Shown: in pieces, positions 1 to 64,000 of the stretch
Layout of the letters: every line of letters begins with the position of its first letter
Position numbering within the stretch: the stretch's first letter is position 1
Sequence record: MN850578.1
DNA: 64,000 nucleotides
DNA from: Escherichia phage nomo
Reading direction: 5' to 3' (one strand)
The notes under the pieces: model-generated
What the model was told of the DNA's origin: nothing
The model's input: the letters and a program-made list of their open reading frames with translations, nothing else
Databases searched by the model: none
Program-made: the position numbers and the translations under genes

Positions 1-2
1 TG

Positions 3-203
3 GAAGAGCTGGAGAAAGACCTCATCTTAGTGAAAAACAGTATGGTTACAAAAGATAAACTTGATTCCGTTATAGAGACCCGGTTAAGCAAGCTAGAGGC
101 CGATATTAACGACCTTAAGCAGGATGTCAGGACAGATGTCTCCGGCATCAGAGCCGATGTACAAAAGATTTTGCACATGCTCGTAGAGCATAGTAAAAGG
201 TAA
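3..203 (+). CDS. 3' end of upstream gene (partial), coiled-coil-like C-terminal fragment
   Basis: Frame open from window edge (..EELEKDLILVKNSMVTKDKL..VEHSKR) to TAA at 201-203; terminator follows. Confidence 0.4.
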   Translation, partial: EELEKDLILVKNSMVTKDKLDSVIETRLSKLEADINDLKQDVRTDVSGIRADVQKILHMLVEHSKR

Positions 204-213
204 ACAAAGGTCA

Positions 214-245
214 GAACGGAAAGGACTCCGTTCTTGCATTTTGTT
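214..245 (+). terminator. rho-independent terminator
   Basis: Stem gaacgga/tccgttc with loop aaggac, then ttgcattttgtt. Confidence 0.5.
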
Positions 246-292
246 CCCTAAAGTGTTAAAATAGTCCTAAGGAATTTTCTCAGGAGAACGTG

Positions 293-1336
293 ATGACTAA
301 ACCAGTTATCCCTCTTGATATTTGGGCCAATCAGGATGTTGTGCTTGAAAATACGGGAGAGTTGAATAAGTCTCAACCAAAAAAAGAAGAGAGATTGAAA
401 GGTTGGGATATGACACAAAGAGTGGCATGTGAAGTTGTTAACTTTGAACTTCACATGCTTTCTGCGTGGTTAAAGCATTTAACAGAAGATGTTGTCCCAG
501 GATGGGATAATAGATTCTTAAGGGTCACTAATAATCTAGCAGACGTTCCAGACAAAGCTGCTGCACGTCAAGTTCTCAATGTATACTCGCCTGAAGAAAT
601 GGACGATCTGTATGTTGACAAGTCTGGAGACATAATGACTCAGACTCAAACTTTAGGCCTTCAAAGAATCGAGTTTGCATCTGCGTCAACAGACAATGCG
701 GCAATATATACCACCATAACTCCAGACAAGACGACGATGGACTTCTGGATTATGGACAACATCGGTGGTGCTGACGGCACAGACCTTGATGATCCTTCTC
801 ACCAAATAGACGGGTTCCGTTGGAGATTTCAACCTTCTGGTGGGCAGCCTGTGTTTTCGGCTATGAAGCTCAATGCTATAACTGCCAACCGTGCAAGACT
901 GGCTATCCAAGGAAATCTTGAATGCAACGATGCAAAAAGTTCCTCTGCAAATGCCAATGCGGTCACGATACCAAGAGCCACTGTTAACGGACAACAATCC
1001 TGCGGAAGCGCTCAAATAGGTGGAAGAGTTGATTGTAACGATGAAACCGTTAGAGGCCAATATGCAACCGTTGGTGGAAGAAACGTGGTCCGCAGGGTAA
1101 ACGGTAACAGCGCAGACGGTAGTGGTAACCTTACTGTCCCTATGCCCAGTAGAGGGGTTGACGATGTAAGGATAGCGAACCGTTTCAAAACCACCTACAG
1201 AGAGTCAAGAGTCTACCCTGGACATGTGATGTGCTCTGGTAACTACGCTTATAAACACCCTTATCAAGGTGATTACTGGACAGGTGCTATCCAAAAACTT
1301 GTAAACGGTCAATGGATCACTATATCTTATGCTTAA
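293..1336 (+). CDS. putative tail fibre / receptor-binding protein
   Basis: ATG 293 six nt after AGGAG; 347 aa, Gly/Asn/Thr-rich; sits in fibre gene cluster; function by context only. Confidence 0.45.
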   Translation: MTKPVIPLDIWANQDVVLENTGELNKSQPKKEERLKGWDMTQRVACEVVNFELHMLSAWLKHLTEDVVPGWDNRFLRVTNNLADVPDKAAARQVLNVYSPEEMDDLYVDKSGDIMTQTQTLGLQRIEFASASTDNAAIYTTITPDKTTMDFWIMDNIGGADGTDLDDPSHQIDGFRWRFQPSGGQPVFSAMKLNAITANRARLAIQGNLECNDAKSSSANANAVTIPRATVNGQQSCGSAQIGGRVDCNDETVRGQYATVGGRNVVRRVNGNSADGSGNLTVPMPSRGVDDVRIANRFKTTYRESRVYPGHVMCSGNYAYKHPYQGDYWTGAIQKLVNGQWITISYA

Positions 1337-1347
1337 AAAGAGGGTAA

Positions 1348-1614
1348 ATGAAACTAACTCAGTTTTTATGGGGACTGGTTGCGGCATCTGATGACCCTAC
1401 GAAAGTATCCCAATCTAAGCTATGGTCGAACATAGGCATGGCGGTGATGACTGGGGTGTTTATTCATATGGGGTATAATGATACGCTTCCTGAATGGTAT
1501 GCGTGGATATATGCACCTTCAGTAGCCTGCCCCCAGCTTATTAGCAAATTCATCTCGCTCCGGTGGGGTTGCCAGCACCCTGACCACGTTAAAAACGAAG
1601 AGCAAAAAGCTTAA
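1348..1614 (+). CDS. hypothetical protein between fibre genes (possible fibre chaperone)
   Basis: RBS aagaggg upstream of ATG; 88 aa; context only. Confidence 0.4.
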   Translation: MKLTQFLWGLVAASDDPTKVSQSKLWSNIGMAVMTGVFIHMGYNDTLPEWYAWIYAPSVACPQLISKFISLRWGCQHPDHVKNEEQKA

Positions 1615-1623
1615 GGAGAAATC

Positions 1624-3369
1624 ATGGCGCAAGACATGACAAGCTTCGAGCAGGCGGTAGATCAAGTAATTGTTGATTCTGAACGTTTGCACTTGATTGT
1701 CAACGGTAACGCTGTGGATGAAGTTGTCGTAGAGGATGGGACCACTATCCCTACGGTACGAAAAGCCATGCTTGACACCCTTTATTTTAAAACGCCACCA
1801 ATCCCTTGGGCGTATGGTGCATCCACAACAGTTTTTAACCAGTTGTATGAGTTTAAAGGGGATACAGGCACTCAGTGGTGGTACGCCCCAGCAGCATCAA
1901 AATCTAACCCGGTTAGAATGCCAGCAGATCCTTCACAATCTCCAAACTGGAGATTATACACCGACTCTGCAGTAATGGCAAAATACTACGCAAAACTTAA
2001 CAGCCCAAGGTTCGAAGGTGACCCGCGAGTACCTACACCTCCAATGGACGATAAGTCAGAGTCCATAGCAAACACAGAGTTTGTTGTTGACTATGTTGAT
2101 AGCATATTTAAAGCCATGGAGGGGATGAAAGTTACTGTAGGATCTTTGGTGGTAAAAGGTCTTACAGAACTCGCTAACACTATAGTTGGTGGCACCCTTA
2201 CCTTACATGGACCTGTTAATGGGGCAGATTCTACTGCACGCTTTAGGAATCTAATCCTCACGGCAAATACTTCTACACTTACTTTTGCGTGGAGCGATCC
2301 TAAGCATGCAGACTGGAGAAGTACAGAGCTGCAACCTCATGAAGTGTCCACCCACAGGGTTATAGCTGACACTATAACTTCTGGGAAACCAGTGGCTAAT
2401 AATAACGATGTGCATTTTGATGGTCTGGGTAATAACTTTTTTGACTACGTGTACATTCGTGGTAATGCCATGAAGGCAGCAACCGAACCGACATTGCAGG
2501 TAGATGGGACCACCAGGGTTAAGAACCTTGAGGTGACAGGTACCGTTACAGGGATAACATACTCTGTCGATGGCACCATGATCTACCCTAGCTATATTGA
2601 AAGCACTGGTGATGCATTGATAAATGGCGATTTGGAGGTTGGCGGGTCTGTAGTTATTCGAGGTACGGCCTCTATCCAAAACATAGCTCTGAATACCTTA
2701 AGAGTCAATGAGCGTGCAACTTTTGAAGGAGAAGGGCTTACAGCCAACAAAGGTGTAATTACCGAGCTGACAACAACCACTTTAACTGCAACAACTGCAA
2801 ACTCTGAAAACTGCAACGTTACCCGCAACTTGCAGGTAAATGGAGATGTCAGTTTAAACGCAGCAGGGACTGGCACCACCTCTGTTCACAACCTTGAAAT
2901 ATCCGGCACGGTGACTGGGTGGTTGCCTGACTTCTCTAATGTCAACTTTGTCTGTAATGGCATTAACTCCAGTGGCAAGATAACCACCTCTCAAGAAATT
3001 GAGGCGGGTAAAACCATTACTGCCCCTACTTTCCACGCAGGAAAGGTAGATTTTGATTTAGAGGAGGTTGACGCGTCCAGTGGGACATGGACACCTAACG
3101 GGCAGGCCAGTATGTATGTTGTTCACGCGAAAGGGGATTTTACAATAGGACAGTGGCCTGGGACATCAGCGGAAGATAAACCTTATCCATTCACTGCGGT
3201 TATCTATGTAATTCAGGATGCTGTAGGTCACAACGTGACTTTGCACGATAAGTATGCTATCCTGTCGGCAACACCTGTTATTAACAACAAGGCTAACAGT
3301 GTTACCTTGCTGCAATTAACGTATTGTGGTGTTGGTGATATCGTAGACGTAGTAATTGCACAACGTTAA
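1624..3369 (+). CDS. putative tail fibre protein
   Basis: RBS aaggag; 581 aa with internal repeats (LEVTGTVTG, LEISGTVTG) typical of fibre shafts. Confidence 0.55.
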   Translation: MAQDMTSFEQAVDQVIVDSERLHLIVNGNAVDEVVVEDGTTIPTVRKAMLDTLYFKTPPIPWAYGASTTVFNQLYEFKGDTGTQWWYAPAASKSNPVRMPADPSQSPNWRLYTDSAVMAKYYAKLNSPRFEGDPRVPTPPMDDKSESIANTEFVVDYVDSIFKAMEGMKVTVGSLVVKGLTELANTIVGGTLTLHGPVNGADSTARFRNLILTANTSTLTFAWSDPKHADWRSTELQPHEVSTHRVIADTITSGKPVANNNDVHFDGLGNNFFDYVYIRGNAMKAATEPTLQVDGTTRVKNLEVTGTVTGITYSVDGTMIYPSYIESTGDALINGDLEVGGSVVIRGTASIQNIALNTLRVNERATFEGEGLTANKGVITELTTTTLTATTANSENCNVTRNLQVNGDVSLNAAGTGTTSVHNLEISGTVTGWLPDFSNVNFVCNGINSSGKITTSQEIEAGKTITAPTFHAGKVDFDLEEVDASSGTWTPNGQASMYVVHAKGDFTIGQWPGTSAEDKPYPFTAVIYVIQDAVGHNVTLHDKYAILSATPVINNKANSVTLLQLTYCGVGDIVDVVIAQR

Positions 3370-3377
3370 TATATCTA

Positions 3378-3403
3378 ACCGCTCCTGACGGGGCGGTTTT
3401 CTT
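3378..3403 (+). terminator. putative intrinsic terminator/attenuator
   Basis: Imperfect hairpin ccgctcc-tgac-ggggcgg followed by ttttctt. Confidence 0.35.
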
Positions 3404-3417
3404 ATCTGGAGAACACA

Positions 3418-6400
3418 ATGCTTCCAATCCCTTTGCTAAAACTTGGTCGTCATTTCCTCGATAAGAGGGGTGGAATTAAGGAACTTGCTGTTCTGTCATA
3501 CCCAATAGACAACAGTGATGGTACAAGCAACACAGTATCCTATGTAAATAGCTTAGCTATACTTTTTGATGATGGTCAGCTTAATATTACTGGCTATAAC
3601 AAGTTCGGAGAGTGCCGCACTGGGGATCGTAGCCCTATAAACTATCCGAGCGAAACAGCCTGGAATGTTGATCATGTGTGGAGAGCAGACCGCGCGTTTG
3701 TGATCCGGACTTTTGATAACCAGTTTTTCTACATCGGCTGCACTGCAGGTCTTATCGGATCCACTGCGGCAGGCGGTAATGATGTTTGCGTAAACGAGTG
3801 GACACCACTCCCAGAGCAGATTGTTAAAGGATTGCACCTTGACACCCACCCAGAACGCCTTATTGAGGTGATGGGCGGTATTAACAACACTGTCTGGGTT
3901 ATTGCAGAGGCAGAAGGTACTGGCATACTTAACCTGTATGGATCTGGTAACAACACCTACGGATCTTTGCATGTAGATAAAAATCAGCATGCAACTCCTG
4001 TAAAGATCGGCGAGACATCGGAAAATCCTGAAACAGGCCCTTGGAAAAACCCAAGCATCAACTGCGAGGTGCATGACAACTCGGTTATTTTTGGTGGTCC
4101 TAACGGATTCTGGATTGCAGGTTACGATTTCTTAAGAAATAACAGCAAAAACACACTAGTTTATCCAGCCGAGCATGTGACTCTTGACCAGTTTAAAGGC
4201 ATCCCGGTGGGCGAGACATGGAAAGGGTTCATGTGTGGACCTAATGGTGCAATTATAGCCACAGAAAGGATGCACAAACCTGATGACCAACAGCTTGTTA
4301 ACGTATTCTACGGGCAAGACGTCTGGGGAGATGACACATGGCGTTCCTTAAATATCACCTACACCCATGAGGTGATAATGGCTCGTGGATACGGCACAAG
4401 TGGCATTTTCTTCAATAATGGCACCAAACAGTATCGTGGCTTCTCTCGCAATCTGTGCAATGATATTGGTGCACAATCTGCAAACAACAGTCCTAGGGCT
4501 AATTTTATTCACTATCAGGCTCTGGCTACGGCTAAATACGTCGAGCAACGGATGCCAGTAAGCTGGACAGAAAGTGTTTATTTCCAGGGTATCCACAGAG
4601 AAGGTTTCTTAGGAACCTTTACTGTTGTTAATGGTAAACTTTGGTGGTCAGGTATCCCAAGGGGAAGTTTTACAGGCTCTAATAACCTGTTTGGCGGCAG
4701 ACTTAATAGTCAGGGGTTCACAGAGGTTCCTGAGAATTGGTATAAAAATGTCCCAGTAGACAGTTGGGGCGTTGATGATATTTTCGACGTTAATGGTGTT
4801 AGCAGTGTTAGCAATATCTACATTGGTGACACGGTCAAGATGAAATTGAAGCCTCAGCCAGAGGGAGCTACGTTCATCATTGACAAGATTGAACTGGTGA
4901 ATTCTGCAGGTACGGTTGTTACAGATGCAAATTACCAATTCTCCACCAACTGGAACCACGGCGGGGCCAACGAAGTTGTTGTTACCCAGTATAACAGAAA
5001 TGTTAACAGACGTGGCCTGTACTCTGTAAAAATAACCTATCATGACAAGCATGGCACAGGCAGAACTCACACGACAAGGACTTTGAACTGGAACACCATA
5101 GTTCCTGCGTATCCGTCCAACGGCAAGTGGCATACCGTTGGTAGAAACAAGCAGTTCCATGTTAACGATACTGTATACTTTGGGCTGAATGGGACCCAGC
5201 CTGCAGTAGAAGGGGATACATCGTATATGGTCAGACTCCACAGAATGGATGCTGGATCAGTCACTTATGATGTGACCCAAGAGATCTACGATCAAAGACG
5301 CGCCACGTATGACAATATTGTGAAAACACAAGCCTTGTGGGAGTTCAATCCTAATGGCAAGGGTGGTAAAATGTTGCAGGTTAATGAGCAGAACGGAACG
5401 TCGTTGACTGTTCACGAACACCCAGACCCTTGGCCTGATCCTGGAAAACCTCACCCGGGAGCTCGTACACTGAAAATTGTCAGCCATGATGCAGGATATT
5501 TCGGAATACGCTGGGAAGCTACAGTAAGATATGTCGACGGGACAACAAACAACATAGGGATTACACTTGGCGGCACTAGTGAAGATAGCTCGCTGAAAAT
5601 TGCCTACACGCCCAGAGGTATCTCTATTGATAATATGGATGTTGTTCGCAATGGTTACGGCGATGTGAATGTCAAAGTTACTCTTGGCGAACATCTTGGT
5701 GGGGAAAGGATCATCATGTATGCCTTTGATCATGATCCACGCACCAATGGAACTTATGCAAATCAGGCATGGAGTTACCTGATAAATGCACCTGAGCCGA
5801 ATACTAAAGAGTTCTACTATGGTATGAAGCGAGATGTGTGCAAGAAAACAGGAACACATGACTGGATTGCTATCTGCGTTAAAGATGAGCGCACAGCTTG
5901 GGATGAGCCTGTTAACAGATGGTTCATAGGTATTCCTACCAGAAGTGATAAGTATGTCGCAGAATATATTGTATGCATGGGCGGTACCAACCTAAACATG
6001 TGTTGGAACGAAGATGTAAACAAATACTCTGATTATGACTATATGAGGGATTACTCTTGTAATTTGTGGTTTAACCAAACTACAGGTTACCCTCCAAGAC
6101 AGGCGAGAGTAAACCCTGCAATCTTCACAGACACGCAGGTTTTCTTGACAAAACAGGCCAACGAGGTTCAGACCTTCAAGAATAAATACGATCCTAACAA
6201 GTGGTTCTACAACTGTTACGGCGCATTTTTCTGGGGACCTGGTGAGTTACCTGGTGGAGGATCTTGCTTGAATGAGGCAACTTACGCAAGTGACTACATC
6301 ATGGGGCAGGTCAAGAAGTATAAGATAATCCCCGGTCCTGAGACTTTGGGCAATGCAGTTGACCCTTATATCATCATGACTGCACTGAGATCAAACATGG

Positions 6401-9054
6401 ATGGGACATCCATGTCCATGCAAATTCCGGTAACAAACGGATACAAACGTGTTGTGATGATCATTAAGTGCGACCTGATAGGTAAACAAGTTCTTGCAGA
6501 AAACGGGACATCCACACATCCTTTTGAGATCGCTCTGCACTATCAGTTTGCTGACTCACCTTTTGCAGGGGATAAGAGAATATCTGATACAGACGCACAG
6601 CGTTGTAAGAAAGTATTGTTGGGTGCAGGTTGGTGGTGGTATGAGTTTGATTTAACAGACAAATTCACCGACACGTCTAAAGTTGTAACAGGACTTCGTC
6701 TAGACCTTGGCGAGAACATGCACAAAGCTGTTTGTGATGGCACCTATGGTGACCCTACAATATACCTAAAATATGTTTCTTTTGAGCATCCGGAAGATGT
6801 TGTCTACGGTCCAAAACTGAGATTGTTTGGCAGCTGGATTGCAAAAGATAGGGTAGGCATGGGTAAGAAGGTAAGAGGGTTCTTGGTTGATGCAGGAACA
6901 GAAGACATGCTGGTTAATGCAGTATGGCCTGAATTACCTGGGACTCAGTGGGACAACTCAGCCAAATCTATAAACTGGTTTAACATTCATAGGGCCATGT
7001 GGACCACTAACTGCTACTTGTGGAGAGAGCTTAACGATCAGGCCTTTGGATTCAGCGATGGTAGAAGGATGGCGATCATTTGCTGGACAACACTGCAAAG
7101 ATGTTATGACCATGACTATGAGATTGGGGGCAGGGCATGGAAAAATATCAGGGATAGAATCATAACCAATTTTGCAGACGACAACGGTGGTGGAGCACAT
7201 AACTTTGGCACAAGCCGACTCATCCATTTGAACGGATCCTCAGCCTACAAGAAAGAAGGTTACTCTGGGTCTATGATCGAGTGGGGTCTGGTGAAAGATG
7301 CTCGCGTATTGATGGGCCAGCAACTTGCTGCCGCAATAGGTCCCAGCGCAGTGCAGTCGGTTAAACCAGCGTGGTTCGATATTCCATTGTGGTCACCCGG
7401 AACACCGGGAACTGCTGCAATCAACCCTACCACTGGGGATCTGGAAATCTCCTGGGAAGACCTGAAGCAGGTCGGTGGTTGGGACAAAACAGGGTATCAG
7501 GTTCAATGGTGGAGGGCTGACGGATCTTTAGCCGCTGATGAGTTTGTTAAGGACAATTTCTACACTATGTCCTCTGCAAAAGCACAGCAATTATTTGGTC
7601 AGGCAACTCCGTCAACGATCACCATGTCTATGTGCTGTAAAGACAACAGGACTGGAGCTTTGGGGCCAAGGGTTGCTAAAGTTTTCTCAGGTATTAAATG
7701 GAATCTACCTGTCCAAAGTATTTCATGGAAGCAAATAGGTGATAACAAGCTGCTGGTTACCCCTGCCTGTCAGTTCAACGCAACTCTTAACGTTGATCCT
7801 GCTGTTGCGGCAAACTCAGCTAAAGCTTCTGACTTCTCTGTGTCTAACACTGCTATGGCAGATGTGAGGAAGATTGACACGCTGAACGCCAGAATTACCT
7901 GTAAAAACACTTATGGCACATTCCAAATCATCAACAACTTCACAGATGCTGATTCTAAGGTAGTGAGGACAGCAAGCCAGACTCTGAGTTTAGGAACTCT
8001 GGCCTATGCGGCCCTGATCACCGAACAGTCGGCAACACTCCAAGGAGGTGGTGTAGGCAAGTCCATTACAACACCTGTGTGGAAGCCAAATGAGTGGGTT
8101 GTGTTTGATTTGACTGTGGACTTCTCCAGCGATAATAACTGGACATGGGTAAGGAATTGTTTGTCACAGTTGATGGGCGGTCCAAGCTCCGTTAGTGATA
8201 GTCACGACTCTACTGACCCGAGTGTGTTCCAGGTAGGTAAAACTCACCCAGAGACTGGAGAAACGTTGCCTGACAGGAAGTATGCTTTGGTTTGCATCTC
8301 TTACGGGAAGGCAGATGTCGCCTTCTCAGGGACACACACTTATAACGGAACCTACAACTTCTCAAGGAAGTATAGTCTCAAAGCAGGGAACATTATAGAC
8401 GAGGTTGGTGCGCTGTATAATCCGGGCAACGGCATAGGGATTGTTGGTGGTAAACTGCAGATGCAGGAACCTTCTATTACCCCTTCCAACGTATCCGGGA
8501 TTAGAAAGACTTGGGAAAGTAGTAATACCAACATTGCAACAGTGGATGCCACCACAGGACTGGTAACATTTAAAGCTACTGGGAATGTCACCATAAAGTT
8601 TGTAGTTACAGATGATGCAGGGCGCAAAACGTCTTCAACATCTTTTACTGTCAAACAGATGGCACCACAGTGGAGAATGTGGATAGGTACAGCAACAAAC
8701 GGGGCATACCCTAATCCGGCAGGTACTTCTGGTATGAAGACTTTCTCTACAAGCAAACCGATGGAGTACGGCAGCGGTCCTAAGGTAGGGCAGATGGTGT
8801 ACTTTGGTGCGTATATTCCTGAAATTATAGGGCTTCCGAGAAGTCAGCTTCAGTTGCTGTTTGGGGCTGGTGTTGACGATCTTGCCACTTTCGGGTATAG
8901 CGACAACATCGAGGCTGCAAGGAGTTCAGGATGGGTAGGGTTCAGAATGGAGTCTGGAAAGGAAGGCAGGATTCTAGGGACAGCCTCTATAGGTGTTATG
9001 TTCCCTGGTGACCAGCAGTATCGTCTAGAAGCCTACGCAACCTTTTCTCGTTAA
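3418..9054 (+). CDS. giant tail fibre / virion structural protein (1878 aa) with Big_2-like Ig domain
   Basis: Single uninterrupted ORF; C-terminal segment TWESSNTNIATVDATTGLVTFKATGNVTIKFVVTDDAGRK resembles bacterial Ig-like group 2 domains. Confidence 0.6.
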   Translation: MLPIPLLKLGRHFLDKRGGIKELAVLSYPIDNSDGTSNTVSYVNSLAILFDDGQLNITGYNKFGECRTGDRSPINYPSETAWNVDHVWRADRAFVIRTFDNQFFYIGCTAGLIGSTAAGGNDVCVNEWTPLPEQIVKGLHLDTHPERLIEVMGGINNTVWVIAEAEGTGILNLYGSGNNTYGSLHVDKNQHATPVKIGETSENPETGPWKNPSINCEVHDNSVIFGGPNGFWIAGYDFLRNNSKNTLVYPAEHVTLDQFKGIPVGETWKGFMCGPNGAIIATERMHKPDDQQLVNVFYGQDVWGDDTWRSLNITYTHEVIMARGYGTSGIFFNNGTKQYRGFSRNLCNDIGAQSANNSPRANFIHYQALATAKYVEQRMPVSWTESVYFQGIHREGFLGTFTVVNGKLWWSGIPRGSFTGSNNLFGGRLNSQGFTEVPENWYKNVPVDSWGVDDIFDVNGVSSVSNIYIGDTVKMKLKPQPEGATFIIDKIELVNSAGTVVTDANYQFSTNWNHGGANEVVVTQYNRNVNRRGLYSVKITYHDKHGTGRTHTTRTLNWNTIVPAYPSNGKWHTVGRNKQFHVNDTVYFGLNGTQPAVEGDTSYMVRLHRMDAGSVTYDVTQEIYDQRRATYDNIVKTQALWEFNPNGKGGKMLQVNEQNGTSLTVHEHPDPWPDPGKPHPGARTLKIVSHDAGYFGIRWEATVRYVDGTTNNIGITLGGTSEDSSLKIAYTPRGISIDNMDVVRNGYGDVNVKVTLGEHLGGERIIMYAFDHDPRTNGTYANQAWSYLINAPEPNTKEFYYGMKRDVCKKTGTHDWIAICVKDERTAWDEPVNRWFIGIPTRSDKYVAEYIVCMGGTNLNMCWNEDVNKYSDYDYMRDYSCNLWFNQTTGYPPRQARVNPAIFTDTQVFLTKQANEVQTFKNKYDPNKWFYNCYGAFFWGPGELPGGGSCLNEATYASDYIMGQVKKYKIIPGPETLGNAVDPYIIMTALRSNMDGTSMSMQIPVTNGYKRVVMIIKCDLIGKQVLAENGTSTHPFEIALHYQFADSPFAGDKRISDTDAQRCKKVLLGAGWWWYEFDLTDKFTDTSKVVTGLRLDLGENMHKAVCDGTYGDPTIYLKYVSFEHPEDVVYGPKLRLFGSWIAKDRVGMGKKVRGFLVDAGTEDMLVNAVWPELPGTQWDNSAKSINWFNIHRAMWTTNCYLWRELNDQAFGFSDGRRMAIICWTTLQRCYDHDYEIGGRAWKNIRDRIITNFADDNGGGAHNFGTSRLIHLNGSSAYKKEGYSGSMIEWGLVKDARVLMGQQLAAAIGPSAVQSVKPAWFDIPLWSPGTPGTAAINPTTGDLEISWEDLKQVGGWDKTGYQVQWWRADGSLAADEFVKDNFYTMSSAKAQQLFGQATPSTITMSMCCKDNRTGALGPRVAKVFSGIKWNLPVQSISWKQIGDNKLLVTPACQFNATLNVDPAVAANSAKASDFSVSNTAMADVRKIDTLNARITCKNTYGTFQIINNFTDADSKVVRTASQTLSLGTLAYAALITEQSATLQGGGVGKSITTPVWKPNEWVVFDLTVDFSSDNNWTWVRNCLSQLMGGPSSVSDSHDSTDPSVFQVGKTHPETGETLPDRKYALVCISYGKADVAFSGTHTYNGTYNFSRKYSLKAGNIIDEVGALYNPGNGIGIVGGKLQMQEPSITPSNVSGIRKTWESSNTNIATVDATTGLVTFKATGNVTIKFVVTDDAGRKTSSTSFTVKQMAPQWRMWIGTATNGAYPNPAGTSGMKTFSTSKPMEYGSGPKVGQMVYFGAYIPEIIGLPRSQLQLLFGAGVDDLATFGYSDNIEAARSSGWVGFRMESGKEGRILGTASIGVMFPGDQQYRLEAYATFSR

Positions 9055-9072
9055 CAAGGGGGTAAATAAAAA

Positions 9073-9098
9073 GGGGCCAAACGGCCCCTTTCTTTTTA
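9073..9098. terminator. bidirectional rho-independent terminator between convergent genes
   Basis: Perfect hairpin ggggcc-aaac-ggcccc flanked by aaaaa on the left and tttcttttt on the right. Confidence 0.7.
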
Positions 9099-9101
9099 TA
9101 G

Positions 9102-9302
9102 TTAGTAATACTCCCAACATGCCCCATCTTCAGACGGCTTGACGCGCTTACCTTTATGGTCAACATAGGTATAGCCACAACCTTCACAAATAACAGGTGC
9201 TGCATAGCCTTCCTTCCACTGATCCTCAGTGATCAGACCTTCCAAATCTTTGCAGTCAAAGCCAAACAACTCTTCAGAGCAATCTTTACAAAAATCAGCC
9301 AT
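9102..9302 (-). CDS. small Cys-rich protein (zinc-ribbon-like)
   Basis: RBS gagga upstream; CxxC...CxxC pairs (CKDC, CEGC). Confidence 0.5.
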   Translation of the reverse strand: MADFCKDCSEELFGFDCKDLEGLITEDQWKEGYAAPVICEGCGYTYVDHKGKRVKPSEDGACWEYY

Positions 9303-9305
9303 TTC

Positions 9306-9713
9306 TCAGTCCTCGCATTTAACAAATTTTTCTATAGATCCACCAAGCACAGCTTGTTGTTTGATGGCACTTTCTTCATCATAGTGGATAGACTTATGTT
9401 CCGTACCTCCAAACTTACCTGTGTGGAAGGTGTGCACCCAAATCTCTTTAGGAAGGGATTTATTCTCTTCCTCCACCAACTCCCACATACCCCACAAGTG
9501 ATCTGTGATATCTCTGATGAAATATCCCTCGCCGAGGTTTGTATTCACACTGTAAGCTGATTCGTGATCTCCGCAAATATAACGGAAGGCAGTGTACTCT
9601 TTACCTGGTGTGAAGTGAGTATCCATTAGTATGGCTGTTAAAGAATAAGGGTCTCGAAAGCCCAAGAACTTTAGTTTAACAATTTCGACATTTACATCTG
9701 CAAGATTATCCAT
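9306..9713 (-). CDS. hypothetical protein
   Basis: Start moved to internal ATG (MDNLADV..) preceded by aggag; track start 9770 lacks RBS. Confidence 0.45.
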   Translation of the reverse strand: MDNLADVNVEIVKLKFLGFRDPYSLTAILMDTHFTPGKEYTAFRYICGDHESAYSVNTNLGEGYFIRDITDHLWGMWELVEEENKSLPKEIWVHTFHTGKFGGTEHKSIHYDEESAIKQQAVLGGSIEKFVKCED

Positions 9714-9874
9714 GACGATCTCCTCTGTTTGGTTGGTGAGAATTATATATAGATCTGGTGGTGGTGTCAAGCTTAATTTTAAGAGATCTGAGAGGGTATT
9801 TTATTCAGGAAGGCAATCGCACAGGGTGGAGAAATTTATGAAGGCACAGGCCTCGTTTGAGGCCTTAAATTCTA

Positions 9875-10255
9875 TTATGACACTTTGACATAGCGCTCTG
9901 ACAAAGCTGGGAAGCCAAAAGTAGTGCCTATACTACCATAGGCTATCCACCATTGGAGTTCATCGTGACACCATTTTCCGATCAGGAAGGTGCTGGGATA
10001 GCGGGTCAGTATTTTGGCATAAGCTTTAGGATCTGCATCTTCTGGGATAATGATGCTTGGAATATCTTTGTTATGACCACAGCAGCAGTTTAGCGTTTTC
10101 AAACCTGCTGCCCACAAACTCATGATAGGCTTAGCCATACACTTATCAAGGCACACACGTTTTTTGCCGTCACGAAGATTTTTAGGCACATCAACGATAA
10201 CATTTGGATGCTTGGCACCTTTCACTTTCCAATTATAGGATTTACACTTGCACAT
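9875..10255 (-). CDS. hypothetical Cys-rich protein
   Basis: RBS ggag 8 nt upstream; CCCGH motif; no family recognised. Confidence 0.5.
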   Translation of the reverse strand: MCKCKSYNWKVKGAKHPNVIVDVPKNLRDGKKRVCLDKCMAKPIMSLWAAGLKTLNCCCGHNKDIPSIIIPEDADPKAYAKILTRYPSTFLIGKWCHDELQWWIAYGSIGTTFGFPALSERYVKVS

Positions 10256-10481
10256 TTAATCAGTCTCCGTCTAGAAAGCCGCACTATACGTTTTTGAGGT
10301 ATACTTTACTTAAAGTCTTTATCACCTGCCACGATTGCATGAATCCACTCATTGTGATGCTCAATAGCGGTGAGATGTAACATGATGTAGTGATCGTCAT
10401 TGCCAAACATGATATGATAGGCTTTGGCAGCATTTTGATATAACTTCCACATCAGGTAATGATATCTTCGCCTCATGGCTC

Positions 10482-10946
10482 TTACTCCGGTGCAGGATCT
10501 GGGTAATCTTCAATAATAAAGGGCCATCCGTTCCGCTTAGCCTCAGACTTATACTCAATCTCCTTCATTGCAAACTCTAACTGATTCTTAGCCGGAATAC
10601 ATGCCGGAGAATCATCAATCCAGATATCTGGGTAGATATCAAACTGCGCCAGGTAGGCTGCCTTCTGAACACCACCTGTGTAGAACACACCAACATCGAG
10701 CTCCTTGCGCCAATACTCAATGTCTACATTGTCTTGAGTAATGAATCGGAAAGTCACAAGGTAGACTGTCCACCCCTCCTTCTTCAGATCCCTGATCAGG
10801 CGGGAGAAGATGAAAGGGCTCGCATTAAACGTTCCATCAAAGTCGATGGCAATGATGTGCGTGCCGTGGCGAGTCTCATATGGATTGCTCGTGGTAAGAT
10901 TGCTGTAATTAAAAGGGACTTCTTCCCCGCAGTAGCTGTAGTCCAT
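10482..10946 (-). CDS. HAD-superfamily phosphatase-like protein
   Basis: Motif I IAIDFDGT (DxDGT) and downstream IWIDDS; start taken at ATG after GTG. Confidence 0.55.
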   Translation of the reverse strand: MDYSYCGEEVPFNYSNLTTSNPYETRHGTHIIAIDFDGTFNASPFIFSRLIRDLKKEGWTVYLVTFRFITQDNVDIEYWRKELDVGVFYTGGVQKAAYLAQFDIYPDIWIDDSPACIPAKNQLEFAMKEIEYKSEAKRNGWPFIIEDYPDPAPE

Positions 10947-10948
10947 AT

Positions 10949-11224
10949 TCACACCTTCTCGTTGATAAATTTACGGGCGGTTTGGTGAGTTGTTTCTGCT
11001 GTCTTCAGAATGATATTAATTTTATCGTCAAGATCATTCATCTCGGCAGTTAATTCAGGAATCTCTCCGGCATGCATGGTGAAATCATACATAGACATGC
11101 CCAAGATCTCATTGATGCGGCGGTTGCATTCTGCAGCACGCTGGTTCATTTTCCAAGCTAACACCAAAGCCTCCTGCGTAGCCTCTAGTGCAAAATCTAA
11201 TACGTCGGCCTCTTCTTTCGTCAT
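10949..11224 (-). CDS. hypothetical protein
   Basis: ORF with RBS, tightly packed with neighbours. Confidence 0.5.
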   Translation of the reverse strand: MTKEEADVLDFALEATQEALVLAWKMNQRAAECNRRINEILGMSMYDFTMHAGEIPELTAEMNDLDDKINIILKTAETTHQTARKFINEKV

Positions 11225-11281
11225 CTTAGTCTCTCCTGTTGTATTGTTGGTAGGTGTATGAATACCTTATAACTCACCTTT

Positions 11282-11848
11282 TTATTCAAACTGCAATAGT
11301 AAGTCCACCACCGCGCTAGGTCTGTCAACAAATTCCCCAGGTCCACATGCCCACAGAGGGTATCCGTCTACATACCGCCAAATCCAACCTGCAGTGTGGA
11401 GTTCGAGCAGGGCAGTACCGTCCTTACTGTCAACCACTCTTTCCCACAGTGTCGGGCAGCGAAGCTTGAGGATCGGATCCCCTCCCTTATACCCATCCAT
11501 GTAGATACCCATTGCAAAGTTCAGCATCATCTTTTTGTGCACTGATCTTTTACTGAGGGTACTCATCACTTCCTCTTTGTGAATGTTTGTAAGCTTCTCC
11601 TTGGCTACCCGCAGATCGTTGCAACCATTGTTCAGCAGATCTTCCAGACACTTGATCCGAAGGTCGTGAATGTCTTTGTCGTGTACCGTTGGCACAGGGT
11701 CGTAGCGGTATAGCACTGTTGATACAAGGTTGCTCGGGTGTGGGTCTGACAGCAACCCATAACCCCAATACTCTTCTGTATCTGAAAGGACAAGACACCC
11801 AATGTCTCTGTCAAGCTTTCCTGTGTTGTAAGCCACATTGACCGCCAT
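11282..11848 (-). CDS. hypothetical protein
   Basis: 188-aa ORF, RBS ggag upstream. Confidence 0.5.
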   Translation of the reverse strand: MAVNVAYNTGKLDRDIGCLVLSDTEEYWGYGLLSDPHPSNLVSTVLYRYDPVPTVHDKDIHDLRIKCLEDLLNNGCNDLRVAKEKLTNIHKEEVMSTLSKRSVHKKMMLNFAMGIYMDGYKGGDPILKLRCPTLWERVVDSKDGTALLELHTAGWIWRYVDGYPLWACGPGEFVDRPSAVVDLLLQFE

Positions 11849-11850
11849 GA

Positions 11851-12096
11851 CTATAGCTCCACTAGCAAAGTGCTTTCAAAGTGACGTTCATGCAGACCGT
11901 TGTAAGGGACCACTTCCACAACGCCATCACGGACATATGGGGCCATCATGGTGGTATAATCTCCAAACGGGTTGGTATTGTCACTAACCACAACCACCTT
12001 CTGCCCTTCCTTGGCAGAGTGCCAAATAGATCTGCACTTCATCAGGTGTTCGAGAGCCCCAGGTAAAATTTTGTTACGTTCTTTACGGGTCTTCAT
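11851..12096 (-). CDS. hypothetical protein
   Basis: RBS aaggag upstream. Confidence 0.5.
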   Translation of the reverse strand: MKTRKERNKILPGALEHLMKCRSIWHSAKEGQKVVVVSDNTNPFGDYTTMMAPYVRDGVVEVVPYNGLHERHFESTLLVEL

Positions 12097-12542
12097 AACA
12101 GGTATAGCTCCTTATGAAAGTGATCTTTTAATTTCTCACTGAGAAACTTCTTGATACCTTCCTCTAAAGTGTTTTCGATGTAGTCCAGCTTAACTGCTTC
12201 GATGGACATATCATAGATCGCCAGCTCTAAGCTGTCAAGTCCCATCATAGCATGAACCATAAGATTTTCATCTTCAGATACATTCAGGGGACTTCCTATA
12301 ACATCTGGAGGCAGAATAGTTTCCCAATTATTCTGGGTGGTAGTTCTCCCTCCCTCTACTTTACGGCGCAGTTCGAATGTGTTCTTAGTGTAGAACACTT
12401 CATAAGAAACGATACGACTGTCGCTCTCGTAATAAACGAAGTTCAGGTAGGAGCCTAGCCGAAGTCGGCAAACTTCTACCCCAAACCATTGTTTCTTATA
12501 AGAATTCAGGCTAATGCTGTCGCATTCACGTTTGCTCAACAC
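12093..12542 (-). CDS. hypothetical protein
   Basis: Track ORF uses TTG; alternative GTG start at 12545 sits 4 nt after aaggagag. Confidence 0.45.
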   Translation of the reverse strand: MLSKRECDSISLNSYKKQWFGVEVCRLRLGSYLNFVYYESDSRIVSYEVFYTKNTFELRRKVEGGRTTTQNNWETILPPDVIGSPLNVSEDENLMVHAMMGLDSLELAIYDMSIEAVKLDYIENTLEEGIKKFLSEKLKDHFHKELYLL

Positions 12543-12558
12543 GGCTCTCTCCTTTTTG

Positions 12559-12795
12559 TTAATCTTCGTAAATCAGGATTTCTGCTTTAGGTTTTCGTGC
12601 TTTCATGTCCAGCTCTATCCAGTGCACCATAGCTGTTTCAAGAAAAACAGCCTGGATGCATCCGTCCTCAGCAGCGTGTCCTAGCAGCATAACAAGATCT
12701 TCTCCTTCGTCATCTGCATCACGAACATACAGAATCTCCCCGGGTTCAAAATCTTTAACAACCTGATTGTTGGATAATTTACGAATTTTCGCCAT
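12559..12795 (-). CDS. hypothetical acidic protein
   Basis: 78-aa ORF with RBS. Confidence 0.5.
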   Translation of the reverse strand: MAKIRKLSNNQVVKDFEPGEILYVRDADDEGEDLVMLLGHAAEDGCIQAVFLETAMVHWIELDMKARKPKAEILIYED

Positions 12796-12796
12796 A

Positions 12797-13060
12797 TCAG
12801 AAACCCTCTAAAAAGCTCTTGTAGAAAACAATCTCAGTATCCACACCAGTCACAATCTTGTCGTTCCTGATTTCATCGGTAAGATAGGTGTCAAAACGCA
12901 GAACCTGTGTGGTGTTGTCACACATCCACTCAGCTGTGACCATTGCGAAAATCTTAGCATCTTCATTATCTGGTGTGAATGTTACCACCTCACCGCACTT
13001 AAACTTTTCGATAGGCTGAGTGTTAGCTTTCGGTTCTGCGATAGTGATTTTTGTGGTCAT
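12797..13060 (-). CDS. hypothetical protein, tandem paralog 1 of 3
   Basis: 87 aa; shares length and pattern (CG.VV, ...TE.D..I.ILGE) with the next two genes. Confidence 0.55.
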   Translation of the reverse strand: MTTKITIAEPKANTQPIEKFKCGEVVTFTPDNEDAKIFAMVTAEWMCDNTTQVLRFDTYLTDEIRNDKIVTGVDTEIVFYKSFLEGF

Positions 13061-13323
13061 TATTCTCCTCCTTCTTTTGAATAGCTTGTCTCTCCAAGGA
13101 TGGTAATTTTGGTGTCAAGCTCTGTAACTTTCATGTTTGGCGGCAGATCGTACAACTCATTATTTTCTAAATCGAACCCCCACACACAATGTTCTCCTGT
13201 TTTGACAATCATAACTATGTTTTGAATGCCGTCTCCGTCGCAACTTACCACGGTCCCACACGGAAAACTGTCTGCACGCTTTTTGTTCTTCACCTTAGAA
13301 TTGAATACAATGCTGGTAGCCAT
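13060..13323 (-). CDS. hypothetical protein, tandem paralog 2 of 3
   Basis: 87 aa; start overlaps the stop of the adjacent paralog. Confidence 0.55.
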   Translation of the reverse strand: MATSIVFNSKVKNKKRADSFPCGTVVSCDGDGIQNIVMIVKTGEHCVWGFDLENNELYDLPPNMKVTELDTKITILGETSYSKEGGE

Positions 13324-13586
13324 TATTGTTCCTCCACCATAACTTCGCCAAGAATTTCTATGCAGGCATCCATTTCTGTAACAACCAAACTGTGAGGCAG
13401 TTCTACAAACACCTTTCTGAACAGGTCAAATACCCCAACATATATGTTTGCAGGATGTGATTTTACAACAAGTGCTGTATTCACATCCCCAAGTTCATCA
13501 ACAAACATCACCACAGTGCCTGGAGCTACTGAGGACAGATACTTCTTAGTTTTACGGTTTGATGCAAATTTTAACTCTGTTGCCAT
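13323..13586 (-). CDS. hypothetical protein, tandem paralog 3 of 3
   Basis: 87 aa; same architecture. Confidence 0.55.
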   Translation of the reverse strand: MATELKFASNRKTKKYLSSVAPGTVVMFVDELGDVNTALVVKSHPANIYVGVFDLFRKVFVELPHSLVVTEMDACIEILGEVMVEEQ

Positions 13587-13601
13587 AAATAACCTCCTCT
13601 C

Positions 13602-15083
13602 TTACTTAGCGTACTCGATTAATTCCACAGTTTTCCCAAAGCTCGGGATATAATTTTTATTATACCCCTCAGTGAGGACCCATAGAGTATCGTACTTTTT
13701 CCACTTGTTGTCAACAACCTTTTGTTCAAAGTTATGCTCAAAGTATAGGTCGGTCAGGACGATGACATCTTTTGCATTAGGTATGTTGGCATCCAGATAC
13801 TCGAACACGCAAGCAGCTGTTGTGCCCCATGTTGAGTGGACCTCATAGTTGACCATCTCGTCTATGTTGCCGCGAGTGTATACTTTAACCTCTCCAACCT
13901 CAGTTGACCAACAGAACATTGTAACCTTAAACTCTTTATACAGATTGCACAATCCGGTGATTTCATTGAACATTTTCTTTAAAGTTCTTTGAGAGATCGA
14001 GCCAGAAACGTCTAAAGCCACCACAATATCTATAGTGTTTTCCGGATTACGACCAGGAACAATAACGTGCTGGTTCTTGTTTATAGCCCCAACTTTTCGC
14101 ATTGTGCTGGTCAAAGACCCAGATCGGCGACCAGGTTTTCTGTAGGTCAGTTCGGCCTTTCTTTTAGACAACATACGTTGCTTAATGATGTCTATATAGT
14201 TGATTACAGGCCTACCTCTGTTCTTGACAAACTCACGCACCGCCTCAGGGCAACGGCCTCCGGACGCTTGCATTGCTGCCTCCAGCATATCACCAGAGTC
14301 CTGCATGGCCTGATCTTTATCAGATTGGCTGATTACAGGTTGTGGCTGATCATACCCCATAGCCTTTCCAAGATTATCACTGGTGCCACCGTTCCCACTC
14401 ATGTGATCATCGGTTTGTCGCTTATCACTTTGAGAGTTCTCACCTTTACCGTTCTTACTTTTACCGTTATTCTGATCTCTTTGCTTATCAAGAACTGCAT
14501 AAACGTTCTCAGCAATCCATCCATGAAACTTCATGTCGCAGTAGCAGCTGGCTAAGAAGCCAAAAGGCTTACCTTTCATGAACGTAGTGCTTTTCCCCTT
14601 CGGGAAGAAAACACAAGGAGGTTTGCTAAAGTCAACCACAAGGCCTGTGTTGATAACGTGATCACAAGCAATATTGAACAGTTCCGGCTCAAAGCTTTTA
14701 CCACGGACTAGGTGATCACAGATAATATGCCCCACCTCATGTGACAGAAGGAAGGCCACCTCTTTCACAGATTTTGGGGAATAGAAAACTTCAGCCATCT
14801 CAAACTGCTCGTCAGTTAGAGAAGCCTTAAGAATAGCCTTGCGTTCATCAGCCAATCCCATAATGAACTCAGGACTGTAATAGATGCGTTTATGGTCGGT
14901 TGCCATGGTGGAGCACCATGTGTGGTTTTCTACGAACTGCAACCCTGACAATAGTGTGCCATAAAACGGCAGCTTTTCAAGGAGATACATACGTGCAGCC
15001 TGCAACATTCTCAGGGAATCATCTTTCTGCGAGGCAATGATTTCTGAACTTCTGCTATCCATTAAAACTCCAGAAGGGGCCAT
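13602..15083 (-). CDS. vWA-domain protein with putative Zn-metallopeptidase motif
   Basis: HExxH (SHEVGHIICDH) in N-terminal half; MIDAS DxSGS (VVALDVSGSIS) in C-terminal half; alternative start at 15062 has better RBS (ctggag). Confidence 0.65.
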   Translation of the reverse strand: MAPSGVLMDSRSSEIIASQKDDSLRMLQAARMYLLEKLPFYGTLLSGLQFVENHTWCSTMATDHKRIYYSPEFIMGLADERKAILKASLTDEQFEMAEVFYSPKSVKEVAFLLSHEVGHIICDHLVRGKSFEPELFNIACDHVINTGLVVDFSKPPCVFFPKGKSTTFMKGKPFGFLASCYCDMKFHGWIAENVYAVLDKQRDQNNGKSKNGKGENSQSDKRQTDDHMSGNGGTSDNLGKAMGYDQPQPVISQSDKDQAMQDSGDMLEAAMQASGGRCPEAVREFVKNRGRPVINYIDIIKQRMLSKRKAELTYRKPGRRSGSLTSTMRKVGAINKNQHVIVPGRNPENTIDIVVALDVSGSISQRTLKKMFNEITGLCNLYKEFKVTMFCWSTEVGEVKVYTRGNIDEMVNYEVHSTWGTTAACVFEYLDANIPNAKDVIVLTDLYFEHNFEQKVVDNKWKKYDTLWVLTEGYNKNYIPSFGKTVELIEYAK

Positions 15084-15095
15084 TGGCCCCTGTCA

Positions 15096-16139
15096 TTATT
15101 TAACGTGTTTGAAAATACCTGCCAACTCGGTCATTGTCATGCGGGTGGTCTTCATAAGATCTGTCATAGCTTTCTCCATAATTGGAGATACTACCATAAA
15201 GTTTCCTTTAGTGAAACCTTTATTCCAGTCGGTCACCAACAGGGGTTTAAGTCCAGCTCCAAGACGTTCACCAGTTAAAGCACAGCATTTGCGAATATAC
15301 GAACTCTTAAATTGGCTGAACGACAGATCAACTTTCATACCTACATCGTAGAACGTTTGACAATAGAAAGTGTAAGCTTTGGCAATCTCAACATCATCAG
15401 GTAGTGCAGGAACCTCTTCTGTAAGCTCCTCTTCGACCTCCTGAGTCTCTTTTTCCTCTTCATGCACCTGTTGCGTCATTTCTTCAATCTCTTCTGTGAT
15501 AGGCTCGTTTACAATGTCGGAAATGTGCTTCTTGGGTGCACGATAAGTAACTTTAGACATCGGTAGCATATCTTCCTCCTCTTCTTCGTCAAAGAGTGCT
15601 AGTTTATCCTCTTCCGTTCCATATTGCAAGATGAAATCTTCAAAAGTATAATCACCTTTCAATTTCTCCATACGCTCTTCGCTCAGGTGGAGCATCATCT
15701 GCTGGACAATTTTTCGATCAGTTTCGTCTTTAATCAAGACTGCAGTCTTTTTATCTACCAGACAGTCCTTTAGAGAGTTGCATCTCAATCCCACCACACA
15801 ACAGTTATCAACCGCATAAGGACCTTCATCATCTATCCGCTCCAGAGATGGGTAGAAAGGATTTCCCAGCCCGTTTTCATCTGTGTGCATGTCAAAAGGT
15901 ATAAGGGTATAGTCGCATACTCCATCTCCTAAAAGTTTTTTACCAAATAGGAGGTATTCTTCCCATGACAGGTCGAACTCTATATCTCGTTTCCGTGCGT
16001 TATTCTGTTTGCGTCTATATTTTTTGAGCAAGCGCTCTAACTCTTCTGGTGTATAATATTTTTCAAGATTCATGAGTCGTCTCTCGTGCTCTGTAAGTGA
16101 AGAAATCGTATCAATTGTCTCAACAGATGTCAACATCAA
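15096..16139 (-). CDS. hypothetical protein with degenerate endonuclease VII/HNH-like motif and acidic linker
   Basis: KRDIEFDLSWEEYLL..GDGVCDYT..ERIDDEGPYAVDNCCVVGLRCNSLK resembles phage endo VII/HNH core but lacks canonical His; internal in-frame start MLPMSKVTYRA has AGGAGG RBS, so may be two genes. Confidence 0.4.
   Translation of the reverse strand: MMLTSVETIDTISSLTEHERRLMNLEKYYTPEELERLLKKYRRKQNNARKRDIEFDLSWEEYLLFGKKLLGDGVCDYTLIPFDMHTDENGLGNPFYPSLERIDDEGPYAVDNCCVVGLRCNSLKDCLVDKKTAVLIKDETDRKIVQQMMLHLSEERMEKLKGDYTFEDFILQYGTEEDKLALFDEEEEEDMLPMSKVTYRAPKKHISDIVNEPITEEIEEMTQQVHEEEKETQEVEEELTEEVPALPDDVEIAKAYTFYCQTFYDVGMKVDLSFSQFKSSYIRKCCALTGERLGAGLKPLLVTDWNKGFTKGNFMVVSPIMEKAMTDLMKTTRMTMTELAGIFKHVK
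15537..15565. repeat. left arm of perfect 29-bp inverted repeat
   Basis: tgcacgataagtaactttagacatcggta is the exact reverse complement of 17399-17427. Confidence 0.9.
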
Positions 16140-16145
16140 AAACGT

Positions 16146-16174
16146 GTTGACTTTACTCTAACTCCACAATATAG
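16146..16174 (+). promoter_or_regulatory. sigma70-like promoter for 16216 gene
   Basis: TTGACT, 17-bp spacer, TATAGT; lies in palindrome tgtcaacatcaaaaacgtgttgac. Confidence 0.55.
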
Positions 16175-16215
16175 TGCACACATTCGAAAGAAAACTAACA
16201 TAGGAGCACTTACTT

Positions 16216-17115
16216 ATGGCAAATCTTAACAGTTTTAGTACGCGGTGGAAACAGGACATAACAACCAATCTTTCAGCTGGGGACATCCTTTCTGCAATTT
16301 ACGAGGCTTTAGATGATAAAGCTACTTCAAAAGCGGTTTGTACCAACCCACTAATTCCTGTAGTGATGAAGGTTATTGAGCGTAGATTGGTATCTGGGTC
16401 TGATAAGTGGACATATTTAGATAATGAAGGACACACCTATTCCAATGGGTACGTCGATATAAAAGTAGAATACGCGGTATCATACCGCCGGAGCGGTTCT
16501 GTAACTTTCAACTTCTCTGGAGGTTTTCGATCTCTGGCTACCTCACCTTTTGTTTCCTCAGAGGAGAAGTATGAGCTACCATTTCTTTGGATGATGGCTA
16601 ACGCGACAGGAAAAACCCCCGTTAGCATCCGAGTAAAATACAACTACAACGGATCTAGTAAGATCTATGCCGAAAGTGTCTCAGCAAGTTTTTATTTTGT
16701 GATGGGGGATGGAATCCTCAAACATATAAAGATGTGCGATATGCATGATGTTATAAATGAAGTGACTGATAAGAATGTTCTAGTGAAAGACCTCAACAAT
16801 TTTTATACACCCGGAGACTATTACGTCAGCCGTCCACTGTGCATCTTTAATGCCGCACACCCTCTAGGTGAGTATTTGATCGCCAATAGCGATATTGCCA
16901 ATAACCGCTTCGAGGTAGCAAGAGTTCAGAATGAGGTATTGACATCTTGCAAGAGCGGTGATAAGTTTACCGAAGAAGAGATGGGTGTTTTAGAAATGAT
17001 GGGATATAAGTGTAGCCTTTGGGTAGATGAGGTGTTTAATGATTGCATCTATGGACAGGATATTTACCCATTAAAGAAGTATACTGATACAAGTTTAATT
17101 TATGCGAGGGTTTGA
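16216..17115 (+). CDS. hypothetical protein
   Basis: RBS taggag; 299 aa. Confidence 0.55.
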   Translation: MANLNSFSTRWKQDITTNLSAGDILSAIYEALDDKATSKAVCTNPLIPVVMKVIERRLVSGSDKWTYLDNEGHTYSNGYVDIKVEYAVSYRRSGSVTFNFSGGFRSLATSPFVSSEEKYELPFLWMMANATGKTPVSIRVKYNYNGSSKIYAESVSASFYFVMGDGILKHIKMCDMHDVINEVTDKNVLVKDLNNFYTPGDYYVSRPLCIFNAAHPLGEYLIANSDIANNRFEVARVQNEVLTSCKSGDKFTEEEMGVLEMMGYKCSLWVDEVFNDCIYGQDIYPLKKYTDTSLIYARV

Positions 17116-17390
17116 CTATGATGAAGGCGTGTGGTAATGTATACTACGTCGGTGAACATGTTCAGGCAGACAGTGTGTGGAAATCTATTAAGTCCACCAC
17201 TGACGATGCCTTTCTGAGTGGACTATGTTTCCCCAATCCGGGAGACATCCTCCCTCATCCTGGAGATTTTGTTGTCAACAAGATGGACGGTTATACCGTG
17301 TGCCTGATGGTTGAAAAAATATTTTTAGACACTAGACACAATCACCGTCTTGTGTTAAAATTTCAAGAATGTAAAATGACAATTGCCTAA
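17112..17390 (+). CDS. hypothetical protein
   Basis: ATGA overlap with upstream stop; RBS gaggg. Confidence 0.5.
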   Translation: MTMMKACGNVYYVGEHVQADSVWKSIKSTTDDAFLSGLCFPNPGDILPHPGDFVVNKMDGYTVCLMVEKIFLDTRHNHRLVLKFQECKMTIA

Positions 17391-17398
17391 GGAGACCT

Positions 17399-17427
17399 TA
17401 CCGATGTCTAAAGTTACTTATCGTGCA
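17399..17427. repeat. right arm of perfect 29-bp inverted repeat
   Basis: taccgATGTCTAAAGTTACTTATCGTGCA; contains the start codon and first 8 codons of the 17404 gene. Confidence 0.9.
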
Positions 17428-17760
17428 GCTATTTACTGCAATGAACACCCAATCAATAATGATGGTCACTGCCTTTTTAAAGAAAATCAATTGGGCTGTA
17501 TTGTCCTCCCTGATGAAGGGGAAGGTTATCTTATTGCATTGACAGGGTTTGAACCTGAGGCTCTGGAAGCCAATCTGGACTACCTGGTAGAAGAGGGTGC
17601 TGCAGACCTGGTTGCCAATGGCCTCTCCATAAGCCTTGACGAAGTAGAGCGCTTCATGGGCAATTACCGTGTAGTGCGTGAGTTTACTATCGAGGTGGAA
17701 ACTCCCGAGTGGAGTAGCCATGAAACTAATGCCGAAGAAAAAGAAGAGGAGGTAGAATAA
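17404..17760 (+). CDS. hypothetical acidic protein (N-terminus MSKVTYRA)
   Basis: ATG 17404 nine nt after AAGGAG; track TTG start at 17383 less likely. Confidence 0.5.
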   Translation: MSKVTYRAAIYCNEHPINNDGHCLFKENQLGCIVLPDEGEGYLIALTGFEPEALEANLDYLVEEGAADLVANGLSISLDEVERFMGNYRVVREFTIEVETPEWSSHETNAEEKEEEVE

Positions 17761-18017
17761 TGAAAGTGCAGATCTTGACTAATGCCGAGAAGATGTTTAT
17801 TGAAGATACACCTTTTGAAGCTGGTGAGCTACAGTTCGTTTATTTTGTTGACTTAGATAAGGTGTTTCCTGCACTGAATCTAGGTTTGGATGAAGTTCCT
17901 CATAAGGTTTTGTGCCAAGTTGTTCGTGCCTTAGCGGCAGAGGGGGAGTTCCACACCCTTCAAGATGTCCAGACCTACGGGTATCTTGAACTACAACGAG
18001 AAGAAGAGGTGGACTGA
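17760..18017 (+). CDS. hypothetical protein
   Basis: RBS ggagg; ATGA-coupled. Confidence 0.5.
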   Translation: MKVQILTNAEKMFIEDTPFEAGELQFVYFVDLDKVFPALNLGLDEVPHKVLCQVVRALAAEGEFHTLQDVQTYGYLELQREEEVD

Positions 18018-18019
18018 TA

Positions 18020-18400
18020 ATGGCTCAGTGGAAGACAACAGTTGACCTTCATGATCAGTGGTTAGGACGCATCACTGAAGACGGGAAGCTAGTGGAGTGG
18101 GACAATAAGCATGTTAGCGAGTTGGCAAGTATTGTGGCTGGCAAGTTACGCTCCAAGTTCCCTGAACAACTGGATCCTGATAGTTCAAAGTTCGATCCTG
18201 AGTTGGAGGATGTTGTATACTACTTCGATACCGTGGATGACTACGATGCGTGGTTTGCAGCACGGGAGCTTTACCCACAAGGCTCTGCTATGCGCCAGAT
18301 GGAAGAAGATTATCCTCCGTGTGAGCAATTCAATAGTGCAATGACTTGCCTCTATGATTGGGCAGATAAGAACCTTGTCTGGATTCGGACTGCATTTTAG
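18020..18400 (+). CDS. hypothetical protein
   Basis: RBS gaggtgg. Confidence 0.5.
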   Translation: MAQWKTTVDLHDQWLGRITEDGKLVEWDNKHVSELASIVAGKLRSKFPEQLDPDSSKFDPELEDVVYYFDTVDDYDAWFAARELYPQGSAMRQMEEDYPPCEQFNSAMTCLYDWADKNLVWIRTAF

Positions 18401-18444
18401 TGGGCAGGAATGGCGGCAAGGATGCCGCTTAAGGAGTAGTAGAG

Positions 18445-18714
18445 ATGTTATACCAGCAATATGAACTTCGTGCAGAAAAAGAGTTAAATTTTGACAAAGA
18501 TATTCACAGATATTATTATGGGAAAGTTAGAGGGCAAGCAAGAAAGTGTACTCCAACACTCTTTTATGCCAGCAGACGACTAGCGCCAGAAGAGGCAACA
18601 GCAGAAAGGGTTGCGTACAACTGGAGAGTCACGTATGATATTGACAGATTCGATGTGATATCTGTTTTGGAAAACTTTGAAAACACTTACACACAAGTAG
18701 AGGACTTTTACTAA
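18445..18714 (+). CDS. hypothetical protein
   Basis: RBS aggag. Confidence 0.5.
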   Translation: MLYQQYELRAEKELNFDKDIHRYYYGKVRGQARKCTPTLFYASRRLAPEEATAERVAYNWRVTYDIDRFDVISVLENFENTYTQVEDFY

Positions 18715-19898
18715 TGTCAAGAAACGTATTCGAAAGTGGTCAAATCACTGTCCGTGAGTTGCCAGCTATTATTCAGTTTGCCCAACGTCATAGCCGATCT
18801 GTCCTAATTTTGGGACCAATGGGTGTGGGTAAAAGCCAGGTGATGAAGCAGATCGCTGATAATATGTTCGGTGAGCGAGATGACAACCTTGTTGACGTGC
18901 GACTGTCAGATAAAGATCCTGCCGACTTATCTGGGCTACCTATCCCTGTAGAAGCGGATGGAACTACACGTACAGTGTTTGCAATTCCAGAATTTTGGCC
19001 TGCGGATCCTGACTGGAGCGGAATTATCTTTCTGGATGAGCTCACTCATGCAGATAACTACCTGCAAAAGGTTGCAATGCAAATTATGCTTGACCACAAG
19101 TGCGGCACCTATGCATTCCCTAAGGGTTCTGTTTTTGTGGCTGCGGGTAACCGTTCTACAGATGGTGCGGTTCTTTCGGCGCTCGAAGCCCCTCTGGCTA
19201 ACCGTTTTATCATTGTAGAGGTTACAAGCAATGCAGAGGTGTTTATTGAGGACTACGCATTCCTCAACGGGGTTCACTCCTCTGTAATTGGGTATCTGAA
19301 AAGAGTTCCATCAGCTATTGATAATTATGAGGCTATGGCTGAGATTAATTGTCCATCTTTTGCCACACCACGATCTTGGGTTGCTGCATCTGACATCTTG
19401 CACGATTTTGACAGCGGTATTATTTCTGACGCTATGGCCCGTGTTCTTCTGCAAGGTGCTATTGGTCACACTGCAGCGGTAGAGATCTGGACATACCACA
19501 CCAAGAAACGCAATTTACCGGAAATCGGTCGGATTATGGCAGGTGGCTGCAAAGAATACGTAGGTCCTAAGCAGCCAGATATTTTGTGGATTCTTGGATC
19601 TGAAGGTTGTATCGCTATTCGTAATATGATGGAAAATGCAAGTATCTCAGACGAAGATCTTGTCAGCTGTGTGGCAAACTTCCTCGATTTCCTTTGGGAA
19701 AACTTCAAGGACGAGAACCGAGATTTTGTATTCTCAGTCTTTATGGCGATGATGAAACCTAATGCCTTAGGAAATGCCTTGCTTATCGGTAAAGGGCGTG
19801 ACAAGATTGTTGCTCAGCTGATCAAAGCATACCCAAACCTGATGAAGATTGTAAAAGAGTTTGGTGAAGAGTTTAGCGCCATTTTGGCTAAAGCTTAA
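18714..19898 (+). CDS. MoxR-like AAA+ ATPase
   Basis: Walker A LILGPMGVGKSQ, Walker B IIFLDELTHAD, sensor region AAGNRS, MoxR-like ALEAPLANRF. Confidence 0.7.
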   Translation: MSRNVFESGQITVRELPAIIQFAQRHSRSVLILGPMGVGKSQVMKQIADNMFGERDDNLVDVRLSDKDPADLSGLPIPVEADGTTRTVFAIPEFWPADPDWSGIIFLDELTHADNYLQKVAMQIMLDHKCGTYAFPKGSVFVAAGNRSTDGAVLSALEAPLANRFIIVEVTSNAEVFIEDYAFLNGVHSSVIGYLKRVPSAIDNYEAMAEINCPSFATPRSWVAASDILHDFDSGIISDAMARVLLQGAIGHTAAVEIWTYHTKKRNLPEIGRIMAGGCKEYVGPKQPDILWILGSEGCIAIRNMMENASISDEDLVSCVANFLDFLWENFKDENRDFVFSVFMAMMKPNALGNALLIGKGRDKIVAQLIKAYPNLMKIVKEFGEEFSAILAKA

Positions 19899-19908
19899 GG
19901 GGGGTTGT

Positions 19909-20289
19909 ATGGCTAAAGTAGGTAAGCGGGGAAACTACCTGGTGGTATTGACCGAGGAGCCGGAGAAGGAGTACGAATGCAGCTCCACTTGCGTGATCGA
20001 TATCCGAGAAAAAGATGTAGATGAAATCTGGTTTAAAATATTGGACGCTTGCGATAGCAGTGATTATTTCTTCATTTATGTCAACGATAAGGCTGGATTC
20101 TTCCATGACGACGGAGAGTTGCCGTATGAAATCTATGAACTTGTAGAGGCTTGCCATCGTGGAGATGCGGAGTTGTTTGGCCTACGGCTGAAAAGCGGTA
20201 AATTCTTCTATCAAGATGAGTGCATGAATCTTCATAACTTTGTAGAGGGAACTTGCAACGATGGAGAGATTTTGGCACACTACGATTAA
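19909..20289 (+). CDS. hypothetical protein
   Basis: Start moved to ATG (MAKVGKRG..) after aaggggg. Confidence 0.5.
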   Translation: MAKVGKRGNYLVVLTEEPEKEYECSSTCVIDIREKDVDEIWFKILDACDSSDYFFIYVNDKAGFFHDDGELPYEIYELVEACHRGDAELFGLRLKSGKFFYQDECMNLHNFVEGTCNDGEILAHYD

Positions 20290-20301
20290 TTTCTAAGACC
20301 T

Positions 20302-20329
20302 CCCCCGCTTCGGCGGGGATTTTCTATTT
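20302..20329 (+). terminator. rho-independent terminator
   Basis: ccccgc-ttcg-gcgggg hairpin then attttctattt. Confidence 0.6.
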
Positions 20330-20338
20330 GGAGTCATT

Positions 20339-20839
20339 GTGAAAATTAAGATCTTTGCTATTATTTTGAGCGCACTTTTATCGCTGCCTGTTGTTGCAGC
20401 ACCAAAACAAAAAGTATATCATACTTGCAAGCCCTCAGATACTAAGGAAAACATTCTGGCATGCAATATCTACAGGGAGGCTAGAGGGGATGGCACGATG
20501 GGTATGCTGGCATCAGGGTTTGCCACACTAAACAGGAAATCTCACCCCAAATACCCAGACACTATAAGAAAGATTGTCTACCAACCTAACCAGTTTTCGT
20601 GGACAAACCACGGCAAAACTTTTAAGGTGACAGAAAAAGATTCATGGGATCACGCTAAAAGTCTTGCAAAGATGCTTCTAAAGGTCTATAATAACAACCA
20701 TGTTGCATACATGGCTATGGACATAACAGGTGGAGCAACACACTACCATACAACCAAAGTACGACCGAAATGGGCAAAAAAGATGCAAAGGACAGCTCAA
20801 TTCGGGAGTCATATCTACTACAAGGAGCGCAATAAATGA
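20339..20839 (+). CDS. secreted SleB-like cell-wall hydrolase (putative endolysin)
   Basis: N-terminal signal-like segment; CNIYREARGDG...ATLNR...QPNQFSW matches Hydrolase_2/SleB signature; GTG start after ggag. Confidence 0.6.
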   Translation: MKIKIFAIILSALLSLPVVAAPKQKVYHTCKPSDTKENILACNIYREARGDGTMGMLASGFATLNRKSHPKYPDTIRKIVYQPNQFSWTNHGKTFKVTEKDSWDHAKSLAKMLLKVYNNNHVAYMAMDITGGATHYHTTKVRPKWAKKMQRTAQFGSHIYYKERNK

Positions 20840-22818
20840 TTGTAAACAGTAATGAAACTAAAGCAGTACTAACCGGAAATATGGAGGTCACCAGGGGCTC
20901 AATTTCTCTGAACAAAGAGACTTTTGGGCTAATCATTAAAGGGATTTACGAAGATAAGGTGCTGGCAAGCTGCCGTGAACCAATCTTCAATGCTGTGGAC
21001 TCCCATGTTGAGTCTGGACGGGGTGATGTACCGATCATCATTCACTCTCCTACAGACCTTGAACCATACTTCTTTGTGCAGGACGTTGGATTGGGCATGT
21101 CAGAAGAGATGGTCCGCAACACTTTCATGAATCTCGGGGAGTCAACCAAGCGCAACAGCAACGCTCTGGTAGGTAATAAAGGTGTTGGTTCAAAGGCTCC
21201 GTTCAGTATGGTGGACACTTTCGATGTTATCAGTGTGCACAATGGTGTTGAAAGCACATATCTATTGTTCTTGGATCAGGGTATCCCAAACGTTACCAAG
21301 ATCCGCGAGCGAAAGACTGAAGAGCACAACGGGGTAAAAGTTCAGTTCCATGTTAAGAAAGAGCATGTTCTGAAATATCGCACTGCTATTGCGTCATGCC
21401 TACGCTATGCAAAGTTTCCGTTTACCGTTACCGACCCTATGACCAGTAAGATGCTGGAAGGTGACAAGGTTGAGGCGCAGTATCGCTACGAGAAAGATGG
21501 TTGGAAAATGACTATCCTGAAAGGTTATACCAGCTCTGATGAGAGCCGTGTGGTGATGGGACACCAACCTTACCGCTCTAAGTTTCTGGAAACATTGACA
21601 GACTACCCTGCAATCTGTGTAGAGATCCCTATCGGGGATTGCAATATTAACCCTGGGCGCGAATGGACCATAGAGGGGCACGACGATGGTGGATTCCAGG
21701 ATCGCCTGGAGGCCTTTGTCAAAGAAGGTATACGTCTTCGTGGGGCAGAAGTTGTTGCGGAATTGGAGACAGCAAAAACATCCTCAGAAGCACGTGAGAT
21801 GATGAAGAACAGTGGAGTGTTCGGACACATCTTCGGCAAAAACTTTATGTGGAACCGTTGGGAAGAAACAGGGCTTGGCGACTTAGGCGATTGTGAAATT
21901 TTCGCTGGCGGCTTAAATAAAGGCCGCATAGGCTATGCTCGTTACGGAAAGTCGGAGTTCTTACGAGGTGTATACCTTGTATTTAACGACGGAGACGGCA
22001 AATATAACCGAAATAAGTGTAACTACTTAAGCGAGATCACCGGACGCAACGTTTTCTATTGCCGTAACACGGATCTGATGGAAGAGTTTAAAGAAGCGGC
22101 ACACCACCCGTTCTTTGCAGATACGGTCAAATTGTTATCAGAGCTCCCTCGCCGTCCTGTAAAGAAAGGTGAAACAAAAACTCACTATGAGCCAGGGTAT
22201 TGGGTTAAAAAACTTGAGAAAGATGGTTACTTCCGTCGTGAGCGTATTACTAAGGCAGAGTTCAAGAAGATTAAGCACTGCATTCCTTATGAGGGTGATA
22301 TCCAACGTGGAAGTTGTTGGCTGGGACAGCTAAGTAACATCTACCAGCAAAATTATGACCGTGTGCGTGCGGCACTCAAGATTCCTGAAGGGGAAGATCT
22401 GTACCTGGTATCAGAATCTCGTCTGCTTTGGACTGATCCTGATTGCCAGTATGTTACAGAGAAAAATGTGGAACATTTGTTGAAAGAGGACGCCTGGAAA
22501 TTCTTACTGACTCGCGCAGCAAATGAAACTTCATATGACAGCCTGTATAGACAATTAGGGAAAATTATCCCCATGCAAGATTTTGGAAATTATCGGCCAC
22601 ATTTCCACAAGTGGGAAGGTAACACCGCGTGGAAGCACAGTGAGCTAAATCATCGTGCCAAAATCTTAATCGCCAACCGAGTCAAGTGCGGGAAGGCCTA
22701 TATTGCAAGATTGGAAAAGAAATATCCACTTTTGAAGCATGTGGGCTTGAAATATTGGGACACTCCTGCTATGATTGAATACCGTGAACTGATCGACGCA
22801 AAGAATAACACCAAATAA
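20836..22818 (+). CDS. rIIA: rIIA-like protein (GHKL ATPase fold)
   Basis: Bergerat-fold motifs EPIFNAVDSH, VQDVGLGMS, GNKGVGSKAPFSMVDTFDVISVHNG; closely parallels recalled T4 rIIA N-terminus. Confidence 0.75.
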   Translation: MIVNSNETKAVLTGNMEVTRGSISLNKETFGLIIKGIYEDKVLASCREPIFNAVDSHVESGRGDVPIIIHSPTDLEPYFFVQDVGLGMSEEMVRNTFMNLGESTKRNSNALVGNKGVGSKAPFSMVDTFDVISVHNGVESTYLLFLDQGIPNVTKIRERKTEEHNGVKVQFHVKKEHVLKYRTAIASCLRYAKFPFTVTDPMTSKMLEGDKVEAQYRYEKDGWKMTILKGYTSSDESRVVMGHQPYRSKFLETLTDYPAICVEIPIGDCNINPGREWTIEGHDDGGFQDRLEAFVKEGIRLRGAEVVAELETAKTSSEAREMMKNSGVFGHIFGKNFMWNRWEETGLGDLGDCEIFAGGLNKGRIGYARYGKSEFLRGVYLVFNDGDGKYNRNKCNYLSEITGRNVFYCRNTDLMEEFKEAAHHPFFADTVKLLSELPRRPVKKGETKTHYEPGYWVKKLEKDGYFRRERITKAEFKKIKHCIPYEGDIQRGSCWLGQLSNIYQQNYDRVRAALKIPEGEDLYLVSESRLLWTDPDCQYVTEKNVEHLLKEDAWKFLLTRAANETSYDSLYRQLGKIIPMQDFGNYRPHFHKWEGNTAWKHSELNHRAKILIANRVKCGKAYIARLEKKYPLLKHVGLKYWDTPAMIEYRELIDAKNNTK

Positions 22819-22828
22819 GGAGACAGCT

Positions 22829-24034
22829 ATGATTTTCATCTACGAACATTTCAAAACTCGTAAAGAAGCACGCGACCGCCGTGCAGAACTTGAGAAGAAG
22901 GGTTTCACATGTGCTATTGAGAAAGGTACTACAACATGGACACTGGCAGTAGGTGCCCCAGAGCTGTTTGATCCTGACCGAGACAGTGTCTGCTATACCC
23001 GTGAGGATTTTGAAACCCGCGAAGAGGCCCGTTTATTCCGCTACGGACTGGAAGACAACGGTAAGTACGCCATGATCTTAGATTCAGGTGAAGGTTCCGT
23101 TAAACGTTGGGGCGTGGTATACCCACTGTGTGTTGTTCACGGTGTGGGGGTCACTGGGGTAGCAATCAAGTCAGAAGAACCTTTAGTAGAAGTCAAAGAT
23201 CCGGTGCTGGAAGTGGTGAGCAGTGTGTCTCAGCAACAGTCTCGAAGCATCGAGCCTTTGGTAGTTATTTGCGGGGAACTCCTCCAGATCACCTGCAACG
23301 AAGGCATTTTTGAAATTCGCCGCAGCGAAAGTGAGGAAGTTTACCAGAAAGTCTTCGACCATATTTCTGTTCAGGAATATGATGAGGCAATTGGTGAAAT
23401 CCTTGTCTGGCTGGAACGCAAGAATGAGTTCACCACACTTGCAGACAACCTGATCATGAAAGATGGTAAGCTCTACTACTACGGTGTAGAGATGCGATCC
23501 ACCATTGCAAAGAAAATTGAGGAAGATTATGTAGATGGAACACTGGACGACCGATATGTTAAATTCCTTGTCCGTCTGCTACGCAACCCGTCTGCAAAAT
23601 CTGTGAACATGCTCTACGATTTCATGCAGGCTAATGACATCCAGGTTGCAGAAGATGGTCGAATCATTTGCTATAAGGGGGTTCAGTTTAACGGGAGCAG
23701 GTGGGTGGATTGGCACAGTGGTAAAGTTCCACAATACCAGGGTGCTTTTGTGTCCATGCCTCGTAACTTTGTAGAAGATGATCCGGAAGCTGCGTGTTCT
23801 TATGGCCTGCACTGCGCCAGCAAAGAGTATGCAGCGGGCTATGGCACTGTAATGATGGTTATGGTTGACCCTGCGGATGTGGTTAGTGTGCCATACCAAC
23901 ACAACAGTGCTAAGTGCCGTGCATGCCGCTACGAAATCGTAGCAGCACCGGAATCACGCAAAGATGGCGATCCGATTGAATACGTAGTTGACCGTGATGG
24001 TAACATCATCGACATTATCTACGAGGAGGCGTAA
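22829..24034 (+). CDS. rIIB: rIIB-like protein
   Basis: C-terminal blocks LYDFMQANDIQVAEDG, CSYGLHCASKEY, DPADVVSVPYQHNSAKCRACRYEIV parallel recalled T4 rIIB; immediately downstream of rIIA. Confidence 0.75.
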   Translation: MIFIYEHFKTRKEARDRRAELEKKGFTCAIEKGTTTWTLAVGAPELFDPDRDSVCYTREDFETREEARLFRYGLEDNGKYAMILDSGEGSVKRWGVVYPLCVVHGVGVTGVAIKSEEPLVEVKDPVLEVVSSVSQQQSRSIEPLVVICGELLQITCNEGIFEIRRSESEEVYQKVFDHISVQEYDEAIGEILVWLERKNEFTTLADNLIMKDGKLYYYGVEMRSTIAKKIEEDYVDGTLDDRYVKFLVRLLRNPSAKSVNMLYDFMQANDIQVAEDGRIICYKGVQFNGSRWVDWHSGKVPQYQGAFVSMPRNFVEDDPEAACSYGLHCASKEYAAGYGTVMMVMVDPADVVSVPYQHNSAKCRACRYEIVAAPESRKDGDPIEYVVDRDGNIIDIIYEEA

Positions 24035-25404
24035 TGGAAAAAGGGCAGTATGACGTAGGCACAGATGCTGCCCTCATTGCAATCATGAGTGGTGAGAATG
24101 TCTTCGTTTCAGGACCTGCAGGTTGTGGGAAGACGTATCTCATCAACATGATCCAGTCAATGTATGGAGACTCTTGCATAACGGTTGCCCCGACAGGGGT
24201 AGCCGCTTTAAACGTTAATGGAGCAACAGCACACCGAACATTCGATCTTGCAGCAGGTGTGAGCATGGAGTCGGACTGGACCGCAATAAGGGCAAAAACA
24301 GCAAAGCCTTTGAAAAGCAAGGCATTTACCATCCTAATTATCGATGAAATCTCTATGATCCGTGCTGATAAGTTTATAGAGATGGATAGGAAACTCCGCT
24401 TCCTTCGAAAAAATGACAAACCTTTCGGAGGCATACAGGTCATATTGTTTGGCGATTTTTACCAGGCACCTCCTGTTGTCTCTTCTATGGAGAAGGAAGC
24501 CTACTTCAACTTCTACCATACGGACCTGTGTTGCTACACCGAATCTTGGAAAGAGCTTGACCTCCACAACATAGCCCTAATAGATCAGTTCCGACAGGAG
24601 TCTATTCGATTTGCCACAATGCTCAACTGTGTTCGTGAGGGTCGTCGCATAAAAGAGGTTGTAGCAGAACTTAATGCTCGCTGTTACAAAGGTGGTGTAC
24701 CAACAGATGCTCTCACAATTTGCGCCACCAACAAACAAGCAGAGGAAGTAAACAGAAGGTTCTATGATGCCATCAACGCCCCAGAGAAGGTATACACTGG
24801 TGAAATGAAGGGTAAGTTTCCCTCCACCCTGCCAGTTGAGCAGGAGATGAAGTTGAAAATTGGCATGAAAGTTATGATAACCGCCAACGATGTTGACCCG
24901 ACGCACAAAGTACCTTATTATGTTAACGGAACACGTGCCACAATTGTTAAATTTAAGAACAAGGCGGTGGTGGTAGAGCTTGAAGATGGAACACAGGTTG
25001 ACATAGAGCAGAGGTTGTGGGAGAATAACGAGTATAAGCCCTCTCAGAGATACAACATTGCAGAAAGGAAGATGGAGAAGTTTATAGAGAGGGTAGTGAT
25101 TGGGTCATACAAGCAACTTCCTCTGAAATCTGGGTACGCCGTAACATCTCATAAAAGTCAAGGACTTACGCTAGATTGTTACAACCTAGACCTTGGAAAG
25201 AACGGAGCTTTCTCTCCTGGGATGACGTATGTCGCTTTGAGTAGAGTTAAGACAATACAAGGAATAAACTTGTTGCGTCCCCTAAGAGAAGTTGACATTA
25301 TTGTTGACCCGCGAGTAGTAGAGTTTTACAATACAACATTCCCTGACTTAGACAAAATTGTCAGGAAAGATTTTGAAACCAGAGCAGAAGAGGGGGACGT
25401 ATGA
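24034..25404 (+). CDS. Dda/RecD-like SF1B DNA helicase
   Basis: Walker A VSGPAGCGKTY, IIDEISMI, FGDFYQAPPV, C-terminal VTSHKSQGLTLD. Confidence 0.7.
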   Translation: MEKGQYDVGTDAALIAIMSGENVFVSGPAGCGKTYLINMIQSMYGDSCITVAPTGVAALNVNGATAHRTFDLAAGVSMESDWTAIRAKTAKPLKSKAFTILIIDEISMIRADKFIEMDRKLRFLRKNDKPFGGIQVILFGDFYQAPPVVSSMEKEAYFNFYHTDLCCYTESWKELDLHNIALIDQFRQESIRFATMLNCVREGRRIKEVVAELNARCYKGGVPTDALTICATNKQAEEVNRRFYDAINAPEKVYTGEMKGKFPSTLPVEQEMKLKIGMKVMITANDVDPTHKVPYYVNGTRATIVKFKNKAVVVELEDGTQVDIEQRLWENNEYKPSQRYNIAERKMEKFIERVVIGSYKQLPLKSGYAVTSHKSQGLTLDCYNLDLGKNGAFSPGMTYVALSRVKTIQGINLLRPLREVDIIVDPRVVEFYNTTFPDLDKIVRKDFETRAEEGDV

Positions 25405-25742
25405 GTTTGTGGAGAAATATCGTTAACTACGTGTGTGGCAATCCGACTCCTGAAGAGAAGGATGTTGTGATTCACGATTTTACTAAAAGATCTCGTGAAA
25501 AAGATCTACTGCTAACAAAGGTGACTGATAAAGATCCTGCAGTAGGGGACTGGGCAGGTTTTGCGTTTACATCGGACAAATACACCTTTAACAAAGGTGA
25601 CTACCTTGTTGTGGATTTTAACGAAGACATTGAGGGTGCTGAACCTTACTATCAAACCCTTATTGTTGCAGGGTGTGTTAATCTCTCTGCAGGTATGCAC
25701 AGTTTGATTCTTTTTGAGCTTGACTCTGAAGACCTTGAGTAG
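25401..25742 (+). CDS. hypothetical protein
   Basis: ATGA overlap, RBS gaggggg. Confidence 0.5.
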   Translation: MSLWRNIVNYVCGNPTPEEKDVVIHDFTKRSREKDLLLTKVTDKDPAVGDWAGFAFTSDKYTFNKGDYLVVDFNEDIEGAEPYYQTLIVAGCVNLSAGMHSLILFELDSEDLE

Positions 25743-25803
25743 TAAGATGTGAGTATAAAGGGGAGGCACTCCTCCCCACAAAAACTAAGGAGAGCACCAA
25801 ACG

Positions 25804-27129
25804 ATGAGTAAAACCAAATTAGAACTAACCTGGATAGGTAAAAACGAGCGCAAAAAGTTAGAGCCGCACATTTTGTTAGAAGATTCTAGCAAGTCTTACC
25901 ACAGCCAGAAAGTGACCGAAAACGATATTTTTGATAATAAACTGATTTTTGGAGATAACTTATTAGCATTGAAGGCGCTAGAGCAAGAGTATGCAGGCAA
26001 AGTGAAGTGTGTTTACATAGACCCACCATTCAATACTGGAAGGGCTTTTGAGCACTACGATGATAGCCTTGAGCATTCCATTTGGCTGGGCTTAATGAGG
26101 GATAGGTTAGAAATAATTCGTAATCTTCTAAGTGATGATGGGGTAATATTCGTTCACTTAGATGATTGCGAAATGGCGTATTTAAAAGTTTTGATGGACG
26201 AGATTTTTGGTCGTGCAAATCAGTTAAATACCATATCGATGACCACAAATTCCCCTTCGGGATTTAAGGCAACAGGAGCCACAGTTTTCTCCACAGCAAA
26301 CTTTTTGCTTGTATATGCAAAAGATCGCACCCAGAAACCGCTTAACAAAATCTATATACCTAAAGGGTATGATACAGGATATAACAAATACCTATTAAAC
26401 CCGGATGACCATTATAAAAATTGGACGTGGTGCGGTATTGCCGATGCGTTTGCAAAGGCCAATGGCTATAAAGATGCAAAAGAGGCCAAGAAAAAACTGC
26501 CTGATACATTCGATGATGAATTAGCACAATTCGCAATTGATAATGCAGAACGTGTATTTCAATCTGTTGCAATCGGCGGTGGTGCTAAAATAAAGAGAAA
26601 AGAAACTATCGAGAAGTCAAAGAAAGATAGGGATAAGGTTTATGTACATCCAAATGAAGATGTTGAAGGATTTTATATCGTAAATGGTAGGCAAATGGTC
26701 TTTTACTCCAACAGGCTTTTGGAAATTGACGGTGATATGCAACCTGCGGAACTAATAACTGATGTTTGGACAGACATTAGTTGGAATGGAATAGCAAATG
26801 AAGGCGGCGTTAGTTTCAAAAATGGGAAAAAACCAGAAGCGCTTTTGAAGCGAATTTTCGAAATGTGTACGCGAGAAGGCGATTTGGTATTGGATTCATT
26901 CGGTGGTTCGGGAACTACTGCTGCTGTAGCTCACAAGATGAAAAGACGTTGGATCTCAATCGAGCTAGGTGATCATTGTCATACCCATATTATTCCGCGC
27001 TTGGAAAAAGTGATCGATGGTGAAGATCAAGGTGGTATTTCTAAGTCTGTAAACTGGCAAGGTGGTGGTGGCTTCCGTTATTACAAACTTGCCCCGACCT
27101 TAATTGCGAAAGATAAGTCTGATCAATAA
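25804..27129 (+). CDS. DNA methyltransferase (beta-class N6-adenine or N4-cytosine)
   Basis: Motif IV VYIDPPFNTG precedes motif I LDSFGGSGTT, the beta-class order. Confidence 0.7.
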   Translation: MSKTKLELTWIGKNERKKLEPHILLEDSSKSYHSQKVTENDIFDNKLIFGDNLLALKALEQEYAGKVKCVYIDPPFNTGRAFEHYDDSLEHSIWLGLMRDRLEIIRNLLSDDGVIFVHLDDCEMAYLKVLMDEIFGRANQLNTISMTTNSPSGFKATGATVFSTANFLLVYAKDRTQKPLNKIYIPKGYDTGYNKYLLNPDDHYKNWTWCGIADAFAKANGYKDAKEAKKKLPDTFDDELAQFAIDNAERVFQSVAIGGGAKIKRKETIEKSKKDRDKVYVHPNEDVEGFYIVNGRQMVFYSNRLLEIDGDMQPAELITDVWTDISWNGIANEGGVSFKNGKKPEALLKRIFEMCTREGDLVLDSFGGSGTTAAVAHKMKRRWISIELGDHCHTHIIPRLEKVIDGEDQGGISKSVNWQGGGGFRYYKLAPTLIAKDKSDQ

Positions 27130-27142
27130 AGAGTACAATCAA

Positions 27143-27448
27143 ATGATGAAATGTTATAAACCATACACTTTTGAAATCGATTTCGAACTTGACGATATGT
27201 TCACTGTGGAAGCTCAGGCAGTTGTCCAGTTGCCAGACCCAGAGTGCCGTGATTCTGATGTTGACTATTACGGATTTAGACAAATTACCGATGTGTATGT
27301 TTACCACAACGGTGAAGAGGTGGACTTCCACCAACTGCCAAACGATTTGCGACACTCAATTTACAAACGTGCAGCCCGTGAACTAGAGTCCTATCTGGAT
27401 GCAGCGACGACAGCAGCTGCATTTGCTGAAGAAGTGGGAGGTTTCTGA
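27143..27448 (+). CDS. hypothetical protein
   Basis: Start moved to ATG 27143 just past the methyltransferase stop. Confidence 0.45.
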   Translation: MMKCYKPYTFEIDFELDDMFTVEAQAVVQLPDPECRDSDVDYYGFRQITDVYVYHNGEEVDFHQLPNDLRHSIYKRAARELESYLDAATTAAAFAEEVGGF

Positions 27449-27846
27449 TGATTACAGGTGTGAAGGTTATCCAATACCACTTAACCAAATTGGAAGATGC
27501 TGAAAAAGAGCTTGCAGAAGTTCTGAATAGTGGATATACTTTGCTATCATGCGCCTGCTCAGACACCTACGTTGTGTGGACACTTATCCGGAAGGAAGAG
27601 CCTGCAGGGATCTTGGTGCCAAACCCTAAGATTATTAGTGAGGTGGATGACTATCCCCAGGACGGCCTGCCAGAAGGCTGGGAAGTATGGGAAGGTGGTG
27701 AAAACCCTGCACCAGGTAAGTGGGTAAAATATAAACTACGTAGTGGTGCACAGTACGCTGACTACTCCGATGACCTAGACTGGAGTCATTCTTCACCAGG
27801 ATCGTCTGCAAGTTCATATGATATCGTTGCTTTTCAGGAAGAATAA
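27448..27846 (+). CDS. hypothetical protein
   Basis: RBS gggagg. Confidence 0.5.
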   Translation: MITGVKVIQYHLTKLEDAEKELAEVLNSGYTLLSCACSDTYVVWTLIRKEEPAGILVPNPKIISEVDDYPQDGLPEGWEVWEGGENPAPGKWVKYKLRSGAQYADYSDDLDWSHSSPGSSASSYDIVAFQEE

Positions 27847-27858
27847 GGGGATAGTGTT

Positions 27859-28341
27859 ATGTCAGATTTTATGTGGAAAGTTGGTTACGCAGCTCCTGAA
27901 ATGTGTGAGGCTTGCTTTGTGAAAATAGGCCGCGAGGATATCGACAAAGTGATCCTTAAGTTTCGTGATGTGGCTGTGATCGGTAACCGAGTGCTTAAGC
28001 ACTTAAAGAATCTGAAGCTCACCAAAAAGAAGTTCTTCGGACTTTTCGAAGAGAAAGTTGATGCTTGGACCCATTGCATCCAGGAAGCTAAATCTCACTA
28101 CAGTGCTATCGTTACCCCAGAACGGGTAGCCAAGATGGAAGGACTCATCAACAGCACAGAGTTTGAGTGCCTAAAGGCTGCCCTTGATAGTTATCCGAAA
28201 TGCCTCAAGCACTTGGACAAGTATGTAGAAAAGGATGGGGAAATGTATCTCACCCTGGATGCATACTATGAGATGCAAGAAATTTTAAATTTAGATTTGA
28301 CATTGGTATCCACCGAGTATACAATAGGTATCCGGGTTTAA
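27859..28341 (+). CDS. hypothetical protein
   Basis: RBS aagggg. Confidence 0.5.
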   Translation: MSDFMWKVGYAAPEMCEACFVKIGREDIDKVILKFRDVAVIGNRVLKHLKNLKLTKKKFFGLFEEKVDAWTHCIQEAKSHYSAIVTPERVAKMEGLINSTEFECLKAALDSYPKCLKHLDKYVEKDGEMYLTLDAYYEMQEILNLDLTLVSTEYTIGIRV

Positions 28342-28348
28342 CACTAGG

Positions 28349-28375
28349 CCCTGCCCGAAAGGGTAGGGCTTTTTG
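28349..28375 (+). terminator. rho-independent terminator
   Basis: gccctgccc-gaaa-gggtagggc then ttttt; near-identical copy at 38482. Confidence 0.65.
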
Positions 28376-28392
28376 CATTAGGAGACAGCAAA

Positions 28393-29157
28393 TTGAAATT
28401 TATCTATAAAGAACACTACCACAAAGGTGTTGTGTGGAGTCTATTTGACGGATCTGGCGGTGCAGTCATTGACTGGGCAAAAGCTGGATATCTGTGCCTG
28501 TGCTTTAACGCAGAAGGTGCTGACCACGGCAGTTATGCAGAGGTGATCACCGATCATCCAAATATTCACTATGTAGATTATTGGATTGATCCATGGTTCC
28601 CTCAGGAAACTTTCTGCATGTACCCAGCTCCGGACTTTGTTCTTGCATTTCCTCCGTGCACCCACTTAGCGGTGTCAGGTGCTGCACACTTTAAGAAGAA
28701 GCTGGCTAAGGACCCGCTGATCCAAATTAATGCTGTAAAGGATGCTCGGGTTGCAGAAGAGTTGGGAGAGATTTACGATTGCCCGTGGCATGTAGAGAAT
28801 CCTGTGGGTGTTATGTCCACACTGTGGCGCAAACCTGATTACCGTTTTCACCCTTCTGACTATGGCGGGTATTTACCGGAGGATGATGTAAACCCCTGGT
28901 TTCCTGAATTTATAGCTCCACGTGATGCCTATCCAAAAATAACTTGCGGCTGGATAGGTAATGGATTTATAATCCCGGCCACAAAACCTGTCCAGCAAAT
29001 AGTTGACGCGGTTAGCGGGTATTCCATGCAACACGCCAAGCTGGGTGGAAAGAGTGCAAGAACGAAGATGATCCGAAGCCTCACACCACGTGGCTGGGCA
29101 AAAGCCGTATTCTTAGCAAACGAGCCTGTAGTAAGGAGCAGAATTAATGGGAAGTAA
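28393..29157 (+). CDS. compact C5-cytosine methyltransferase-like protein
   Basis: Motif I-like LFDGSGG, motif IV-like AFPPCTHLAVSGA with Cys, motif VI-like HVENPVG; TTG start 7 nt after aggaga; only 254 aa, no obvious target-recognition domain. Confidence 0.45.
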   Translation: MKFIYKEHYHKGVVWSLFDGSGGAVIDWAKAGYLCLCFNAEGADHGSYAEVITDHPNIHYVDYWIDPWFPQETFCMYPAPDFVLAFPPCTHLAVSGAAHFKKKLAKDPLIQINAVKDARVAEELGEIYDCPWHVENPVGVMSTLWRKPDYRFHPSDYGGYLPEDDVNPWFPEFIAPRDAYPKITCGWIGNGFIIPATKPVQQIVDAVSGYSMQHAKLGGKSARTKMIRSLTPRGWAKAVFLANEPVVRSRINGK

Positions 29158-31225
29158 ATTTATGGCATCTGCATACAACCGTTTCGGTGAGCCAAACCCG
29201 AAAGCAACTAAGTATAAAAGTGGGGGAAGTGTGAAACGAGACTATCGTGATGAAAAAGAAGTTGAAACTGTAGAGACTGTTTTAGAAAATACTAAAATTG
29301 TCCCTGTCCCACAACAAAATATCGGTCTGATGGCTGCACAATATTTTGGTGTGCGATCAGCATTGTCCCAAGAAGACGGTGTGACAGTCACTGCAACATA
29401 TTTCCCATATTACGACCGCTACGGAAATCTGTCCGGTTTCAAAAAGCGCGACTGGACGATTCCTAAAGAGCAAAGGGGCCATTTCTCCGTTGTTGGCATC
29501 GTAAAGGCTAACTCCCAGATGTTTGGTCAAAAGCTGTGTGCATCTTCCAACAACCGTAAGCAGATTAACGTTTGCGAGGGAGAAGGTGATGTTATTGCAG
29601 CATGGCAGGCTGCATATCAGATACAAGTAAAAGGGATTCTCACCAACGCTAAAGCCCCGGCAAAGGTGAAGCAGTGGGCTAAAGAGGTACAGGACGGGAT
29701 CGATGCAGTTATCAACGGTGGTGATCTGGCAGGAAAACCCTGCCTACCTTTTGTTGGAATTAACTGCGGATGTGCAAACGCAGTAGATACTTTTGCAAAC
29801 AATGAGAAGTTTATCCGTAGCTATGGAACAGTTGTGCTGGCAATGGATAACGATGCAGCTAACGAGGTAGAGAAGCAAAAACACGTCATTAAAGGTGTTG
29901 AGGCTACGCACAATATCGCAGCATTTTTGATGGCTGATAACGTTTACCACGTAGAGTACCCTGGTGAAGTAAACGATCCTGACGGTGTAAAAGATATCCG
30001 TGACATGCTGAAGGCTAAAAAGCTGGAAGATATTGTAAACATGTTCCGGCATCCTGTTAAGTATGTACCGGATGCTGTATCGGATTTAGAAGACTTCTCT
30101 ATCGAATCTTTGCGGAAAAAGACTTCCAACGGGGTAGATATCAGCGCAGAGTTCCCAAAACTGCAAAAAATGCTAAAAGGCTTGCACAAAGGGACACTCG
30201 TAATGCTTACAGGTCCATCAGGAGGCGGTAAAACAACTGTAGCTAAAAAACTGGAACACTGTATTGCAAGATACCTAATGGACCCGACATGTCCAAAGGC
30301 TGATGATTACGAAGAGGATGATCGTCTATGCATGATTCATCTTGAGGAGGACCCAGAGGAAGCAATTAACTCCTTGTATGCAAACCAGTTAGGGTTTGAT
30401 GTTAAAGAGTTTGTTGAAGATCCTAGCCAGTTTTTAACTGATCAAGAACACGCAGAGATTCACCAATCATGGGCAAAAGCTGGAAAAATCAAAGTGTTCA
30501 AACATTTCGGGTCTATTCCAGTGGACGAGTTGATTACCAAGCTTAAGCAAATGGTTTGCCTGTACCATTGTCGTTATATTGTGCTGGATCACCTGTCCAT
30601 GGTAATTTCAGGGCTTAATGTTAAGGATGAGCGAAAAGAACTGGACATGGCTATGACCCAACTGGCTGCGTTTTGTAAGCAGTTTAACGTGTTTATCTTG
30701 GTGATCGCTCACCTCAAACGTACAGAGATTGTGCCCCCTAAGGACAAGGATGGTAACCCATTACCTTTCTGGTATCCTGTGCGAAAAGAGAATTTGCGAG
30801 GATCGGCTGGGCTTGAACAGTTGAGTTGGGTAGTCATAGGTGTCGAGGCCGAAGAAATGGTGGATCGTTCTCGTGGACGTGTCCGTCTGGTAGGTCTTAA
30901 AAACCGTCCAGCAAAAACTTTAGGTATTGCTGACACTTTAGTTATGGATCCGCATACAGGTAAGTTCCATGATGCCAGTAATTGGTACTGGGACAAAGAA
31001 ATGCAGATGTTTACAGACGGAGAAGGTGGGGAGGTTGTTTGGAGACCTCAGGCTATGTTTGAGGATCAGGAGCATGCAGTTGTAGAAACACCTATGGGCA
31101 AGGTTGTGGCTGATAAGGTTGTAACACCCACTGTCAAGCCTATTGACACGCAGGAAGACCTCCAATACGATGATCCATCCTCTGATCCGGTCCCTGGTTT
31201 TGAGGATGATGAAACACCTTTTTAA
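29147..31225 (+). CDS. bifunctional DNA primase-helicase
   Basis: N-terminal Toprim-like residues (CEGEGD, LAMDNDAANE), C-terminal Walker A LTGPSGGGKTT and Walker B-like VLDHLS. Confidence 0.7.
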   Translation: MGSKFMASAYNRFGEPNPKATKYKSGGSVKRDYRDEKEVETVETVLENTKIVPVPQQNIGLMAAQYFGVRSALSQEDGVTVTATYFPYYDRYGNLSGFKKRDWTIPKEQRGHFSVVGIVKANSQMFGQKLCASSNNRKQINVCEGEGDVIAAWQAAYQIQVKGILTNAKAPAKVKQWAKEVQDGIDAVINGGDLAGKPCLPFVGINCGCANAVDTFANNEKFIRSYGTVVLAMDNDAANEVEKQKHVIKGVEATHNIAAFLMADNVYHVEYPGEVNDPDGVKDIRDMLKAKKLEDIVNMFRHPVKYVPDAVSDLEDFSIESLRKKTSNGVDISAEFPKLQKMLKGLHKGTLVMLTGPSGGGKTTVAKKLEHCIARYLMDPTCPKADDYEEDDRLCMIHLEEDPEEAINSLYANQLGFDVKEFVEDPSQFLTDQEHAEIHQSWAKAGKIKVFKHFGSIPVDELITKLKQMVCLYHCRYIVLDHLSMVISGLNVKDERKELDMAMTQLAAFCKQFNVFILVIAHLKRTEIVPPKDKDGNPLPFWYPVRKENLRGSAGLEQLSWVVIGVEAEEMVDRSRGRVRLVGLKNRPAKTLGIADTLVMDPHTGKFHDASNWYWDKEMQMFTDGEGGEVVWRPQAMFEDQEHAVVETPMGKVVADKVVTPTVKPIDTQEDLQYDDPSSDPVPGFEDDETPF

Positions 31226-31283
31226 TGTTTAACAAAGAGTGGGAGGGGTAGTACAACCGCCTCCCCTTTAAGGAGAACTGTAT

Positions 31284-34061
31284 ATGAGCATGTGGTCGTT
31301 CGACTTTGAGTCATCCGGTTTGCTGGAAGATCCAGATCTTTATTATCACTGCGGCCTGTTTAAAGAGCTGAATAAGAACCGTTTTATGCTGTTCCTTCCT
31401 CTAAATGACCGCACACACTACTCCGAAGAGGATATAGAGAAGGCTAAGAACTTTATTCTGGCAAAGAAAACTCTTCATAAAGATTTTGAAGTTCGCATAG
31501 CAGATTTTTCGGAGTTGGAAGGTTGGCTTACAGGCAATTCCGACTGGTCACCAACAGCTTTGAACTGCCATAACTGCTACAGTTATGACTTTATGCTGAT
31601 GGAAAGATTATCCGGTATTCATTTTGATATGTTCCGTGATCCTAAATGCATGGGGACTATCAACGACCACCAGGTTAACCTGTTTGATACGTTGGCGATG
31701 AGCAGAATCTTGTGGCCTGATCGCCCTTTACCAAAAGGTTGTCCGGACTCTGTATTCAACCCGGTTACTAAGAAAATGCAGCCTGTTGGTCCTCACGGCC
31801 TTATGGCATGGGGCTACGCCCTTGGTAACCAGAAAGTTCAAATTGATGACTGGCGCGATCTTCCGTTGTGGAAGTATGTGGATCGTGTATTCGAGGACGT
31901 TATCATCCAGGAGCTGCTCTGGAAAGAGCTGGTAGCGGAATCAAAAGGTGTATTCTACGGCAAATCTGACATGCAGAACTTTATGTACGATCCAGCCAAA
32001 GAGAAGCCGAAAGGGTTCAAGAAAATCACCTGGAAGAACGCATTACGCCGAGGCATGCTGCAGCACTTCCTGATGGAGCTGCAGGCCCGTCAGGGTGTGT
32101 ATTTCGACATAGATGGGGCTATTGCTTTACGTGACCGTTGCGATGCGTGGATGAAAGAGATCGCTGATCGTGTTGAACCTCAACTTCCTTTAAAAGAGTT
32201 GTCAATGTCTCAGCGGCCCAAGTTCCCTGAAAAGCCGTTTAACCAAGATGGGACAATCTCCAATAATGGTTGGAAATGGTTAAAAGATAAGCTTGGCTAT
32301 CCTGTAGACATGAGCGCTTTAGAATTCAAAGCCCCGCCTAAGCGAGCATTTACCTCCACAGGAGATGTCAGCAAGATGGGGATAAAATGGTGCGAAGAGA
32401 TGGGCTGCAAAGACCCCGACAAGATGGCTGATTTCTTGAGAGGTTATATTAAGGGCACCTCCACACCACAACCTTTACCTAAAGAGCTGATGGATCAGGC
32501 AATAAGTGATCTGCAGCAGAAGCGAATGCCTGACTGCAAGATACCTATGAAAATCAGCAATCAGGACGACATTAAGCGATACCTGATCAGTGCTGGTTGG
32601 CTTCCGACAATGTGGAGAACTAAGGATGTAACTAAGGACAGCAAGAAGAAAGCTCTACCTGATGCAGATGTTGATGCACGAGTATATGCATACATGGACG
32701 AGCTTTTAGAGTCAGAGTATTGTGACCTAATTATCAACTTCTGGAACAAAACTGATGCTAAGTTTCAGACAACAGTGCACAAGTTCCGAAGCTTTCCTAA
32801 CTCCGAAAGGATTAAAAAGGAAGTGTTCGGGAAAATACGCAGAAAAGCCAGGGCACTTATTACTTCTCCGCAACTGAAAGATACGTTTGGACACCTATGT
32901 CCGAATCTTGAAAAATTGAACGGAGAGATGGCTAAAGATATCGTCTTGTGGTTATCATTGCGAAACCGCAGATCGGTCCTTGATCCAATCAAGGAGGATA
33001 AGGTTGATACTGGTCTTCTTAATCACCCACGTTTGAAGATTGACCATAAGCTTCCTGCTAAAAGCTCTGGATTAACAAACACTTCCCGACAGAAACACAG
33101 TATTTGTGCAAACATGCCTAAACCATCTCCTAAAGTGGTTATGGGTAAAGAGATGCGTAGCTTGTGGGGTGTTCCTCCTGGATACTTTGAGATCGGTATT
33201 GACGGGTCCAACTTAGAGCAGCTTATCGGGGCTTGGGGTGCCTTTGAGTTCGACAACGGCTTGTACTATGATGTTGTAAGTAACGGGGACGCACACCAAA
33301 ACAATGCTGAGGCATATACAAAAGTAGCAGGCAGAGAGGTGTCTCGTAACGACGGTAAACCTATCACGTATGGGGTTATGTACGGGGCACAAAAAGATAA
33401 AGTTGCAGATATGCTGGATATCTCCCCAGAGTTAGGGCAAAGAGTGATCGATGCACTTTGGGATGCCAACCCCGGTCTTAAGGGGCGCAAAGAGGATCTG
33501 GAGAAATTCTGGGAAGCAACAGGTAAGAAGTTTATCTACTCTTTTGATGGTCATGCTATCTGGACCCGATCTAAACACTCTTTACTTAATGCATACCAAC
33601 AAAATGGTGGTGCATCGCTGTGTGACTTAGTTGGGATACTCATGCACCACCAAATGGTGAAGCGTGGGTGGTACGATGAAGGTGTCCGTCGTATTATCTA
33701 TTACCATGACGAATATCAGCTTCAAGTGCCTGACACACCGAAGTATAAGACTGTGTACACCTTCGACACAATTGAAGAACTGGAAGCATTTAAGGCAGAG
33801 CAGGAAGCCAAACTTCATGTGTTCGACGGTCATAAGTACAAAAAGGCACGCAAGGATGAGGACGGAAACGAAGTGGTTGACAGAGACGGAAACACGGTGT
33901 ACGATCCTATCCTGAACGATGACGGAAAGCTTGAACTTATCTGGAGCCCTGTGGGTGAAATGGTGGTGCATTGCTTCTGGCAAGCTTCTAAAATGATGGG
34001 AGTCCCGTTCCAGATCACAGGTGAATACTTGTGTGGTCGTAACTGGGGTGATTGTCACTAA
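31284..34061 (+). CDS. family A DNA polymerase with 3'-5' exonuclease domain
   Basis: Exo I FDFESSGL; motif A IGIDGSNLEQ; motif B R..GKPITYGVMYGA; motif C YYHDEYQL. Confidence 0.75.
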   Translation: MSMWSFDFESSGLLEDPDLYYHCGLFKELNKNRFMLFLPLNDRTHYSEEDIEKAKNFILAKKTLHKDFEVRIADFSELEGWLTGNSDWSPTALNCHNCYSYDFMLMERLSGIHFDMFRDPKCMGTINDHQVNLFDTLAMSRILWPDRPLPKGCPDSVFNPVTKKMQPVGPHGLMAWGYALGNQKVQIDDWRDLPLWKYVDRVFEDVIIQELLWKELVAESKGVFYGKSDMQNFMYDPAKEKPKGFKKITWKNALRRGMLQHFLMELQARQGVYFDIDGAIALRDRCDAWMKEIADRVEPQLPLKELSMSQRPKFPEKPFNQDGTISNNGWKWLKDKLGYPVDMSALEFKAPPKRAFTSTGDVSKMGIKWCEEMGCKDPDKMADFLRGYIKGTSTPQPLPKELMDQAISDLQQKRMPDCKIPMKISNQDDIKRYLISAGWLPTMWRTKDVTKDSKKKALPDADVDARVYAYMDELLESEYCDLIINFWNKTDAKFQTTVHKFRSFPNSERIKKEVFGKIRRKARALITSPQLKDTFGHLCPNLEKLNGEMAKDIVLWLSLRNRRSVLDPIKEDKVDTGLLNHPRLKIDHKLPAKSSGLTNTSRQKHSICANMPKPSPKVVMGKEMRSLWGVPPGYFEIGIDGSNLEQLIGAWGAFEFDNGLYYDVVSNGDAHQNNAEAYTKVAGREVSRNDGKPITYGVMYGAQKDKVADMLDISPELGQRVIDALWDANPGLKGRKEDLEKFWEATGKKFIYSFDGHAIWTRSKHSLLNAYQQNGGASLCDLVGILMHHQMVKRGWYDEGVRRIIYYHDEYQLQVPDTPKYKTVYTFDTIEELEAFKAEQEAKLHVFDGHKYKKARKDEDGNEVVDRDGNTVYDPILNDDGKLELIWSPVGEMVVHCFWQASKMMGVPFQITGEYLCGRNWGDCH

Positions 34062-34110
34062 TGTAAACTATCAGCACAGGGAGGTGCTGTTGAGCAAAGA
34101 GGAGACTTTT

Positions 34111-34395
34111 ATGGTAGTAGAGCCAACAAAAACATTTACATCCATGACCATTCCTGTTATTATGCAGGTGGAGTGTGTTCAGGTATCTCAAGTGTGGCCT
34201 GGCACCAAAATCCCAACAGGGCCTGATTTCTTTCAGGTTGGGAAAGTGTACAATGTCTGGAAGGCACCAGATTGTTACCCTTTCATTAAAGATGACCGTG
34301 GGATGCTGTGGTATCTTGGAAATGACTTGACACTGCACCTTGGGAATGCTATTATTGCAGTATTCAGACTTAACAAGAAGGAGACCGATCAATGA
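34111..34395 (+). CDS. hypothetical protein (small paralog family)
   Basis: Start moved to ATG after gaggag; shares W/Y-rich pattern with 34392 and 34616 genes. Confidence 0.45.
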   Translation: MVVEPTKTFTSMTIPVIMQVECVQVSQVWPGTKIPTGPDFFQVGKVYNVWKAPDCYPFIKDDRGMLWYLGNDLTLHLGNAIIAVFRLNKKETDQ

Positions 34396-34619
34396 CGACT
34401 TTGGTTAAAGCTACTTTTGTAGAAGAAAAGATGACAGACCTGTCATTCTTTAAAGAAGGAAAGACCTACGAGGTTTATTACGATAAAGCTCGTGCAAACA
34501 AAATGATTAAAGATGAGGAAGGGGTTGCCTGGTATATCTCTCACCTGGCAAACGGTGAGTATCATATCTACGGAACCACTTTGCTTGCCAAGTTTGTAGT
34601 TGTTGAAGAGGACCTATGA
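34392..34619 (+). CDS. hypothetical protein (small paralog family)
   Basis: RBS aaggag; ATGA-coupled. Confidence 0.5.
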   Translation: MTTLVKATFVEEKMTDLSFFKEGKTYEVYYDKARANKMIKDEEGVAWYISHLANGEYHIYGTTLLAKFVVVEEDL

Positions 34620-34810
34620 AAGTAAAGTATCTTGCTGAAGGTATGAATAGGTATTTTACCCTTGGGGAAGAATATTGGCCCTTTACAAACAACGGTGATG
34701 TCTACGTGAAAGATAATTTCGGCACGCCGTGGTTTCTGCACTCTAATGGGCTGGGATACTCCATTTACTGCGGTGCAGTGAACAACACAACTCTTGCAGA
34801 GTTCGTTTAG
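34616..34810 (+). CDS. hypothetical protein (small paralog family)
   Basis: RBS gaagagg. Confidence 0.5.
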   Translation: MKVKYLAEGMNRYFTLGEEYWPFTNNGDVYVKDNFGTPWFLHSNGLGYSIYCGAVNNTTLAEFV

Positions 34811-34820
34811 AGGAGGTAGG

Positions 34821-35192
34821 ATGTTAGTAAAAGGTACCCACACAGTCAAACAACGTATTGAAGTTGAGATTGATGATTGTGAGCTGAAGCATATTTTACG
34901 GTCATGCTCCAACGTTTTGCTCCTTAGTATTCTTCAGGAGCGAGCGGAGAACGAGTTCTTAAATGCATTGGCAGGCCGTCCCGGTGACTTCTGTGTGCGT
35001 AAGCGTGGTGACAACAAGTCATGGTTGTGGGAAATCGATGCCGACTGGGATTACCACAAAAATGAGGGTATAGATGAGCCTATTCGTGAACTGACTGACA
35101 AAGAGATTCAGATGTACAATGAAGTTTGTCATTGGGCAACACGCCAACAAATTTACCTAGACCCTGTGTGGCTGATTGAAAATAGCCATTGA
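34821..35192 (+). CDS. hypothetical protein
   Basis: Start moved to ATG after gaggagg. Confidence 0.5.
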   Translation: MLVKGTHTVKQRIEVEIDDCELKHILRSCSNVLLLSILQERAENEFLNALAGRPGDFCVRKRGDNKSWLWEIDADWDYHKNEGIDEPIRELTDKEIQMYNEVCHWATRQQIYLDPVWLIENSH

Positions 35193-35268
35193 CAAGAAGT
35201 AAGATTAGATATAAGATGCTTCGCACAAACAGAGTGTTGATTTTTAAATAACTAAGGAGACTGCTAAG

Positions 35269-35523
35269 ATGAAAATTACTTTGAAGTCAGAATGCGTTGC
35301 AAATGACCGAGCTTTTAAAGATTGCACAGTCGGTGCAATTTATGAAGCAGAGTTTTGTGAGAACCCTCTGGTAAAAGCCCTCCTGGAAGAAGGGGCCCCT
35401 TTATCACAAGAAGAGATCGATGAGCTGGAAAACTCAGCACAGTGCCTTACCTTTAAAGATGATGAAGGAGACTCTGTATGGTGCACTGTTAATGAAGTAG
35501 TTTTTGTAAAACCTGAACATTAA
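35269..35523 (+). CDS. hypothetical protein (paralog of 35587 gene)
   Basis: RBS aaggag; AFKDCTVGAIYEA / DDEGDSVWCTVNEV blocks shared with next gene. Confidence 0.5.
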   Translation: MKITLKSECVANDRAFKDCTVGAIYEAEFCENPLVKALLEEGAPLSQEEIDELENSAQCLTFKDDEGDSVWCTVNEVVFVKPEH

Positions 35524-35526
35524 TAC

Positions 35527-35555
35527 TTGACAACAGTGATGGGGCCTAATATAAT
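35527..35555 (+). promoter_or_regulatory. consensus sigma70 promoter
   Basis: TTGACA, 17-bp spacer, TATAAT. Confidence 0.6.
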
Positions 35556-35586
35556 GGCCCTATCAAAACGAAAGGGGACCACAGCA

Positions 35587-35847
35587 ATGACCAAACAATA
35601 CCAACGAATTAAAGCCAAGGTTAAGCCAGACTATCTGGAGAAAGACTCTGCTTTTCGGGACTGCACAGCCGACAAAGTTTACACAGGGGCTGTCCTGTTG
35701 AACGATAAACTTGAAGTAGATGTGCTGGGTAAAGAGGCCGTTATCGAGGATGACAACGGTGACTGTGTTTTCTGCACCACACGGGAGCTAGAAGTCTTAG
35801 AATACTTCGGTGAAATCTTCAACTCTTTAGACGACGAGGAAGCGTGA
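35587..35847 (+). CDS. hypothetical protein (paralog of 35269 gene)
   Basis: Start moved downstream of the promoter to ATG (MTKQYQ..) after aaagggg. Confidence 0.45.
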   Translation: MTKQYQRIKAKVKPDYLEKDSAFRDCTADKVYTGAVLLNDKLEVDVLGKEAVIEDDNGDCVFCTTRELEVLEYFGEIFNSLDDEEA

Positions 35848-36236
35848 TGAAAAATATTTGGGATATTGATATCTTTGAAGCCTCTAAGCTTGACGGTGCT
35901 GATGGAGTTATTATGGTGTCTGATGGCAAGGCAACACTAACTTCCGGAGATATCATCTATGCCTTGGACGAGCTGGCGCTTCTGAAATCTACCGGTAACA
36001 CTTTAGAGGAGCGTCTTCAAGGCTTCGCCTTCAAAGAAGGCACAAATACCGCCATGATGTGCACCACACGGACAGTTCAGGTTGGTAACGGTGTCTATAT
36101 GATCATTGCGGTGTGTCCTAAATTCAGCAACGTCAATAAAGATGATGCTGACGCTGTCAACGATGTGGTTGTTCTCTTCGTAGGTGACGCTATGGCAGAC
36201 CTGATGAATGCAGGAGAAGCGGCAAATGAAGACTGA
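35844..36236 (+). CDS. hypothetical protein
   Basis: RBS gagga; ATGA overlap. Confidence 0.5.
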   Translation: MMKNIWDIDIFEASKLDGADGVIMVSDGKATLTSGDIIYALDELALLKSTGNTLEERLQGFAFKEGTNTAMMCTTRTVQVGNGVYMIIAVCPKFSNVNKDDADAVNDVVVLFVGDAMADLMNAGEAANED

Positions 36237-36528
36237 AAACATTACCCCAGCAGGGTTCTTAAAAGTATACCGTGAACTGCTATATACTACAGAGGACAGT
36301 GTTCTAGAGTATCCAGAATATCTTTTGCTGTATAAGTATCTGCAGGAGGCTGGTGAAAATCTGCCAGTTAGTGCAGAAGGTGGTCCGAACTGGATATACA
36401 GCGCATGGAGAAAGGTTGACATTCTCCCAGATCCAGGTAAAGATATGGTAGTTTGGCAGCTTATCAACAACATTGGGATTCCAATCTTTGATGAAGCTGT
36501 TAAAATCTATTTTGAACTTGACGATTAA
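36226..36528 (+). CDS. hypothetical protein
   Basis: Start at ATG after ggagaag. Confidence 0.45.
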   Translation: MKTENITPAGFLKVYRELLYTTEDSVLEYPEYLLLYKYLQEAGENLPVSAEGGPNWIYSAWRKVDILPDPGKDMVVWQLINNIGIPIFDEAVKIYFELDD

Positions 36529-36545
36529 TATCAGGAGACCTTAAG

Positions 36546-36791
36546 ATGACTGAAGTAGTTGCTCGCGCAGGACAGAAAGTACGTTGTGTTGAAGTAGGTT
36601 TTGGTGGCAAAGGGTGTCAAAACTTGACTCAAGGTAAGGAATATGCTGTTATTTCTGGTGGTGGCGACGAAAGTATTGTGTTCGAGGGCCACATCCTGGA
36701 TGCTGAAAACTTTGAAATCTTTGACGACGATGGGGATCCAATCACCTGCCTGCTGGACGGGAATTGGGGAACTTTCGAAGTGATTGGCTAA
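36546..36791 (+). CDS. hypothetical protein
   Basis: RBS caggaga. Confidence 0.5.
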   Translation: MTEVVARAGQKVRCVEVGFGGKGCQNLTQGKEYAVISGGGDESIVFEGHILDAENFEIFDDDGDPITCLLDGNWGTFEVIG

Positions 36792-36874
36792 CAAATACCT
36801 ATTGTAATTTGCAGAAGGGGATGCTAAAATAGTGTCTCCTTCTATGTTGTTCAAATAAAATCGGAGATTCCATA

Positions 36875-37240
36875 ATGGAACAAATGAACGATCAAGCGTC
36901 GGTTGCGATGAACGAGCAAGAACAACCTCAAGAATTTTTCTTAGGGTTAAGTAAAGATCAAGTGTCTCTTCTGCTAGTGCTTTCTTCTTTCATGGGAAGA
37001 CTTCAGGAGCTCACACAACAACCAGAGGCTGAACAATTATTTCAAGCTCTGCGTGAAGAAGAAAAATATCGTCGTTTGGACTATGCCTTAGGTTGGGTAG
37101 CTCAACAACGAGATATGCTGATGGCCCTCTCTGGGACCACAAGTTTTGCAATGGGGCTGTTGGCTCAAGTTCAGGACAAATTAATTCAAGCAGGGTTTGC
37201 ACACACGGCAAACACTAACGAAGAACAAGGAGACAAATAA
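36875..37240 (+). CDS. hypothetical protein
   Basis: RBS cggaga. Confidence 0.5.
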   Translation: MEQMNDQASVAMNEQEQPQEFFLGLSKDQVSLLLVLSSFMGRLQELTQQPEAEQLFQALREEEKYRRLDYALGWVAQQRDMLMALSGTTSFAMGLLAQVQDKLIQAGFAHTANTNEEQGDK

Positions 37241-38466
37241 TGAGCGTTATTCAACAATTCGCTAACCCGATGAATCCGCGTGAAACTGTTTTACTGGCTC
37301 ACGGCATGATTAAACGTGTCAGCATCAAGCCTATCAAAGGTGCTGATCCTACAACAGGTATTAAAACCACTGTGTGGCAAGGTAAGAAAATTGAATCCAG
37401 CCACACCATCTCTTTACTGATTTCTGAACTGGATTCCTCTGATAACCTGCTTCAAGGTGGTGAAGAAGTTTGGATCAGCATGGGTGATAAGCTGCTTAAA
37501 CCTGGTCATCAAGACTCTGTCTCTGTTAAAATTGATGACAAGTGGGAAACCGTAACGCCGGGATGGATCGTAAATATTCCTTTGAAGGCAAACGAGCATA
37601 ACGGTAAGACCTATTACAAAGGCTCACTGGCTAAGATGGTCAAGCTGGGTGCAGGAGAGGCTCCAGCAGCGACTCAGCAGCAAAAACAGCAACAAGGTGC
37701 ACAATCACAAGGCCAGAAGCAGAAACCTCAGCAGAATGCCAATCAGGACGTTTTACGCATCTATGGCGATGTGACTCAGATTGTTGGCAACGTGGTTACT
37801 GTTAATGACCACAAGATTGGCGAAGGTGCTATGGTTGTAACTGATGAGCAGCTTAAAGACCTGGTGGTAGGTGGTCGTGTTGCAGCCATTGTTGACAAAG
37901 ACACCGGAAACATTATCAGTGGTTTCAAAGCCTATCCCCCTAAGGCAGAGAACGGCACTCAAGGCTCCGGTGGCAAGCGTAAATCCTCTTACGACCCTAT
38001 CGGTGTGGAAACGGGGCATAGCATCAATGCGTTGCAGATCATCCTGGATCGCGGGTTTAAGGTAGACGACCCACTGGGCGTGGCTAAAACACTGCACGTA
38101 GTCACCATTGAGCTTAAGAAAGAGTATGCTCAAGCCACCAACCGAACTGAAGATGAAGTAGGTGCCAGTGTCGGTAATGCGGTGTTGAACGCTTGTCGCC
38201 GTATTGACAAGAAAACGAAAGTTGATGATTTTGCAGCGGCAATTACTGCAGAAGCAAAAGATGTCTTGACTAATCTGGCTGAACCGTTGTACGATTGGAT
38301 CAAGAACGGTGCTGGGTCAACTGACTATCAAGAACCCCAGGCTGCCAAACAGGAAGCAGCTCCACAGCAAAACACTGTAGACGCTCCTCCTGTAAATGAT
38401 GAGGAAGATGACCCAATGGATCAGAATCCAGCACAGTATACCTTTGATGATGACATCCCTTTTTAA
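37240..38466 (+). CDS. putative ssDNA-binding protein with bacterial SSB-type C-terminal tail
   Basis: Ends ..NPAQYTFDDDIPF, identical in its last six residues to the E. coli SSB C-terminal tip DDDIPF; Gln-rich linker before acidic tail. Confidence 0.55.
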   Translation: MSVIQQFANPMNPRETVLLAHGMIKRVSIKPIKGADPTTGIKTTVWQGKKIESSHTISLLISELDSSDNLLQGGEEVWISMGDKLLKPGHQDSVSVKIDDKWETVTPGWIVNIPLKANEHNGKTYYKGSLAKMVKLGAGEAPAATQQQKQQQGAQSQGQKQKPQQNANQDVLRIYGDVTQIVGNVVTVNDHKIGEGAMVVTDEQLKDLVVGGRVAAIVDKDTGNIISGFKAYPPKAENGTQGSGGKRKSSYDPIGVETGHSINALQIILDRGFKVDDPLGVAKTLHVVTIELKKEYAQATNRTEDEVGASVGNAVLNACRRIDKKTKVDDFAAAITAEAKDVLTNLAEPLYDWIKNGAGSTDYQEPQAAKQEAAPQQNTVDAPPVNDEEDDPMDQNPAQYTFDDDIPF

Positions 38467-38481
38467 CATCTAGTTAACATA

Positions 38482-38509
38482 GCCCTGCCCGAAAGGGTGG
38501 GGCATTTTT
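38482..38509 (+). terminator. rho-independent terminator
   Basis: gccctgccc-gaaa-gggtggggc then atttttg; sequence copy of the 28349 terminator. Confidence 0.6.
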
Positions 38510-38528
38510 GTATAAGGAGATCTGAAAA

Positions 38529-38945
38529 ATGACATTAGAAGATATCATTGTTAAGCCTGAGAACTATGACCAATACAACCTGTCAACTCAATCTGTAGAC
38601 CTTGGATGCGCCACGGTCAGTGCGTGGCTGGTTAACGGAAAAGAGCTGGATAAATGCTTAGAAGCTCACATGTCTATTAACAAGTTTCTGGATGAAAATA
38701 CTCACTGGCTTGAGGGTGCAGGCGTATATGCTTCATGGTTGGATAGTATGGGATTCGACTACCAATCTGAAGAGGGGTGGTGGAGCTATTTAGCTATCTG
38801 TCCAGAGACGCTACAATGCTTCATGAAATATTCTGAAGATTTGGAGTACCGGGCGGTGGTTGATAGTGCTATTGCCCGTTATAGCCGTAAACCTTTTTCC
38901 CACGACATTAAAACTGTGGAAGAATTTGTTGAAGTTTTCTGTTGA
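38529..38945 (+). CDS. hypothetical protein
   Basis: RBS aaggag. Confidence 0.5.
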   Translation: MTLEDIIVKPENYDQYNLSTQSVDLGCATVSAWLVNGKELDKCLEAHMSINKFLDENTHWLEGAGVYASWLDSMGFDYQSEEGWWSYLAICPETLQCFMKYSEDLEYRAVVDSAIARYSRKPFSHDIKTVEEFVEVFC

Positions 38946-39041
38946 CACAGATTGAAAGGTGTGCAATTATAACTTCATAGAACGGGAGGACGTGATGAAC
39001 GAAGAAAACTGGGATGTATAACTAACAGGAGGCCACTGCCC

Positions 39042-39239
39042 ATGATTTATCGAATCCGTGTAAGAGAAGATGCACCAGGCTGTTACTTTGACTGGCGTGG
39101 GTGGTGGTTTATCCACCCAATGGATGGACTCACAGATAGAATGCTGGATGCTGCCCTTTACACAGATACCGACATAGAATATAATCTCTATCTGAAGGAC
39201 GGTATAGATAACGGCCTGTTTGAAGCAATTCCTGTGTAA
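39042..39239 (+). CDS. hypothetical protein
   Basis: RBS caggagg. Confidence 0.45.
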   Translation: MIYRIRVREDAPGCYFDWRGWWFIHPMDGLTDRMLDAALYTDTDIEYNLYLKDGIDNGLFEAIPV

Positions 39240-39307
39240 GAGACTGTGATAGCTATGTTTTATGATCTTCCTGTAGCGCCACCACCTGTTGAACCAGGAG
39301 AACTAAG

Positions 39308-39733
39308 ATGATCTATGAAATGCCAAAACTGATTCGTGACGATGCCCAAAACGCTCACACCATTATTATGGGCAAACGCATGGATATTATTTGTCATAAA
39401 GATTTCTGGGAAGGAAGTTACTTCACAGAGTATTTTGGTAAACTGGACAATGGTCTGCTGATCCAGTTCTACACCGATGCGGAAAACAACATTCCCTGGG
39501 AGTTCGAAACTGAAGATGTCCATAAACTTTTCACCTTCCTCGGTATTAAGGTTAAGGCCAAGTTTGAAGAAGGTGAGTGCGACGATTGTGGATTTTATGA
39601 GGTAACAGATTTCTACCTTCCTAGCGGTAAGAACCTTTACTATGAAAGCCACTTCGGTAACTCCAATATGCCACAGTGCTGGACTGAGTTTTTTGAAATT
39701 GCGGAAGAGGAGCTGGCTTACCGTGATTATTGA
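39308..39733 (+). CDS. hypothetical protein
   Basis: RBS caggaga. Confidence 0.5.
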   Translation: MIYEMPKLIRDDAQNAHTIIMGKRMDIICHKDFWEGSYFTEYFGKLDNGLLIQFYTDAENNIPWEFETEDVHKLFTFLGIKVKAKFEEGECDDCGFYEVTDFYLPSGKNLYYESHFGNSNMPQCWTEFFEIAEEELAYRDY

Positions 39734-40181
39734 TACTGTAGAGGGGGATTTAATCTCCCTTTTTAAGAGCGGTGCTGGTCACCTGATCCACGGTTGTAAC
39801 TGCTTCCACACAATGGGCAAGGGTATAGCAAAACAGATTGCCCGTGAGTTTCCTCAAGCACTGTCAGCCGACAAAGAGACTAGATACGGTTGCCTAAGTA
39901 AACTGGGTGCGTTCTCCCGATGGGAGCACTTATCTCCGATAGGTATTGTCTACGGAATCAATCTATATACCCAGTTCTACCCAGGACCTAATGCTGAGTA
40001 TTTCTCAATCCTGAAAGGCTTTGAGCTAGTCAATGAAGTATTCAGCGGATCGACTTTACCATTCTACATCCCTAAGATCGGGTGCGGCATAGGCGGTTTG
40101 AAGTGGGAACACGTAGAGGACGTTATTAACCTTGCCACTTTCGACATAGATATTGTCGTGGTGGAGTACAAAAAGTGTTGA
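39723..40181 (+). CDS. macrodomain protein (TARG1/OARD1-like, putative ADP-ribose hydrolase)
   Basis: EGDLISLF..AGHLIHGCNCFHTMGKGIAKQIAREFP matches the GDL...H.(S/N)..C.MG.GIA..F core of TARG1-type macrodomains; start uncertain (GTG 39723 or ATG 39642). Confidence 0.5.
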   Translation: MIIDTVEGDLISLFKSGAGHLIHGCNCFHTMGKGIAKQIAREFPQALSADKETRYGCLSKLGAFSRWEHLSPIGIVYGINLYTQFYPGPNAEYFSILKGFELVNEVFSGSTLPFYIPKIGCGIGGLKWEHVEDVINLATFDIDIVVVEYKKC

Positions 40182-40235
40182 CGACCATCTTCTGAGGTGA
40201 TATAGTTTCCACGACAACTAAGAGAGGAGAGCACT

Positions 40236-40406
40236 GTGGAGACTAAAATCTTAATTCTTGCTGTGGTAGATACAACCGAAGGAGCTATATTCGAATCTGC
40301 AGGAGGGTATTTCTACCTACCATACGGAAAAAGAACTTCCGAGCCAAGTAAAGATTCAATCATCAAAGTGTTCCCGTGTGCTTTCTGGCTGGAGATTTTG
40401 GTATAA
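40236..40406 (+). CDS. possible small protein (56 aa)
   Basis: GTG start after agaggagag; below track length threshold. Confidence 0.3.
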   Translation: METKILILAVVDTTEGAIFESAGGYFYLPYGKRTSEPSKDSIIKVFPCAFWLEILV

Positions 40407-40432
40407 GATTGCAGAGGATTTGGGAGAGAATT

Positions 40433-40627
40433 ATGAGAAACAAGAAAGAACTTTACTCCGGTGAGTGGATCAACGATCAACAGGTGGGAGAGGTAACCTG
40501 CTTCCGATGTTTTACCAGGTACAATCTTAAAACTGCACCAAAAAGTGTTCCAAAGACTGACGGTTACTACATAAAAGAACCTCATTGCCCAAAATGTAAA
40601 TGCCGATTGTACTGGAGCAATCTGTAA
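40433..40627 (+). CDS. small zinc-ribbon protein
   Basis: ATG after gggagag; CFRC...CPKCKC cysteine pairs. Confidence 0.45.
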   Translation: MRNKKELYSGEWINDQQVGEVTCFRCFTRYNLKTAPKSVPKTDGYYIKEPHCPKCKCRLYWSNL

Positions 40628-40631
40628 GAGG

Positions 40632-40659
40632 TTGACATCTGAAAACTGCAGTGTATAAT
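40632..40659 (+). promoter_or_regulatory. sigma70-like promoter
   Basis: TTGACA, 16-bp spacer, TATAAT. Confidence 0.6.
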
Positions 40660-40690
40660 ATACGCATAAACTAACAGAGGGTGATGTATT

Positions 40691-40882
40691 ATGGTAATTT
40701 TTAACCGGGATGGTATCATAGTTAGACAGCACCCGTTCCTTGAATACTATCAAATTGAGCAATGGTGCTACGGGGATTGCAGTCACTCCTATGGGCAAAG
40801 TTGGGGATATCGTACAGTTTTTGAATCCACAGACCTTGACAAAGTAAAACAGAAAGTTTTAGAACTTCTTAACAACAAGTGA
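40691..40882 (+). CDS. hypothetical protein
   Basis: RBS agagggtg. Confidence 0.45.
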   Translation: MVIFNRDGIIVRQHPFLEYYQIEQWCYGDCSHSYGQSWGYRTVFESTDLDKVKQKVLELLNNK

Positions 40883-40892
40883 GTATCGTGCC

Positions 40893-41225
40893 ATGGTAAC
40901 ATTGGAAAGACGTAAAGCTATTGCCGCCACACTGGCAGACATCTTTTGGGATTGTAATTTAAAATCTACCCGAAATTGTGGTGCATCTGTAGATGTATTA
41001 TTCCCACGGCCTACTATTGTTGCAATGGGCAACCTGCTCGATGTGGTATATGGAGCATGGGACAAGGAAGGTGGATTCTATATCTGGCAACCTGACTACG
41101 GGACTTGGAAAGAGGTTAGTGGTTCTTCGGACTTCACTCCTGCAGTGGCTAAAATGGATGGCTGGAAAATCTATGTCGGTAACGACATGGAACTGAAAGG
41201 CGAAATTGTTTACTGGTTACCTTAA
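40893..41225 (+). CDS. hypothetical protein
   Basis: ORF with weak RBS. Confidence 0.4.
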   Translation: MVTLERRKAIAATLADIFWDCNLKSTRNCGASVDVLFPRPTIVAMGNLLDVVYGAWDKEGGFYIWQPDYGTWKEVSGSSDFTPAVAKMDGWKIYVGNDMELKGEIVYWLP

Positions 41226-41246
41226 GAAAGTCCAGGAGATAAAGTT

Positions 41247-41492
41247 ATGAACAAAGGGTGGACATTTGTAGACGGCGTTAAAAACATGCCTCTAGGAAAG
41301 TATATTGTAGCCATGGCAGATGAGAATGGCAAGGTTGATTTCGGAGTTTGCGAGGTTGTTCTTGCAGGATCTGGTGACTATGCTCACAAAACTGGGATAA
41401 TTAACGGTCATTTCTACTTTGATTACAACCCTGTTGTGGCGTATATGGCTATGCCAGAGTTCGAGCTCCCAAAGGAAGGTGCAGATGTTTAA
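41247..41492 (+). CDS. hypothetical protein
   Basis: RBS caggaga. Confidence 0.5.
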   Translation: MNKGWTFVDGVKNMPLGKYIVAMADENGKVDFGVCEVVLAGSGDYAHKTGIINGHFYFDYNPVVAYMAMPEFELPKEGADV

Positions 41493-41682
41493 GCTTAAAT
41501 CTGCATGGAACATCGCTGTGGGGGACGAGATCCGTATCCCAGGTGGAAAGACCATTATGAAAATATCTCGTATCGAGTACGAAGGTGATCGTGTATTTCA
41601 TATCTTTGCAGAAGATGGTCGAGAAATTTATATACAGGCAGGCTCTCACATCTATATTCGTAAGAAAGGGGAGGACAAATGA
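41485..41682 (+). CDS. hypothetical protein
   Basis: Start moved to ATG after aaggaagg. Confidence 0.45.
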   Translation: MFKLKSAWNIAVGDEIRIPGGKTIMKISRIEYEGDRVFHIFAEDGREIYIQAGSHIYIRKKGEDK

Positions 41683-42008
41683 CAGAGATCATCATTTCAA
41701 CTGCAGGGTATGTATTCCTGACAATCATTGCGCTGGCTATTCTGGTGGCGGTGTATGGATTTGTTATCCTTCCTATCCTTGAGACATTTAGTTTGTGTCG
41801 GTGTTGGAGAAAAGCTTACGGTCCACAACCATGGAAGGACTGGCCCCACCTGGTGCGCTTAGCGTTCTCTTATGCTTACGATCACTCCAGTAGTGCATGC
41901 ATAACCGGATACCACGCCAACAACTGGAGCTGGGAAGGGTTGAGGAAATGGAATGTTACAAAGACCATACCTCTGCGCATGTACAAACCTAAAAACAAAG
42001 ACAACTGA
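41679..42008 (+). CDS. hypothetical membrane protein
   Basis: ATGA overlap; N-terminal hydrophobic helix IISTAGYVFLTIIALAILVAVYGFVILPIL. Confidence 0.5.
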   Translation: MTEIIISTAGYVFLTIIALAILVAVYGFVILPILETFSLCRCWRKAYGPQPWKDWPHLVRLAFSYAYDHSSSACITGYHANNWSWEGLRKWNVTKTIPLRMYKPKNKDN

Positions 42009-42039
42009 TACTTGAAAATTCCTGGCATATCAAGTATAA

Positions 42040-42540
42040 GGGGGATTTCTAAAATGGATTTCCTCCTTTTGATATTTCACCGGGCTGGATATTTTAAAAT
42101 TCTTAGAAAATCAGAAAATGGATCGAAAACTAAAATGGATTTTTCAGAGTAGGCGCGACAAGCTGAATAACTCATCCTATCGTTTGCACCATATTCCAGG
42201 CCACCATTATAGATTTCCCACACATGCTAACCTCCCTCTACTAGAACTTCCTCCACTTACCCTTGACCTTCTATGGTAACAATCTAACCGCTATCTTGAA
42301 GTTGCGGTGCAGCTTTCCAGGTACTCGATCTACTTTTCATTTCAGGGCTTGGATTTTCTGAAAATTTTTCTCGATAAATTTCTCAGTACTCGATCTGTTT
42401 TTCGTCTTCTGAATCGGATTTTCTGGAAATCGTTCCGGCTCTCAACCTGAAATTTTTGGGGACGAAATCGATTTTTCGTTTTCAGAAATGGATTTTTAAA
42501 ATTTCTATATGGGAATATTTTAGTGGATACTATTTTATAG
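42040..42540. repeat. iteron-like direct-repeat region (non-coding)
   Basis: At least six copies of aaatggattt / cggattttctgg and two copies of caggtactcgatct / cagtactcgatct; no credible ORF. Confidence 0.6.
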
Positions 42541-42643
42541 TAAATTGTTACGGAGGGTAATTAGCGTGCTAATTAAATTTATTAAATGCGAGGAGTTCTC
42601 ATTTAGAATCTTGAATGATAATCATTCTCGTTTGCAGAATAAC

Positions 42644-42677
42644 GGGCAGGCCCGGTGATTGTCTCCCGGCCCCTGTT
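42644..42677 (+). repeat. conserved motif, copy A
   Basis: gggcaggcccggtgattgtctccc..cctgtt; degenerate copy at 42789-42806; inverted copy at 52271-52299. Confidence 0.6.
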
Positions 42678-43023
42678 GCCCCGGCTTGTTATTATAGTAT
42701 CACACAGGACAAAGAAAGCAAGGATTTTTTTTTGCATAAATTTTTAAATGATAATGATAACCGTTCTCATTTTATGCAGCGCTCATCCCTGGTGGTTGTC
42801 TCCCCCGTCACCGGTGCCTGCCGTCCTTTCGATAGGTATATTGTGCCACCTGTCGGGGCCGCTGTCAACACTTTTCAAAAAATTTTTCTAACCTGATGCG
42901 CTAACCGCTGCAACCTGGCGGGGCCAGCCTGGCAGGACCTAACTGACCAGGTGGGAGAGGGTGAAATCTTGCAAACCTGGTAGGCCCATGCTGTAGGGTA
43001 AACAATTGAAGAGGAGGTACAAA

Positions 43024-43161
43024 AATGAAAGGTAATGCTACTCACCTGGGAAATGTAGTGATTAATGATACAGAAGCGCGGGAACATAAAGAAGAGTACG
43101 AAAAAATGGTGGTTAACCTGGCGGGGGGCGGCAGGTGGATTCTATCATAAAAATAATTTAA
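43024..43161 (+). CDS. possible small protein (45 aa)
   Basis: Perfect AGGAGG 7 nt before ATG; below track threshold. Confidence 0.35.
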
Positions 43162-43169
43162 AATAATCG

Positions 43170-43198
43170 TTGACAACAAGGTTAATCATGGTATTATT
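43170..43198 (+). promoter_or_regulatory. sigma70-like promoter
   Basis: TTGACA, 17 bp, ATTATT. Confidence 0.5.
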
Positions 43199-43247
43199 AC
43201 CCTACAAGGTGAACAACACCGCACTAACCAGTAAAGAGGATAAATTT

Positions 43248-43445
43248 ATGAACGCATACGGGATCAAAGTACGTCGCAACACTCGCCAGGTGGTCACCGA
43301 TCAAATGGTTTGCCAGGTGGACGTAACCATCAACAACGGGCAAGGCCTTTATAAATTCCGTCGCGGTCAGAGCTATACCCGGCAACAGCTTAATCGTTGC
43401 GCCCTGACAAAAGGACAGATCAACCACTGGTTTAATAAAAAATAA
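43248..43445 (+). CDS. hypothetical basic protein
   Basis: ATG after aaagagga; track TTG start at 43170 is the promoter -35. Confidence 0.5.
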   Translation: MNAYGIKVRRNTRQVVTDQMVCQVDVTINNGQGLYKFRRGQSYTRQQLNRCALTKGQINHWFNKK

Positions 43446-43448
43446 GTA

Positions 43449-43477
43449 TTGACATATAGTCCGACACCAAATACACT
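43449..43477 (+). promoter_or_regulatory. sigma70-like promoter
   Basis: TTGACA, 17 bp, TACACT. Confidence 0.5.
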
Positions 43478-43509
43478 AAAAGCACAAAAGACACTAAGAG
43501 GATAAAATC

Positions 43510-43908
43510 ATGAAAACCACTACCTTTAATTTTGATAATGCGGACTTTTCTTTTTCTGATGTCAAGAACTACCGCCGTGATCGTGGATTTTACAAGGCTT
43601 ATAATCTGGTGGGCCTGGACGATGACAATAATTTGCACGAAGTAGCTGAGATCCGGTATTATGCCGCCGCCAGCGGGAACACTCACTACTGCGTGTTTTG
43701 GATTCACGACAACAAGAACAATAAGTACGGTTATACTGGCGGCAAGGCGAGCGGTCACGGTTACGATAAAGCTAACGCAGCACTTGAGAGCGCATTAAAT
43801 GCTATGGGGATCACTGCCGACGGCTGGATCTACGAAGAAGAGTTTTTGTCGGCACTTGCTGACCACCTGGGCTATAAAAAACACATTGTAACATGCGCCC
43901 ACGAATAA
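43510..43908 (+). CDS. hypothetical protein
   Basis: RBS aagagga. Confidence 0.55.
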   Translation: MKTTTFNFDNADFSFSDVKNYRRDRGFYKAYNLVGLDDDNNLHEVAEIRYYAAASGNTHYCVFWIHDNKNNKYGYTGGKASGHGYDKANAALESALNAMGITADGWIYEEEFLSALADHLGYKKHIVTCAHE

Positions 43909-43914
43909 AAATCA

Positions 43915-43942
43915 TTGACACGCTGCAAAATTTAAGTAAACT
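43915..43942 (+). promoter_or_regulatory. sigma70-like promoter
   Basis: TTGACA, 16 bp, TAAACT; followed by hairpin ggcgggaatgtttcccgcc (43953-43971). Confidence 0.45.
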
Positions 43943-43990
43943 AGACACAAAAGGCGGGAATGTTTCCCGCCAGCACAAAGGAAAAAGATC

Positions 43991-44386
43991 ATGAATAAGA
44001 ACGTACGCCGCATCATGAACGAACTGGCAAACGATGAAAAAATTATTGATATGCATTTGGTCAACATTTGCCGCCGTTGTGTAACATATAACAACCGCGC
44101 CGCAAAAGCGTGTGAGATGAACGCAAAAGGCACCTTAAAGCCCTTTCAGGTGGTTGTAAAATCTATAACTAGCGCAGCAGGCCAGGCGCAGGACCACAAC
44201 AACGAGAGCGCTAATATTGATCCGTCTTACGTAATGAAACGGATCCGGACTTGCAAGAATAAAGAGCAGGTATATAACGTCATAGATTGGCTGGACTCCC
44301 TGGGCGATGTGGTTTACAATAGGTTTTCTGCAGCTATCGAGATCCAGCTTGACAGATTGGACGGGAAAGTACTAAAAACTTATTGA
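43991..44386 (+). CDS. hypothetical protein
   Basis: ATG after aaaggaaaaag. Confidence 0.55.
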   Translation: MNKNVRRIMNELANDEKIIDMHLVNICRRCVTYNNRAAKACEMNAKGTLKPFQVVVKSITSAAGQAQDHNNESANIDPSYVMKRIRTCKNKEQVYNVIDWLDSLGDVVYNRFSAAIEIQLDRLDGKVLKTY

Positions 44387-44387
44387 G

Positions 44388-44434
44388 TTTATTTTTAGAT
44401 GGCCTTGACACCAGGGCCATCAATAAAGTAAACT
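44388..44434 (+). promoter_or_regulatory. repeated promoter/operator cassette, copy 1
   Basis: tttatttttagATGGCCttgacaccagGGCCATcaataaagtaaac; -35 TTGACA inside 6-bp inverted repeat; near-identical at 45010 and 48745. Confidence 0.55.
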
Positions 44435-44465
44435 AACCACAGTTGAGCGGAAAAGGAGGCTTAAA

Positions 44466-44585
44466 GATGAGCACTACACGCCAGCACACAAAGGTAACCA
44501 TCATCGTTTGCATCATTGGGTACATCCTGGCGCAAATGTTGATGGGTAGCGCCAACGGTGTCGCAAAATTTTTCTTAAACTTTTA
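44466..44585 (+). CDS. small hydrophobic peptide (39 aa)
   Basis: RBS aaaaggagg; MSTTRQHTKVTIIVCIIGYILAQMLMGSANGVAKFFLNF; single predicted TM helix. Confidence 0.4.
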
Positions 44586-44586
44586 A

Positions 44587-44614
44587 TTGACAAGCTAACT
44601 TAAATCGATATAAT
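44587..44614 (+). promoter_or_regulatory. sigma70-like promoter
   Basis: TTGACA, 16 bp, TATAAT. Confidence 0.6.
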
Positions 44615-44665
44615 AAGCACATAAACGGGAAAACTTCCCAGAACACACAAAAGGAGAAAAACACC

Positions 44666-45007
44666 ATGACTACTATGACCGCCTCAGAAAAAGCTATGCA
44701 GATCGCTGAACTGAAAAAACAGATCGCAGACCTTGAGAATAAGATCGATAACTTTGAAATCGACGAGGACAAGTACGACGAAAACTATGATGAATGGTTA
44801 GACGAGATCTACGGAGAAATTATGATCGGAAACATTTCTTTTCTTCCGTCGCGTATCCTCAAGGAGCTAGATCCTATCGCTTACCGCTGCGGATTTAGCG
44901 ACTACATCGACAGCCTGGATATTGAGGACGATGAAGAATACCAGGAATTACAGACAGAGTTAGAAGAAGCAAAAGAAGAGCTTGCGGAGCTGGAAGAAAA
45001 CGAGTAA
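44666..45007 (+). CDS. hypothetical acidic coiled-coil protein
   Basis: RBS aaaggag; 113 aa, Glu/Asp-rich. Confidence 0.55.
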   Translation: MTTMTASEKAMQIAELKKQIADLENKIDNFEIDEDKYDENYDEWLDEIYGEIMIGNISFLPSRILKELDPIAYRCGFSDYIDSLDIEDDEEYQELQTELEEAKEELAELEENE

Positions 45008-45009
45008 GC

Positions 45010-45054
45010 TTATTTTTAGATGGCCTTGACACCAGGGCCATCAATAAAGTAAAC
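45010..45054 (+). promoter_or_regulatory. repeated promoter/operator cassette, copy 2
   Basis: Identical core to copy 1. Confidence 0.55.
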
Positions 45055-45096
45055 TTTATACTGTTAACACTGAACTAATGCATAGGAGTTAAAACC

Positions 45097-45342
45097 ATGG
45101 CAGCACTAATCACCAAATATTATGCCCCTACCAACACCAAAAGCGCCCGTATCATGGTAAAAGGCTTCGGACGTAAAAAGGTGTACACCTGGGATTATGC
45201 CTTAGACACGGAAGACAACTACACCAACGCAATGACCGATTTTATTAATGAACTAAATAAGCAGATCTTGACAAGTTATAAAGTGACTGATATTGCTTAT
45301 ATAGGTGAAGGCGGGATCTGTTTTGTAGGCATTGTGAAATAG
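45097..45342 (+). CDS. hypothetical protein
   Basis: RBS aggag. Confidence 0.55.
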   Translation: MAALITKYYAPTNTKSARIMVKGFGRKKVYTWDYALDTEDNYTNAMTDFINELNKQILTSYKVTDIAYIGEGGICFVGIVK

Positions 45343-45416
45343 TTATTTTTTCGGTGGTCCTGGCTGCAGGGCCATCTATAAAGATAATTTATCAACACCA
45401 TGAAAGGAGAAAGTAC

Positions 45417-45770
45417 ATGATCAGCGGGGCTAGTTTTATTATTGGCGCTATTGCTACGGCTTTAATTGTAAACAAGATCCAATCTAAAAACGAAAAAGAT
45501 AGCAACGCGCTCACAGAATACCCATTTTGGGTATTCAACGACAACGAAGACTACATAATCAAGTACAAAGATGAGAGAGGCGACCAGGTAACACCGCGAC
45601 CGATCCCAGCTTACAAGATGCAGGAAACACTATACCGCCTAAAGGCCGGAGGCGCAAAGATCGTAGACTTTTGGGGATATGATTGCAAGGATCAGGAGGT
45701 CATAAAACGTCGTATCCGGGCGATTCAGGCAAATATTGAAATTAGTAAAGGGGAAATTTATGAAAATTAA
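45417..45770 (+). CDS. hypothetical membrane-anchored protein
   Basis: ATG after aaaggaga; N-terminal helix ISGASFIIGAIATALIV; preceded by a diverged cassette copy at about 45345-45395. Confidence 0.5.
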   Translation: MISGASFIIGAIATALIVNKIQSKNEKDSNALTEYPFWVFNDNEDYIIKYKDERGDQVTPRPIPAYKMQETLYRLKAGGAKIVDFWGYDCKDQEVIKRRIRAIQANIEISKGEIYEN

Positions 45771-45957
45771 TTTCGAAAAAATTGTAAAGCGCCCCCACGA
45801 TTCCGAAGAGCTGCCGGAACGCCGCCAGCGTAACAATAAACTGAATAAACCGAAAAGGTTCGGGAAGATCTGGAGGAATCACTATGATCGCAAATTACCG
45901 GGCCTGCTTTTGGAACGTGAACGACAGGCGGAACGATACCGCCACAAAGGCAAATAA
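45760..45957 (+). CDS. hypothetical basic protein
   Basis: ATG after aagggg, overlapping upstream stop; Arg/Lys-rich. Confidence 0.4.
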   Translation: MKINFEKIVKRPHDSEELPERRQRNNKLNKPKRFGKIWRNHYDRKLPGLLLERERQAERYRHKGK

Positions 45958-45965
45958 CAACCAAC

Positions 45966-45991
45966 GCCCCGCCATTGTGCGGGGCTTTTTA
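45966..45991 (+). terminator. rho-independent terminator
   Basis: gccccgc-cattgt-gcggggc then tttttattt. Confidence 0.7.
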
Positions 45992-46127
45992 TTTCTATCC
46001 TACGAATAGCGCCCCTGGTTGGCACCACAAACGCCACAAAAGCCCCTACCTATGCAATCCCCTTTCTTAGCCTGAAAACATCACCCAGGACCGTTTTATG
46101 GTGTTAAAAATATCTTTTATTTAAAGC

Positions 46128-46156
46128 TTGACACCTTGGAATCGCCTGGATATACT
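46128..46156 (+). promoter_or_regulatory. sigma70-like promoter
   Basis: TTGACA, 17 bp, TATACT. Confidence 0.6.
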
Positions 46157-46191
46157 AACCACATCAAAGCAAGAAGAAAGGAGTAAACGCC

Positions 46192-46452
46192 ATGCGTAAA
46201 TTAAAAAATTTTGATAAAGTCGATGTTGTCCTGAATAATTTTTACTACTGCAATAATAAGGCCGTTTGGTGGCGTGATAGTTCCACCGATAAAGTTAAAG
46301 CGCGCTTTCTCCAGGGGCACTGGCAAGGCCGCCCAGTGATTAAGATCCGGGGGCAATTGGTAGCGTTTAAAAATTGCCGCCGTGTTGATGACGTTGAAGA
46401 GATTCTAAACATTTTACGCCACAATAATTTAAAAAATAGTGTTGACAAGTAA
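46192..46452 (+). CDS. hypothetical protein
   Basis: RBS aaaggag. Confidence 0.55.
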   Translation: MRKLKNFDKVDVVLNNFYYCNNKAVWWRDSSTDKVKARFLQGHWQGRPVIKIRGQLVAFKNCRRVDDVEEILNILRHNNLKNSVDK

Positions 46453-46469
46453 GCCTCAATAAGTATACT
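46442..46469 (+). promoter_or_regulatory. sigma70-like promoter
   Basis: TTGACA, 16 bp, TATACT; followed by hairpin ggcgggaaaacttcccgcc (46480-46498). Confidence 0.55.
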
Positions 46470-46526
46470 TAAACACACAGGCGGGAAAACTTCCCGCCAC
46501 TAACAAAGAAAATAGGAGAAAATATC

Positions 46527-47150
46527 ATGACCACCGTTAACATTACCGCAGGTTACAATTTATCTTTCGACGTGCTGACCGACGAACAAAAAGAAAAAGC
46601 CGTTGAAATGGTCCGCGAAAGAGAAGAACACAGCGGGGATAACTTTTTTGCAGAAAGTGTAATTGAATACTATAAAGAATATGTTTTTCCAGAGTATGGC
46701 CTTGAAGATACCGAAGTACATTGGTCAGGCTTTTGGTGCCAGGGTGACGGCGCGTCAATCAGTGCTGAAAACGTGGATTTAGAAAAATTTTTGCGTAAAG
46801 TAAAGGCCCTGACCAAGTTCCGATCAATTCGTCACTTGTTCGGCACAATGCACGATGGCGAGTTATCAGCCAGTGTTGAGCGTGATCCATATAGCCGCTA
46901 TAGTCACGAAAACACTGTAAGCGGATACATTGATACCACCTGGCTAGATCTGACCGCCAAACAAGAAAACAAAGTGGAAGACTTGGAAGAGCTGATCACC
47001 GAGACGGTACGGGAGCTATCCCGCAAGGTTTACGTAGACCTGGAGGAGGCCTATCTTGAACAGTTTACTACCGAAAACCTGATCGGCCTTATTGAGGCCA
47101 ATGATTGGCGGTTTGATGTGGATGAATATGGCGAGATGACTTTTTCATAA
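46527..47150 (+). CDS. hypothetical protein
   Basis: RBS ataggaga; 207 aa. Confidence 0.55.
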   Translation: MTTVNITAGYNLSFDVLTDEQKEKAVEMVREREEHSGDNFFAESVIEYYKEYVFPEYGLEDTEVHWSGFWCQGDGASISAENVDLEKFLRKVKALTKFRSIRHLFGTMHDGELSASVERDPYSRYSHENTVSGYIDTTWLDLTAKQENKVEDLEELITETVRELSRKVYVDLEEAYLEQFTTENLIGLIEANDWRFDVDEYGEMTFS

Positions 47151-47158
47151 ATAAAGTG

Positions 47159-47186
47159 TTGCAATAACCTAAAAACCTGCTATATT
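47159..47186 (+). promoter_or_regulatory. sigma70-like promoter
   Basis: TTGCAA, 16 bp, TATATT; followed by hairpin ggggcaagacgtttgcccc. Confidence 0.5.
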
Positions 47187-47239
47187 AAAACTCAAGGGGG
47201 CAAGACGTTTGCCCCACACAAAACAAAGAGGAAAACATT

Positions 47240-47620
47240 ATGAAAAACACTACCAAGGCTATTGACACCGTTATGTTTAACCTGGTTACATTCCGTGAAG
47301 ATATGAAAGATCTTCCACGTGAAACAGTGTGCGATCACATTGAAAACTATCGCAAACTAATCAAAGAGTTGCCCCTAAAACGTGACCAGTATGCGGCTAA
47401 CGCTATGCTCAACGCCATGATCAAAAAGATGATCCAGTGTGATTTAACCCTGGCCTATGACTATGCGGGTGGTCGTTTTGCAGTATACAATCAGCCCGTG
47501 CCCGGTATGGGCACCACCGAAGAATTGCACGCGCTCAATCTAAAACAAGACGTATGGGATAACATGCCCCGCGTGGTGGTGTGGGCAGAAAGCGGAAAGA
47601 TTTACGGCGATAATTTTTAA
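47240..47620 (+). CDS. hypothetical protein
   Basis: RBS aaagagga. Confidence 0.55.
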   Translation: MKNTTKAIDTVMFNLVTFREDMKDLPRETVCDHIENYRKLIKELPLKRDQYAANAMLNAMIKKMIQCDLTLAYDYAGGRFAVYNQPVPGMGTTEELHALNLKQDVWDNMPRVVVWAESGKIYGDNF

Positions 47621-47630
47621 TCAGGTAACA

Positions 47631-47656
47631 GGCGGCATATTTGCCGCCTTATTGTT
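47631..47656 (+). terminator. rho-independent terminator
   Basis: ggcggc-atattt-gccgcc then ttattgtt. Confidence 0.6.
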
Positions 47657-47684
47657 AAACAGAACTGCAAAAGAGGTACATAGA

Positions 47685-48056
47685 ATGGAATTTATTATTT
47701 TGGCTGTAGTAGTTGCCTTGTTCAACGCCTGGATCGCTGGCAAGATGGGTAGATCCGCCTTTTTATGGTTTATTATATCTATTTTCCTGGGGGTGGTTGC
47801 AACTATTGTACTTGTTATCCTTGCAATTGTTGACAAGGGGAATAATAGAAAGGGTAAAGTATTTTCAGACCTGTACGACGCTCAAACGTTTGTCAACGCC
47901 TATTATAGTGATCTTCCAGTCTCCCTACGCTGCAGCCTGGCACAACAAGTTTTCGATGAGGCTAAAACCAGAGATCAAGCCCATGAGATATGTTTAACTG
48001 AGGCGGATCGCCTATTTGAGAGGAATAGAAAATATGTGGGCCAACCGTTTAAATAA
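47685..48056 (+). CDS. hypothetical membrane protein
   Basis: ATG after aaagaggt; two hydrophobic helices at N-terminus. Confidence 0.5.
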   Translation: MEFIILAVVVALFNAWIAGKMGRSAFLWFIISIFLGVVATIVLVILAIVDKGNNRKGKVFSDLYDAQTFVNAYYSDLPVSLRCSLAQQVFDEAKTRDQAHEICLTEADRLFERNRKYVGQPFK

Positions 48057-48275
48057 TGCCACGTTAATTAATCCCTTTAGTGAAGATTTGAAGCCAGCCG
48101 CCTGGCGTGATGGATTCAATAACGAACGCTTTATTTTCAAGCCTGATCTTGAGGAATTTTATAACAATGGATCGAACAACGACAGAGATAATTTTTCTTG
48201 TGGTGTGCGTAGTGATGGTACTCCTGGGGGCCATTGTAAACCACGTCGCTACTAACAGGGGGAAAGGGGGAGACG

Positions 48276-48395
48276 ATGACACCCAAGGATAAGCCCCGCA
48301 CCGATAAGGCGCGCCGTGTTATGGTATGGCTTGAGATCATCGCCCTTGAAATATTGTTAGGGGTAGGGATGTACTTTATCGCTGTAAGTAACTAA
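48276..48395 (+). CDS. small hydrophobic peptide (39 aa)
   Basis: ATG after gggggaga; MTPKDKPRTDKARRVMVWLEIIALEILLGVGMYFIAVSN; region 48016-48292 also holds overlapping alternative frames, unresolved. Confidence 0.35.
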   Translation: MTPKDKPRTDKARRVMVWLEIIALEILLGVGMYFIAVSN

Positions 48396-48399
48396 GAAC

Positions 48400-48427
48400 G
48401 GCCCCCCGATCATGGGGGCCTATCTTT
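48400..48427 (+). terminator. putative terminator followed by A14 tract
   Basis: ggccccc-cgatcat-gggggcc then tatcttt and 14 consecutive A (48428-48441). Confidence 0.4.
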
Positions 48428-48454
48428 AAAAAAAAAAAAAATTCTTCCGGGGTG

Positions 48455-48482
48455 TTGCAATCCGGTCCGGAATGTGGATAAT
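48455..48482 (+). promoter_or_regulatory. sigma70-like promoter
   Basis: TTGCAA, 16 bp, GATAAT; followed by hairpin ggggagacactcccc. Confidence 0.5.
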
Positions 48483-48541
48483 AACAATCAACGGGGAGAC
48501 ACTCCCCACCGCATAGACAAAGTTCCAAAAGGAGAAACAAA

Positions 48542-48742
48542 ATGAGCAACAATATCCGCGTTATTAACTTCAAAAAAGAAGAAAAAATTGCCGTGCTGAT
48601 TGACGGTCAAGAAATCTTTAAAGGTGATTATGAAGATCATCAAACGGCGATTAGTATCACTCGCGTGATTGGTTACCATAATTTTTACCCTCAAGGCGCT
48701 GAGGCAGCAGTAAAACGAATTAAAGAGATTGTAGGCCTGTAA
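48542..48742 (+). CDS. hypothetical protein
   Basis: RBS aaaaggag. Confidence 0.5.
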   Translation: MSNNIRVINFKKEEKIAVLIDGQEIFKGDYEDHQTAISITRVIGYHNFYPQGAEAAVKRIKEIVGL

Positions 48743-48744
48743 AA

Positions 48745-48790
48745 TTTATTTTTAGATGGCCTTGACTCCAGGGCCATCAATAAAGTAAAT
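48745..48790 (+). promoter_or_regulatory. repeated promoter/operator cassette, copy 3
   Basis: Same 46-bp cassette with one substitution in the -35 (TTGACT). Confidence 0.55.
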
Positions 48791-48833
48791 TTAAACCCTG
48801 TTAAAATAATCAGTGCAAAAAGGAGTAATGATC

Positions 48834-49133
48834 ATGTTTATCCAGGCTAATAATCTTTATTTCTTTGATGGTCAGATCGTAGACGGCGTGGAGGTGGAAA
48901 TCACCGGGTGCCCTGGCGGTCAGGTTATGACTTTTCGGAATAATGCCTTTGATGATTCTCATATCGTTATGAGAATGGAAGTTAGTAAGCTGGATGACAA
49001 GAAAACACTTATCGACTATTCCGTCAAAGATCATCCAGACTACCACATGATCTATGGTGATTTGTGCATTGTTGACCGTGACAAGGTGGGCGGCATTGTG
49101 ATCGCTATTGTGAACGATGTTTTCTCAAACTAA
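48834..49133 (+). CDS. hypothetical protein
   Basis: ATG 9 nt after aaaaggag. Confidence 0.5.
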   Translation: MFIQANNLYFFDGQIVDGVEVEITGCPGGQVMTFRNNAFDDSHIVMRMEVSKLDDKKTLIDYSVKDHPDYHMIYGDLCIVDRDKVGGIVIAIVNDVFSN

Positions 49134-49150
49134 TTTCAGCAGGTGATTTT

Positions 49151-49501
49151 ATGAAAGTAAAACTATATTACCTTAATGAGCTTAACCCCCTTGCCCAGGT
49201 CCGCGCCCTGGCTAATACCTTGATTTGTGAGAAATCTGTATATTGTGTTGAGCTTAACGCCATGCGTGAACGTCTCAAAGGTGGTTACTTTGACATCCAT
49301 GCTGCAATCAACGGCCTGAATATAGAATTTATCCGCTTACGTAACAGCCGCCAGAATCTGGCAAGAATGGAACAAGATCCGGCCCACCTTCGTAAGCTGG
49401 TTATTGAAAATCATCTGATGTTTAATGCCGATGGTGATTATTACCATTTTCACCGTAAACGCTGGTACCGTGGCGGCAATACAGGCAAGAATGCAAAATA
49501 A
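49151..49501 (+). CDS. hypothetical protein
   Basis: RBS aggtga. Confidence 0.5.
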   Translation: MKVKLYYLNELNPLAQVRALANTLICEKSVYCVELNAMRERLKGGYFDIHAAINGLNIEFIRLRNSRQNLARMEQDPAHLRKLVIENHLMFNADGDYYHFHRKRWYRGGNTGKNAK

Positions 49502-49538
49502 GGCCCCAGGCAGGGCCTGCAGCGATATAATCACATAA

Positions 49539-49570
49539 AGGCTATGCGGTTGCATGGCCTTTATTATTTT
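49539..49570 (+). terminator. rho-independent terminator
   Basis: aaggctatgc-ggtt-gcatggcctt then tattatttt. Confidence 0.55.
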
Positions 49571-49617
49571 AGCGTTACAGCGGCCCCAAGGCGCTTAAAA
49601 AATTTTTAAAGAAGTAC

Positions 49618-49645
49618 TTGCATCAAGTCCTACAATATGGATAAT
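49618..49645 (+). promoter_or_regulatory. sigma70-like promoter
   Basis: TTGCAT, 16 bp, GATAAT; followed by hairpin gggggcggccccc. Confidence 0.5.
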
Positions 49646-49702
49646 AGGACGTGTCAGGGGGGCGGCCCCCAATCATTAACCGGATAGATAGGAGTTAAAA
49701 TC

Positions 49703-49987
49703 ATGGCTATTGTCACCGTTGGCGATGTAGTGGAAATGGAAGCAAAATACTTAAAAGCGGGTATGCATATCCTACGGAATGATCAAGAATTGTTATTAAC
49801 GATGGTAGACTATAATCCCGGCCAGGATTATCCAAGCATCGACTACTTTTTTGAGTATGTTGATGAAGAATTGAAAGAGGATGAGGCTTATCAGGGTGAA
49901 TTCTGCAATTTCTTTTGCCCTGATGAGGTTGTAAAAGTTATCTATCAACCTGGAGTACCTTTCCCGCTGCACGCTATCAATAAATAA
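49703..49987 (+). CDS. hypothetical protein
   Basis: RBS ataggag. Confidence 0.5.
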   Translation: MAIVTVGDVVEMEAKYLKAGMHILRNDQELLLTMVDYNPGQDYPSIDYFFEYVDEELKEDEAYQGEFCNFFCPDEVVKVIYQPGVPFPLHAINK

Positions 49988-50041
49988 ACCTGGCGGGGCC
50001 GAAAAGGCCCCAATTATGAAAATAAAGAGAGGTAAATCATC

Positions 50042-50275
50042 ATGATGGAACAAATTAAACGCGCTGAGGCTATTAATGGCAATGTGATCTATTTTGTCAG
50101 CAAAAACGAAAAAGGCGTACCATATGCGGCGGTAATAGTACAACCTGACGGCGATTATTGGTTTACTGTATACGGATCTTATTCTTTCGGGCGTCCGGTT
50201 CATGATAGAATTTTGAAAGTAGCAAATCCGACCGGGAAAAATATCACAGCAGAAAAATTTTTTGAAAATAGTTGA
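50042..50275 (+). CDS. hypothetical protein
   Basis: RBS aagagagg; preceded by hairpin ggggccgaaaaggcccc. Confidence 0.5.
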   Translation: MMEQIKRAEAINGNVIYFVSKNEKGVPYAAVIVQPDGDYWFTVYGSYSFGRPVHDRILKVANPTGKNITAEKFFENS

Positions 50276-50299
50276 CATGACCATATAAGACTGTAATAT
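50272..50299 (+). promoter_or_regulatory. sigma70-like promoter
   Basis: TTGACA, 16 bp, TAATAT; followed by hairpin ggggggcaacaagcccc. Confidence 0.55.
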
Positions 50300-50351
50300 A
50301 TAAATCAAAGGGGGGCAACAAGCCCCACCAACCACAAAGAGGATAAAAATC

Positions 50352-50531
50352 ATGGCTATTATTGCAAAGACTGAGATCGTAGGCTTAGATTCTATTCTCC
50401 TCGCATATGAGGAAGCTATAGAAATGTATGTGGTTTCCTATGGTGAATATATCCGTGAATATAAATCTATTGATCTAGCTTTTGAATGTTATATTCGCCA
50501 GGTCAATAAAGCATATGATGATTATCGTTAA
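50352..50531 (+). CDS. small protein (59 aa)
   Basis: ATG after aaagagga; below track threshold. Confidence 0.45.
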   Translation: MAIIAKTEIVGLDSILLAYEEAIEMYVVSYGEYIREYKSIDLAFECYIRQVNKAYDDYR

Positions 50532-50613
50532 AATAGTTTGACAACAGTCAACAATCTGGTAAAGTGTACTACATAGCGCGGGAATACTTCCCGCCATTAA
50601 TGAGGGTAATTTA

Positions 50614-50751
50614 ATGAAAACTTTCAACGCAACAGCCTCGACAATTGGTTATATTATTACAGTACAAGCCGTGGATCTGGTAGCAGCAGCAAACAAGATT
50701 AAAAAGATGATTCCGCCAGGTAGTGAATTTTCCGTTTGGGAAGTAAAATAA
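50614..50751 (+). CDS. small protein (45 aa)
   Basis: ATG after gagggtaa; preceded by promoter-like TTGACA at 50538 and hairpin gcgggaatacttcccgc. Confidence 0.4.
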   Translation: MKTFNATASTIGYIITVQAVDLVAAANKIKKMIPPGSEFSVWEVK

Positions 50752-50754
50752 ATC

Positions 50755-50782
50755 TTGACAATAATTTATTACTTGATAGACT
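50755..50782 (+). promoter_or_regulatory. sigma70-like promoter
   Basis: TTGACA, 16 bp, TAGACT. Confidence 0.5.
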
Positions 50783-50834
50783 GTATTTCGTAGTGCGGGG
50801 CAATAAGGCAACGCCCATTAATGAGGGTAGAATC

Positions 50835-50939
50835 ATGTTAGAGAAAATTTTCACGGTTGTAGTAGTTGGCCTGGCATTATCGGTTGGATGGGTTGCAACT
50901 ATGGCTAACATGATCCTATCTTCCCACGGTATCGGTTAA
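50835..50939 (+). CDS. small hydrophobic peptide (34 aa)
   Basis: ATG after gagggtag; MLEKIFTVVVVGLALSVGWVATMANMILSSHGIG. Confidence 0.4.
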   Translation: MLEKIFTVVVVGLALSVGWVATMANMILSSHGIG

Positions 50940-50940
50940 A

Positions 50941-51165
50941 GTGAATCAAATGATCACGAATAAAACAGGTAAAACGGAATTCTTGCGCGGCTTGCAGGTC
51001 GGCAAGCCTGAGATCTGGCATTGCACTAAAACACCACGTGACGAAATGAAAGACTTCACCGCCACGCTGCAACGGGTAAAGATATCCATCACGCAGAAAA
51101 AGGCCTTGATAGTGGTGGAAGGTGAGATCCCTCAAACCGTTGTTATAGTTGAGCGTACAGCATAG
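50941..51165 (+). CDS. hypothetical protein
   Basis: ORF without clear RBS; start GTG 50941 or ATG 50950. Confidence 0.3.
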   Translation: MNQMITNKTGKTEFLRGLQVGKPEIWHCTKTPRDEMKDFTATLQRVKISITQKKALIVVEGEIPQTVVIVERTA

Positions 51166-51256
51166 TTTAATTTATACCGATACCCGAAAATTAACCAACA
51201 AAGCATAAACAGGCGGTTACCGCCGCCTTAAACGTAGCAGAAAGAGGATAGACACA

Positions 51257-51541
51257 ATGAAAAAGATGATCGCAGTGGTTGCCCTGGTTGTTGGACTTAA
51301 TGCGCCTGTAATGGCTAAAGAGCTGGCAAAAGAGGTTAATCTAACGGATATCCATGCCGTCAATCAAATCGGGGTTACTTATCGCTTATGCCTTGCCGCT
51401 AAAACTTTTAATGACGGTACAACAGAGTACTACGGATTCGAGGGTATCCGGTGCGGTGAGCTTGCTCGCGACCTTAAGGAAGATCCAGACCTGGAGGATC
51501 TACCCATAACCGTGAACGGTAAAGCTTACTTTAACCGTTAA
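51257..51541 (+). CDS. hypothetical secreted protein
   Basis: RBS aaagagga; signal-peptide-like MKKMIAVVALVVGLNAPVMA. Confidence 0.55.
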   Translation: MKKMIAVVALVVGLNAPVMAKELAKEVNLTDIHAVNQIGVTYRLCLAAKTFNDGTTEYYGFEGIRCGELARDLKEDPDLEDLPITVNGKAYFNR

Positions 51542-51690
51542 CCGTGAAAAAGATAATCATTACCTTGGGGATTGTGGCGGGATCGCTGGCGCTCTTTCCC
51601 CTTATGGTTAGATATGTGCTGATCAGTATTGTCCTGGTGGTCAGTGATCTACTAGAAACGGTTGGCACCTTGTTTTAAAGAGCGATAAAA

Positions 51691-51882
51691 ATGAATGTTG
51701 AACAAGTTAGAAAGGTATTGGCGGTACTGCGTTATCATAATCATTGCAAGGTGAAGAATGATCCTGATTATCTTGATTCATCCCTTGAAGAGGATACACT
51801 ACAAGCCATAAGCAACATGCAAGAATTGCTTAAGCGTATGACAGAGAAAAACCGACCGGACTACATAGGGGGTAAAATATGA
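51691..51882 (+). CDS. hypothetical protein
   Basis: RBS aaagag. Confidence 0.45.
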   Translation: MNVEQVRKVLAVLRYHNHCKVKNDPDYLDSSLEEDTLQAISNMQELLKRMTEKNRPDYIGGKI

Positions 51883-52190
51883 TCGCTATTACGCCAACCG
51901 TTTTAGATTGGTATCGGCAACGCATAGCGCCTCCGCTGGCTATCTTCAAAGATGCGGAAGCAAAACAACGCCGGATCTCAATACATGAGATCATCAACCT
52001 TAACGCTGGAGGCACACCATACCGCCCAGGACCTGGCCGTGAGATGGACAATACGTTAGCGATCCTGAAGATACGCCGTAAACGGTCCTCCCTTACGCTG
52101 GACTCATTACACACAATGCAGCCTCCGTTCCAGGTGACCGGGAAACGGATCGCCAGGTCCTGGACAAAGGCCAATGATCGGACCGTATAA
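51879..52190 (+). CDS. hypothetical protein
   Basis: ATGA overlap; RBS aggggggt. Confidence 0.45.
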   Translation: MIAITPTVLDWYRQRIAPPLAIFKDAEAKQRRISIHEIINLNAGGTPYRPGPGREMDNTLAILKIRRKRSSLTLDSLHTMQPPFQVTGKRIARSWTKANDRTV

Positions 52191-52270
52191 ATAAAAGTGT
52201 TTTGGTACTGATTTTGGGGTTGACTTGTTCGGCCCCTTTTGCTATTCTTATTAAACGGGCGGCACTTGGG

Positions 52271-52299
52271 AACAGGGGGAGACAATCACCAGGCCTGCC
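52271..52299 (-). repeat. conserved motif, inverted copy
   Basis: Reverse complement reads ggcaggcctggtgattgtctccccctgtt, matching 42644-42677. Confidence 0.6.
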
Positions 52300-52324
52300 T
52301 GTCATATAAGAACTATAAAAACCG

Positions 52325-52353
52325 TTGACATCTGCCATGGGGTGAGGTAACAT
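52325..52353 (+). promoter_or_regulatory. sigma70-like promoter
   Basis: TTGACA, 17 bp, TAACAT; followed by hairpin gggcaaaagtgccc. Confidence 0.5.
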
Positions 52354-52407
52354 TTATCTTGAAGGGGCAAAAGTGCCCACACAACAACCAGAAGAGAGGA
52401 AAACATT

Positions 52408-52680
52408 ATGTCAAGCTGGATTAATCAAGAAGTCGAATCACGTTTTAATGCTATTTGGGATCTCATCGAAAAAGAGGACGGAACATCAAGCCCTTATCTC
52501 AATAATCTTGAATTCCATTTCGTGGAAGCGATGAACGCAGAACATGATCACGAAGGTGGTGCGGATGAGTTCGCTAAAGGGTATGGCTTCAACAATGCCA
52601 ACGAAATGATCGAGGCGGTTGTACTCCAGGCTGAGGAAGATTATCAATTAAAAACGCTTGAATTCTGCCGCCGTAAGTAA
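52408..52680 (+). CDS. hypothetical protein
   Basis: RBS agagagga. Confidence 0.5.
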   Translation: MSSWINQEVESRFNAIWDLIEKEDGTSSPYLNNLEFHFVEAMNAEHDHEGGADEFAKGYGFNNANEMIEAVVLQAEEDYQLKTLEFCRRK

Positions 52681-52742
52681 TAAGATAATGACACGGGCCA
52701 AAAGGCCCACTAAACAAAAACCACATAAAGAGGAAAAACATC

Positions 52743-53006
52743 ATGAAACGTCTTGACCAGCTCAAACTAGTTCAATATATGGCTTATCGTGTTCTGGAAG
52801 TCCAGAAAGGTAGCAAAAAAGAGGTTTGCGAGAAAGCTTATAAGATCTTTACCCGCAAAAAAGATGACTGGATGCTACGCCAGACCAAAAAGGCTGACAT
52901 CTTGGGGTACCTGGAAGAAGAGATCCGACTTGAAGAACAAGAAGAGATCCGCCGTAGTGAGGCAGATTATCAGGCAGCTTGGGAAAACTGGATGAGCAAC
53001 AAATAA
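52743..53006 (+). CDS. hypothetical protein
   Basis: RBS aaagagga; preceded by hairpin gggccaaaaggccc. Confidence 0.55.
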   Translation: MKRLDQLKLVQYMAYRVLEVQKGSKKEVCEKAYKIFTRKKDDWMLRQTKKADILGYLEEEIRLEEQEEIRRSEADYQAAWENWMSNK

Positions 53007-53025
53007 TACAACAAGATGAACGGTC

Positions 53026-53050
53026 AGGGGCTTAAAGCCCCTTTCTTTTT
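53026..53050 (+). terminator. rho-independent terminator ending the plus-strand early block
   Basis: aggggc-ttaa-agcccct then ttctttttg. Confidence 0.7.
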
Positions 53051-55500
53051 GTCTTCTCTTTTCCTACCATAAACGGCCCTACCTGGCAAGTGGAATAATT
53101 GACGAGCCATCAATCCCACACACTGTACAAATATACATGGAAAATAACTATTGCATAATTTTTCATTGTGTGGTAGCAAGGCCATTTTTACACGTTTTTC
53201 CTTCCAAAATTGCACGTAATGCAGCATTTGCACAAAATTTAACCTGATGCATATCTTCAATAGCTTGTCAACAACTAAAAATCTTTATAAGTCATACACT
53301 TACATAACTACAAAAACGTTTTCTACGTGAAAAATCGAGTATAACTATAGCCGCCAGATCTCAGAATTTACGTACGCTCGCCATTCTATAGCCTGCTAAG
53401 CATTTATTCCAACCATAGAATAACTGAATAGTCAATACCTGCATAAAATAATTATTCGTGTAAACTGCATAACATAAATCGGCCCAGGTGTCAACATTTT
53501 TCGTAAACAGTCTGGAATTGTCACGTTAGGTTACCATAAGTAGAGAAATCTTTAGTCGTCTAATGTTTACTGTACGTTACTATATTAACTGAAATCATTA
53601 GATGACTAATAGAAAGATAAGAAATAATTAACAATACAATTATTTTATCTGTAACAATAAGGCAACTATGCAAACGAATGGCATGGCGCGACGGAGTCGC
53701 GACATAATATAAAAGCAGTAACCATCACCCCCGTGATAGTTTGTCTGCAAACTATTAATCAGATCATAGTTGCCTTGTATTTAGTTAATCATGACATAAC
53801 AAGCAAGGCAACTATAGATCTGCTAATAGTTGCCCTGCTTTTATATTATGTCATGCTAATTATAATCAGTGCGATTATTGTCATGTATAATTATTGTCAT
53901 GCAAACGAATGGCATGGCTGATTATCGGTGTGTAAACAGTCAATCATGTAAATGGTTAGCATGTGAACAATCAGGAATGTAAACAATCCAGTGTGTAAAC
54001 TAATAGGTGTGTAAAAGTGTCATGTTGTGTCAGTTAGGTCACATTATGTCAGACAAGTTTTTCTCCTCTTTGTCAAGTGCTGCATGAAAAATTTACAAGC
54101 TTGTATGGTAGCATTTTTGCGGCCCTGTTTACATTCAGGAGTGTATGTATAATCCTTGTTGTGTGGGCGTTTAGACGTCTGGACGGTCAGAAGTCTGCAG
54201 GTCAATATCTAATCTATTGGCTGCTAACTATATCCCCCACAAATAATAAGAAATATAATTGTTATGTGCGTAAACAGTAACCCATGTTATCAATCCCTGT
54301 ATGTATCGCCAGTTGTGCGCATAATGGGTATTATGTTAAATTGCCCGTAATGATAACTATTCTCACAATGATAGGTATTCTCATTCACCCCCACAAGATA
54401 GGTTGCAAATGTTGTGCCACTGTGTGAACGGCCTCACCTATTAATTTGCCTCACTGCCTCGATATTTGAGAATTGTTATAAGAATGAGAAGTATTCCCAT
54501 TCCGTCCGCCTGGCAGCACTCCAGTCGCTACGGCTCCTGACAGGGCAGCACTCCTGTAGGTCAGGTCAAAATCGTGGTAGAACTGGACCTGTTCGGATAT
54601 TTCTGGCTGACTCTTCAGGTCTGTGTGGGAAAAGCCAACCCCTCCGGCGGGGCAGGGGATATCTGCAGGAAAATTGCAGGTCAATTAAAAATTTACGTGG
54701 TGTATGAAGCGCTCTTCAGGCAAGGCATGTATTAGAGGATGAAACCCTCTTCAGGCAATGATATTTGTGGGTGGGATATTTGCTGGAAAGCCAGATATGA
54801 CGGGACTCCCGGCGGGGCAGGGGTAGTACAGACAGGGAAAATATGAGGATGTAATTGGGGAAATTGATCAGACAGGTAGAGTATGGAATATGTTACAGGT
54901 ATGTTAAATATGGAGGTTGAATATCTGTAGGATTTGTGTGTAAAATCAAAGACTTAAGGGGTGTTGTGGTATTTTCTATAAATAATTCAAGTTTAATAGG
55001 CAATATTTGTCTCTATCCGCTTTGTGTGGTAAACAGATTCAGATGAAATTGGTTTACAAGTGTATACATAATATACAAATTAAAGATACAAGAAACCCCC
55101 CTCCCCCCTCGGCTACCATTCACCTTTTCCTCTGACTGGTACTTAAACACTTATTCAGACTCTTCAGGTTATCACCCATATATCATATGGCAGTGACTGG
55201 TGTCCTCCGGCCCCTCTTTCGTCACCCGTCCGCTTCGCCATGCTAATGCCATAGCCAATGGTTCGGTTGTTCACCCTGTTCACTCAGGTGTATCTCCATA
55301 CCCCTTCAAACCGAAGAGAACAGAAAACCCGAATTACTCGGTAAAAGAAAAGAGAAGAACTTAATTTTATCAGGATAGGCAAGAATGTCAAGGCATGACT
55401 GCTCACTAAACAAGCAAACAGTCATGTGTGGAAGGTAAGTGATTGTGGTGGTGGGAAATTTAGTTGAAAGATGTGTTATAGGTGCGCTTCCAGCACTTTA
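53051..55500. repeat. 2.4-kb non-coding, AT-rich, repeat-dense region between convergent gene blocks
   Basis: No ORF with RBS; contains palindrome ggcaactatagatctgctaatagttgcc (53797-53824), inverted ggcaactat copies, direct repeats gcaaacgaatggcatgg (53660, 53891), GTAAACAG-type repeats, about 75-bp imperfect direct repeats with ccggcggggcagggg (54643, 54799) and ctcttcagg (x4). Confidence 0.7.
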
Positions 55501-55520
55501 GCCTGGCAGCTAATTGTGTG

Positions 55521-55736
55521 TCAGTCCAGCGGTTCATCCTCTACTTCACTGAAATCAATGTTCATGGTCTCTTCCCAACCATCGATCTCAGCACAAGAGT
55601 GGAGTTCTTTAGGGTTTACTCCCAAAGCCTCAGCAACAGAGTCTATATTTAACACCTCTGGTAGGTATGATTCATCGAATTCAAGGTAAATCAGGCCACG
55701 AGTGTTGTCAGCCCCACCAAATATTTCTATCTTCAT
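55521..55736 (-). CDS. hypothetical acidic protein
   Basis: RBS gaggag. Confidence 0.5.
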   Translation of the reverse strand: MKIEIFGGADNTRGLIYLEFDESYLPEVLNIDSVAEALGVNPKELHSCAEIDGWEETMNIDFSEVEDEPLD

Positions 55737-55857
55737 GAAATCTCCTCTGGAAATGAGAGTGTGAACAGGGTTTTATACGTTCCAATGCACAAGAATTATA
55801 CACGTTTGCCTCTTCAGGCCATGCTTTAGCATGAGGAACCTGTGTGGGCTCGGTGCT

Positions 55858-56274
55858 TCATAGTCTACCACCTCTGAACTCTTCGTGCTCAGGCATAATA
55901 GAGAACCAGATATCTACGATGTCTCCCCACGTCAGGTCATCAGCCTCAGGATCTATCTGGGACGAAGATGAAGAGTCATCAGAATCTAAGTTTTCCTCTT
56001 TCACTGGCTCAGCCAATGGACAACATATGGTCACTCCTTCAGATGTCTCTTCAGATGCATGCGTGTTGATCATGTTCCACCCGTGAGTATTCCGGCAACA
56101 GCCGCTATGGACGTAATGATCATCAGGATCACCACTAAAACTTCGGACAATGTTCTCATTGTGTATCCCATATTCTCCAAACGATGTGTGGATACTATCA
56201 CTGGAACGGTAATGTGTCAACAGAAACGCCGCGAGGGTTTGGTTAAAATCCGAGCGTATGGTGATTTGGGTCAA
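55858..56274 (-). CDS. hypothetical protein (doubtful start)
   Basis: 138-aa ORF, TTG start only, no SD. Confidence 0.3.
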   Translation of the reverse strand: MTQITIRSDFNQTLAAFLLTHYRSSDSIHTSFGEYGIHNENIVRSFSGDPDDHYVHSGCCRNTHGWNMINTHASEETSEGVTICCPLAEPVKEENLDSDDSSSSSQIDPEADDLTWGDIVDIWFSIMPEHEEFRGGRL

Positions 56275-56433
56275 AACGGACGTGCGTTCTCGCTACGCTC
56301 GAAAGAGAGATTTGTTTGTAGGAAGCTCTTAAACGCTCTGTAATGAGATTATCTGTCCAAGGTATGCAATCGTGCACCAGATAAAGAAAAGGACGCCACA
56401 GAGCGTCCTAGGTGTCTTAAATTTGATATTTTG

Positions 56434-56733
56434 TTATACCCATGAGGGTTTATCAAGGTTGGAGTAGCTGAAAGGTGTCAAAAGGTGATTGTCAAAATCT
56501 CTCAAACTATCCAGATCTTTCTCCTCGTCCTGACACCATCTGTGCCTACATTTATTGTTGTAGTGCATAGAATGCATAGCGTTCTGCAACTTAACAGGTA
56601 CAAGTGATTCAGGAGTAGATAGTATTGTTGGGTATGCCAGAACCACCTCAAACAGTGGAAACACATCGAAACTAAAGTCTACCTCTGCAGAGGTTGATGG
56701 CATATAGGAGTATTTAGCCGCCTTTGTAGACAT
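56434..56733 (-). CDS. hypothetical protein
   Basis: Start moved to ATG (MSTKAAK..) after gaggtgg. Confidence 0.45.
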   Translation of the reverse strand: MSTKAAKYSYMPSTSAEVDFSFDVFPLFEVVLAYPTILSTPESLVPVKLQNAMHSMHYNNKCRHRWCQDEEKDLDSLRDFDNHLLTPFSYSNLDKPSWV

Positions 56734-56741
56734 AATCCACC

Positions 56742-57074
56742 TCACACAGGTTTGATAATACCTTCACCGAATAGCTCTTCGTATCTAATCTTGTCCGGAT
56801 CCCACTCCTGGATAATTTCGAAGACAATATCCAACCCAGGAACAATCACTTCTCCAGTGTCAAGCTTAGCAAGAACAAAACCTGAAGGTTGAATGGTTTC
56901 CCAGTTACGGCGATCAGAATAAAATACTTCGAAAATATCACCAACCTCAATCCGTTTCTGTTGCTCAAGATGCTCAAGGTTCTCTTTCATACGGATGCAG
57001 CGTATTTTTCGTGCAGGCCATAGACCACCTGCATCACGTTCATTCAATTCTTTTACAGTGATCGGTATACCCAT
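56742..57074 (-). CDS. hypothetical protein
   Basis: RBS aaggag. Confidence 0.5.
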   Translation of the reverse strand: MGIPITVKELNERDAGGLWPARKIRCIRMKENLEHLEQQKRIEVGDIFEVFYSDRRNWETIQPSGFVLAKLDTGEVIVPGLDIVFEIIQEWDPDKIRYEELFGEGIIKPV

Positions 57075-57129
57075 CTCAAATCTCCTTCATAGATAGTAAA
57101 AAGAGGGGCCCAAGCCCCTCTCTTTGTCA

Positions 57130-57435
57130 TTATTCTACAGAGCGTTTGAACAGAATGTCTGCCTCGGACATGTGCTCAACCTCTTCTTCGATTTTAGCTC
57201 GACGTTTTTCAGCCTCATAGCGAATATCGAACTCGGTAGCCACCAGAGATTTGATGAATTTAGGAGAATACAGGTGATCCTGCTTCTCAACGAGAATGAT
57301 ATCCTTAATGGCATCTTTCAGATCTTTAATCTGAAGTTGGAGTTCCACCAGTTCTTCGATTGTCTTGCGAAGGCGATCACGCTCTGCAGTGTCAGAAGGA
57401 AGAGAGGTGAACAGTTCAACTTTAGATTTAGCCAT
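57130..57435 (-). CDS. hypothetical coiled-coil protein
   Basis: RBS aaggag; plus-strand overlapping ORF rejected. Confidence 0.5.
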   Translation of the reverse strand: MAKSKVELFTSLPSDTAERDRLRKTIEELVELQLQIKDLKDAIKDIILVEKQDHLYSPKFIKSLVATEFDIRYEAEKRRAKIEEEVEHMSEADILFKRSVE

Positions 57436-57463
57436 AGTAAGAGTCTCCTTATGTTGTTTTAAA

Positions 57464-57717
57464 TTAACGTTCTACAAAAATACCGTTCAGTTCAATAACC
57501 AGGAATTTCTGGTCTTCACTGTCGTCTCGTGCCAGCACCTCACAGACGTATCGGTCATCTCCATCATCATCGCAGTCAAATACAAGACTGAGGACTTTAT
57601 CATGATAAACCTTCGCCACTACCGCCTCGTAAGTATTGCCGATTGTGAATCCAAGATAATCTCCGATGCATTTGACAACAACATGGTCGCCAGCATTCAA
57701 GTCAATCTTCGTCATTA
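57464..57717 (-). CDS. hypothetical acidic protein
   Basis: Start moved to ATG (MTKIDLN..) after aaggag. Confidence 0.5.
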
Positions 57718-57842
57718 CTGCGCTCCTTGGGTAATAATACTGTATGTAAAACTTTAACCAGAGATGTGAATAACGCCCCAAAACACACCGATAGCGCTAA
57801 AACAGACAAGGCCATCATCAAAGCTTCAGTAAAATCAGTCAT
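57702..57842 (-). CDS. small hydrophobic protein (46 aa)
   Basis: ATG after gaggtgagga; MTDFTEALMMALSVLALSVCFGALFTSLVK..; not in track. Confidence 0.4.
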   Translation of the reverse strand: MTDFTEALMMALSVLALSVCFGALFTSLVKVLHTVLLPKERSNDED

Positions 57843-57861
57843 TCCTCACCTCTTGTTAGTC

Positions 57862-57890
57862 ACTATACTATCATTTATCCTTGCCGTCAA
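57862..57890 (-). promoter_or_regulatory. sigma70-like promoter (minus strand)
   Basis: Minus-strand TTGACG, 17 bp, TATAGT, upstream of 57842 peptide. Confidence 0.5.
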
Positions 57891-58134
57891 GAACTTTTTT
57901 AAATCTTTCAGGGATATCCCCCGTTCTTAGATAGTTCATGACCTCACAAGGTTCCCACTTGAATTTCTTACAGAGCAGGGCGGCTGAGATTGTTTCATTG
58001 CGAAAAGAAAGGATATTAATATCCCACTCTGAGAACCCCAACTTCCGAAGGGTAGCTACAGAAATCCTCACCGCAACCCAGCAGCAAAAACATGCAACAA
58101 ACGCCACTGCTACAACCCACATCAGGATGTTCAT
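57871..58134 (-). CDS. hypothetical membrane protein
   Basis: RBS aaggtg; N-terminal helix ILMWVVAVAFVACFCCWVAV. Confidence 0.5.
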   Translation of the reverse strand: MNILMWVVAVAFVACFCCWVAVRISVATLRKLGFSEWDINILSFRNETISAALLCKKFKWEPCEVMNYLRTGDIPERFKKVLDGKDK

Positions 58135-58143
58135 ATAAGCACC

Positions 58144-58227
58144 TTACTGAAATACAAGACACAGTGTTAAGGTTACTGACCAGCAAATAATTAACAGTGC
58201 CGTTGCAACCTTGGCAAGATTTATCAT
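58144..58227 (-). CDS. possible small hydrophobic peptide (27 aa)
   Basis: ATGA overlap with upstream stop; MINLAKVATALLIICWSVTLTLCLVFQ. Confidence 0.3.
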   Translation of the reverse strand: MINLAKVATALLIICWSVTLTLCLVFQ

Positions 58228-58511
58228 AGTGCCTCTAAGATTTCATACCCTTCGGGTCGGAATACAAGCCACTCCGTGGCTCCGTTTGGTCGATACGCTT
58301 TATACAGAACAACCTGGTCTCGGCACATGCACATGGCTACATAGTTTTCATCCACACCTGCAGCCTGCATTGCATCTTCTTCTCCGGCAACTGCTTTGCT
58401 TACAACTTCCTTGGTAGGCAGGTGTGCGATCAGCTCGTCACCATCATTAATTCCAAAATGGCTGAGTTCGCCGTTGGTATCTTTAATCTTAATCTTAACC
58501 AGATCTTTCAT
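58224..58511 (-). CDS. hypothetical acidic protein (MK[IV]K paralog group)
   Basis: RBS ggggga; N-terminus MKDLVKIKIKD. Confidence 0.5.
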   Translation of the reverse strand: MKDLVKIKIKDTNGELSHFGINDGDELIAHLPTKEVVSKAVAGEEDAMQAAGVDENYVAMCMCRDQVVLYKAYRPNGATEWLVFRPEGYEILEAL

Positions 58512-58840
58512 TAGTCTTCCCCCAGGTTCAAAGGTCCTAAGATTTCATATGCCAGATTAGAAGTTACCAGAGGGTCTTCTGCATCTTTAGTATTGTACCA
58601 CCCGTGAATAACCAGAGTCCCACTTTGTTTCATATCCAACTGGAACTGTTCTGCAGTTTCCTCATCCATCTCTAAGATCTCCATGAGGTATTTGATGTTA
58701 GGAAGGTATGCAGCTGTTACAGTTCCCTCCACCAAACCTTCGGGCCAACCTACATCCGGATGACAAGTAGGAACCAGATTAGTCAGCTTAATAGTGTACG
58801 CTTTTTCTGCACGAGCCTTCAGTAACGGGTCAATCTTCAT
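58511..58840 (-). CDS. hypothetical protein
   Basis: RBS gaggagg. Confidence 0.5.
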   Translation of the reverse strand: MKIDPLLKARAEKAYTIKLTNLVPTCHPDVGWPEGLVEGTVTAAYLPNIKYLMEILEMDEETAEQFQLDMKQSGTLVIHGWYNTKDAEDPLVTSNLAYEILGPLNLGED

Positions 58841-59190
58841 TATTCGTCCTCCTCTTCGGTGCCTGCTTCCAGTAATAAGTTAAGAATATCTTCTGCACAA
58901 GGTTCATAGAACTCTTGGCCTTCATTATCGATGATTTTGTAGTCATCTCCACGAATAATCAGGGGATCACTCTCAAAATTATCGAGACCTTTAACAACTA
59001 CAACACGATCGATTGCCATCATCGTAAGAACTTTATCGACATCTTCCTCTGCTACACCATACTGCAGCAGAATGTCTTTGGTAGGAGGAACAGCATCCAC
59101 CACAACGCCGTTACCAAAACCTTCTGGAAGTTTAGCTAAAATATCTTCCGGAACCACATTCACATCAAAACCGGTAATTTCTACTTTCAT
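58840..59190 (-). CDS. hypothetical acidic protein (MK[IV]K paralog group)
   Basis: RBS gaagaggtg; MKVEITGFDV.. Confidence 0.5.
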   Translation of the reverse strand: MKVEITGFDVNVVPEDILAKLPEGFGNGVVVDAVPPTKDILLQYGVAEEDVDKVLTMMAIDRVVVVKGLDNFESDPLIIRGDDYKIIDNEGQEFYEPCAEDILNLLLEAGTEEEDE

Positions 59191-59451
59191 TTACAGCACC
59201 TCTTCGTCAACTACTTCATAAAAATGGCCTGGGATTGCAATAGCGTTCTCACCTTCACCTACAAACACAGTTCCGTCAAGAATCAACATCATAAGAATTT
59301 CTGTAATATCCTCTTCCGGAACGTTGCCAAAACCTTTAATCAGCTCGTAGGTTGGAATATTTACCTCTAAGATGTCACCATCTTTAGAACGGAAATCAAC
59401 ACCGTCCTGAATCTCTGCCTTTTCAAGGTTTTTCAATTTAATCTTCATCAA
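59191..59451 (-). CDS. hypothetical acidic protein (MK[IV]K paralog group)
   Basis: RBS caggaga; MMKIKLKNL.. Confidence 0.5.
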   Translation of the reverse strand: MMKIKLKNLEKAEIQDGVDFRSKDGDILEVNIPTYELIKGFGNVPEEDITEILMMLILDGTVFVGEGENAIAIPGHFYEVVDEEVL

Positions 59452-59480
59452 TCGGTCTCCTGTCTTGTTAAGATGAAGGT

Positions 59481-59509
59481 ATTATTTCACACAGGGTTGG
59501 CGTTGTCAA
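59481..59509 (-). promoter_or_regulatory. sigma70-like promoter (minus strand)
   Basis: Minus-strand TTGACA, 17 bp, AATAAT. Confidence 0.55.
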
Positions 59510-59527
59510 CACCTGTGTGCAAGAAAA

Positions 59528-59923
59528 TTACTGAAACAGTGCGGATAAATTACCTTCTGGTGGGAACTTATCTGCCAAAAACGGTGTTAGCACAGTAGCC
59601 TTCTGAAGATCTGGGGTCCACTCGTTGTTCAGAACATCCCAGTAGTACGCAATGTTGCTGTGTGGGTGCCGCATTACGAACTTTTTCCCTTCGTAGTCAT
59701 CTGAAACCTCTACAGAAGAAATAACAACAGAATCTTCAAGGGTTTCTTCATAGAAAGATCCGCCTTCAAATTTCCAACGAGATGCAAGAGCCCCTGCCTT
59801 GAACGCTGCAGATAACGGACTGTCGGCAAGAACATACATTTCTTGCACTCTGTCGCTGCGATCTTTGCTTCTTACGTTGTATACAGTATCTGAGCTATAC
59901 TCAACACGGTATAGGCTTACCAT
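59528..59923 (-). CDS. hypothetical protein (paralog of 61735 gene)
   Basis: RBS gaggagg; shares HP.S...YW.....WTP block with 61735-62133. Confidence 0.5.
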   Translation of the reverse strand: MVSLYRVEYSSDTVYNVRSKDRSDRVQEMYVLADSPLSAAFKAGALASRWKFEGGSFYEETLEDSVVISSVEVSDDYEGKKFVMRHPHSNIAYYWDVLNNEWTPDLQKATVLTPFLADKFPPEGNLSALFQ

Positions 59924-60255
59924 TACCGCACCTCCTCAATAACTTCCACATCTGAACCTACCACAAATGCAAAAGGACAGGTTTCATGAAAGACATCCGG
60001 ATCGCCGCCAAGCTTGCTAACAATCTCTCCACCACTAATAAACACAAGCTCACCGATATTCATCAGATTGCTGAAATAGTACCCATAATGATTAAAGAAT
60101 GCAGCAGGGTCAGGTAGATTAGTAGCCTCAAGCACTACATCGGTTGAGGTTACTTTCTTATCATAACCTCTCGCCTTTTGAGATGCAAGATCTGCAGAAT
60201 CCTCAGGCGACCGGAGATGCACAGGAATTGTTTCACCAATAAAGCGTACTTTCAT
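59923..60255 (-). CDS. hypothetical protein
   Basis: Start moved to ATG (MKVRFIGE..) after gggtga. Confidence 0.45.
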   Translation of the reverse strand: MKVRFIGETIPVHLRSPEDSADLASQKARGYDKKVTSTDVVLEATNLPDPAAFFNHYGYYFSNLMNIGELVFISGGEIVSKLGGDPDVFHETCPFAFVVGSDVEVIEEVR

Positions 60256-60259
60256 ATTA

Positions 60260-60523
60260 TCACCCAACAACCATAGCTTCAAAAGGAGTCATGAACGAAT
60301 AAACGGCATCATCATCTGCTTCAGGGAATGCTCCCAAAGACTTCATATCTGAGCCCTTGACAAATACAAGGTTTTGATCAAAGGCTTCTTGGGGGTCAAT
60401 CCGATACATATTTCGTAAAATATCGCTTACCTCCTCATCAAGAGGTGAGTATGCTGTGCACGTTTTTCCGATCAAGCTTTGAGAATCAGGGTATCCACCT
60501 GAAGTTTTAAAATAAACAATCAT
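60260..60523 (-). CDS. hypothetical protein
   Basis: RBS agaggtg. Confidence 0.5.
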   Translation of the reverse strand: MIVYFKTSGGYPDSQSLIGKTCTAYSPLDEEVSDILRNMYRIDPQEAFDQNLVFVKGSDMKSLGAFPEADDDAVYSFMTPFEAMVVG

Positions 60524-60569
60524 ATAGTATCACCTCTGGTAAGAGATTGGGACTCCTTTCCCACAAATA

Positions 60570-60597
60570 ATTACAAATCTTCCTTAGCGAGGAAGTA
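60570..60597 (-). terminator. putative minus-strand terminator
   Basis: Hairpin cttcctcgctaaggaag followed by T/A-rich run on minus strand. Confidence 0.35.
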
Positions 60598-60614
60598 TGC
60601 TAATCCAAGCAGGA

Positions 60615-60884
60615 TTATTCCTCTACAATCTCATACACATCAGGAGTTACAATCAACTCTTCTCCGTTACCCGGTGCAACAAACACCACCAAACCTTCAG
60701 GTGTGTGCTTTTTAGCCATCTCGATAACATCTTCTCGCAGAGCTGGCTCCATCAGATCAAAACCTTCACCTAGGGCATCACGAACCACCTTCATATAGTC
60801 CACTGGTTGTGCTTCAACAATCATGCCTTCAACCAGTCCACAGTTTTTGTCTGCCAGCTCAGTTTTGAATAATTTAATTTTCAT
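60615..60884 (-). CDS. hypothetical acidic protein (MK[IV]K paralog group)
   Basis: RBS gaggag; MKIKLFKTEL.. Confidence 0.5.
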   Translation of the reverse strand: MKIKLFKTELADKNCGLVEGMIVEAQPVDYMKVVRDALGEGFDLMEPALREDVIEMAKKHTPEGLVVFVAPGNGEELIVTPDVYEIVEE

Positions 60885-60910
60885 TTAGAGGTCTCCTCAA
60901 TTATTTGATA

Positions 60911-61012
60911 TTAATAGCCGTAACCTAACACATTAACTACAACTGCGATTGCAAACATAATTTCAAAGCATGCAATCTCTACATTTGGGACTAATTTCTT
61001 AATCACACCCAT
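60911..61012 (-). CDS. possible small hydrophobic peptide (33 aa)
   Basis: ATG after gaggtg; MGVIKKLVPNVEIACFEIMFAIAVVVNVLGYGY. Confidence 0.35.
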   Translation of the reverse strand: MGVIKKLVPNVEIACFEIMFAIAVVVNVLGYGY

Positions 61013-61021
61013 TGTAGCACC

Positions 61022-61342
61022 TCATTCTCCAAAGTCAATCTTTACTTTGCCTTTCCCCTTACCTTTCTTTCCACCGCATTTAGCCAGCTGACGTGCTGCG
61101 ACATCTACCATACGGTCAGTTGCCTCGTAAGCATCACTGACTTTAGCCTTGGCAATAACTTCTTTTCCAGAATTGTCAAAAATGAACGCCATAACTTCCT
61201 GGTGATCATTTTCAACTTTTACACTCACACGTGCATAGTTAACAGAGGGATGTAAACGCTCCAGCTTGGACATTTTGCGGGAAATAAAAGATACCATACC
61301 TTCTGTGATTTCTACATTGTTGCCAGTGATTTCAATTTGCAT
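61022..61342 (-). CDS. hpf: ribosome hibernation promoting factor (HPF/RaiA family) homolog
   Basis: N-terminus MQIEITGNNVEITEGM.. parallels E. coli HPF MQLNITGNNVEITEAL; conserved ARQL block; Lys/Gly-rich tail; RBS aaaggaa. Confidence 0.75.
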   Translation of the reverse strand: MQIEITGNNVEITEGMVSFISRKMSKLERLHPSVNYARVSVKVENDHQEVMAFIFDNSGKEVIAKAKVSDAYEATDRMVDVAARQLAKCGGKKGKGKGKVKIDFGE

Positions 61343-61426
61343 AACGTGTTCCTTTTAAGGAAGAGGGAATAACTATCTCTCTTTGAAAACAATGATACTA
61401 AATCTGAAGCGTTGTGTCAACAGTTT

Positions 61427-61717
61427 TTACAGCTTGTTGTCGATAGTTTTTAAAATATCCACAGCAAGATCTGCCATTTTTCGAACATACTCTGCAAACT
61501 CAACAGGATCCTTGATCAAAGAATTCACAGGGTCGTACCCTAGAGCGTTTAAAATGGCTGCAGCATCTACAACCTTCTCATCATTTGCGAAGATCTCTCC
61601 GTCAAACTTGTAGGTCCATTTTGAGTCAACCTTAGCAGAGCAGGGTTTGTCCATGCTTGTTACACCATCGTCTTTAAACTCTCCTGCGTTATCAATATTT
61701 AGAATTAAATCCATCAT
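61427..61717 (-). CDS. hypothetical protein
   Basis: RBS gaggtg. Confidence 0.5.
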   Translation of the reverse strand: MMDLILNIDNAGEFKDDGVTSMDKPCSAKVDSKWTYKFDGEIFANDEKVVDAAAILNALGYDPVNSLIKDPVEFAEYVRKMADLAVDILKTIDNKL

Positions 61718-61734
61718 GGTGACACCTCACTGTT

Positions 61735-62133
61735 TCAGTCTAGCTTTTCTTCAACAACCCCATAACTTGGGGCAGAGTCAAGAGCTTTCTGGTTTAAAAG
61801 TGGCGTAGCAGAATCTGCAAACGGTGTCCAAGTTTTTGTTCTGGCATTCCAGTAATGCTTCACTCTGGAATCTGGATGCACTATAACAAAAACTTTTTCA
61901 CTTGTCAACACATTAATTTCTTCTACACCCTTGCTGATAATTTCTCCGTCGTAGCCCCCAGTCTGGTATCCTTCGTACCAGGTTCTTGCATAGGCATAGC
62001 CAGCCTGCCAGCATGCAGCCTCCTCCGAGGTGGAGACTACGTAGAAGTCTTTCTCAAATTCCGGAATACGCCCTTGCTTTACGCTCCAAGCTCCGCGAAT
62101 TTTCATTGTTACTTTGAAAAGCTTGTTCTTCAT
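61735..62133 (-). CDS. hypothetical protein (paralog of 59528 gene)
   Basis: VIVHPDSRVKHYWNARTKTWTP aligns with FVMRHPHSNIAYYWDVLNNEWTP. Confidence 0.5.
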   Translation of the reverse strand: MKNKLFKVTMKIRGAWSVKQGRIPEFEKDFYVVSTSEEAACWQAGYAYARTWYEGYQTGGYDGEIISKGVEEINVLTSEKVFVIVHPDSRVKHYWNARTKTWTPFADSATPLLNQKALDSAPSYGVVEEKLD

Positions 62134-62134
62134 A

Positions 62135-62389
62135 CTACCGCTCTACAATCTCTACGTCTGTTCCTACACCGAAGGCATAGTAATGTTCTTCCCCAAAGTA
62201 ATACTTGGGGACACCCGCTTTGATCAGATCTAACCCGCGAATAAATACCACACCGTGTGATACAGTGGAATGCTTCTGACGCACAGGATCGTTGTCAGGC
62301 AACCATTCAAAGTACACCGCAGGTACAACCTTTCCCTTCAGGAAGGATTGTCCCAAGTAGACGTTAGAATCAAGAATTTTAACCTTCAT
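62135..62389 (-). CDS. hypothetical protein (MKVK.LDS paralog pair)
   Basis: MKVKILDSNVYLGQ.. similar to next gene MMKVKVLDSSFYIGQ..; both end ..DVEIVE. Confidence 0.5.
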   Translation of the reverse strand: MKVKILDSNVYLGQSFLKGKVVPAVYFEWLPDNDPVRQKHSTVSHGVVFIRGLDLIKAGVPKYYFGEEHYYAFGVGTDVEIVER

Positions 62390-62606
62390 TCTCGTCCTCC
62401 ACTATCTCTACATCCTCACCAAGGGCAAAGTTGTAGGTCCACTGGCTGTCAAAGCAGTCCTGAGATGCACCAGCGGCAATAAGATCTGCACCTTTTATTT
62501 TTAAAAGGTCAGGATAATCTTCGTTAGGGATAGCGGTAAACACTTTCCCCACTAAGGGCTCCTGACCAATATAGAAGCTTGAATCTAAAACTTTAACTTT
62601 CATCAA
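62379..62606 (-). CDS. hypothetical protein (MKVK.LDS paralog pair)
   Basis: See 62135-62389. Confidence 0.5.
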   Translation of the reverse strand: MMKVKVLDSSFYIGQEPLVGKVFTAIPNEDYPDLLKIKGADLIAAGASQDCFDSQWTYNFALGEDVEIVEDENEG

Positions 62607-62890
62607 CGGTCTCCCTCAGGCGGTTGTGGGACGTAAACACTGTTACGAATATCGTCAGCAGTGTAGTAATAAGTGGTTCCAACCCTATCTCGGGCTGCAA
62701 TGTACTCTGCTATACCAACAAGTGCCATTGATTTGGTGGCGTATCTTCCCCACTCGTTAGCTCCCCAGTAGAATTTAGACCAGTAGGGAATAAGACCGAA
62801 CAAATATACCTTTTGACGAACTTCCCAGTAAGTGCCTTTTCCGACAAGTTTAAACTCTACTTCACTACTGTTAATCTTTTTCATTATCAA
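62603..62890 (-). CDS. hypothetical protein
   Basis: Overlap-coupled ORF. Confidence 0.5.
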   Translation of the reverse strand: MIMKKINSSEVEFKLVGKGTYWEVRQKVYLFGLIPYWSKFYWGANEWGRYATKSMALVGIAEYIAARDRVGTTYYYTADDIRNSVYVPQPPEGDR

Positions 62891-63183
62891 TCTCCCTCTA
62901 CCGTGGTCGGATTGTCAGTAAGAAATTGAGCATTGGCTGGAGGCACGCCTGACATTTTCCACACAACCATAAGTTTATAACCAGGCACTCTATTAAGTGC
63001 AGATCGAGTAGAGTTTGTGCACGTATACTTTCGCTTTCCAAACCCGTTCTCCATCATAATCCAGTACCCAGTATCTTTGTCACCAGGTATCGGTAGACCA
63101 CCTTCATCAACCCACTGAATTGACCACGGCACGATGGCTACAGCTTTATATTTAAACTTTTTAAACCACTCAAAAAGTTTCAT
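62887..63183 (-). CDS. hypothetical protein
   Basis: Overlap-coupled ORF. Confidence 0.5.
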   Translation of the reverse strand: MKLFEWFKKFKYKAVAIVPWSIQWVDEGGLPIPGDKDTGYWIMMENGFGKRKYTCTNSTRSALNRVPGYKLMVVWKMSGVPPANAQFLTDNPTTVEGD

Positions 63184-63186
63184 AAT

Positions 63187-63276
63187 TCAGCCCCGCATAG
63201 ACATAATCACTATAAACAGGCAAACAATGAATCCGAATGCCACGCCACCCATAAACGTTAATATTGATGCAATCAT
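63187..63276 (-). CDS. possible small hydrophobic peptide (29 aa)
   Basis: MIASILTFMGGVAFGFIVCLFIVIMSMRG; gagg 11 nt upstream. Confidence 0.3.
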   Translation of the reverse strand: MIASILTFMGGVAFGFIVCLFIVIMSMRG

Positions 63277-63278
63277 AG

Positions 63279-63464
63279 TCAATCAGCCTCGCCTGGCAAC
63301 TCTTCTACCTTAACATGCCGAAAAGTGTTACCGTAATGGTTGATCCATGACATCAGCTCACTTTCTTGCTCTTCCTCTGGGATGAACTCTCGAATACTGA
63401 CAAGTTTTAAGAAAACCCAATCACAATCTGCACCCATTCTACCAGACAGACAATAGTGCTTCAT
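63279..63464 (-). CDS. hypothetical protein
   Basis: Start moved to ATG (MKHYCLSG..) after gggagg. Confidence 0.45.
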   Translation of the reverse strand: MKHYCLSGRMGADCDWVFLKLVSIREFIPEEEQESELMSWINHYGNTFRHVKVEELPGEAD

Positions 63465-63483
63465 AAAAACCCTCCCGCCCGGT

Positions 63484-63678
63484 TTAGAATATTGCTTCTT
63501 CCATTGCGCCTGAGAGCAACAAAGAGGTGATCTGGCTAACATTCATCTCAGACTCTACTTCCTCCCCTTTGAAAGGTTCGCGGCAGAATAGGACTGTTTC
63601 AGGACTTTTACTTCGAACAATATAATACAAATCATTCAATGTGTTGTAGTAATAAGTGTTAAAACGTAAGTTTTTCAT
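63484..63678 (-). CDS. hypothetical protein
   Basis: RBS gaagagg. Confidence 0.5.
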   Translation of the reverse strand: MKNLRFNTYYYNTLNDLYYIVRSKSPETVLFCREPFKGEEVESEMNVSQITSLLLSGAMEEAIF

Positions 63679-63962
63679 TTTCTAGTCCTCTTCTTAGATT
63701 TTTGGGGAGAAACGCTTTCTGCAATACGAGACAGACGTTCTTCTGAAGCCTTACCTACTCCAGGTTTTTTGAGTGGATTATCTTTATGACCACAATCCAA
63801 CTGGATATTGGATACCTCTCCAACTTTGTAAGTCAATTCTAGCAAAAGGTTGTCGTCCTTGTCAAATGTTTTTACGATAAATTTTTTATCGTTCTCCTGA
63901 ACTTCATATCTGGTACCTGCAGTATACAGCATGGTGCCATCAGCATAGGATATCCAGATCAT
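63675..63962 (-). CDS. hypothetical protein
   Basis: RBS aaggagg. Confidence 0.5.
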   Translation of the reverse strand: MIWISYADGTMLYTAGTRYEVQENDKKFIVKTFDKDDNLLLELTYKVGEVSNIQLDCGHKDNPLKKPGVGKASEERLSRIAESVSPQKSKKRTRK

Positions 63963-64000
63963 TGAGCCTCCTTTTGCTGCAACAGCATTAACTCTTTGTT

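Follow-up and report, generated by a model that had tools for sequence, protein, structure and literature searches.

We analyzed a 64,000-nucleotide stretch (the window) of Escherichia phage nomo (MN850578.1), a non-jumbo myophage of 137 kb that belongs to the rV5-like coliphages (Vequintavirus). Two ORFs, one on the minus strand at 13602-15083 and one on the plus strand at 18714-19898, are separated by 3,631 bp, which bears out the coordinates, strands and approximate 3.6-kb spacing of the original prediction. They encode a vWA/peptidase protein of the DUF2201 family and a MoxR-class AAA+ ATPase, and their neighbors in the window include rIIA/rIIB and a helicase (Table 1).

Table 1. Features of the two genes and their surroundings, with positions in the window
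Feature	Position	Strand	Details
CDS, DUF2201-family protein	13602..15062	-	486 aa from ATG 15062
MIDAS of vWA domain	13749..14012	-	D358-V-S360-G-S362 13998-14012; T421 13821-13823; D445 13749-13751
YRKPGRR	14124..14144	-	Nearly invariant Y-x-R-P-x-R-R, just N-terminal of vWA domain (alignment)
Linker, residues 209-235	14379..14459	-	Charged, Gly/Ser/Lys/Asp-rich; pLDDT <50
A139-C-D141	14661..14669	-	Invariant AxD in helix after HExxH helix; A139 and D141 invariant, N145 nearly so
HEVGHIICDH	14712..14741	-	HExxHxxxxH (H115, E116, H119, H124); predicted zinc site and catalytic Glu
GC-rich hairpin AGGGGCC-AAT-GGCCCCT	15075..15091	-	Between 347-aa gene and DUF2201 start
347-aa gene	15096..16139	-	First of leftward unit; phrog_3118
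Back-to-back sigma70-like promoters	16105..16175	both	Divergent intergenic region
Sigma70-like site TTGACA-17-TATTAT	18491..18519	+	11/12; highest score of region
CDS, MoxR-class AAA+ ATPase	18714..19898	+	394 aa; phrog_1297; profile, model, fold search
Walker A GPMGVGKS	18813..18836	+	G37, G39, K40, S41 invariant
Beta-hairpin, residues 75-90 (helix-2 insert)	18936..18983	+	AF2 strands 75-81, 84-90
Walker B IIFLDE	19023..19040	+	D108, E109 invariant
AGNRSTDGAVLSALEAPLANRF	19143..19208	+	Sensor-1 Asn146 and Arg164 of LANRF (conservation)
Intrinsic terminator CCCCGCTTCGGCGGGG + T-tract	20303..20318	+	Ends rightward unit one gene past ATPase

The minus-strand ORF reaches mechanically to the ATG at 15083 (493 aa), and residue numbers follow this 493-aa numbering. 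The true start is probably the second ATG, at 15062, because the first lies inside a hairpin while the second is preceded by a GGAG Shine-Dalgarno sequence, and starting there reproduces the 486-aa CDS of GenBank relatives. Pfam assigns DUF2201_N and DUF2201 to the ORF, whose product is laid out as an N-terminal zincin-like domain, a disordered linker, a helical region and a C-terminal vWA domain. Both motifs originally predicted for it, HExxH and a vWA MIDAS, were found and are invariant in the family: HExxHxxxxH in alignments of 31 and of 12 sequences, and all residues of the complete MIDAS in the family alignment. A family profile also aligns the DxSGS segment with the integrin I-domain MIDAS (5e-5). 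The N-terminal domain resembles minigluzincin MJ1213 (E 0.007) and the M48 and SprT-like families, all of them weak matches; in a structure search its fold neighbors were not separable from vWA matches. Judged from the alignment, D141 in the following helix may be a further metal ligand or belong to the active site. The linker, of variable length and low complexity in all aligned family members, separates the peptidase-like domain from the remainder of the protein. Closer to the vWA domain, RPxRR aligns across all clades, with R319 and R320 conserved at 90% or more, and the YRKPGRR segment could enter the pore, act as a pseudo-substrate or undergo processing.

The ATPase, gene seven of the rightward unit, consists of one AAA+ module followed by a C-terminal helical extension. 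It had been credited with clear MoxR-type motifs; the MoxR class is supported, with the qualification that the single sequence falls below the Pfam AAA cut-offs (AAA_5, 16.7 bits versus 22 required). Its homologues score on AAA_5, AAA_3 and bpMoxR, and the family profile matches the AAA_5 modules of midasin (8.5e-13). The AF2 model (pLDDT 84.5) contains the inserted beta-hairpins, and the best 19 matches in a Foldseek search with this model were NorQ and CbbQ, both MoxR ATPases. Profile, homologues, predicted structure and fold search together support membership in the MoxR class. The helix-2 insert sits between the Walker A helix and the Walker B strand and is preceded by a conserved DxRLS...D..G.P (D61, R63, L64, D71, G74). 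In the AGNRSTDGAVLSALEAPLANRF region, A144, G145, N146, R147, D150, L161, N163 and R164 are invariant; Asn146 ends the sensor strand, and LANRF, which the profile aligns to the midasin 'nRf' segment, corresponds to the MoxR 'LDRF' arginine-finger region.

We surveyed the linkage of the two genes from both anchors, in about 200 loci in all. Starting from DUF2201 (174 loci), an ATPase homologue was found upstream in all loci with adequate flank but one; starting from the ATPase (31 viral loci), DUF2201 was near in all but one contig. The lone exception in both surveys is a contig (L015, L185) in which both genes occur but are separated by at least 35 kb. Bacteria, N4-like phages (N4 gp24/gp25), jumbo phages and Certrevirus have the two genes side by side on one strand. 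The ATPase homologue immediately precedes DUF2201 in N4-like phages, in Certrevirus, in jumbo phage GAP32, in uncultured phage contigs and in gammaproteobacteria (gaps of 11-870 bp), and the two are neighbors in every one of the 80 sampled gammaproteobacterial genomes with enough flank. The window ATPase itself matches the AAA/AAA_5 gene that immediately precedes DUF2201 in Sulfurivermis (E 7e-37, 31% identity, 272 aa) and the gene at the same position in an N4-like roseophage (E 6e-18). The divergent arrangement, with the genes 3.5-5.3 kb apart, was seen only in the Vequintavirus-like clade, and this split implies that tight co-translation is not required. On these sequence comparisons, the window genes are two halves of one conserved cassette that is split in this clade. 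The functional module originally reasoned from a general MoxR/vWA pairing rule is thus strongly supported by linkage conserved from both anchors. The cassette is not new: its genes are already named in GenBank records, Iyer et al. (2021) described the MoxR/vWA-metallopeptidase pair in jumbo phages (PMC7824862), and gp24/gp25 are counted among the core genes of N4-like viruses (PMC7650795).

The separation could also mean that the two genes became independent, with the ATPase serving another process, such as the adjoining rII-linked functions, and the vWA-peptidase acting alone or with its 347-aa neighbor. The genes do occupy different transcription units on opposite strands and have kept stable new neighbors since the split (the 347-aa gene with DUF2201, rIIA/rIIB with the ATPase), and the exceptional contig also carries them far apart. 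We nevertheless regard independence as highly improbable: both genes are kept in every genome examined, although identities in the split clade fall to about 38-44%, no sampled genome has one gene and lacks the other, and the catalytic and MIDAS residues are intact in this clade.

All sampled loci of the divergent clade have the 347-aa gene immediately upstream of DUF2201, and the co-linear loci compared lack it, so this gene is a lineage-specific companion rather than a universal component. It is annotated as 'anti-sigma factor' or 'HNH endonuclease' in relatives and probably starts at Met22, at about 16076. The hairpin behind it, whose counterpart in phage Murica carries a terminator annotation, has only a weak T-tail on the minus strand and so may serve as an attenuator or RNA-stability element. 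The -35 boxes of the two divergent promoters (minus strand, TTGACA-17-TACGAT, 16133-16105; plus strand, (T)GTTGAC-N17/18-TATAGT, 16146-16175) together form the palindrome GTCAACATCAAAAACGTGTTGAC, and PhagePromoter independently predicts both sites in phage Gotham. The plus-strand promoter agrees with the Certrevirus early/middle consensus AAAA(N3-4)TGTTGAC(N17-19)TATAAT, and the window has more copies of this motif than expected (12 sites versus 0.9 in shuffles); a generic promoter scan of the region was not above background (21 sites versus 17.2 expected). The site within the 89-aa ORF precedes the ATPase start by ∼195 bp and is a possible internal promoter; the terminator of the rightward unit is independently predicted in Gotham (ARNold) and Murica. 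The end of the leftward unit adjoins tail-fiber genes. Promoter motifs of the Vequintavirinae early/middle type and gene neighborhood suggest early/middle expression rather than a virion role.

For the homologous cassette of group 2.2 jumbo phages, Iyer et al. (2021) instead inferred that the pair chaperones the assembly of virion structures while the fused peptidase processes structural proteins (PMC7824862). A parallel is Acidianus two-tailed virus (ATV), whose tail development requires a MoxR-vWA system. We note that virion assembly is the sole published proposal for the phage cassette, a point that counts against an early/middle intracellular reading. The window proteins match group 2.2 jumbo phages, ATV p618 offers a viral MoxR precedent (PMC3893208), the leftward unit, which includes the vWA-peptidase, is directed toward the end of the tail-fiber genes, and core status across Schitoviridae is compatible with a morphogenetic role. 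We still judge an assembly function rather unlikely. In every lineage examined the cassette is outside the structural module, among early/middle, replication or nucleotide-metabolism genes; both window units begin at sigma70-type promoters like those assigned to early/middle genes in Certrevirus; and the cassette also occurs in free-living bacteria with no phage context. N4 gp24/gp25 are likewise on the early/middle strand, away from the late genes. The virion proteome of Certrevirus CB7 (26 proteins) contained no ATPase, peptidase or vWA protein (PMC7344957), a survey that a non-packaged assembly factor would escape too. The contrary case raised with the original prediction, of a vWA protein that is a structural virion component independent of the ATPase, is also not favored, the genes lying outside the morphogenesis module with early/middle-like promoters.

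In other lineages, genes for dCTP deaminase/dUTPase, ThyA/ThyX and 5'-3' exonuclease surround the pair. The dUTPase/dCTP deaminase and ThyA/ThyX linkage, which recurs in three phage lineages, would suit a classical MoxR-vWA chaperone that inserts metal into, or matures, a metallo-enzyme complex such as a phage or host nucleotide-metabolism enzyme; HExxH would then hold or deliver metal, with no cutting of peptide bonds. Bacterial neighbors of the cassette include thioredoxin and ferrochelatase, and the closest structures to the ATPase are, as noted, NorQ and CbbQ. To our knowledge, the characterized MoxR-vWA pairs (CoxD, CbbQO, RavA-ViaA and NorQD, which inserts FeB) are all remodelers or metal-insertion chaperones and not proteases, which counts against a proteolytic function. 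However, the family-wide invariance of the HExxH Glu is the signature of a catalytic general base and argues for catalysis over metal binding alone, Pfam and all weak family links lead to peptidase families (M48, SprT-like, minigluzincin), and the pyrimidine-metabolism linkage is lacking in Vequintavirinae and in the window. We consider a non-proteolytic chaperone improbable.

Given the domain identities, the conserved catalytic and MIDAS residues, the MoxR-class fold and the two-way gene linkage, we think it reasonably probable that the two ORFs are phage orthologues of one cassette, in which a MoxR ATPase and a dedicated partner, a vWA adaptor domain joined by a flexible linker to a zincin-like domain, form an ATP-gated, MIDAS-targeted protease or remodeler that acts inside the cell in the early/middle phase. 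Ancestrally, the ATPase gene would have stood next to and ahead of its partner on the same strand; a rearrangement at the base of the Vequintavirus-like clade would have moved the partner and the 347-aa gene to the opposite strand, leaving halves that would now be divergently transcribed from back-to-back sigma70-type promoters. Taking NorQ/NorD and other homologous MoxR-vWA pairs as a template, we infer physical interaction, proteolysis and a target as follows. The hexameric ATPase ring would dock on the vWA domain, whose MIDAS would grip an acidic residue of the target, a host or phage protein within the infected cell. ATP hydrolysis would then pull or twist the linker region of the partner, and the zincin active site, exposed or positioned in this way, could cleave the bound target or the partner itself.

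Among known systems, midasin/Rea1 is a giant single polypeptide and Mg-chelatase BchI/BchD a three-subunit enzyme, both without a peptidase domain. NorQ/NorD pairs a MoxR ATPase of the CGN subfamily with a vWA partner (cryo-EM 2026, PMC13036017); NorD has no peptidase domain, sequence identity is only ∼18%, and the system inserts iron into nitric oxide reductase, a client and an outcome with no relation to phage biology. ATV p618 is a virus-encoded MoxR-type ATPase that works with a vWA protein, as in the window (PMC3893208, PMC7824862); this likeness is by description, and ATV is an archaeal virus whose system has no peptidase domain and acts in extracellular tail development.

Bacterial operons of a MoxR-like ATPase and DUF2201 (COG3864-type 'predicted metal-dependent peptidase') share the domains and invariant residues of the window pair. 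They are cellular, with neighbors such as thioredoxin and Hsp15, and no characterized function for them was found in the literature searched. Their proteins are shorter, at about 348 and 415 aa; in the phage vWA-peptidase an additional insert of ∼35 residues precedes the HExxH helix. N4 gp24 (AAA+ ATPase) and gp25, both conserved across Schitoviridae (PMC7650795), correspond by homology to the ATPase and the DUF2201 protein of the window, at a low tblastn identity of about 21-27%, and likewise lie a few kb upstream of rIIA/rIIB-like genes; we found no functional study of them in the literature searched. The N4 genes are adjacent, co-oriented and followed by dCTP deaminase, whereas the window pair is divergent. 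Group 2.2 jumbo phages likewise encode a MoxR ATPase and a vWA protein with an N-terminal metallopeptidase domain (Viruses 13:63, PMC7824862), and tblastn with the window proteins found jumbo-phage homologues at 25-28% identity. In GAP32 the ATPase and DUF2201 genes (GAP32_210/211) are adjacent, whereas the window pair is split on opposite strands, in a genomic context that does not favor the assembly and processing role proposed for the jumbo-phage cassette.

Both open reading frames of the original prediction are present in the window, on opposite strands with 3,631 bp between them (see table), and its claim that the leftward product joins an HExxH motif with a vWA MIDAS motif is borne out by conservation. 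The protein has the Pfam domain order DUF2201_N (PF13203, 98.9 bits against a cut-off of 23.2) and DUF2201 (PF09967, 44 bits against 26.4), described in Pfam as 'putative metallopeptidase domain' and 'VWA-like domain', respectively. In an alignment of 31 homologues, which range from those of close phages to bacterial proteins of 21% identity, 14 columns are invariant, and all but T59 belong either to the metal-motif set or to a complete MIDAS. The HExxH motif is accompanied by further conserved candidate metal ligands (HExxHxxxxH plus AxD), and the C-terminal domain has a Rossmann-like vWA fold, preceded by a nearly invariant Y-x-R-P-x-R-R. Profiles were required to see these relationships in structure databases: a PDB search with the single sequence gave no match. 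The PADLOC defence-system models did not match the vWA-peptidase, and PADLOC and NCBIfam searches of the pair gave nothing useful. An 819-aa protein (P0025) considered as a fusion of the ATPase and DUF2201 was rejected, being a longer DUF2201 protein without an AAA domain. The start codon of the vWA-peptidase is probably to be corrected from 15083 to 15062. ATG 15083, the mechanical ORF start, falls in the loop of a GC-rich hairpin, while ATG 15062 is preceded by a GGAG Shine-Dalgarno sequence and is the start that matches the 486-aa CDS in GenBank relatives.

Features of the region around the ATPase and vWA-peptidase genes (residue numbers follow the 493-aa version of the vWA-peptidase, from ATG 15083)
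Feature	Position	Strand	Detail
vWA-peptidase (DUF2201) ORF	13602-15083	minus	
Predicted zinc-site set	H115-E116-x-x-H119-x4-H124 + A139-x-D141		invariant in 31 sequences and in a further alignment
MIDAS set, complete	D358-x-S360-G361-S362, G420-T421, D445		invariant in 31 sequences
Hairpin region	15062-15091		AGGGGCC-AAT-GGCCCCT
Four small ORFs	12559-13586	minus	87, 87, 87 and 78 aa
347-aa protein	15096-16139	minus	
sigma70-like promoter	16133-16105	minus	TTGACA-17-TACGAT
sigma70-like promoter	16146-16175	plus	GTTGAC-18-TATAGT
Inverted repeat of -35 boxes	16129-16151		GTCAACAT...(7)...GTGTTGAC
89-aa ORF	18445-18714	plus	phrog_13164
ATPase ORF	18714-19898	plus	394 aa
Terminator	20303-20318		strong
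rIIA/rIIB	20339-24034 (region with the SleB-like hydrolase)	plus	
GTTGAC-like sites	16146, 24892, 25303, 40177, 40631, 43169, 46441	plus	
GTTGAC-like sites	61909, 61421, 59510, 50552, 7616	minus	

For the rightward product, clear MoxR-type motifs had been claimed. Assignment to the MoxR class stands by profile, alignment, model and fold, but 'clear' does not, as the protein's own Pfam scores are sub-threshold: alone it reaches 16.7 bits with AAA_5 (PF07728, cut-off 22) and does not match AAA_3 (PF07726). A single-sequence PDB search gave only P-loop-level matches, to Clp proteins, and PADLOC only P-loop-level noise. Ten or 11 of 26 homologues, at 30-35% identity to the ATPase, match MoxR-type Pfam families (AAA_5 at 3e-11, AAA_3 at 3e-8 and bpMoxR at 1e-5), and the family profile matches the AAA_5 modules of midasin at 8.5e-13. 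The single AAA+ module carries the expected catalytic elements, all invariant in 26- and 28-sequence alignments: Walker A (GPMGVGKS), Walker B (IIFLDE), the sensor-1 Asn (N146), the arginine finger (R164, in LANRF) and the sensor-2 Arg (R220). A 'DxRLS...D..G.P' segment is conserved between Walker A and Walker B. In the AF2 model (pLDDT 84.5), strands 75-81/84-90 fall between the helix of Walker A and the strand of Walker B, and a short element of two strands at ~129-134 precedes the sensor-1 strand. Judged by secondary structure alone, the model thus has the two beta-hairpins expected of the H2-insert clade, the helix-2 insert and the pre-sensor-1 hairpin. In a Foldseek search of the PDB with this model, ranks 1-19 were NorQ (alone or with the NorD vWA) and CbbQ2, with E values of 6e-9 to 9e-7 and target TM scores of ~0.6, followed further down the list by CbbQ 5c3c and MoxR 2r44. 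The ATPase is therefore a divergent member of the MoxR class, which misses the Pfam AAA_3/AAA_5 cut-offs and fits the class by structure and context. On the question of the MoxR subfamily, APE2220 turned out to be CoxD.

The view that the two genes form a functional pair is supported by comparative genomics, through strong synteny read in both directions and through co-retention. DUF2201 is preceded by an AAA/AAA_5 gene, ~110 bp away on the same strand, in Sulfurivermis and in a gammaproteobacterial MAG, and a 392-aa gene without annotation takes that place in an N4-like roseophage; the window ATPase is homologous to the upstream genes of Sulfurivermis (E value 7e-37) and the roseophage (6e-18). 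We anchored 71 plus 17 viral and 80 bacterial loci on DUF2201 relatives and placed both genes by tblastn. An ATPase homologue lay upstream of DUF2201 in every locus with adequate flank, with one exception. Among the loci with both genes on the same strand, 98 had a gap of <500 bp, and these took in most of the bacterial loci and most N4-like contigs; a further 34 had the genes within 2 kb, and 16 contigs, all from one uncultured clade, had them at 2-9 kb. The divergent, opposite-strand arrangement, at 3.5-5.3 kb, was found in exactly the 22 loci, besides the window, that belong to the Vequintavirus-like clade (DUF2201 identity 38-100%), so that an adjacent, co-oriented ATPase-to-vWA-peptidase order is missing from the window and all 22 loci although gene content is the same. 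The reverse search, anchored on the ATPase in 31 viral loci, found DUF2201 nearby in all but one. One 136-kb contig (L015 and L185) accounts for the lone exception of each search; it encodes both genes at least 35 kb apart, and the genes are therefore co-retained even when unlinked. In phage N4 the pair corresponds to gp24/gp25 and in jumbo phage GAP32 to GAP32_210/211, and tblastn found homologues of the vWA-peptidase in 610 of 50,697 cultured-phage records and homologues of the ATPase in 812.

Because Certrevirus, of the same subfamily, still has the two genes in ancestral co-linear order (separated by ~104 bp or by a small inserted HNH homing endonuclease), the split arrangement is derived; its simplest origin would be a single rearrangement at the base of the Vequintavirus-like clade. 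After the split, DUF2201 stayed with the gene of a 347-aa protein, and the ATPase with rIIA/rIIB. The ATPase is linked to rIIA/rIIB in most sampled Vequintavirus-like loci with enough flank, including L185, the contig with the distant vWA-peptidase; N4 gp24/gp25 lie ~3 kb upstream of the rIIA-like gene of that phage (from 8249 in locus L178). Between the terminator and rIIA lies the gene of a SleB-like cell-wall hydrolase, which has a signal-like segment at its N-terminus. The 347-aa gene is directly upstream of DUF2201 in every sampled split-clade locus, and relatives call its product 'anti-sigma factor' or 'HNH endonuclease'. The product has no Pfam match; residues ~12-150 match PHROGs (phrog_3118, T4 Srd-like anti-sigma/sigma70 decoy and endonuclease VII families) and are followed by a very acidic stretch. 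Considered as a universal third component, this gene was rejected, being absent from the Certrevirus, N4-like, jumbo-phage and bacterial loci, and the other ORFs between the pair are poorly conserved even inside the split clade. Four small ORFs directly follow the vWA-peptidase gene; the first and second are clearly paralogous (39% identity, both phrog_10698), and the third and fourth align only weakly.

In GAP32, in N4-like phages and in a large uncultured clade, the pair has genes for dUTPase/dCTP deaminase and ThyA/ThyX close by. No Vequintavirinae locus has them near the pair, and the window lacks them altogether, so this linkage identifies no client; we take the neighbourhood only as a sign of a non-structural, middle-gene context. 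In the large uncultured clade (loci L027-L076 and L210-L212), an adjacent MoxR/DUF2201 pair sits within a conserved block, with a 5'-3' exonuclease ~2-8 kb upstream and ThyA or ThyX ~1-4 kb downstream; of the relatives that still reach a score on Pfam AAA_3/AAA_5, the ATPases of this clade are the nearest to the window ATPase.

The two genes of the window belong to divergent transcription units, separated by a 76-bp region with back-to-back sigma70-like promoters; PhagePromoter predicts the same two sites in phage Gotham. The -35 boxes form a perfect 8-bp inverted repeat, which could, besides its part in the two promoters, serve as a shared operator for a regulator. Because the minus-strand promoter falls inside the first 21 codons of the 347-aa gene, translation of that gene probably starts at Met22 (~16076). 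The leftward unit has the vWA-peptidase as its second gene, after the hairpin. This hairpin, which has a weak T-tail, separates the first and second genes and may act as an attenuator or RNA-stability element. The rightward unit comprises seven genes through the ATPase and one more gene before the terminator, and contains a high-scoring promoter-like site 195 bp upstream of the ATPase. The plus-strand promoter and its upstream A-tract fit the consensus AAAA(N3-4)TGTTGAC(N17-19)TATAAT, which was assigned to early, possibly middle, Certrevirus genes in the study of phage CB7 (PMC7344957). A GTTGAC-N15-20-TATAAT-like motif occurs at 12 sites in the window, compared to ~0.9 in mononucleotide shuffles; several of these carry an upstream A-tract and resemble the same consensus, and the motif could serve to map the transcription units of this phage. 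A generic promoter scan of the local region gave no excess over background.

Taken together, these data argue for a pair that acts inside the cell in early or middle infection, on the grounds of the sigma70-type promoters, of the rII and helicase neighbours here, and of the genes for dCTP deaminase/dUTPase, ThyA/ThyX and 5'-3' exonuclease near the pair in three further phage lineages. Iyer et al. (PMC7824862) instead proposed a role in virion assembly and processing, by analogy with Acidianus two-tailed virus. We disfavour such a role, given the genomic context of the pair and the virion proteome of CB7, whose 26 proteins include no listed ATPase, peptidase or vWA protein (PMC7344957). For the mechanism of an intracellular pair, a guide is NorQ/NorD, in which NorQ takes a vWA finger into its pore, is contacted by the NorD C-terminus and remodels a linker of NorD (PMC13036017). 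By this analogy, the best-supported model is that a hexameric MoxR ring would dock on its partner's vWA domain, the MIDAS site would bind a target, and remodelling of the linker region, driven by ATP, would control the fused zincin site. The pair could also work as a pure chaperone without proteolysis, a reading that we favour less: the Glu of the HExxH motif is invariant, which argues that the N-terminal domain is catalytic, and we infer an ATP-gated, MIDAS-targeted protease. A bolder extension, which we consider rather unlikely, is that the cassette is a new kind of AAA+-coupled protease, in which the MoxR ring gates the zincin and the MIDAS picks the substrate, and with which Schitoviridae, Vequintavirinae, large uncultured clades and jumbo phages cleave a specific host protein in early or mid-infection; the target could be, for example, a defence, nucleoid or replication factor. 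If true, this would explain the core status of the pair in Schitoviridae.

Over the 7.5-kb stretch around the pair, identity to many Vequintavirus (rV5-like) coliphages is 99.5-99.8%; naswa, CarlMeissner/Bas48, Murica and EdH4 are among them. Plus-strand neighbours are the SleB-like hydrolase, rIIA, rIIB and a helicase, and tail-fibre genes end ~4.5 kb to the left of the transcription unit holding the vWA gene. Records of relatives name the vWA-peptidase 'putative metallopeptidase', 'metallopeptidase - contains von Willebrand factor domain' or 'VWA-like domain containing protein', and the ATPase 'MoxR ATPase' or 'ATPase'. Annotation errors are propagating through PHROGs: phrog_1314, which comprises the DUF2201 vWA-peptidases, is mislabelled 'HNH endonuclease', a label carried onto RefSeq records such as NC_041871 and NC_041869. 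The 89-aa ORF upstream of the ATPase lacks ATPase features but falls in a family labelled 'ATPase', which accounts for the 'ATPase (x2)' of many records. A vWA-peptidase homologue in one Salmonella phage carries the name 'DNA repair ATPase'. We also noted 16 unannotated GenBank records labelled Campylobacter phage, host C. jejuni (e.g., MG065635.1 'Campylobacter phage C12' and MG065646.1 'Campylobacter phage D1'), that are 98-99.8% identical to E. coli Vequintavirus genomes here; their host assignment looks doubtful.

A literature search turned up no experimental work on DUF2201 cassettes, whether of phages or of bacteria; EdH4 and N4 are used in the CRISPRi-ART paper, but the data found there concern only the rII and capsid genes of these phages. 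The pair is very widespread and occurs in the tractable model phages N4, BASEL Bas46-50 and EdH4; showing its role would annotate hundreds of phage genomes and could reveal how a MoxR motor couples to proteolysis. The cassette type itself, MoxR with a vWA-metallopeptidase, was published by Iyer et al. 2021 (PMC7824862), and N4 gp24 (AAA+ ATPase) and gp25 were listed among the core proteins of N4-like viruses by Wittmann et al. 2020 (PMC7650795). The window pair is a divergent, rearranged member of this published cassette, and its genes are already named in GenBank, so the contribution of the window itself is modest. The present analysis adds the orthology of its genes to the cassette of N4, jumbo phages and bacteria, the derived state of the split, the co-retention when unlinked, and the context evidence against the published virion-assembly proposal. 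In content, the pair equals the jumbo-phage cassette of Iyer et al. and N4 gp24/gp25, but those are adjacent and co-oriented whereas that of the window is split and derived; the bacterial DUF2201 cassette, likewise, is adjacent where the window's is split.

Follow-up and report, generated by a model that had tools for sequence, protein, structure and literature searches.

A 29-bp inverted repeat between gp8 and gp11 of a Vequintavirus phage is probably the scar of a templated patch

The window analysed here, a stretch of 64,000 nucleotides from Escherichia phage nomo (MN850578.1), belongs to a Vequintavirus (rV5-like E. coli phage) and is 99.7% identical to LL12 and C12. Positions 15096 to 16073 encode, on the minus strand, the 325-aa protein gp11, which is classified as Srd-like from the annotation of relatives and from PHROG matches, and in which a hypervariable acidic linker lies between two conserved domains. 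In related phages gp11 is annotated as either 'anti-sigma factor' or 'HNH endonuclease', and its PHROG matches comprise phrog_3118, the Srd anti-sigma family phrog_1400 and the sigma70 decoy family phrog_4592, as well as 'endonuclease' families. The Pfam, PDB and NCBIfam searches returned no match for gp11, and no usable match was obtained when gp8 and gp10 were searched along with it. The protein has been described as a probable Srd homologue in the rV5 paper (PMC3606486). In four Vequintavirinae genera the gene forms part of the syntenic core, and its linker was unalignable with the Seunavirus, Avunavirus and Mydovirus homologues. The idea that a single HNH-like fold is repeated in gp11, once as the N- and once as the C-domain, was also considered and found to be unsupported (BLASTP E = 0.98).

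On the plus strand, gp8 (17404-17760; phrog_12908) encodes a 118-aa protein of unknown function. This gene is confined to the genus Vequintavirus: a tblastn search yielded 116 records, all at least 81% identical and all aligned from residue 1. Between the two genes, also on the plus strand, lie gp10 (299 aa, annotated as 'putative alpha 1-3 fucosyltransferase') and gp9 (90 aa), which together occupy positions 16216-17390. Back-to-back sigma70-like promoters are predicted at 16105-16175, reading leftward into gp11 and rightward into gp10-gp9-gp8, and the -35 boxes of both fall within the palindrome GTCAACATCAAAAACGTGTTGAC (16129-16151). A promoter, P11, is annotated in rV5, and in Gotham there are PhagePromoter predictions on both strands. 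The original prediction had regarded gp8 and gp11 as convergent; this proved to be wrong, as the genes are divergent and transcribed outward from these promoters.

The 29-mer TACCGATGTCTAAAGTTACTTATCGTGCA is located at 17399-17427 on the plus strand, and its exact reverse complement at 15537-15565, with 1833 nt between the arms. The perfect repeat that had been reported is thus present, and the claim that it exceeds chance also holds, since 100 dinucleotide-preserving shuffles gave no match even when 3 mismatches were permitted. It is the sole exact inverted repeat of at least 20 nt in the window, and a relative's complete genome of 140 kb contains neither a longer inverted repeat nor a third copy of this one. 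A 13-nt partial match at 3242-3254 is within chance expectation and is surrounded by unrelated sequence. The right copy consists of the last 5 nt of the spacer between the Shine-Dalgarno (SD) sequence and the ATG, followed by gp8 codons 1-8 (MSKVTYRA). The left copy, on the minus strand, corresponds to gp11 codons 170-179 (part of L170, P171, M172, S, K, V, T, Y, R and A179) and lies within the hypervariable acidic inter-domain linker. The frame of PMSKVTYRA is identical in both copies, just as had been stated. The accompanying view that both are translation starts is correct for the right copy, which covers the gp8 initiation region, but not for the left one, which is internal to gp11 and whose ATG is the codon for Met172. 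Past the 29 nt we found no similarity between gp8 and gp11; the match breaks off abruptly on either side, and in other respects the two proteins are unrelated.

When about 117 congeneric Vequintavirus genomes were compared, the gp8 copy of the 29-mer was found in all of them with ordinary variation; it was present with 0-3 substitutions in 22 of 22 aligned genomes and in 3 metagenome/IMG contigs. Its nucleotide diversity (pi 0.038) indicates the same rate as in the remaining part of gp8 (0.043), and it shows non-synonymous variants. The gp11 copy, which defines the type A allele, was detected in 27 of the approximately 117 phage records, spanning several Vequintavirus species, and in one gut-metagenome contig. 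The other congeners (type B) carry ...ACCGATG-25 nt-ATCGTGCAGC... at the corresponding site, with the consensus ..CACC(G/A)ATG-25 nt-(G/A)ATCGTG(C/G)AGCC.., and since these genomes retain the two motifs, the patch can be seen to be flanked by microhomologies. Type B gp11 shares ACCGATG and ATCGTGCAGC with gp8, whereas type A gp11 shares 29 of 29 nt. A correlation between gp8 and gp11 in the G/A position of ACC(G/A)ATG among type B genomes was looked at by eye and was unconvincing.

The polarity of the change, with type B ancestral and type A derived, was read from the allele distribution and from outgroups. Every deep branch (Aya 88%, FV3/HMD-6 91%, rV5 93%) includes type B alleles, which are mutually diverse; type A is nearly invariant, with pi of 0.004 in the linker and 0 in the 29-mer. 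At the patch position the outgroup genera have P-Q-Q-E, which is nearer to the type B P-M-Q-D than to the type A P-M-S-K. The start of gp8 is identical between type A and type B genomes. The arms are already imperfect in two phages, with 2 mismatches in Alma and 1 in nomine. Concerted evolution of the two arms was ruled out because the right arm varies and the left one is invariant.

The type A linker resides in a mosaic block of about 620 bp in gp11 (15243-15864, minus strand), which is 10-12% divergent from both rV5-like and FV3-like alleles. The differences of the window from JeffSchatz and I29 are concentrated in this block; from 15865 to 18400 the window and JeffSchatz differ at 8 sites only. 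A single ICTV species contains both JeffSchatz (type B) and nomine (type A), which together with the mosaic block implies horizontal spread of type A. Besides the 29-mer, exact matches between the type A block and the remaining window did not exceed 14 nt, and no other templated patches were seen. The 14-mer among these matches is a self-palindrome, and the 12- and 13-mers numbered 10 and 2, close to the chance expectations of 5.7 and 1.4.

We consider that the inverted repeat is probably a historical scar, left by a non-reciprocal, microhomology-anchored templated patch from gp8 into gp11, and that it is no working element. In an ancestor of type A, a copy of the 5' end of gp8 would have overwritten a hypervariable stretch of the gp11 linker, the donor lying 1.8 kb away in opposite orientation and keeping its own sequence. 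Copying would have been anchored by ACCGATG on one side and by ATCGTGCA(GC) on the other, both of which are still visible in the unconverted alleles. Between these anchors 13 nt of gp8 (TCTAAAGTTACTT) would have replaced 25 nt of gp11, changing ..SPMQDFKNFMADRAANK.. into ..LPMSKVTYRAPKK.. with an in-frame net loss of 4 codons. The patch could be tolerated because the linker is unconstrained, and the unchanged gp8 of type A genomes indicates that the transfer was non-reciprocal. Judging from the footprint, the likely mechanism during phage replication is either a polymerase template switch or synthesis-dependent break repair on an ectopic microhomologous template. The type A allele would then have spread through descent and through homologous recombination of the approximately 620-bp mosaic block into several Vequintavirus species, and the two 29-mer copies are now drifting independently. 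The original suggestion of a recent gene conversion agrees in essence with the comparative data, in the form of a non-reciprocal copy from gp8 to gp11; the homing event suggested along with it is not indicated.

The pre-conversion intermediate, with type A flanks and a type B centre, had no match as a gapped pattern in IMG/VR, and the metagenome scan for it gave two contigs only, an ordinary type A sequence and an ordinary type B sequence of the FV3-like kind. Because the type A linker is 10-12% away from every sampled type B allele, a single-step reconstruction from a sampled ancestor is impossible. Bases just outside the patch differ as well (T>C at position -6, and GCC AAC>CCC AAG after the patch).

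Template switching that homogenises imperfect inverted-repeat arms in coding DNA is an established class of mutation; such quasipalindrome-associated mutations were first described in T4 rII and E. coli and have been surveyed in coding genes of yeast (PMC8604942; PMC7202029; PMC7954356). The proposed event in gp11 resembles them in that an imperfect ancestor with short pre-existing inverted microhomologies would have given rise to a longer, perfect derived repeat. Moreover, a cluster of nucleotides would have been replaced in one arm, with the other arm (the gp8 start) as the unchanged template, and several amino acids altered at once within coding sequence. It differs in its longer arm (29 bp), in the net deletion of 12 nt and, above all, in spacing: the arms are 1833 bp apart, whereas the usual distance is tens of bases and at most 100 bp, with spacers of up to 70 nt in the surveyed events (PMC8604942). 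At this distance an intrastrand hairpin is unlikely, and one therefore has to assume break repair or a switch that was intermolecular or across the fork. The long spacer lowers the case to the extent that it weakens a classical intramolecular quasipalindrome event, but not templated copying as such. The patch also resembles ectopic short-patch gene conversion and microhomology-templated repair (SDSA-type templated insertions), being non-reciprocal, a few tens of nucleotides long, derived from a non-allelic donor that is left unchanged, and bordered by microhomologies. Ordinary gene conversion, in contrast, relies on extended homology between paralogues, and the genes involved here are unrelated and share 7 nt and 8-10 nt.

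It had also been proposed that the repeat bounds an invertible 1.8-kb segment. Recombination between the arms would then flip 15566-17398, giving a fusion of the gp11 N-domain with gp8 and a separate gp11 C-domain expressed from the gp8 ribosome-binding site. The segment is indeed bounded by inverted repeats (29 bp, 1833 nt apart), and since the arms are perfect and in the same reading frame, both junctions would stay open after inversion. At 29 bp the arms come close to the minimum length for homologous recombination, which favours this possibility, as does the presence of endonuclease VII, exonuclease and ligase genes in the phage. The arrangement recalls Mu G/Gin, P1 C/Cin, Salmonella Hin and the shufflons, where inverted repeats of about 26-34 bp lie in-frame in coding sequence and inversion swaps protein parts. 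However, the comparison of related phages revealed one orientation only: 115 of 115 full-length records were collinear in one piece and none was inverted, and the repeat-bearing metagenome contig was collinear too. Inversion would create the junctions GGAGACCTTACCGATG..GTGCACCCAAG and GATATGCTACCGATG..GTGCAGCTATT (in spanning form GGAGACCTTACCGATGTCTAAAGTTACTTATCGTGCACCCAAG and GATATGCTACCGATGTCTAAAGTTACTTATCGTGCAGCTATT), and no recombinant junction was present in 50,697 phage records or in IMG/VR. Furthermore, about 90 congeners lack the repeat despite identical gene order, and its imperfection in Alma and nomine points to decay, unlike the known invertible segments, which are also distinct in that the genes flanked here act early, have an unknown or Srd-like function and do not encode tail fibres. 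Of the 236 features in the repeat-bearing relative WalterGehring, many of them 'hypothetical' ORFs, none carries the annotation of a serine or tyrosine recombinase, invertase or integrase, and the 8 ORFs around the locus contain no recombinase domain. In view of the collinear records, the missing junctions, the lineage-specific and decaying repeat and the lack of an annotated recombinase, a DNA switch is highly unlikely. It is likewise highly unlikely that recombinase-independent (homologous) inversion occurs at low frequency in phage populations and yields a minority genotype expressing a gp11N-gp8 fusion together with a free gp11 C-domain. If true, this would represent domain-shuffling bet-hedging in a Srd-like host-takeover gene, and it would explain the spread of the type A block across several Vequintavirus species.

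A role for the repeat in RNA was likewise judged to be quite unlikely. It would require the 29 nt to be bound in both mRNAs by one translational repressor or sRNA, as had been suggested for a repressor or antisense RNA, or the gp8 initiation region copied into gp11 to act as an internal start at Met168 or Met172 and produce a free gp11 C-domain. The sense sequence is identical in both transcripts, GGAGGAAGAT precedes the ATG of Met168 in gp11 at good SD spacing, and several species carry the type A allele. However, a RegA-like shared operator or an sRNA target would be expected to overlap the starts of several genes and to be conserved in nucleotide sequence, and only the gp8 copy is located at a start; the left copy is lineage-specific and absent from most of the genus, where gp11 and gp8 are both present, and the 29-mer in gp8 is no better conserved than the rest of that gene. 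The SD-like run of purines results from Glu codons and differs from allele to allele. In addition, the 29-mer had no match in Rfam, and no common RNA fold was found, the two contexts folding differently and no better than shuffles (z -1.7 and -0.07). The shared-target proposal is therefore unsupported. A homing-endonuclease-driven event, with cleavage by gp11 or by a homing endonuclease encoded nearby and co-conversion of the region during repair, is very unlikely. It draws on the 'HNH endonuclease' label given to gp11 in RefSeq and PHROG and on the presence of about 8 homing endonuclease genes in the genome, and if a linker break were repaired on an ectopic template, the footprint would be the same as that of the templated patch. 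Against this, gp11 has neither a recognisable HNH domain (no Pfam HNH match) nor the sporadic distribution of a mobile gene, being a syntenic core gene across Vequintavirinae which the literature treats as a Srd homologue (PMC3606486). No presence/absence polymorphism of homing endonuclease genes was observed at the locus in 22 aligned genomes, and homing transfers the allelic locus rather than the beginning of another gene. The remnant of an ancient gp8-gp11 duplication, chance and an assembly artefact can be practically dismissed: nothing past the repeat itself speaks for them, the similarity of the two genes stops at the 29 nt, the shuffles exclude chance, and the identical allele recurs in 27 isolates that were sequenced independently, as well as in a metagenome contig.

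The proposed templated patch from gp8 into gp11 calls for caution, as one templated copying error in a tolerant linker can leave behind a long, perfect inverted repeat with the appearance of a switch, and a comparison of close relatives suffices to distinguish the two. It would illustrate cleanly, in nature, how sequence can pass between two unrelated phage genes at a distance of 1.8 kb when microhomologies serve as anchors. In a small way it would also bear on how changes of several codons may arise in phage proteins and then travel between species on a mosaic block.

The 29-mer TACCGATGTCTAAAGTTACTTATCGTGCA lies on the plus strand at 17399-17427 (the right arm) and its exact reverse complement at 15537-15565 (the left arm), with a spacer of 1833 nt between them. 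These were the only two sites in the window at up to three mismatches, and none was found in 100 dinucleotide-preserving shuffles. The pair was also the only perfect inverted repeat of at least 20 nt in the 64-kb window and, in a close relative whose complete genome is 140 kb, the longest inverted repeat, with no third copy there. The coordinates and the empty shuffles bear out the original prediction: the 29-bp repeat is real, and chance is excluded.

The window derives from an rV5-like E. coli myovirus of the genus Vequintavirus. The region 15000-18100 matched 119 phage records and was 99.7% identical to C12 and LL12. Sixteen records (MG0656xx) are titled 'Campylobacter phage', some of them UNVERIFIED, yet share 93-99.7% identity with E. 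coli Vequintaviruses over the locus; this host label is doubtful and the records may represent E. coli phages carried over in samples. Gene calls taken from annotated relatives place gp11 (325 aa) at 15096-16073 on the minus strand and gp10 (16216-17115), gp9 (17118-17390) and gp8 (17404-17760) on the plus strand. Since back-to-back sigma70-like promoters at about 16105-16175 direct two divergent units (the rV5 annotation has a promoter P11), the genes are divergent and not convergent as had been proposed. The assumption that both arms lie at translation starts held for the right arm, which comprises 5 nt of spacer after the AAGGAG Shine-Dalgarno sequence and gp8 codons 1-8 and is a true initiation region, but failed for the left arm, which is internal to gp11, where its ATG is Met172 and it encodes L170-P-M-S-K-V-T-Y-R-A179.

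Several other features were observed near these genes. Both divergent promoters, the one for gp11 (leftward) and the one for gp10-gp8 (rightward), have their -35 boxes within the palindrome GTCAACATCAAAAACGTGTTGAC (16129-16151), which could be a shared operator of both early units. On the minus strand at 12797-13586, three abutting 87-aa ORFs (12797-13060, 13060-13323 and 13323-13586) have visibly similar sequences, suggesting that a small early gene was triplicated in tandem. The adjacent gp12 (13602-15083, minus strand) is named 'HNH endonuclease' in the RefSeq records of relatives and has in Pfam a DUF2201_N putative metallopeptidase domain (E = 5e-28) and a VWA-like DUF2201 domain (3e-11); the name looks like an annotation error propagated through the genus.

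The locus was aligned with that of 21 other Vequintavirus genomes (88-99.7% identity). All of them had the gp8 arm, which carried 0-2 substitutions, in part non-synonymous, and whose nucleotide diversity across the 22 sequences (0.038, 7/29 sites segregating) equalled the value for the remainder of the gene (0.043). All 116 gp8 homologues belong to this genus and align from residue 1. The gp11 arm was limited to the linker alleles carrying the gp8-like patch (type A), found among the aligned genomes in the window, FFH2, LL12, Gotham, WalterGehring, Alma, C2, nomine and MiataMamis; a 59-nt junction query detected it in 27 records, and it was also present in one human-gut metagenome contig. All remaining genomes, including the deepest branches (Aya, FV3/HMD-6 and rV5), carried other alleles (type B), which in rV5 read ..GATATGTCACCGATG CAGGATTTTAAAAATTTCATGGCTG ATCGTGCAGCC.. 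(MSPMQDFKNFMADRAANK). The cores ACCGATG and ATCGTGCAGC are common to type B alleles and the gp8 start; between them type B has 25 nt, whereas type A has gp8's own 13 nt instead. Outgroup genera show P-Q-Q-E at the patch position, which is nearer type B. Type A alleles were almost invariant (0/29 and 5/261 sites segregating) and type B alleles diverse. On these alignments we conclude that type A is the derived form and gp8 the donor; since genomes with type A show no change in gp8, the transfer was non-reciprocal. This supports the gene-conversion-like event that the original prediction had listed as its third option.

The gp11 product is the Srd-like protein of rV5 (PMC3606486); it matched the Srd and sigma70-decoy families in PHROG and had no sequence match in Pfam, NCBIfam or PDB. 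Alignment with Seunavirus, Avunavirus and Mydovirus homologues revealed two conserved domains connected by an acidic linker variable in length and sequence, and the left arm falls in this linker. The two arms differ at two positions in Alma and at one in nomine, with the gp11 arm unchanged in both. Since the right arm varies among type A genomes (diversity 0.023) and the left does not (0), there is no concerted evolution and nothing keeps the repeat perfect.

Differences between the window and the type B phages JeffSchatz and I29 form a block at 15243-15864; across 15865-18400 the window differs from JeffSchatz at only 8 sites. If the patch is set aside, the type A linker differs by 10-12% from rV5-like and FV3-like linker alleles alike; these are themselves 12-16% apart, and type A thus represents a third allele class. 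The phages nomine (type A) and JeffSchatz (type B) share one species assignment, Vequintavirus APECc02, and inoa carries type A although its identity to the window over the locus is just 94.9%. Homologous recombination therefore carries the block from one genome to another. Searches of IMG/VR and metagenomes for an allele combining type A flanks with a type B centre found none, so that the conversion cannot be assigned to any branch sampled.

The repeat resembles a switch because inversion would leave both junctions in frame, and an invertible 1.8-kb segment had been suggested. However, all 115 full-length records aligned to the window in one collinear piece, and the type A human-gut contig was collinear too. 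Neither the 50,697 phage records nor IMG/VR contained a full-length match to a chimeric query for the post-inversion junction. Among the 236 features in the complete annotation of WalterGehring, a type A phage, there is no integrase, invertase or resolvase; the enzymes listed are confined to homing endonucleases, endonuclease VII, exonucleases and ligases. There is no sign that inversion takes place, and the invertible segment is not supported. Nor did a shared target of a translational repressor or antisense RNA gain support: the repeat had no Rfam match at E ≤ 1, the RNA folds of the two arm contexts differed and were not significantly better than shuffles, and the Shine-Dalgarno-like purine run upstream in gp11 consists of Glu codons and varies among alleles. 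Most of the genus lacks the left arm, which rules out a conserved shared operator.

Other repeats were also observed. Four copies (73-100% identical) of a 49-nt direct repeat, AGTTTATTTTTAGATGGCCTTGACACCAGGGCCATCAATAAAGTAAACT, occur at 44386-44434, 45007-45055, 45341-45389 and 48743-48791 among many small early ORFs, and also in WalterGehring at ~85245-89657; with a GGCC..GGCC hairpin around TTGACA, the family may be a repeated promoter/hairpin regulatory cassette. Near-identical GC-rich hairpins with a T-run (GCCCTGCCCGAAAGGGTAGGGCTTTTT) at 28348-28374 and 38482-38508, 10 kb apart, look like reused intrinsic terminators. In WalterGehring, the longest exact repeat is a direct one of 30 nt (37817-37846 and 39875-39904) that lies at the 3' ends of the two short-tail-fibre CDSs (36821-37861 and 38876-39919), as would fit paralogy of the two CDSs or local conversion.

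Whereas the direction of the gp8-to-gp11 transfer, its non-reciprocity and the flanking microhomologies are shown, the route of copying is what we infer. During replication or repair of a linker break, a nascent 3' end that stopped in one microhomology may have annealed to the complementary core where gp8 begins, with either the opposite strand or a second genome copy as template, and been extended by ~20 nt before returning through the second core. Template-switch mutations that homogenise inverted-repeat arms leave the same footprint (PMC8604942, PMC7202029, PMC7954356). However, the gp8 and gp11 arms are 1.8 kb apart, against spacers in the tens of bases for documented cases; the classical intrastrand-hairpin version is therefore unlikely, and a better fit is offered by an intermolecular switch or by ectopic repair of the SDSA type. 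The inverted repeat is most likely a scar of ordinary evolution in a linker that tolerates change.

Follow-up and report, generated by a model that had tools for sequence, protein, structure and literature searches.

A truncated type III mod copy and a compact C5-methyltransferase family gene in the replication region of Escherichia phage nomo

Why does a lytic phage carry two DNA methyltransferase-like genes little more than a kilobase apart, and what would each of them do for it? The question is raised by Escherichia phage nomo, a Vequintavirus of the rV5-like group (99.5% to rV5_ev168), of which we analysed a stretch of 64,000 nucleotides (record MN850578.1; "the window"). A first-pass annotation, made from the letters of the window, had described a beta-class amino-methyltransferase (here ORF A) followed by a C5-type protein (here ORF B) that it called unusually compact and apparently without a target-recognition domain. 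It offered three identities for the latter (a minimal C5 methyltransferase, a DNA-modifying enzyme of different specificity or a catalytically altered paralog) and took the pair to suggest broad evasion of restriction. The answer that we consider likely is that ORF A and ORF B are unrelated, independently acquired orphan DNA methyltransferases with the replicating DNA of the phage itself as the substrate of both; they are ordinary in kind, and the protection they afford is probably narrow, not broad. The gene structures, homologies, fold, truncation and purifying selection described below are direct observations, and enzymatic activity in this phage, the bases modified, the target sequences and any protection are predictions.

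Layout of the locus

Both methyltransferase-like reading frames were confirmed at the positions originally given for them (Table 1). They are no chance reading frames, because the public annotations of over 100 near-identical phage genomes include them both and because they are under strong purifying selection. The gap between them measures 1,263 bp, in agreement with the earlier estimate of 1.3 kb, and contains three small ORFs; a terminator-like hairpin divides the ORF A unit from a second unit comprising ORF B and the primase-helicase gene. The TTG start of ORF B is also the annotated start in RudolfGeigy and FV3. Since the start ATG of the primase/helicase gene overlaps the end of ORF B by 11 nt, co-transcription of ORF B with the replication module is implied, and the two genes are probably translationally coupled as well. 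One further methyltransferase candidate, the small ORF at 27104/27146-27448, was rejected: its match to a PHROG labelled 'DNA methyltransferase' is weak (E 3.6e-5), and it is a hypothetical gene confined to Vequintavirus and no methyltransferase partner, whose upstream TTG extension just overlaps the residual mod sequence.

Table 1. Features of the ORF A-ORF B locus (positions in the window)
Feature	Position	Strand	Product length	Description or basis
mod-homologous block	25791..27138	+		blastn of window versus E. coli locus L085; 94.1% identity over 1,363 aligned columns
ORF A	25804-27129	+	441 aa	orphan type III Mod-like beta-class amino-methyltransferase, C-terminus truncated
Truncation scar	27119..27138	+		MAFFT 3'-end alignment and three-frame translation
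Small hypothetical gene	27146..27448	+	100 aa (as publicly annotated)	phrog_4240; Vequintavirus only
Small hypothetical gene	27448..27846	+	132 aa	phrog_11995
Small hypothetical gene	27859..28341	+	160 aa	phrog_12900
Terminator-like GC-rich hairpin, then T run	28346..28371	+		terminator annotated there in phage Murica
Shine-Dalgarno AGGAG and TTG start of ORF B	28380..28395	+		read directly from the sequence
ORF B	28393..29157	+	254 aa	compact DNMT3-like C5-cytosine DNA methyltransferase, phrog_757 / phage K42 'Dcm' family
Primase/helicase gene	29147..31225	+		starts (ATG) within the last 11 nt of ORF B

ORF A, a truncated copy of an E. coli type III mod gene

ORF A carries DPPF (residues 73-76) ahead of FGGSGTT (residues 366-372), and this order of motif IV, target-recognition domain and motif I makes it a beta-class enzyme, as had been proposed, with a match to PF01555 (E 5.9e-42). 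It covers positions 2-444 of the 575 positions of the PADLOC MTase_III model (PDLC03636, E 4.8e-205), and among solved structures type III Mod subunits match it best. With the Mod proteins of EcoP15I and EcoP1I it shares the succession of N-terminal domain, methyltransferase D-P-P-aromatic motif, inserted recognition domain and FxGxG, and the sequence match is significant (E 1.5e-24 to 4zcf), but the relationship is distant in sequence, and ORF A has a shorter recognition domain and lacks the C-terminal domain, its alignment with EcoP15I Mod extending only to residue 522 of 644. On the basis of DPPF and family membership, the product of ORF A is most likely N6-adenine methylation of one strand at an asymmetric site; the DPPF motif favours N6-adenine without strictly excluding N4-cytosine. 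No Res-like gene was found within the window, the nearby helicases being PIF1/Dda-like and DnaB-like.

The origin of ORF A can be traced at the nucleotide level. Its sequence is 96% (protein) and 94% (DNA) identical to codons 1-438 of a type III mod gene on the E. coli chromosome (P0273, 567 aa), and the near-identity spans the whole central recognition region. This mod gene covers MTase_III model positions 2-572 and lies in a defence island, where the next gene encodes a Res of 912 aa (PADLOC REase_III, E 8.8e-191), whereas ORF A is without res and lies in the phage replication region. The mod-res pair is present in 29 of 5,426 complete E. coli genomes, for example those of strains LS45 and APEC E16002. 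In the phage, the mod-homologous block begins 13 nt 5' of the ORF A start codon and stops 9 nt past its stop codon. Relative to E. coli mod, 11 nt are deleted between 27119 and 27120, which shifts the frame into ...KDKSDQ and a stop at 27127-29, and leftover mod sequence (encoding ..INKEYN..) continues to 27138 in another frame. Because of this deletion ORF A is without the last ~128 Mod residues, the region that aligns to the Res-binding C-terminal domain of EcoP15I Mod, and retains the N-terminal, methyltransferase and target-recognition parts. Judged from the alignment, the deletion scar with residual homology past it shows that the phage copy is the derived one.

What the retained parts could still do is suggested by EcoP15I, in which dimerisation is brought about by the N-terminal and methyltransferase domains, and dimerisation, recognition and catalysis are located outside the C-terminal domain (PMC4490356). 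In the same structure the C-terminal domain of ModA makes extensive contacts with Res, the ModA methyltransferase domain also touches Res, and Mod2 without Res is an active methylase (PMC4490356). As a captured mod copy whose N-terminal dimerisation region, DPPF methyltransferase core and target-recognition domain are kept almost unaltered, ORF A would act as a Mod dimer and methylate the host enzyme's own asymmetric site, most likely at N6 of adenine; phage DNA would then be invisible to that type III enzyme, and the host Res would not be recruited. The most likely role of ORF A is pre-emptive self-methylation against that particular E. coli type III system, and its protection would be narrow and system-specific because it is a truncated copy of one specific E. 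coli mod gene. The concept is that of other phage orphan methyltransferases, methylases derived from restriction-modification systems that pre-empt restriction without a cognate endonuclease; examples are T1/T2/T4 Dam and P1 Dmt, as the review of Murphy et al. 2013 is cited in PMC12210895. What sets ORF A apart from these in general is that its donor can be named at 94% DNA identity and that the endonuclease-docking domain was lost in the capture.

The truncated gene is maintained. Comparison of two truncated phage copies, those of the window and of phage FV3, gave a dN/dS of 0.058, comparison with E. coli mod gave 0.079, and over 80 phage records carry the gene unbroken, with a protein identity of 95-100%. 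Moreover, three diverged copies, each with a different C-terminal tail, remain truncated at about the same point. (Two other Mod relatives without the C-terminal domain, P0317 and P0298, did not qualify as clear phage cases, since one has atypical bacterial surroundings and the other proved to be a split mod beside res.) It is conceivable, if unlikely, that loss of the Res-docking domain is itself adaptive, ORF A both pre-methylating phage DNA and poisoning host Mod2Res through heterodimers or competition, in combination with an ORF B family of natural minimal C5 enzymes that read a very short or relaxed motif other than CCWGG via a loop of ~26 residues. Slightly less likely still, in our estimation, is a dominant-negative anti-restriction action of ORF A, as its main or an additional function, such that heterodimers with host Mod or competition for sites leave fewer cleavage-competent Mod2Res complexes before methylation is complete. 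The recurrent truncation, the 96% identity to host Mod in the retained parts and the separate placement of dimerisation and Res contacts in EcoP15I would all suit a dominant-negative role. Yet this role is extrapolated from a distantly related structure, the contact between the ModA methyltransferase domain and Res means that Res binding may persist in part, and for a protein with perfect catalytic motifs under purifying selection, simple self-methylation suffices.

ORF B, a member of a phage family of small C5-cytosine methyltransferases

ORF B is one of a large, phage-specific family of C5-cytosine methyltransferases of ~240 residues, in which the core is DNMT3-like and the recognition loop minimal. 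It matches phrog_757 over residues 2-251 (E 1.8e-86), and with a family median of 240 aa in more than 1,500 phage records (~1,000 clusters at 50% identity) its size is the norm, not unusually compact. Motifs I, IV and VI are all present as the first-pass annotation had listed them, except that motif VI reads ENP(-V) and not literally ENV. The SAM-binding motif I is F18-D-G-S-G-G23 ((F/Y)Dx(T/S)G in the wider family), motif IV is P87-P88-C89 with the catalytic cysteine at C89 (kept in 70 of 73 family representatives), and motif VI, whose Glu contacts N3/N4 of the target cytosine in C5-methyltransferases, is E135-N136-P137-V138, aligning with ENV of E. coli Dcm (Glu135 in 71/73 and Asn in 70/73 representatives). 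In place of the RxR of classical motif VIII (QxRxR/RxR), the equivalent position is YxK182(K/R)T, with Lys in 70/73 representatives, an assignment taken from a preprint on the Dcm of phage K42 (10.1101/2023.08.16.553469). Motif X is P232-R-G-W-A-K-A-V239, and residue N39 at the end of strand 2 is Asn in place of the usual Asp (66/73 family representatives). This conservation of Cys89, Glu135 and K182, together with a dN/dS of 0.018 (window versus phage FV3), speaks against a catalytically altered paralog.

Between motifs VIII and X lies a mini recognition region (residues 190-231). The spacing from K182 to R233 is 51 residues (family median 47, range 39-64), made up of a 26-residue variable loop and a conserved basic segment, GGKSxRTKxIRS; the sizeable variable target-recognition domain that PF00145-type enzymes carry between motifs VIII and IX is not found here. 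The motif VIII-X spacing of ~47 residues in the family compares with longer ones of ~99 residues in DNMT3A and ~139 in M.HhaI, going by their numberings, and the apparent absence of a target-recognition domain noted earlier was thus close to right, the region being drastically reduced. In a survey by ORF calling and all-against-all BLAST of 80 viral loci and the window, no partner gene supplying a recognition domain in the manner of a split C5-methyltransferase was shared with the window; the most frequent neighbour family occurred in at most 24 loci.

In profile scans ORF B did not reach the cut-offs of Pfam PF00145, NCBIfam or PADLOC, and PF00145 was touched by only one of the 73 family representatives (E 0.007). 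Because searches of solved structures by sequence and profile yielded nothing beyond borderline similarities of the N-terminal part to DNMT3B and M.HaeIII (E 0.24-0.55) and spurious hits, fold comparison was required to place the protein. It revealed a class I SAM-methyltransferase fold of C5-methyltransferase topology, with DNMT3A/B as best structural match. Sequence similarity to the PF00145 enzymes DNMT3A/DNMT3B, M.HhaI, M.HaeIII and E. coli Dcm is not significant. In the case of Dcm, motifs I, IV and VI are colinear, but the hhalign match (E 0.12) is confined to motifs I-VI and leaves the Dcm recognition domain unmatched; by this comparison ORF B and host Dcm are not orthologues, even though ORF B is publicly annotated as 'Dcm-like C5 cytosine methyltransferase'. 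We also rejected the label as an indication of CCWGG specificity, the similarity to Dcm not being significant and the site being an assumption, not a mapped result, in the K42 preprint (10.1101/2023.08.16.553469). CCWGG sites are neither avoided nor enriched in the window (146 observed versus 162 expected under a Markov model), and the counts of other sites likewise showed no avoidance or enrichment.

ORF B is known in kind: its family is publicly annotated, and one member has been studied as a trigger of retron Ec86. The K42 Dcm was reported to trigger this retron and to raise 5mC in msDNA (LC-MS, against a 5mC standard), its effect depends on C82/E128/K175, 34 of 35 Ec86-sensitive phages encode a K42-type Dcm, and K42 mutants without dcm are viable (10.1101/2023.08.16.553469). 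ORF B is 53% identical over 235 residues to the KarlJaspers (Bas06) homologue of K42 Dcm, and C82/E128/K175 correspond one-to-one to C89/E135/K182. The three proteins are alike in length (236-254 aa), in the catalytic Cys/Glu/Lys and in having DNMT3A/B as best structural match, and each is encoded by a stand-alone gene in a replication or early region. They differ in that K42 and KarlJaspers are siphoviruses of the Drexlerviridae whereas ORF B resides in a myovirus, in an N-terminal extension of 8-10 residues in ORF B, and in the variable loop 205-215 ('SGYSMQHA' in ORF B versus 'DKDNPGWA' in KarlJaspers). Because this loop differs, the activity level and specificity of K42 Dcm are not transferable to ORF B with certainty, and 5mC production, reported only for the K42 enzyme, is ascribed to ORF B by analogy. 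Of the three identities first offered for ORF B, a minimal C5 methyltransferase nevertheless fits best.

By the usual C5 chemistry, Cys89 would attack C6 of a flipped-out cytosine and Glu135 would protonate N3, the methyl group of S-adenosylmethionine would be transferred to C5, and the enzyme would be freed by beta-elimination. Expressed along with the primase-helicase, ORF B would put 5-methylcytosine on replicating phage DNA. The position of ORF B inside the replication module, its coupling to the primase-helicase and the occurrence of relatives fused to helicases could also indicate that methylation serves phage physiology, for instance by timing replication or packaging, by marking phage DNA off from that of the host or by evading host mismatch repair. 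The BASEL finding that methyltransferase content in Drexlerviridae has no simple link to restriction resistance points the same way. The viability of K42 without dcm could be accommodated by such a role but argues against an essential one, and that ORF A is nearly identical to a restriction-modification Mod, even in the recognition domain, makes little sense unless the self mark of that system is being mimicked; we judge a physiological role improbable.

It is more improbable again that the group transferred by ORF B is not methyl but, for instance, the carboxymethyl of Cx-SAM, as with CmoX, or that its true target is ssDNA, replication intermediates or RNA instead of duplex phage DNA. The marks of CmoX enzymes are SPPC and an Arg in place of the Asn of motif X, and a phage cmoA or ligase is usually encoded close by (PMC12783734). 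R233 of ORF B may occupy the position of the CmoX Arg, but motif IV of ORF B is FPPC, and neither cmoA nor a CmoY-type ligase is annotated in an adjoining gene or within 6 kb on either side in the near-identical RudolfGeigy. In addition, the family motif PRG(F/W)AxAV resembles GRSWSVPV of DNMT3A, where the same Arg is compatible with ordinary SAM use, and the signal obtained with the K42 homologue was scored against a 5mC standard.

Narrow protection and its consequences

Broad evasion of restriction is at odds with phenotyping of the BASEL collection, in which the Vequintavirinae were 'exceptionally susceptible' to restriction-modification, being sensitive to all six systems of the panel, two type III systems included (PMC8594841). 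Because of this sensitivity, any protection by ORF A and ORF B must be narrow. As far as our searches reached, the literature holds nothing specific on methylome or restriction-digest data for rV5-like phages or any Vequintavirus. Neither K-12 nor CFT073, which we take to be the strains behind the BASEL restriction panel, is among the 29 E. coli genomes that carry the mod-res pair. The same laboratory sensitivity, the frameshifting deletion in ORF A and the failure of ORF B against every curated C5-methyltransferase profile might be taken to mean that one or both genes are inactive relics (a decaying fragment and a non-enzymatic paralog), but this is the least probable reading of all, given the low dN/dS values of both genes, their intact and conserved catalytic motifs, the preservation of ORF A across phage records and the requirement of the K42 homologue for its catalytic residues.

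The recognition sequence of ORF B, and the way in which an enzyme nearly devoid of a recognition domain reads DNA, matter for predicting which phages trigger retron Ec86 or 5mC-dependent restriction, and the protein might find use as a cytosine methylase of very small size. Of the two genes, ORF A is the more instructive: it is a datable, nucleotide-level case in which a lytic phage has copied the 'self' mark of a particular host restriction-modification system and has discarded the domain that would recruit the nuclease. The rV5-like phages serve in phage therapy and in the biocontrol of O157, and for their host range the analysis predicts that they would be immune to the type III system of the ~0.5% of E. 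coli strains that carry it, among them APEC, bovine and human isolates, and would stay sensitive to other restriction systems.

The methyltransferase gene pair in rV5-like coliphages

Both methyltransferase-like genes that the first-pass annotation had placed at 25804-29157 were found there with their motifs present: ORF A, a type III Mod-like beta-class amino-methyltransferase, and ORF B, a compact C5-cytosine methyltransferase-like protein. This region is 97-99.5% identical to its counterparts in more than 100 public rV5-like coliphage genomes (genus Vequintavirus), with rV5_ev168 as the closest match (99.5%). In RudolfGeigy, a member of the phenotyped BASEL coliphage collection, the counterpart of ORF A is annotated as 'putative N6 adenine methyltransferase' and that of ORF B as 'Dcm-like C5 cytosine methyltransferase'. 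Public annotation already covers both the gene pair and the compact C5 family, one member of which has also been the subject of experiments. What we add is modest: the donor system of ORF A is named at the nucleotide level, ORF A is found to have lost the region aligning with the Res-docking domain, and 'Dcm-like' is argued to be a misnomer for ORF B. Limited literature searches returned no prior description of the capture of ORF A, an absence that is not proof.

Features of the methyltransferase region (window coordinates)
Feature	Position (strand)	Size	Details
ORF A	25804-27129 (+)	441 aa	DPPF at residues 73-76; FGGSGTT at 366-372
Spacer between ORF A and ORF B		1,263 bp	Three small hypothetical genes
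Terminator-like hairpin	28346-28371		Between the ORF A unit and ORF B
ORF B	28393-29157 (+)	254 aa	TTG start after AGGAG; FDGSGG at residues 18-23; PPC at 87-89; ENP-V at 135-138

The primase-helicase start codon and the 3' end of ORF B overlap by 11 nt. A near-perfect sigma-70 consensus (TTGACA-17-TACAAT, 11/12) lies at 28297-28325, directly upstream of the hairpin and the ORF B start; a transcript from this promoter-like site would enter the hairpin, suggesting a leader/attenuator arrangement or a chance match. Elsewhere in the window, the RudolfGeigy DNA polymerase CDS, a two-piece join, matches 31284-34337 and the uninterrupted ORF stops at 34061, a hint of recoding (frameshift, intron or other) near this position. 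A module of about 40 residues is common to the N-termini of an rIIB-like protein (22829-22960) and a 132-aa ORF (27448-27590; 31% identity, pairwise E 0.006); it also gives weak matches to SPOR and 'DNA ligase'-labelled PHROGs, and may be a small recurring domain. Finally, more than 12 GenBank 'Campylobacter phage' records with C. jejuni as host (MG065635-MG065682; D#, D1, C5, C7, C9, A112b, A13b, A140-A142 and others) are 97-99% identical to 25804-29157, whereas the matches of ORF A in genuine Campylobacter phages (CP8, CP20, F3xx series) stand at just 37-42%; these records look like the product of wrong host labels or contaminated preparations.

Origin and truncation of ORF A

ORF A matches PF01555 (E 5.9e-42), and its best solved relatives are the methylase (Mod) subunits of type III systems, namely H. 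pylori Mod (6k0w), EcoP15I Mod (4zcf) and Mbo45V. The PADLOC profile MTase_III PDLC03636 is hit at E 4.8e-205, over model positions 2-444 of 575 only. A database search retrieved a 567-aa E. coli Mod (P0273) with 96% identity over ORF A residues 1-438, and at the DNA level 25791-27138 is 94.1% identical to this mod gene, whose G+C content (0.402) equals that of ORF A (0.395, under the window mean of 0.438). In E. coli, mod is directly followed by a gene for a 912-aa type III nuclease (Res) subunit (PADLOC REase_III, E 8.8e-191) in an island that also holds AlpA, SNF2 helicase, Abi_2 and AIPR genes. Of 5,426 complete E. coli genomes, 29 carry the mod-res pair on the chromosome; these come from avian-pathogenic, bovine and human isolates and include neither K-12 nor CFT073. 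ORF A is confined to the genus Vequintavirus, while a phage search found ORF B homologues at 38-62% identity in related myoviruses, including Salmonella phage SSBI34 (Vequintavirinae). From this distribution, ORF A appears to have been acquired at the level of the genus, and ORF B to have been resident for longer.

Three observations concern variation among these mod genes. First, in five of the 29 carrier genomes (H185-H189, e.g. NZ_CP182142.1) the mod allele aligns to only 61% of the gene, in two pieces and at 88% identity. Just one of these genomes, CUPF09, is listed by the mod-plus-res search; there the combined query still matches at 96.7% across 85%, which makes res look much better conserved than mod. 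The divergent mod looks to be an alternative allele of the recognition domain, presumably not covered by the phage methylase. Second, synonymous divergence between ORF A and its counterpart in phage FV3 (L093 2986-4329) is 0.34, exceeding that of each phage copy from E. coli mod (L085 8001-9704; 0.20 and 0.21); this excess could fit either a single capture followed by slow clock-like change in the host and fast change in the phages, or recurrent exchange with alleles of the host. Third, a metagenome contig (L092 4810-9323) carries a 71%-identical mod broken into ORFs of 452 and 139 aa, with a 912-aa res directly downstream and the Kiwa genes kwaA and kwaB alongside; this mod could be frameshifted or phase-variable, or could reflect a sequencing error.

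Compared to E. coli mod, 11 nt are missing from the phage copy just downstream of codon 439; this deletion shifts the frame into a stop (...KDKSDQ-stop), and leftover mod sequence (..INKEYN..) runs on to 27138 in another frame. Because the bacterial Mods of the ORF A family, across many bacteria, are as a rule full-length and paired with Res (60-77% identity, 560-600 aa), the deletion and the residual mod sequence identify the phage copy as a derived truncated form. The FV3 copy has a different C-terminal tail (...KDKFDSEEDLE-stop), and a third truncated copy (P0275; 444 aa, 83% identity) is found on another phage-like contig, which also encodes NrdD/NrdG, PhoH, ClpP and Dam. Truncated ORF A is under purifying selection (dN/dS 0.079 versus E. 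coli mod and 0.058 between the window and FV3).

EcoP15I Mod is composed of an N-terminal domain (residues 14-60), a methyltransferase domain (62-262 and 390-516) into which the recognition domain (263-384) is inserted, and a C-terminal domain (539-644); it dimerises via the N-terminal and methyltransferase domains, and within the dimer one protomer reads the site through its recognition domain while the other catalyses (PMC4490356). The Mod dimer methylates on its own, and extensive Res contacts are made by the C-terminal domain of ModA (PMC4490356). The alignment of ORF A to EcoP15I Mod ends at residue 522, and therefore ORF A lacks the Res-docking domain only. By analogy with EcoP15I, it would retain all parts needed for site-specific methylation.

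Family, compactness and specificity of ORF B

ORF B has no match among the curated profiles of Pfam, NCBIfam and PADLOC, and PF00145 is touched by 1 of 73 family representatives. It does match PHROG family 757 ('DNA methyltransferase') end to end (E 1.8e-86), and homologues occur in 1,502 phage records, chiefly of Escherichia, Klebsiella and Salmonella phages (3,526 matches among 90%-identity clusters; 1,010 clusters at 50% identity). A Foldseek comparison agrees with placement among methyltransferases, and a profile comparison with E. coli Dcm, though not significant (E 0.12), correctly aligned motifs I, IV and VI. Among the 73 representatives, taken at 50% identity, Cys89, Asn136 and Lys182 are each kept in 70 and Glu135 and Arg228 in 71, and dN/dS between the window and FV3 is 0.018 (dS 0.48). 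Since catalytic residues are thus kept in at least 70 of 73 members under strong constraint, ORF B is a constrained enzyme and not the altered or degenerate paralog that had been considered earlier. ORF B-like domains (23-25% identity, Foldseek E 1e-8 to 1e-11) also occur inside uncultured-phage proteins of more than 1,100 residues (BFVD A0A6J5SE15, 1397 aa; A0A6J5NPY6, 1126 aa), one of which is labelled helicase, echoing the frequent helicase adjacency of stand-alone ORF B-type genes.

Between motif VIII (K182) and motif X (R233), members of the family have a median of 47 residues (range 39-64), compared to about 139 in M.HhaI and about 99 in DNMT3A. In ORF B this stretch consists of a variable loop (190-215, 26 residues) and a basic segment, GGKSxRTKxIRS (216-231), whose conservation equals that of the catalytic motifs. 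Nearer the C-terminus, PRG(F/W)AxAV resembles GRSWSVPV of DNMT3A. No partner gene supplying a recognition domain was found in 80 viral loci, where no neighbour family occurred in more than 24 loci. Given this short stretch and the lack of a partner gene, the first-pass view that ORF B apparently has no target-recognition domain is nearly right; its compactness, however, is not unusual, small size being the family norm (median 240 aa).

An experimental anchor comes from a bioRxiv preprint in which mutants escaping the retron Ec86 defence were isolated from phage K42, a relative of BASEL phage KarlJaspers at 95% identity (10.1101/2023.08.16.553469). Expression of K42 Dcm was toxic in the presence of the retron and raised 5mC in msDNA (LC-MS), a C82A/E128A/K175A/K176A mutant was not toxic, and 34 of 35 Ec86-sensitive phages encode a K42-type dcm (10.1101/2023.08.16.553469). 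ORF B is 53% identical to the product of the 711-bp KarlJaspers gene, with C82, E128 and K175 mapping exactly to C89, E135 and K182; by this homology, its function is most likely SAM-dependent C5 methylation of cytosine in DNA. The CCWGG specificity ascribed to K42 Dcm was borrowed from host Dcm and not measured, and msDNA was poorly methylated without the phage enzyme in the host used, MG1655 (10.1101/2023.08.16.553469). As MG1655 carries its own dcm gene, this suggests a specificity or substrate preference that is not simply that of Dcm. Moreover, the variable loop differs between ORF B ('SGYSMQHA') and the KarlJaspers protein ('DKDNPGWA'). CCWGG sites are abundant in the window and not avoided (146 observed versus 162 expected), which has no bearing on specificity. 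The label 'Dcm-like' is a misnomer for ORF B.

Probable consequences for restriction and host defence

BASEL phenotyping, with a panel of two systems per type (I, II and III), describes Vequintavirinae as 'exceptionally susceptible' to restriction-modification; among Drexlerviridae, possession of methyltransferase genes was not simply related to resistance to restriction (PMC8594841). This susceptibility speaks against the broad evasion of restriction proposed at first. The panel systems reportedly derive from K-12 and CFT073, neither of which is among the 29 mod-res carriers, so a narrow, system-specific benefit of ORF A is still consistent with these results.

Other roles are conceivable for both proteins. 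A purely physiological role of ORF B is possible, but would leave the near-identity of ORF A to a restriction system's own methylase without explanation. That truncated ORF A acts as a dominant-negative Mod is plausible by analogy with the EcoP15I architecture, yet we regard it as improbable. Transfer of a different group by ORF B, as by CmoX, is unlikely considering that its motif IV reads FPPC, not SPPC, and that the K42 homologue gives 5mC. Inactivity of either protein is contradicted by the dN/dS statistics.

On the basis of the homology, fold, truncation, selection and genomic context observed, we infer how two active methylases would act in this phage, on which bases and motifs and with what protective effect. 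On replicating phage DNA, ORF A would most likely methylate the site that its type III donor system recognises, probably at N6 of adenine as DPPF suggests, and would thereby pre-empt that system without itself entering a complex with host Res. ORF B would be co-expressed with the primase-helicase and lay 5mC at a short motif, which would protect against some 5mC-sensitive endonucleases at the cost of exposure to retron Ec86 and, by extension, perhaps to 5mC-dependent type IV enzymes.
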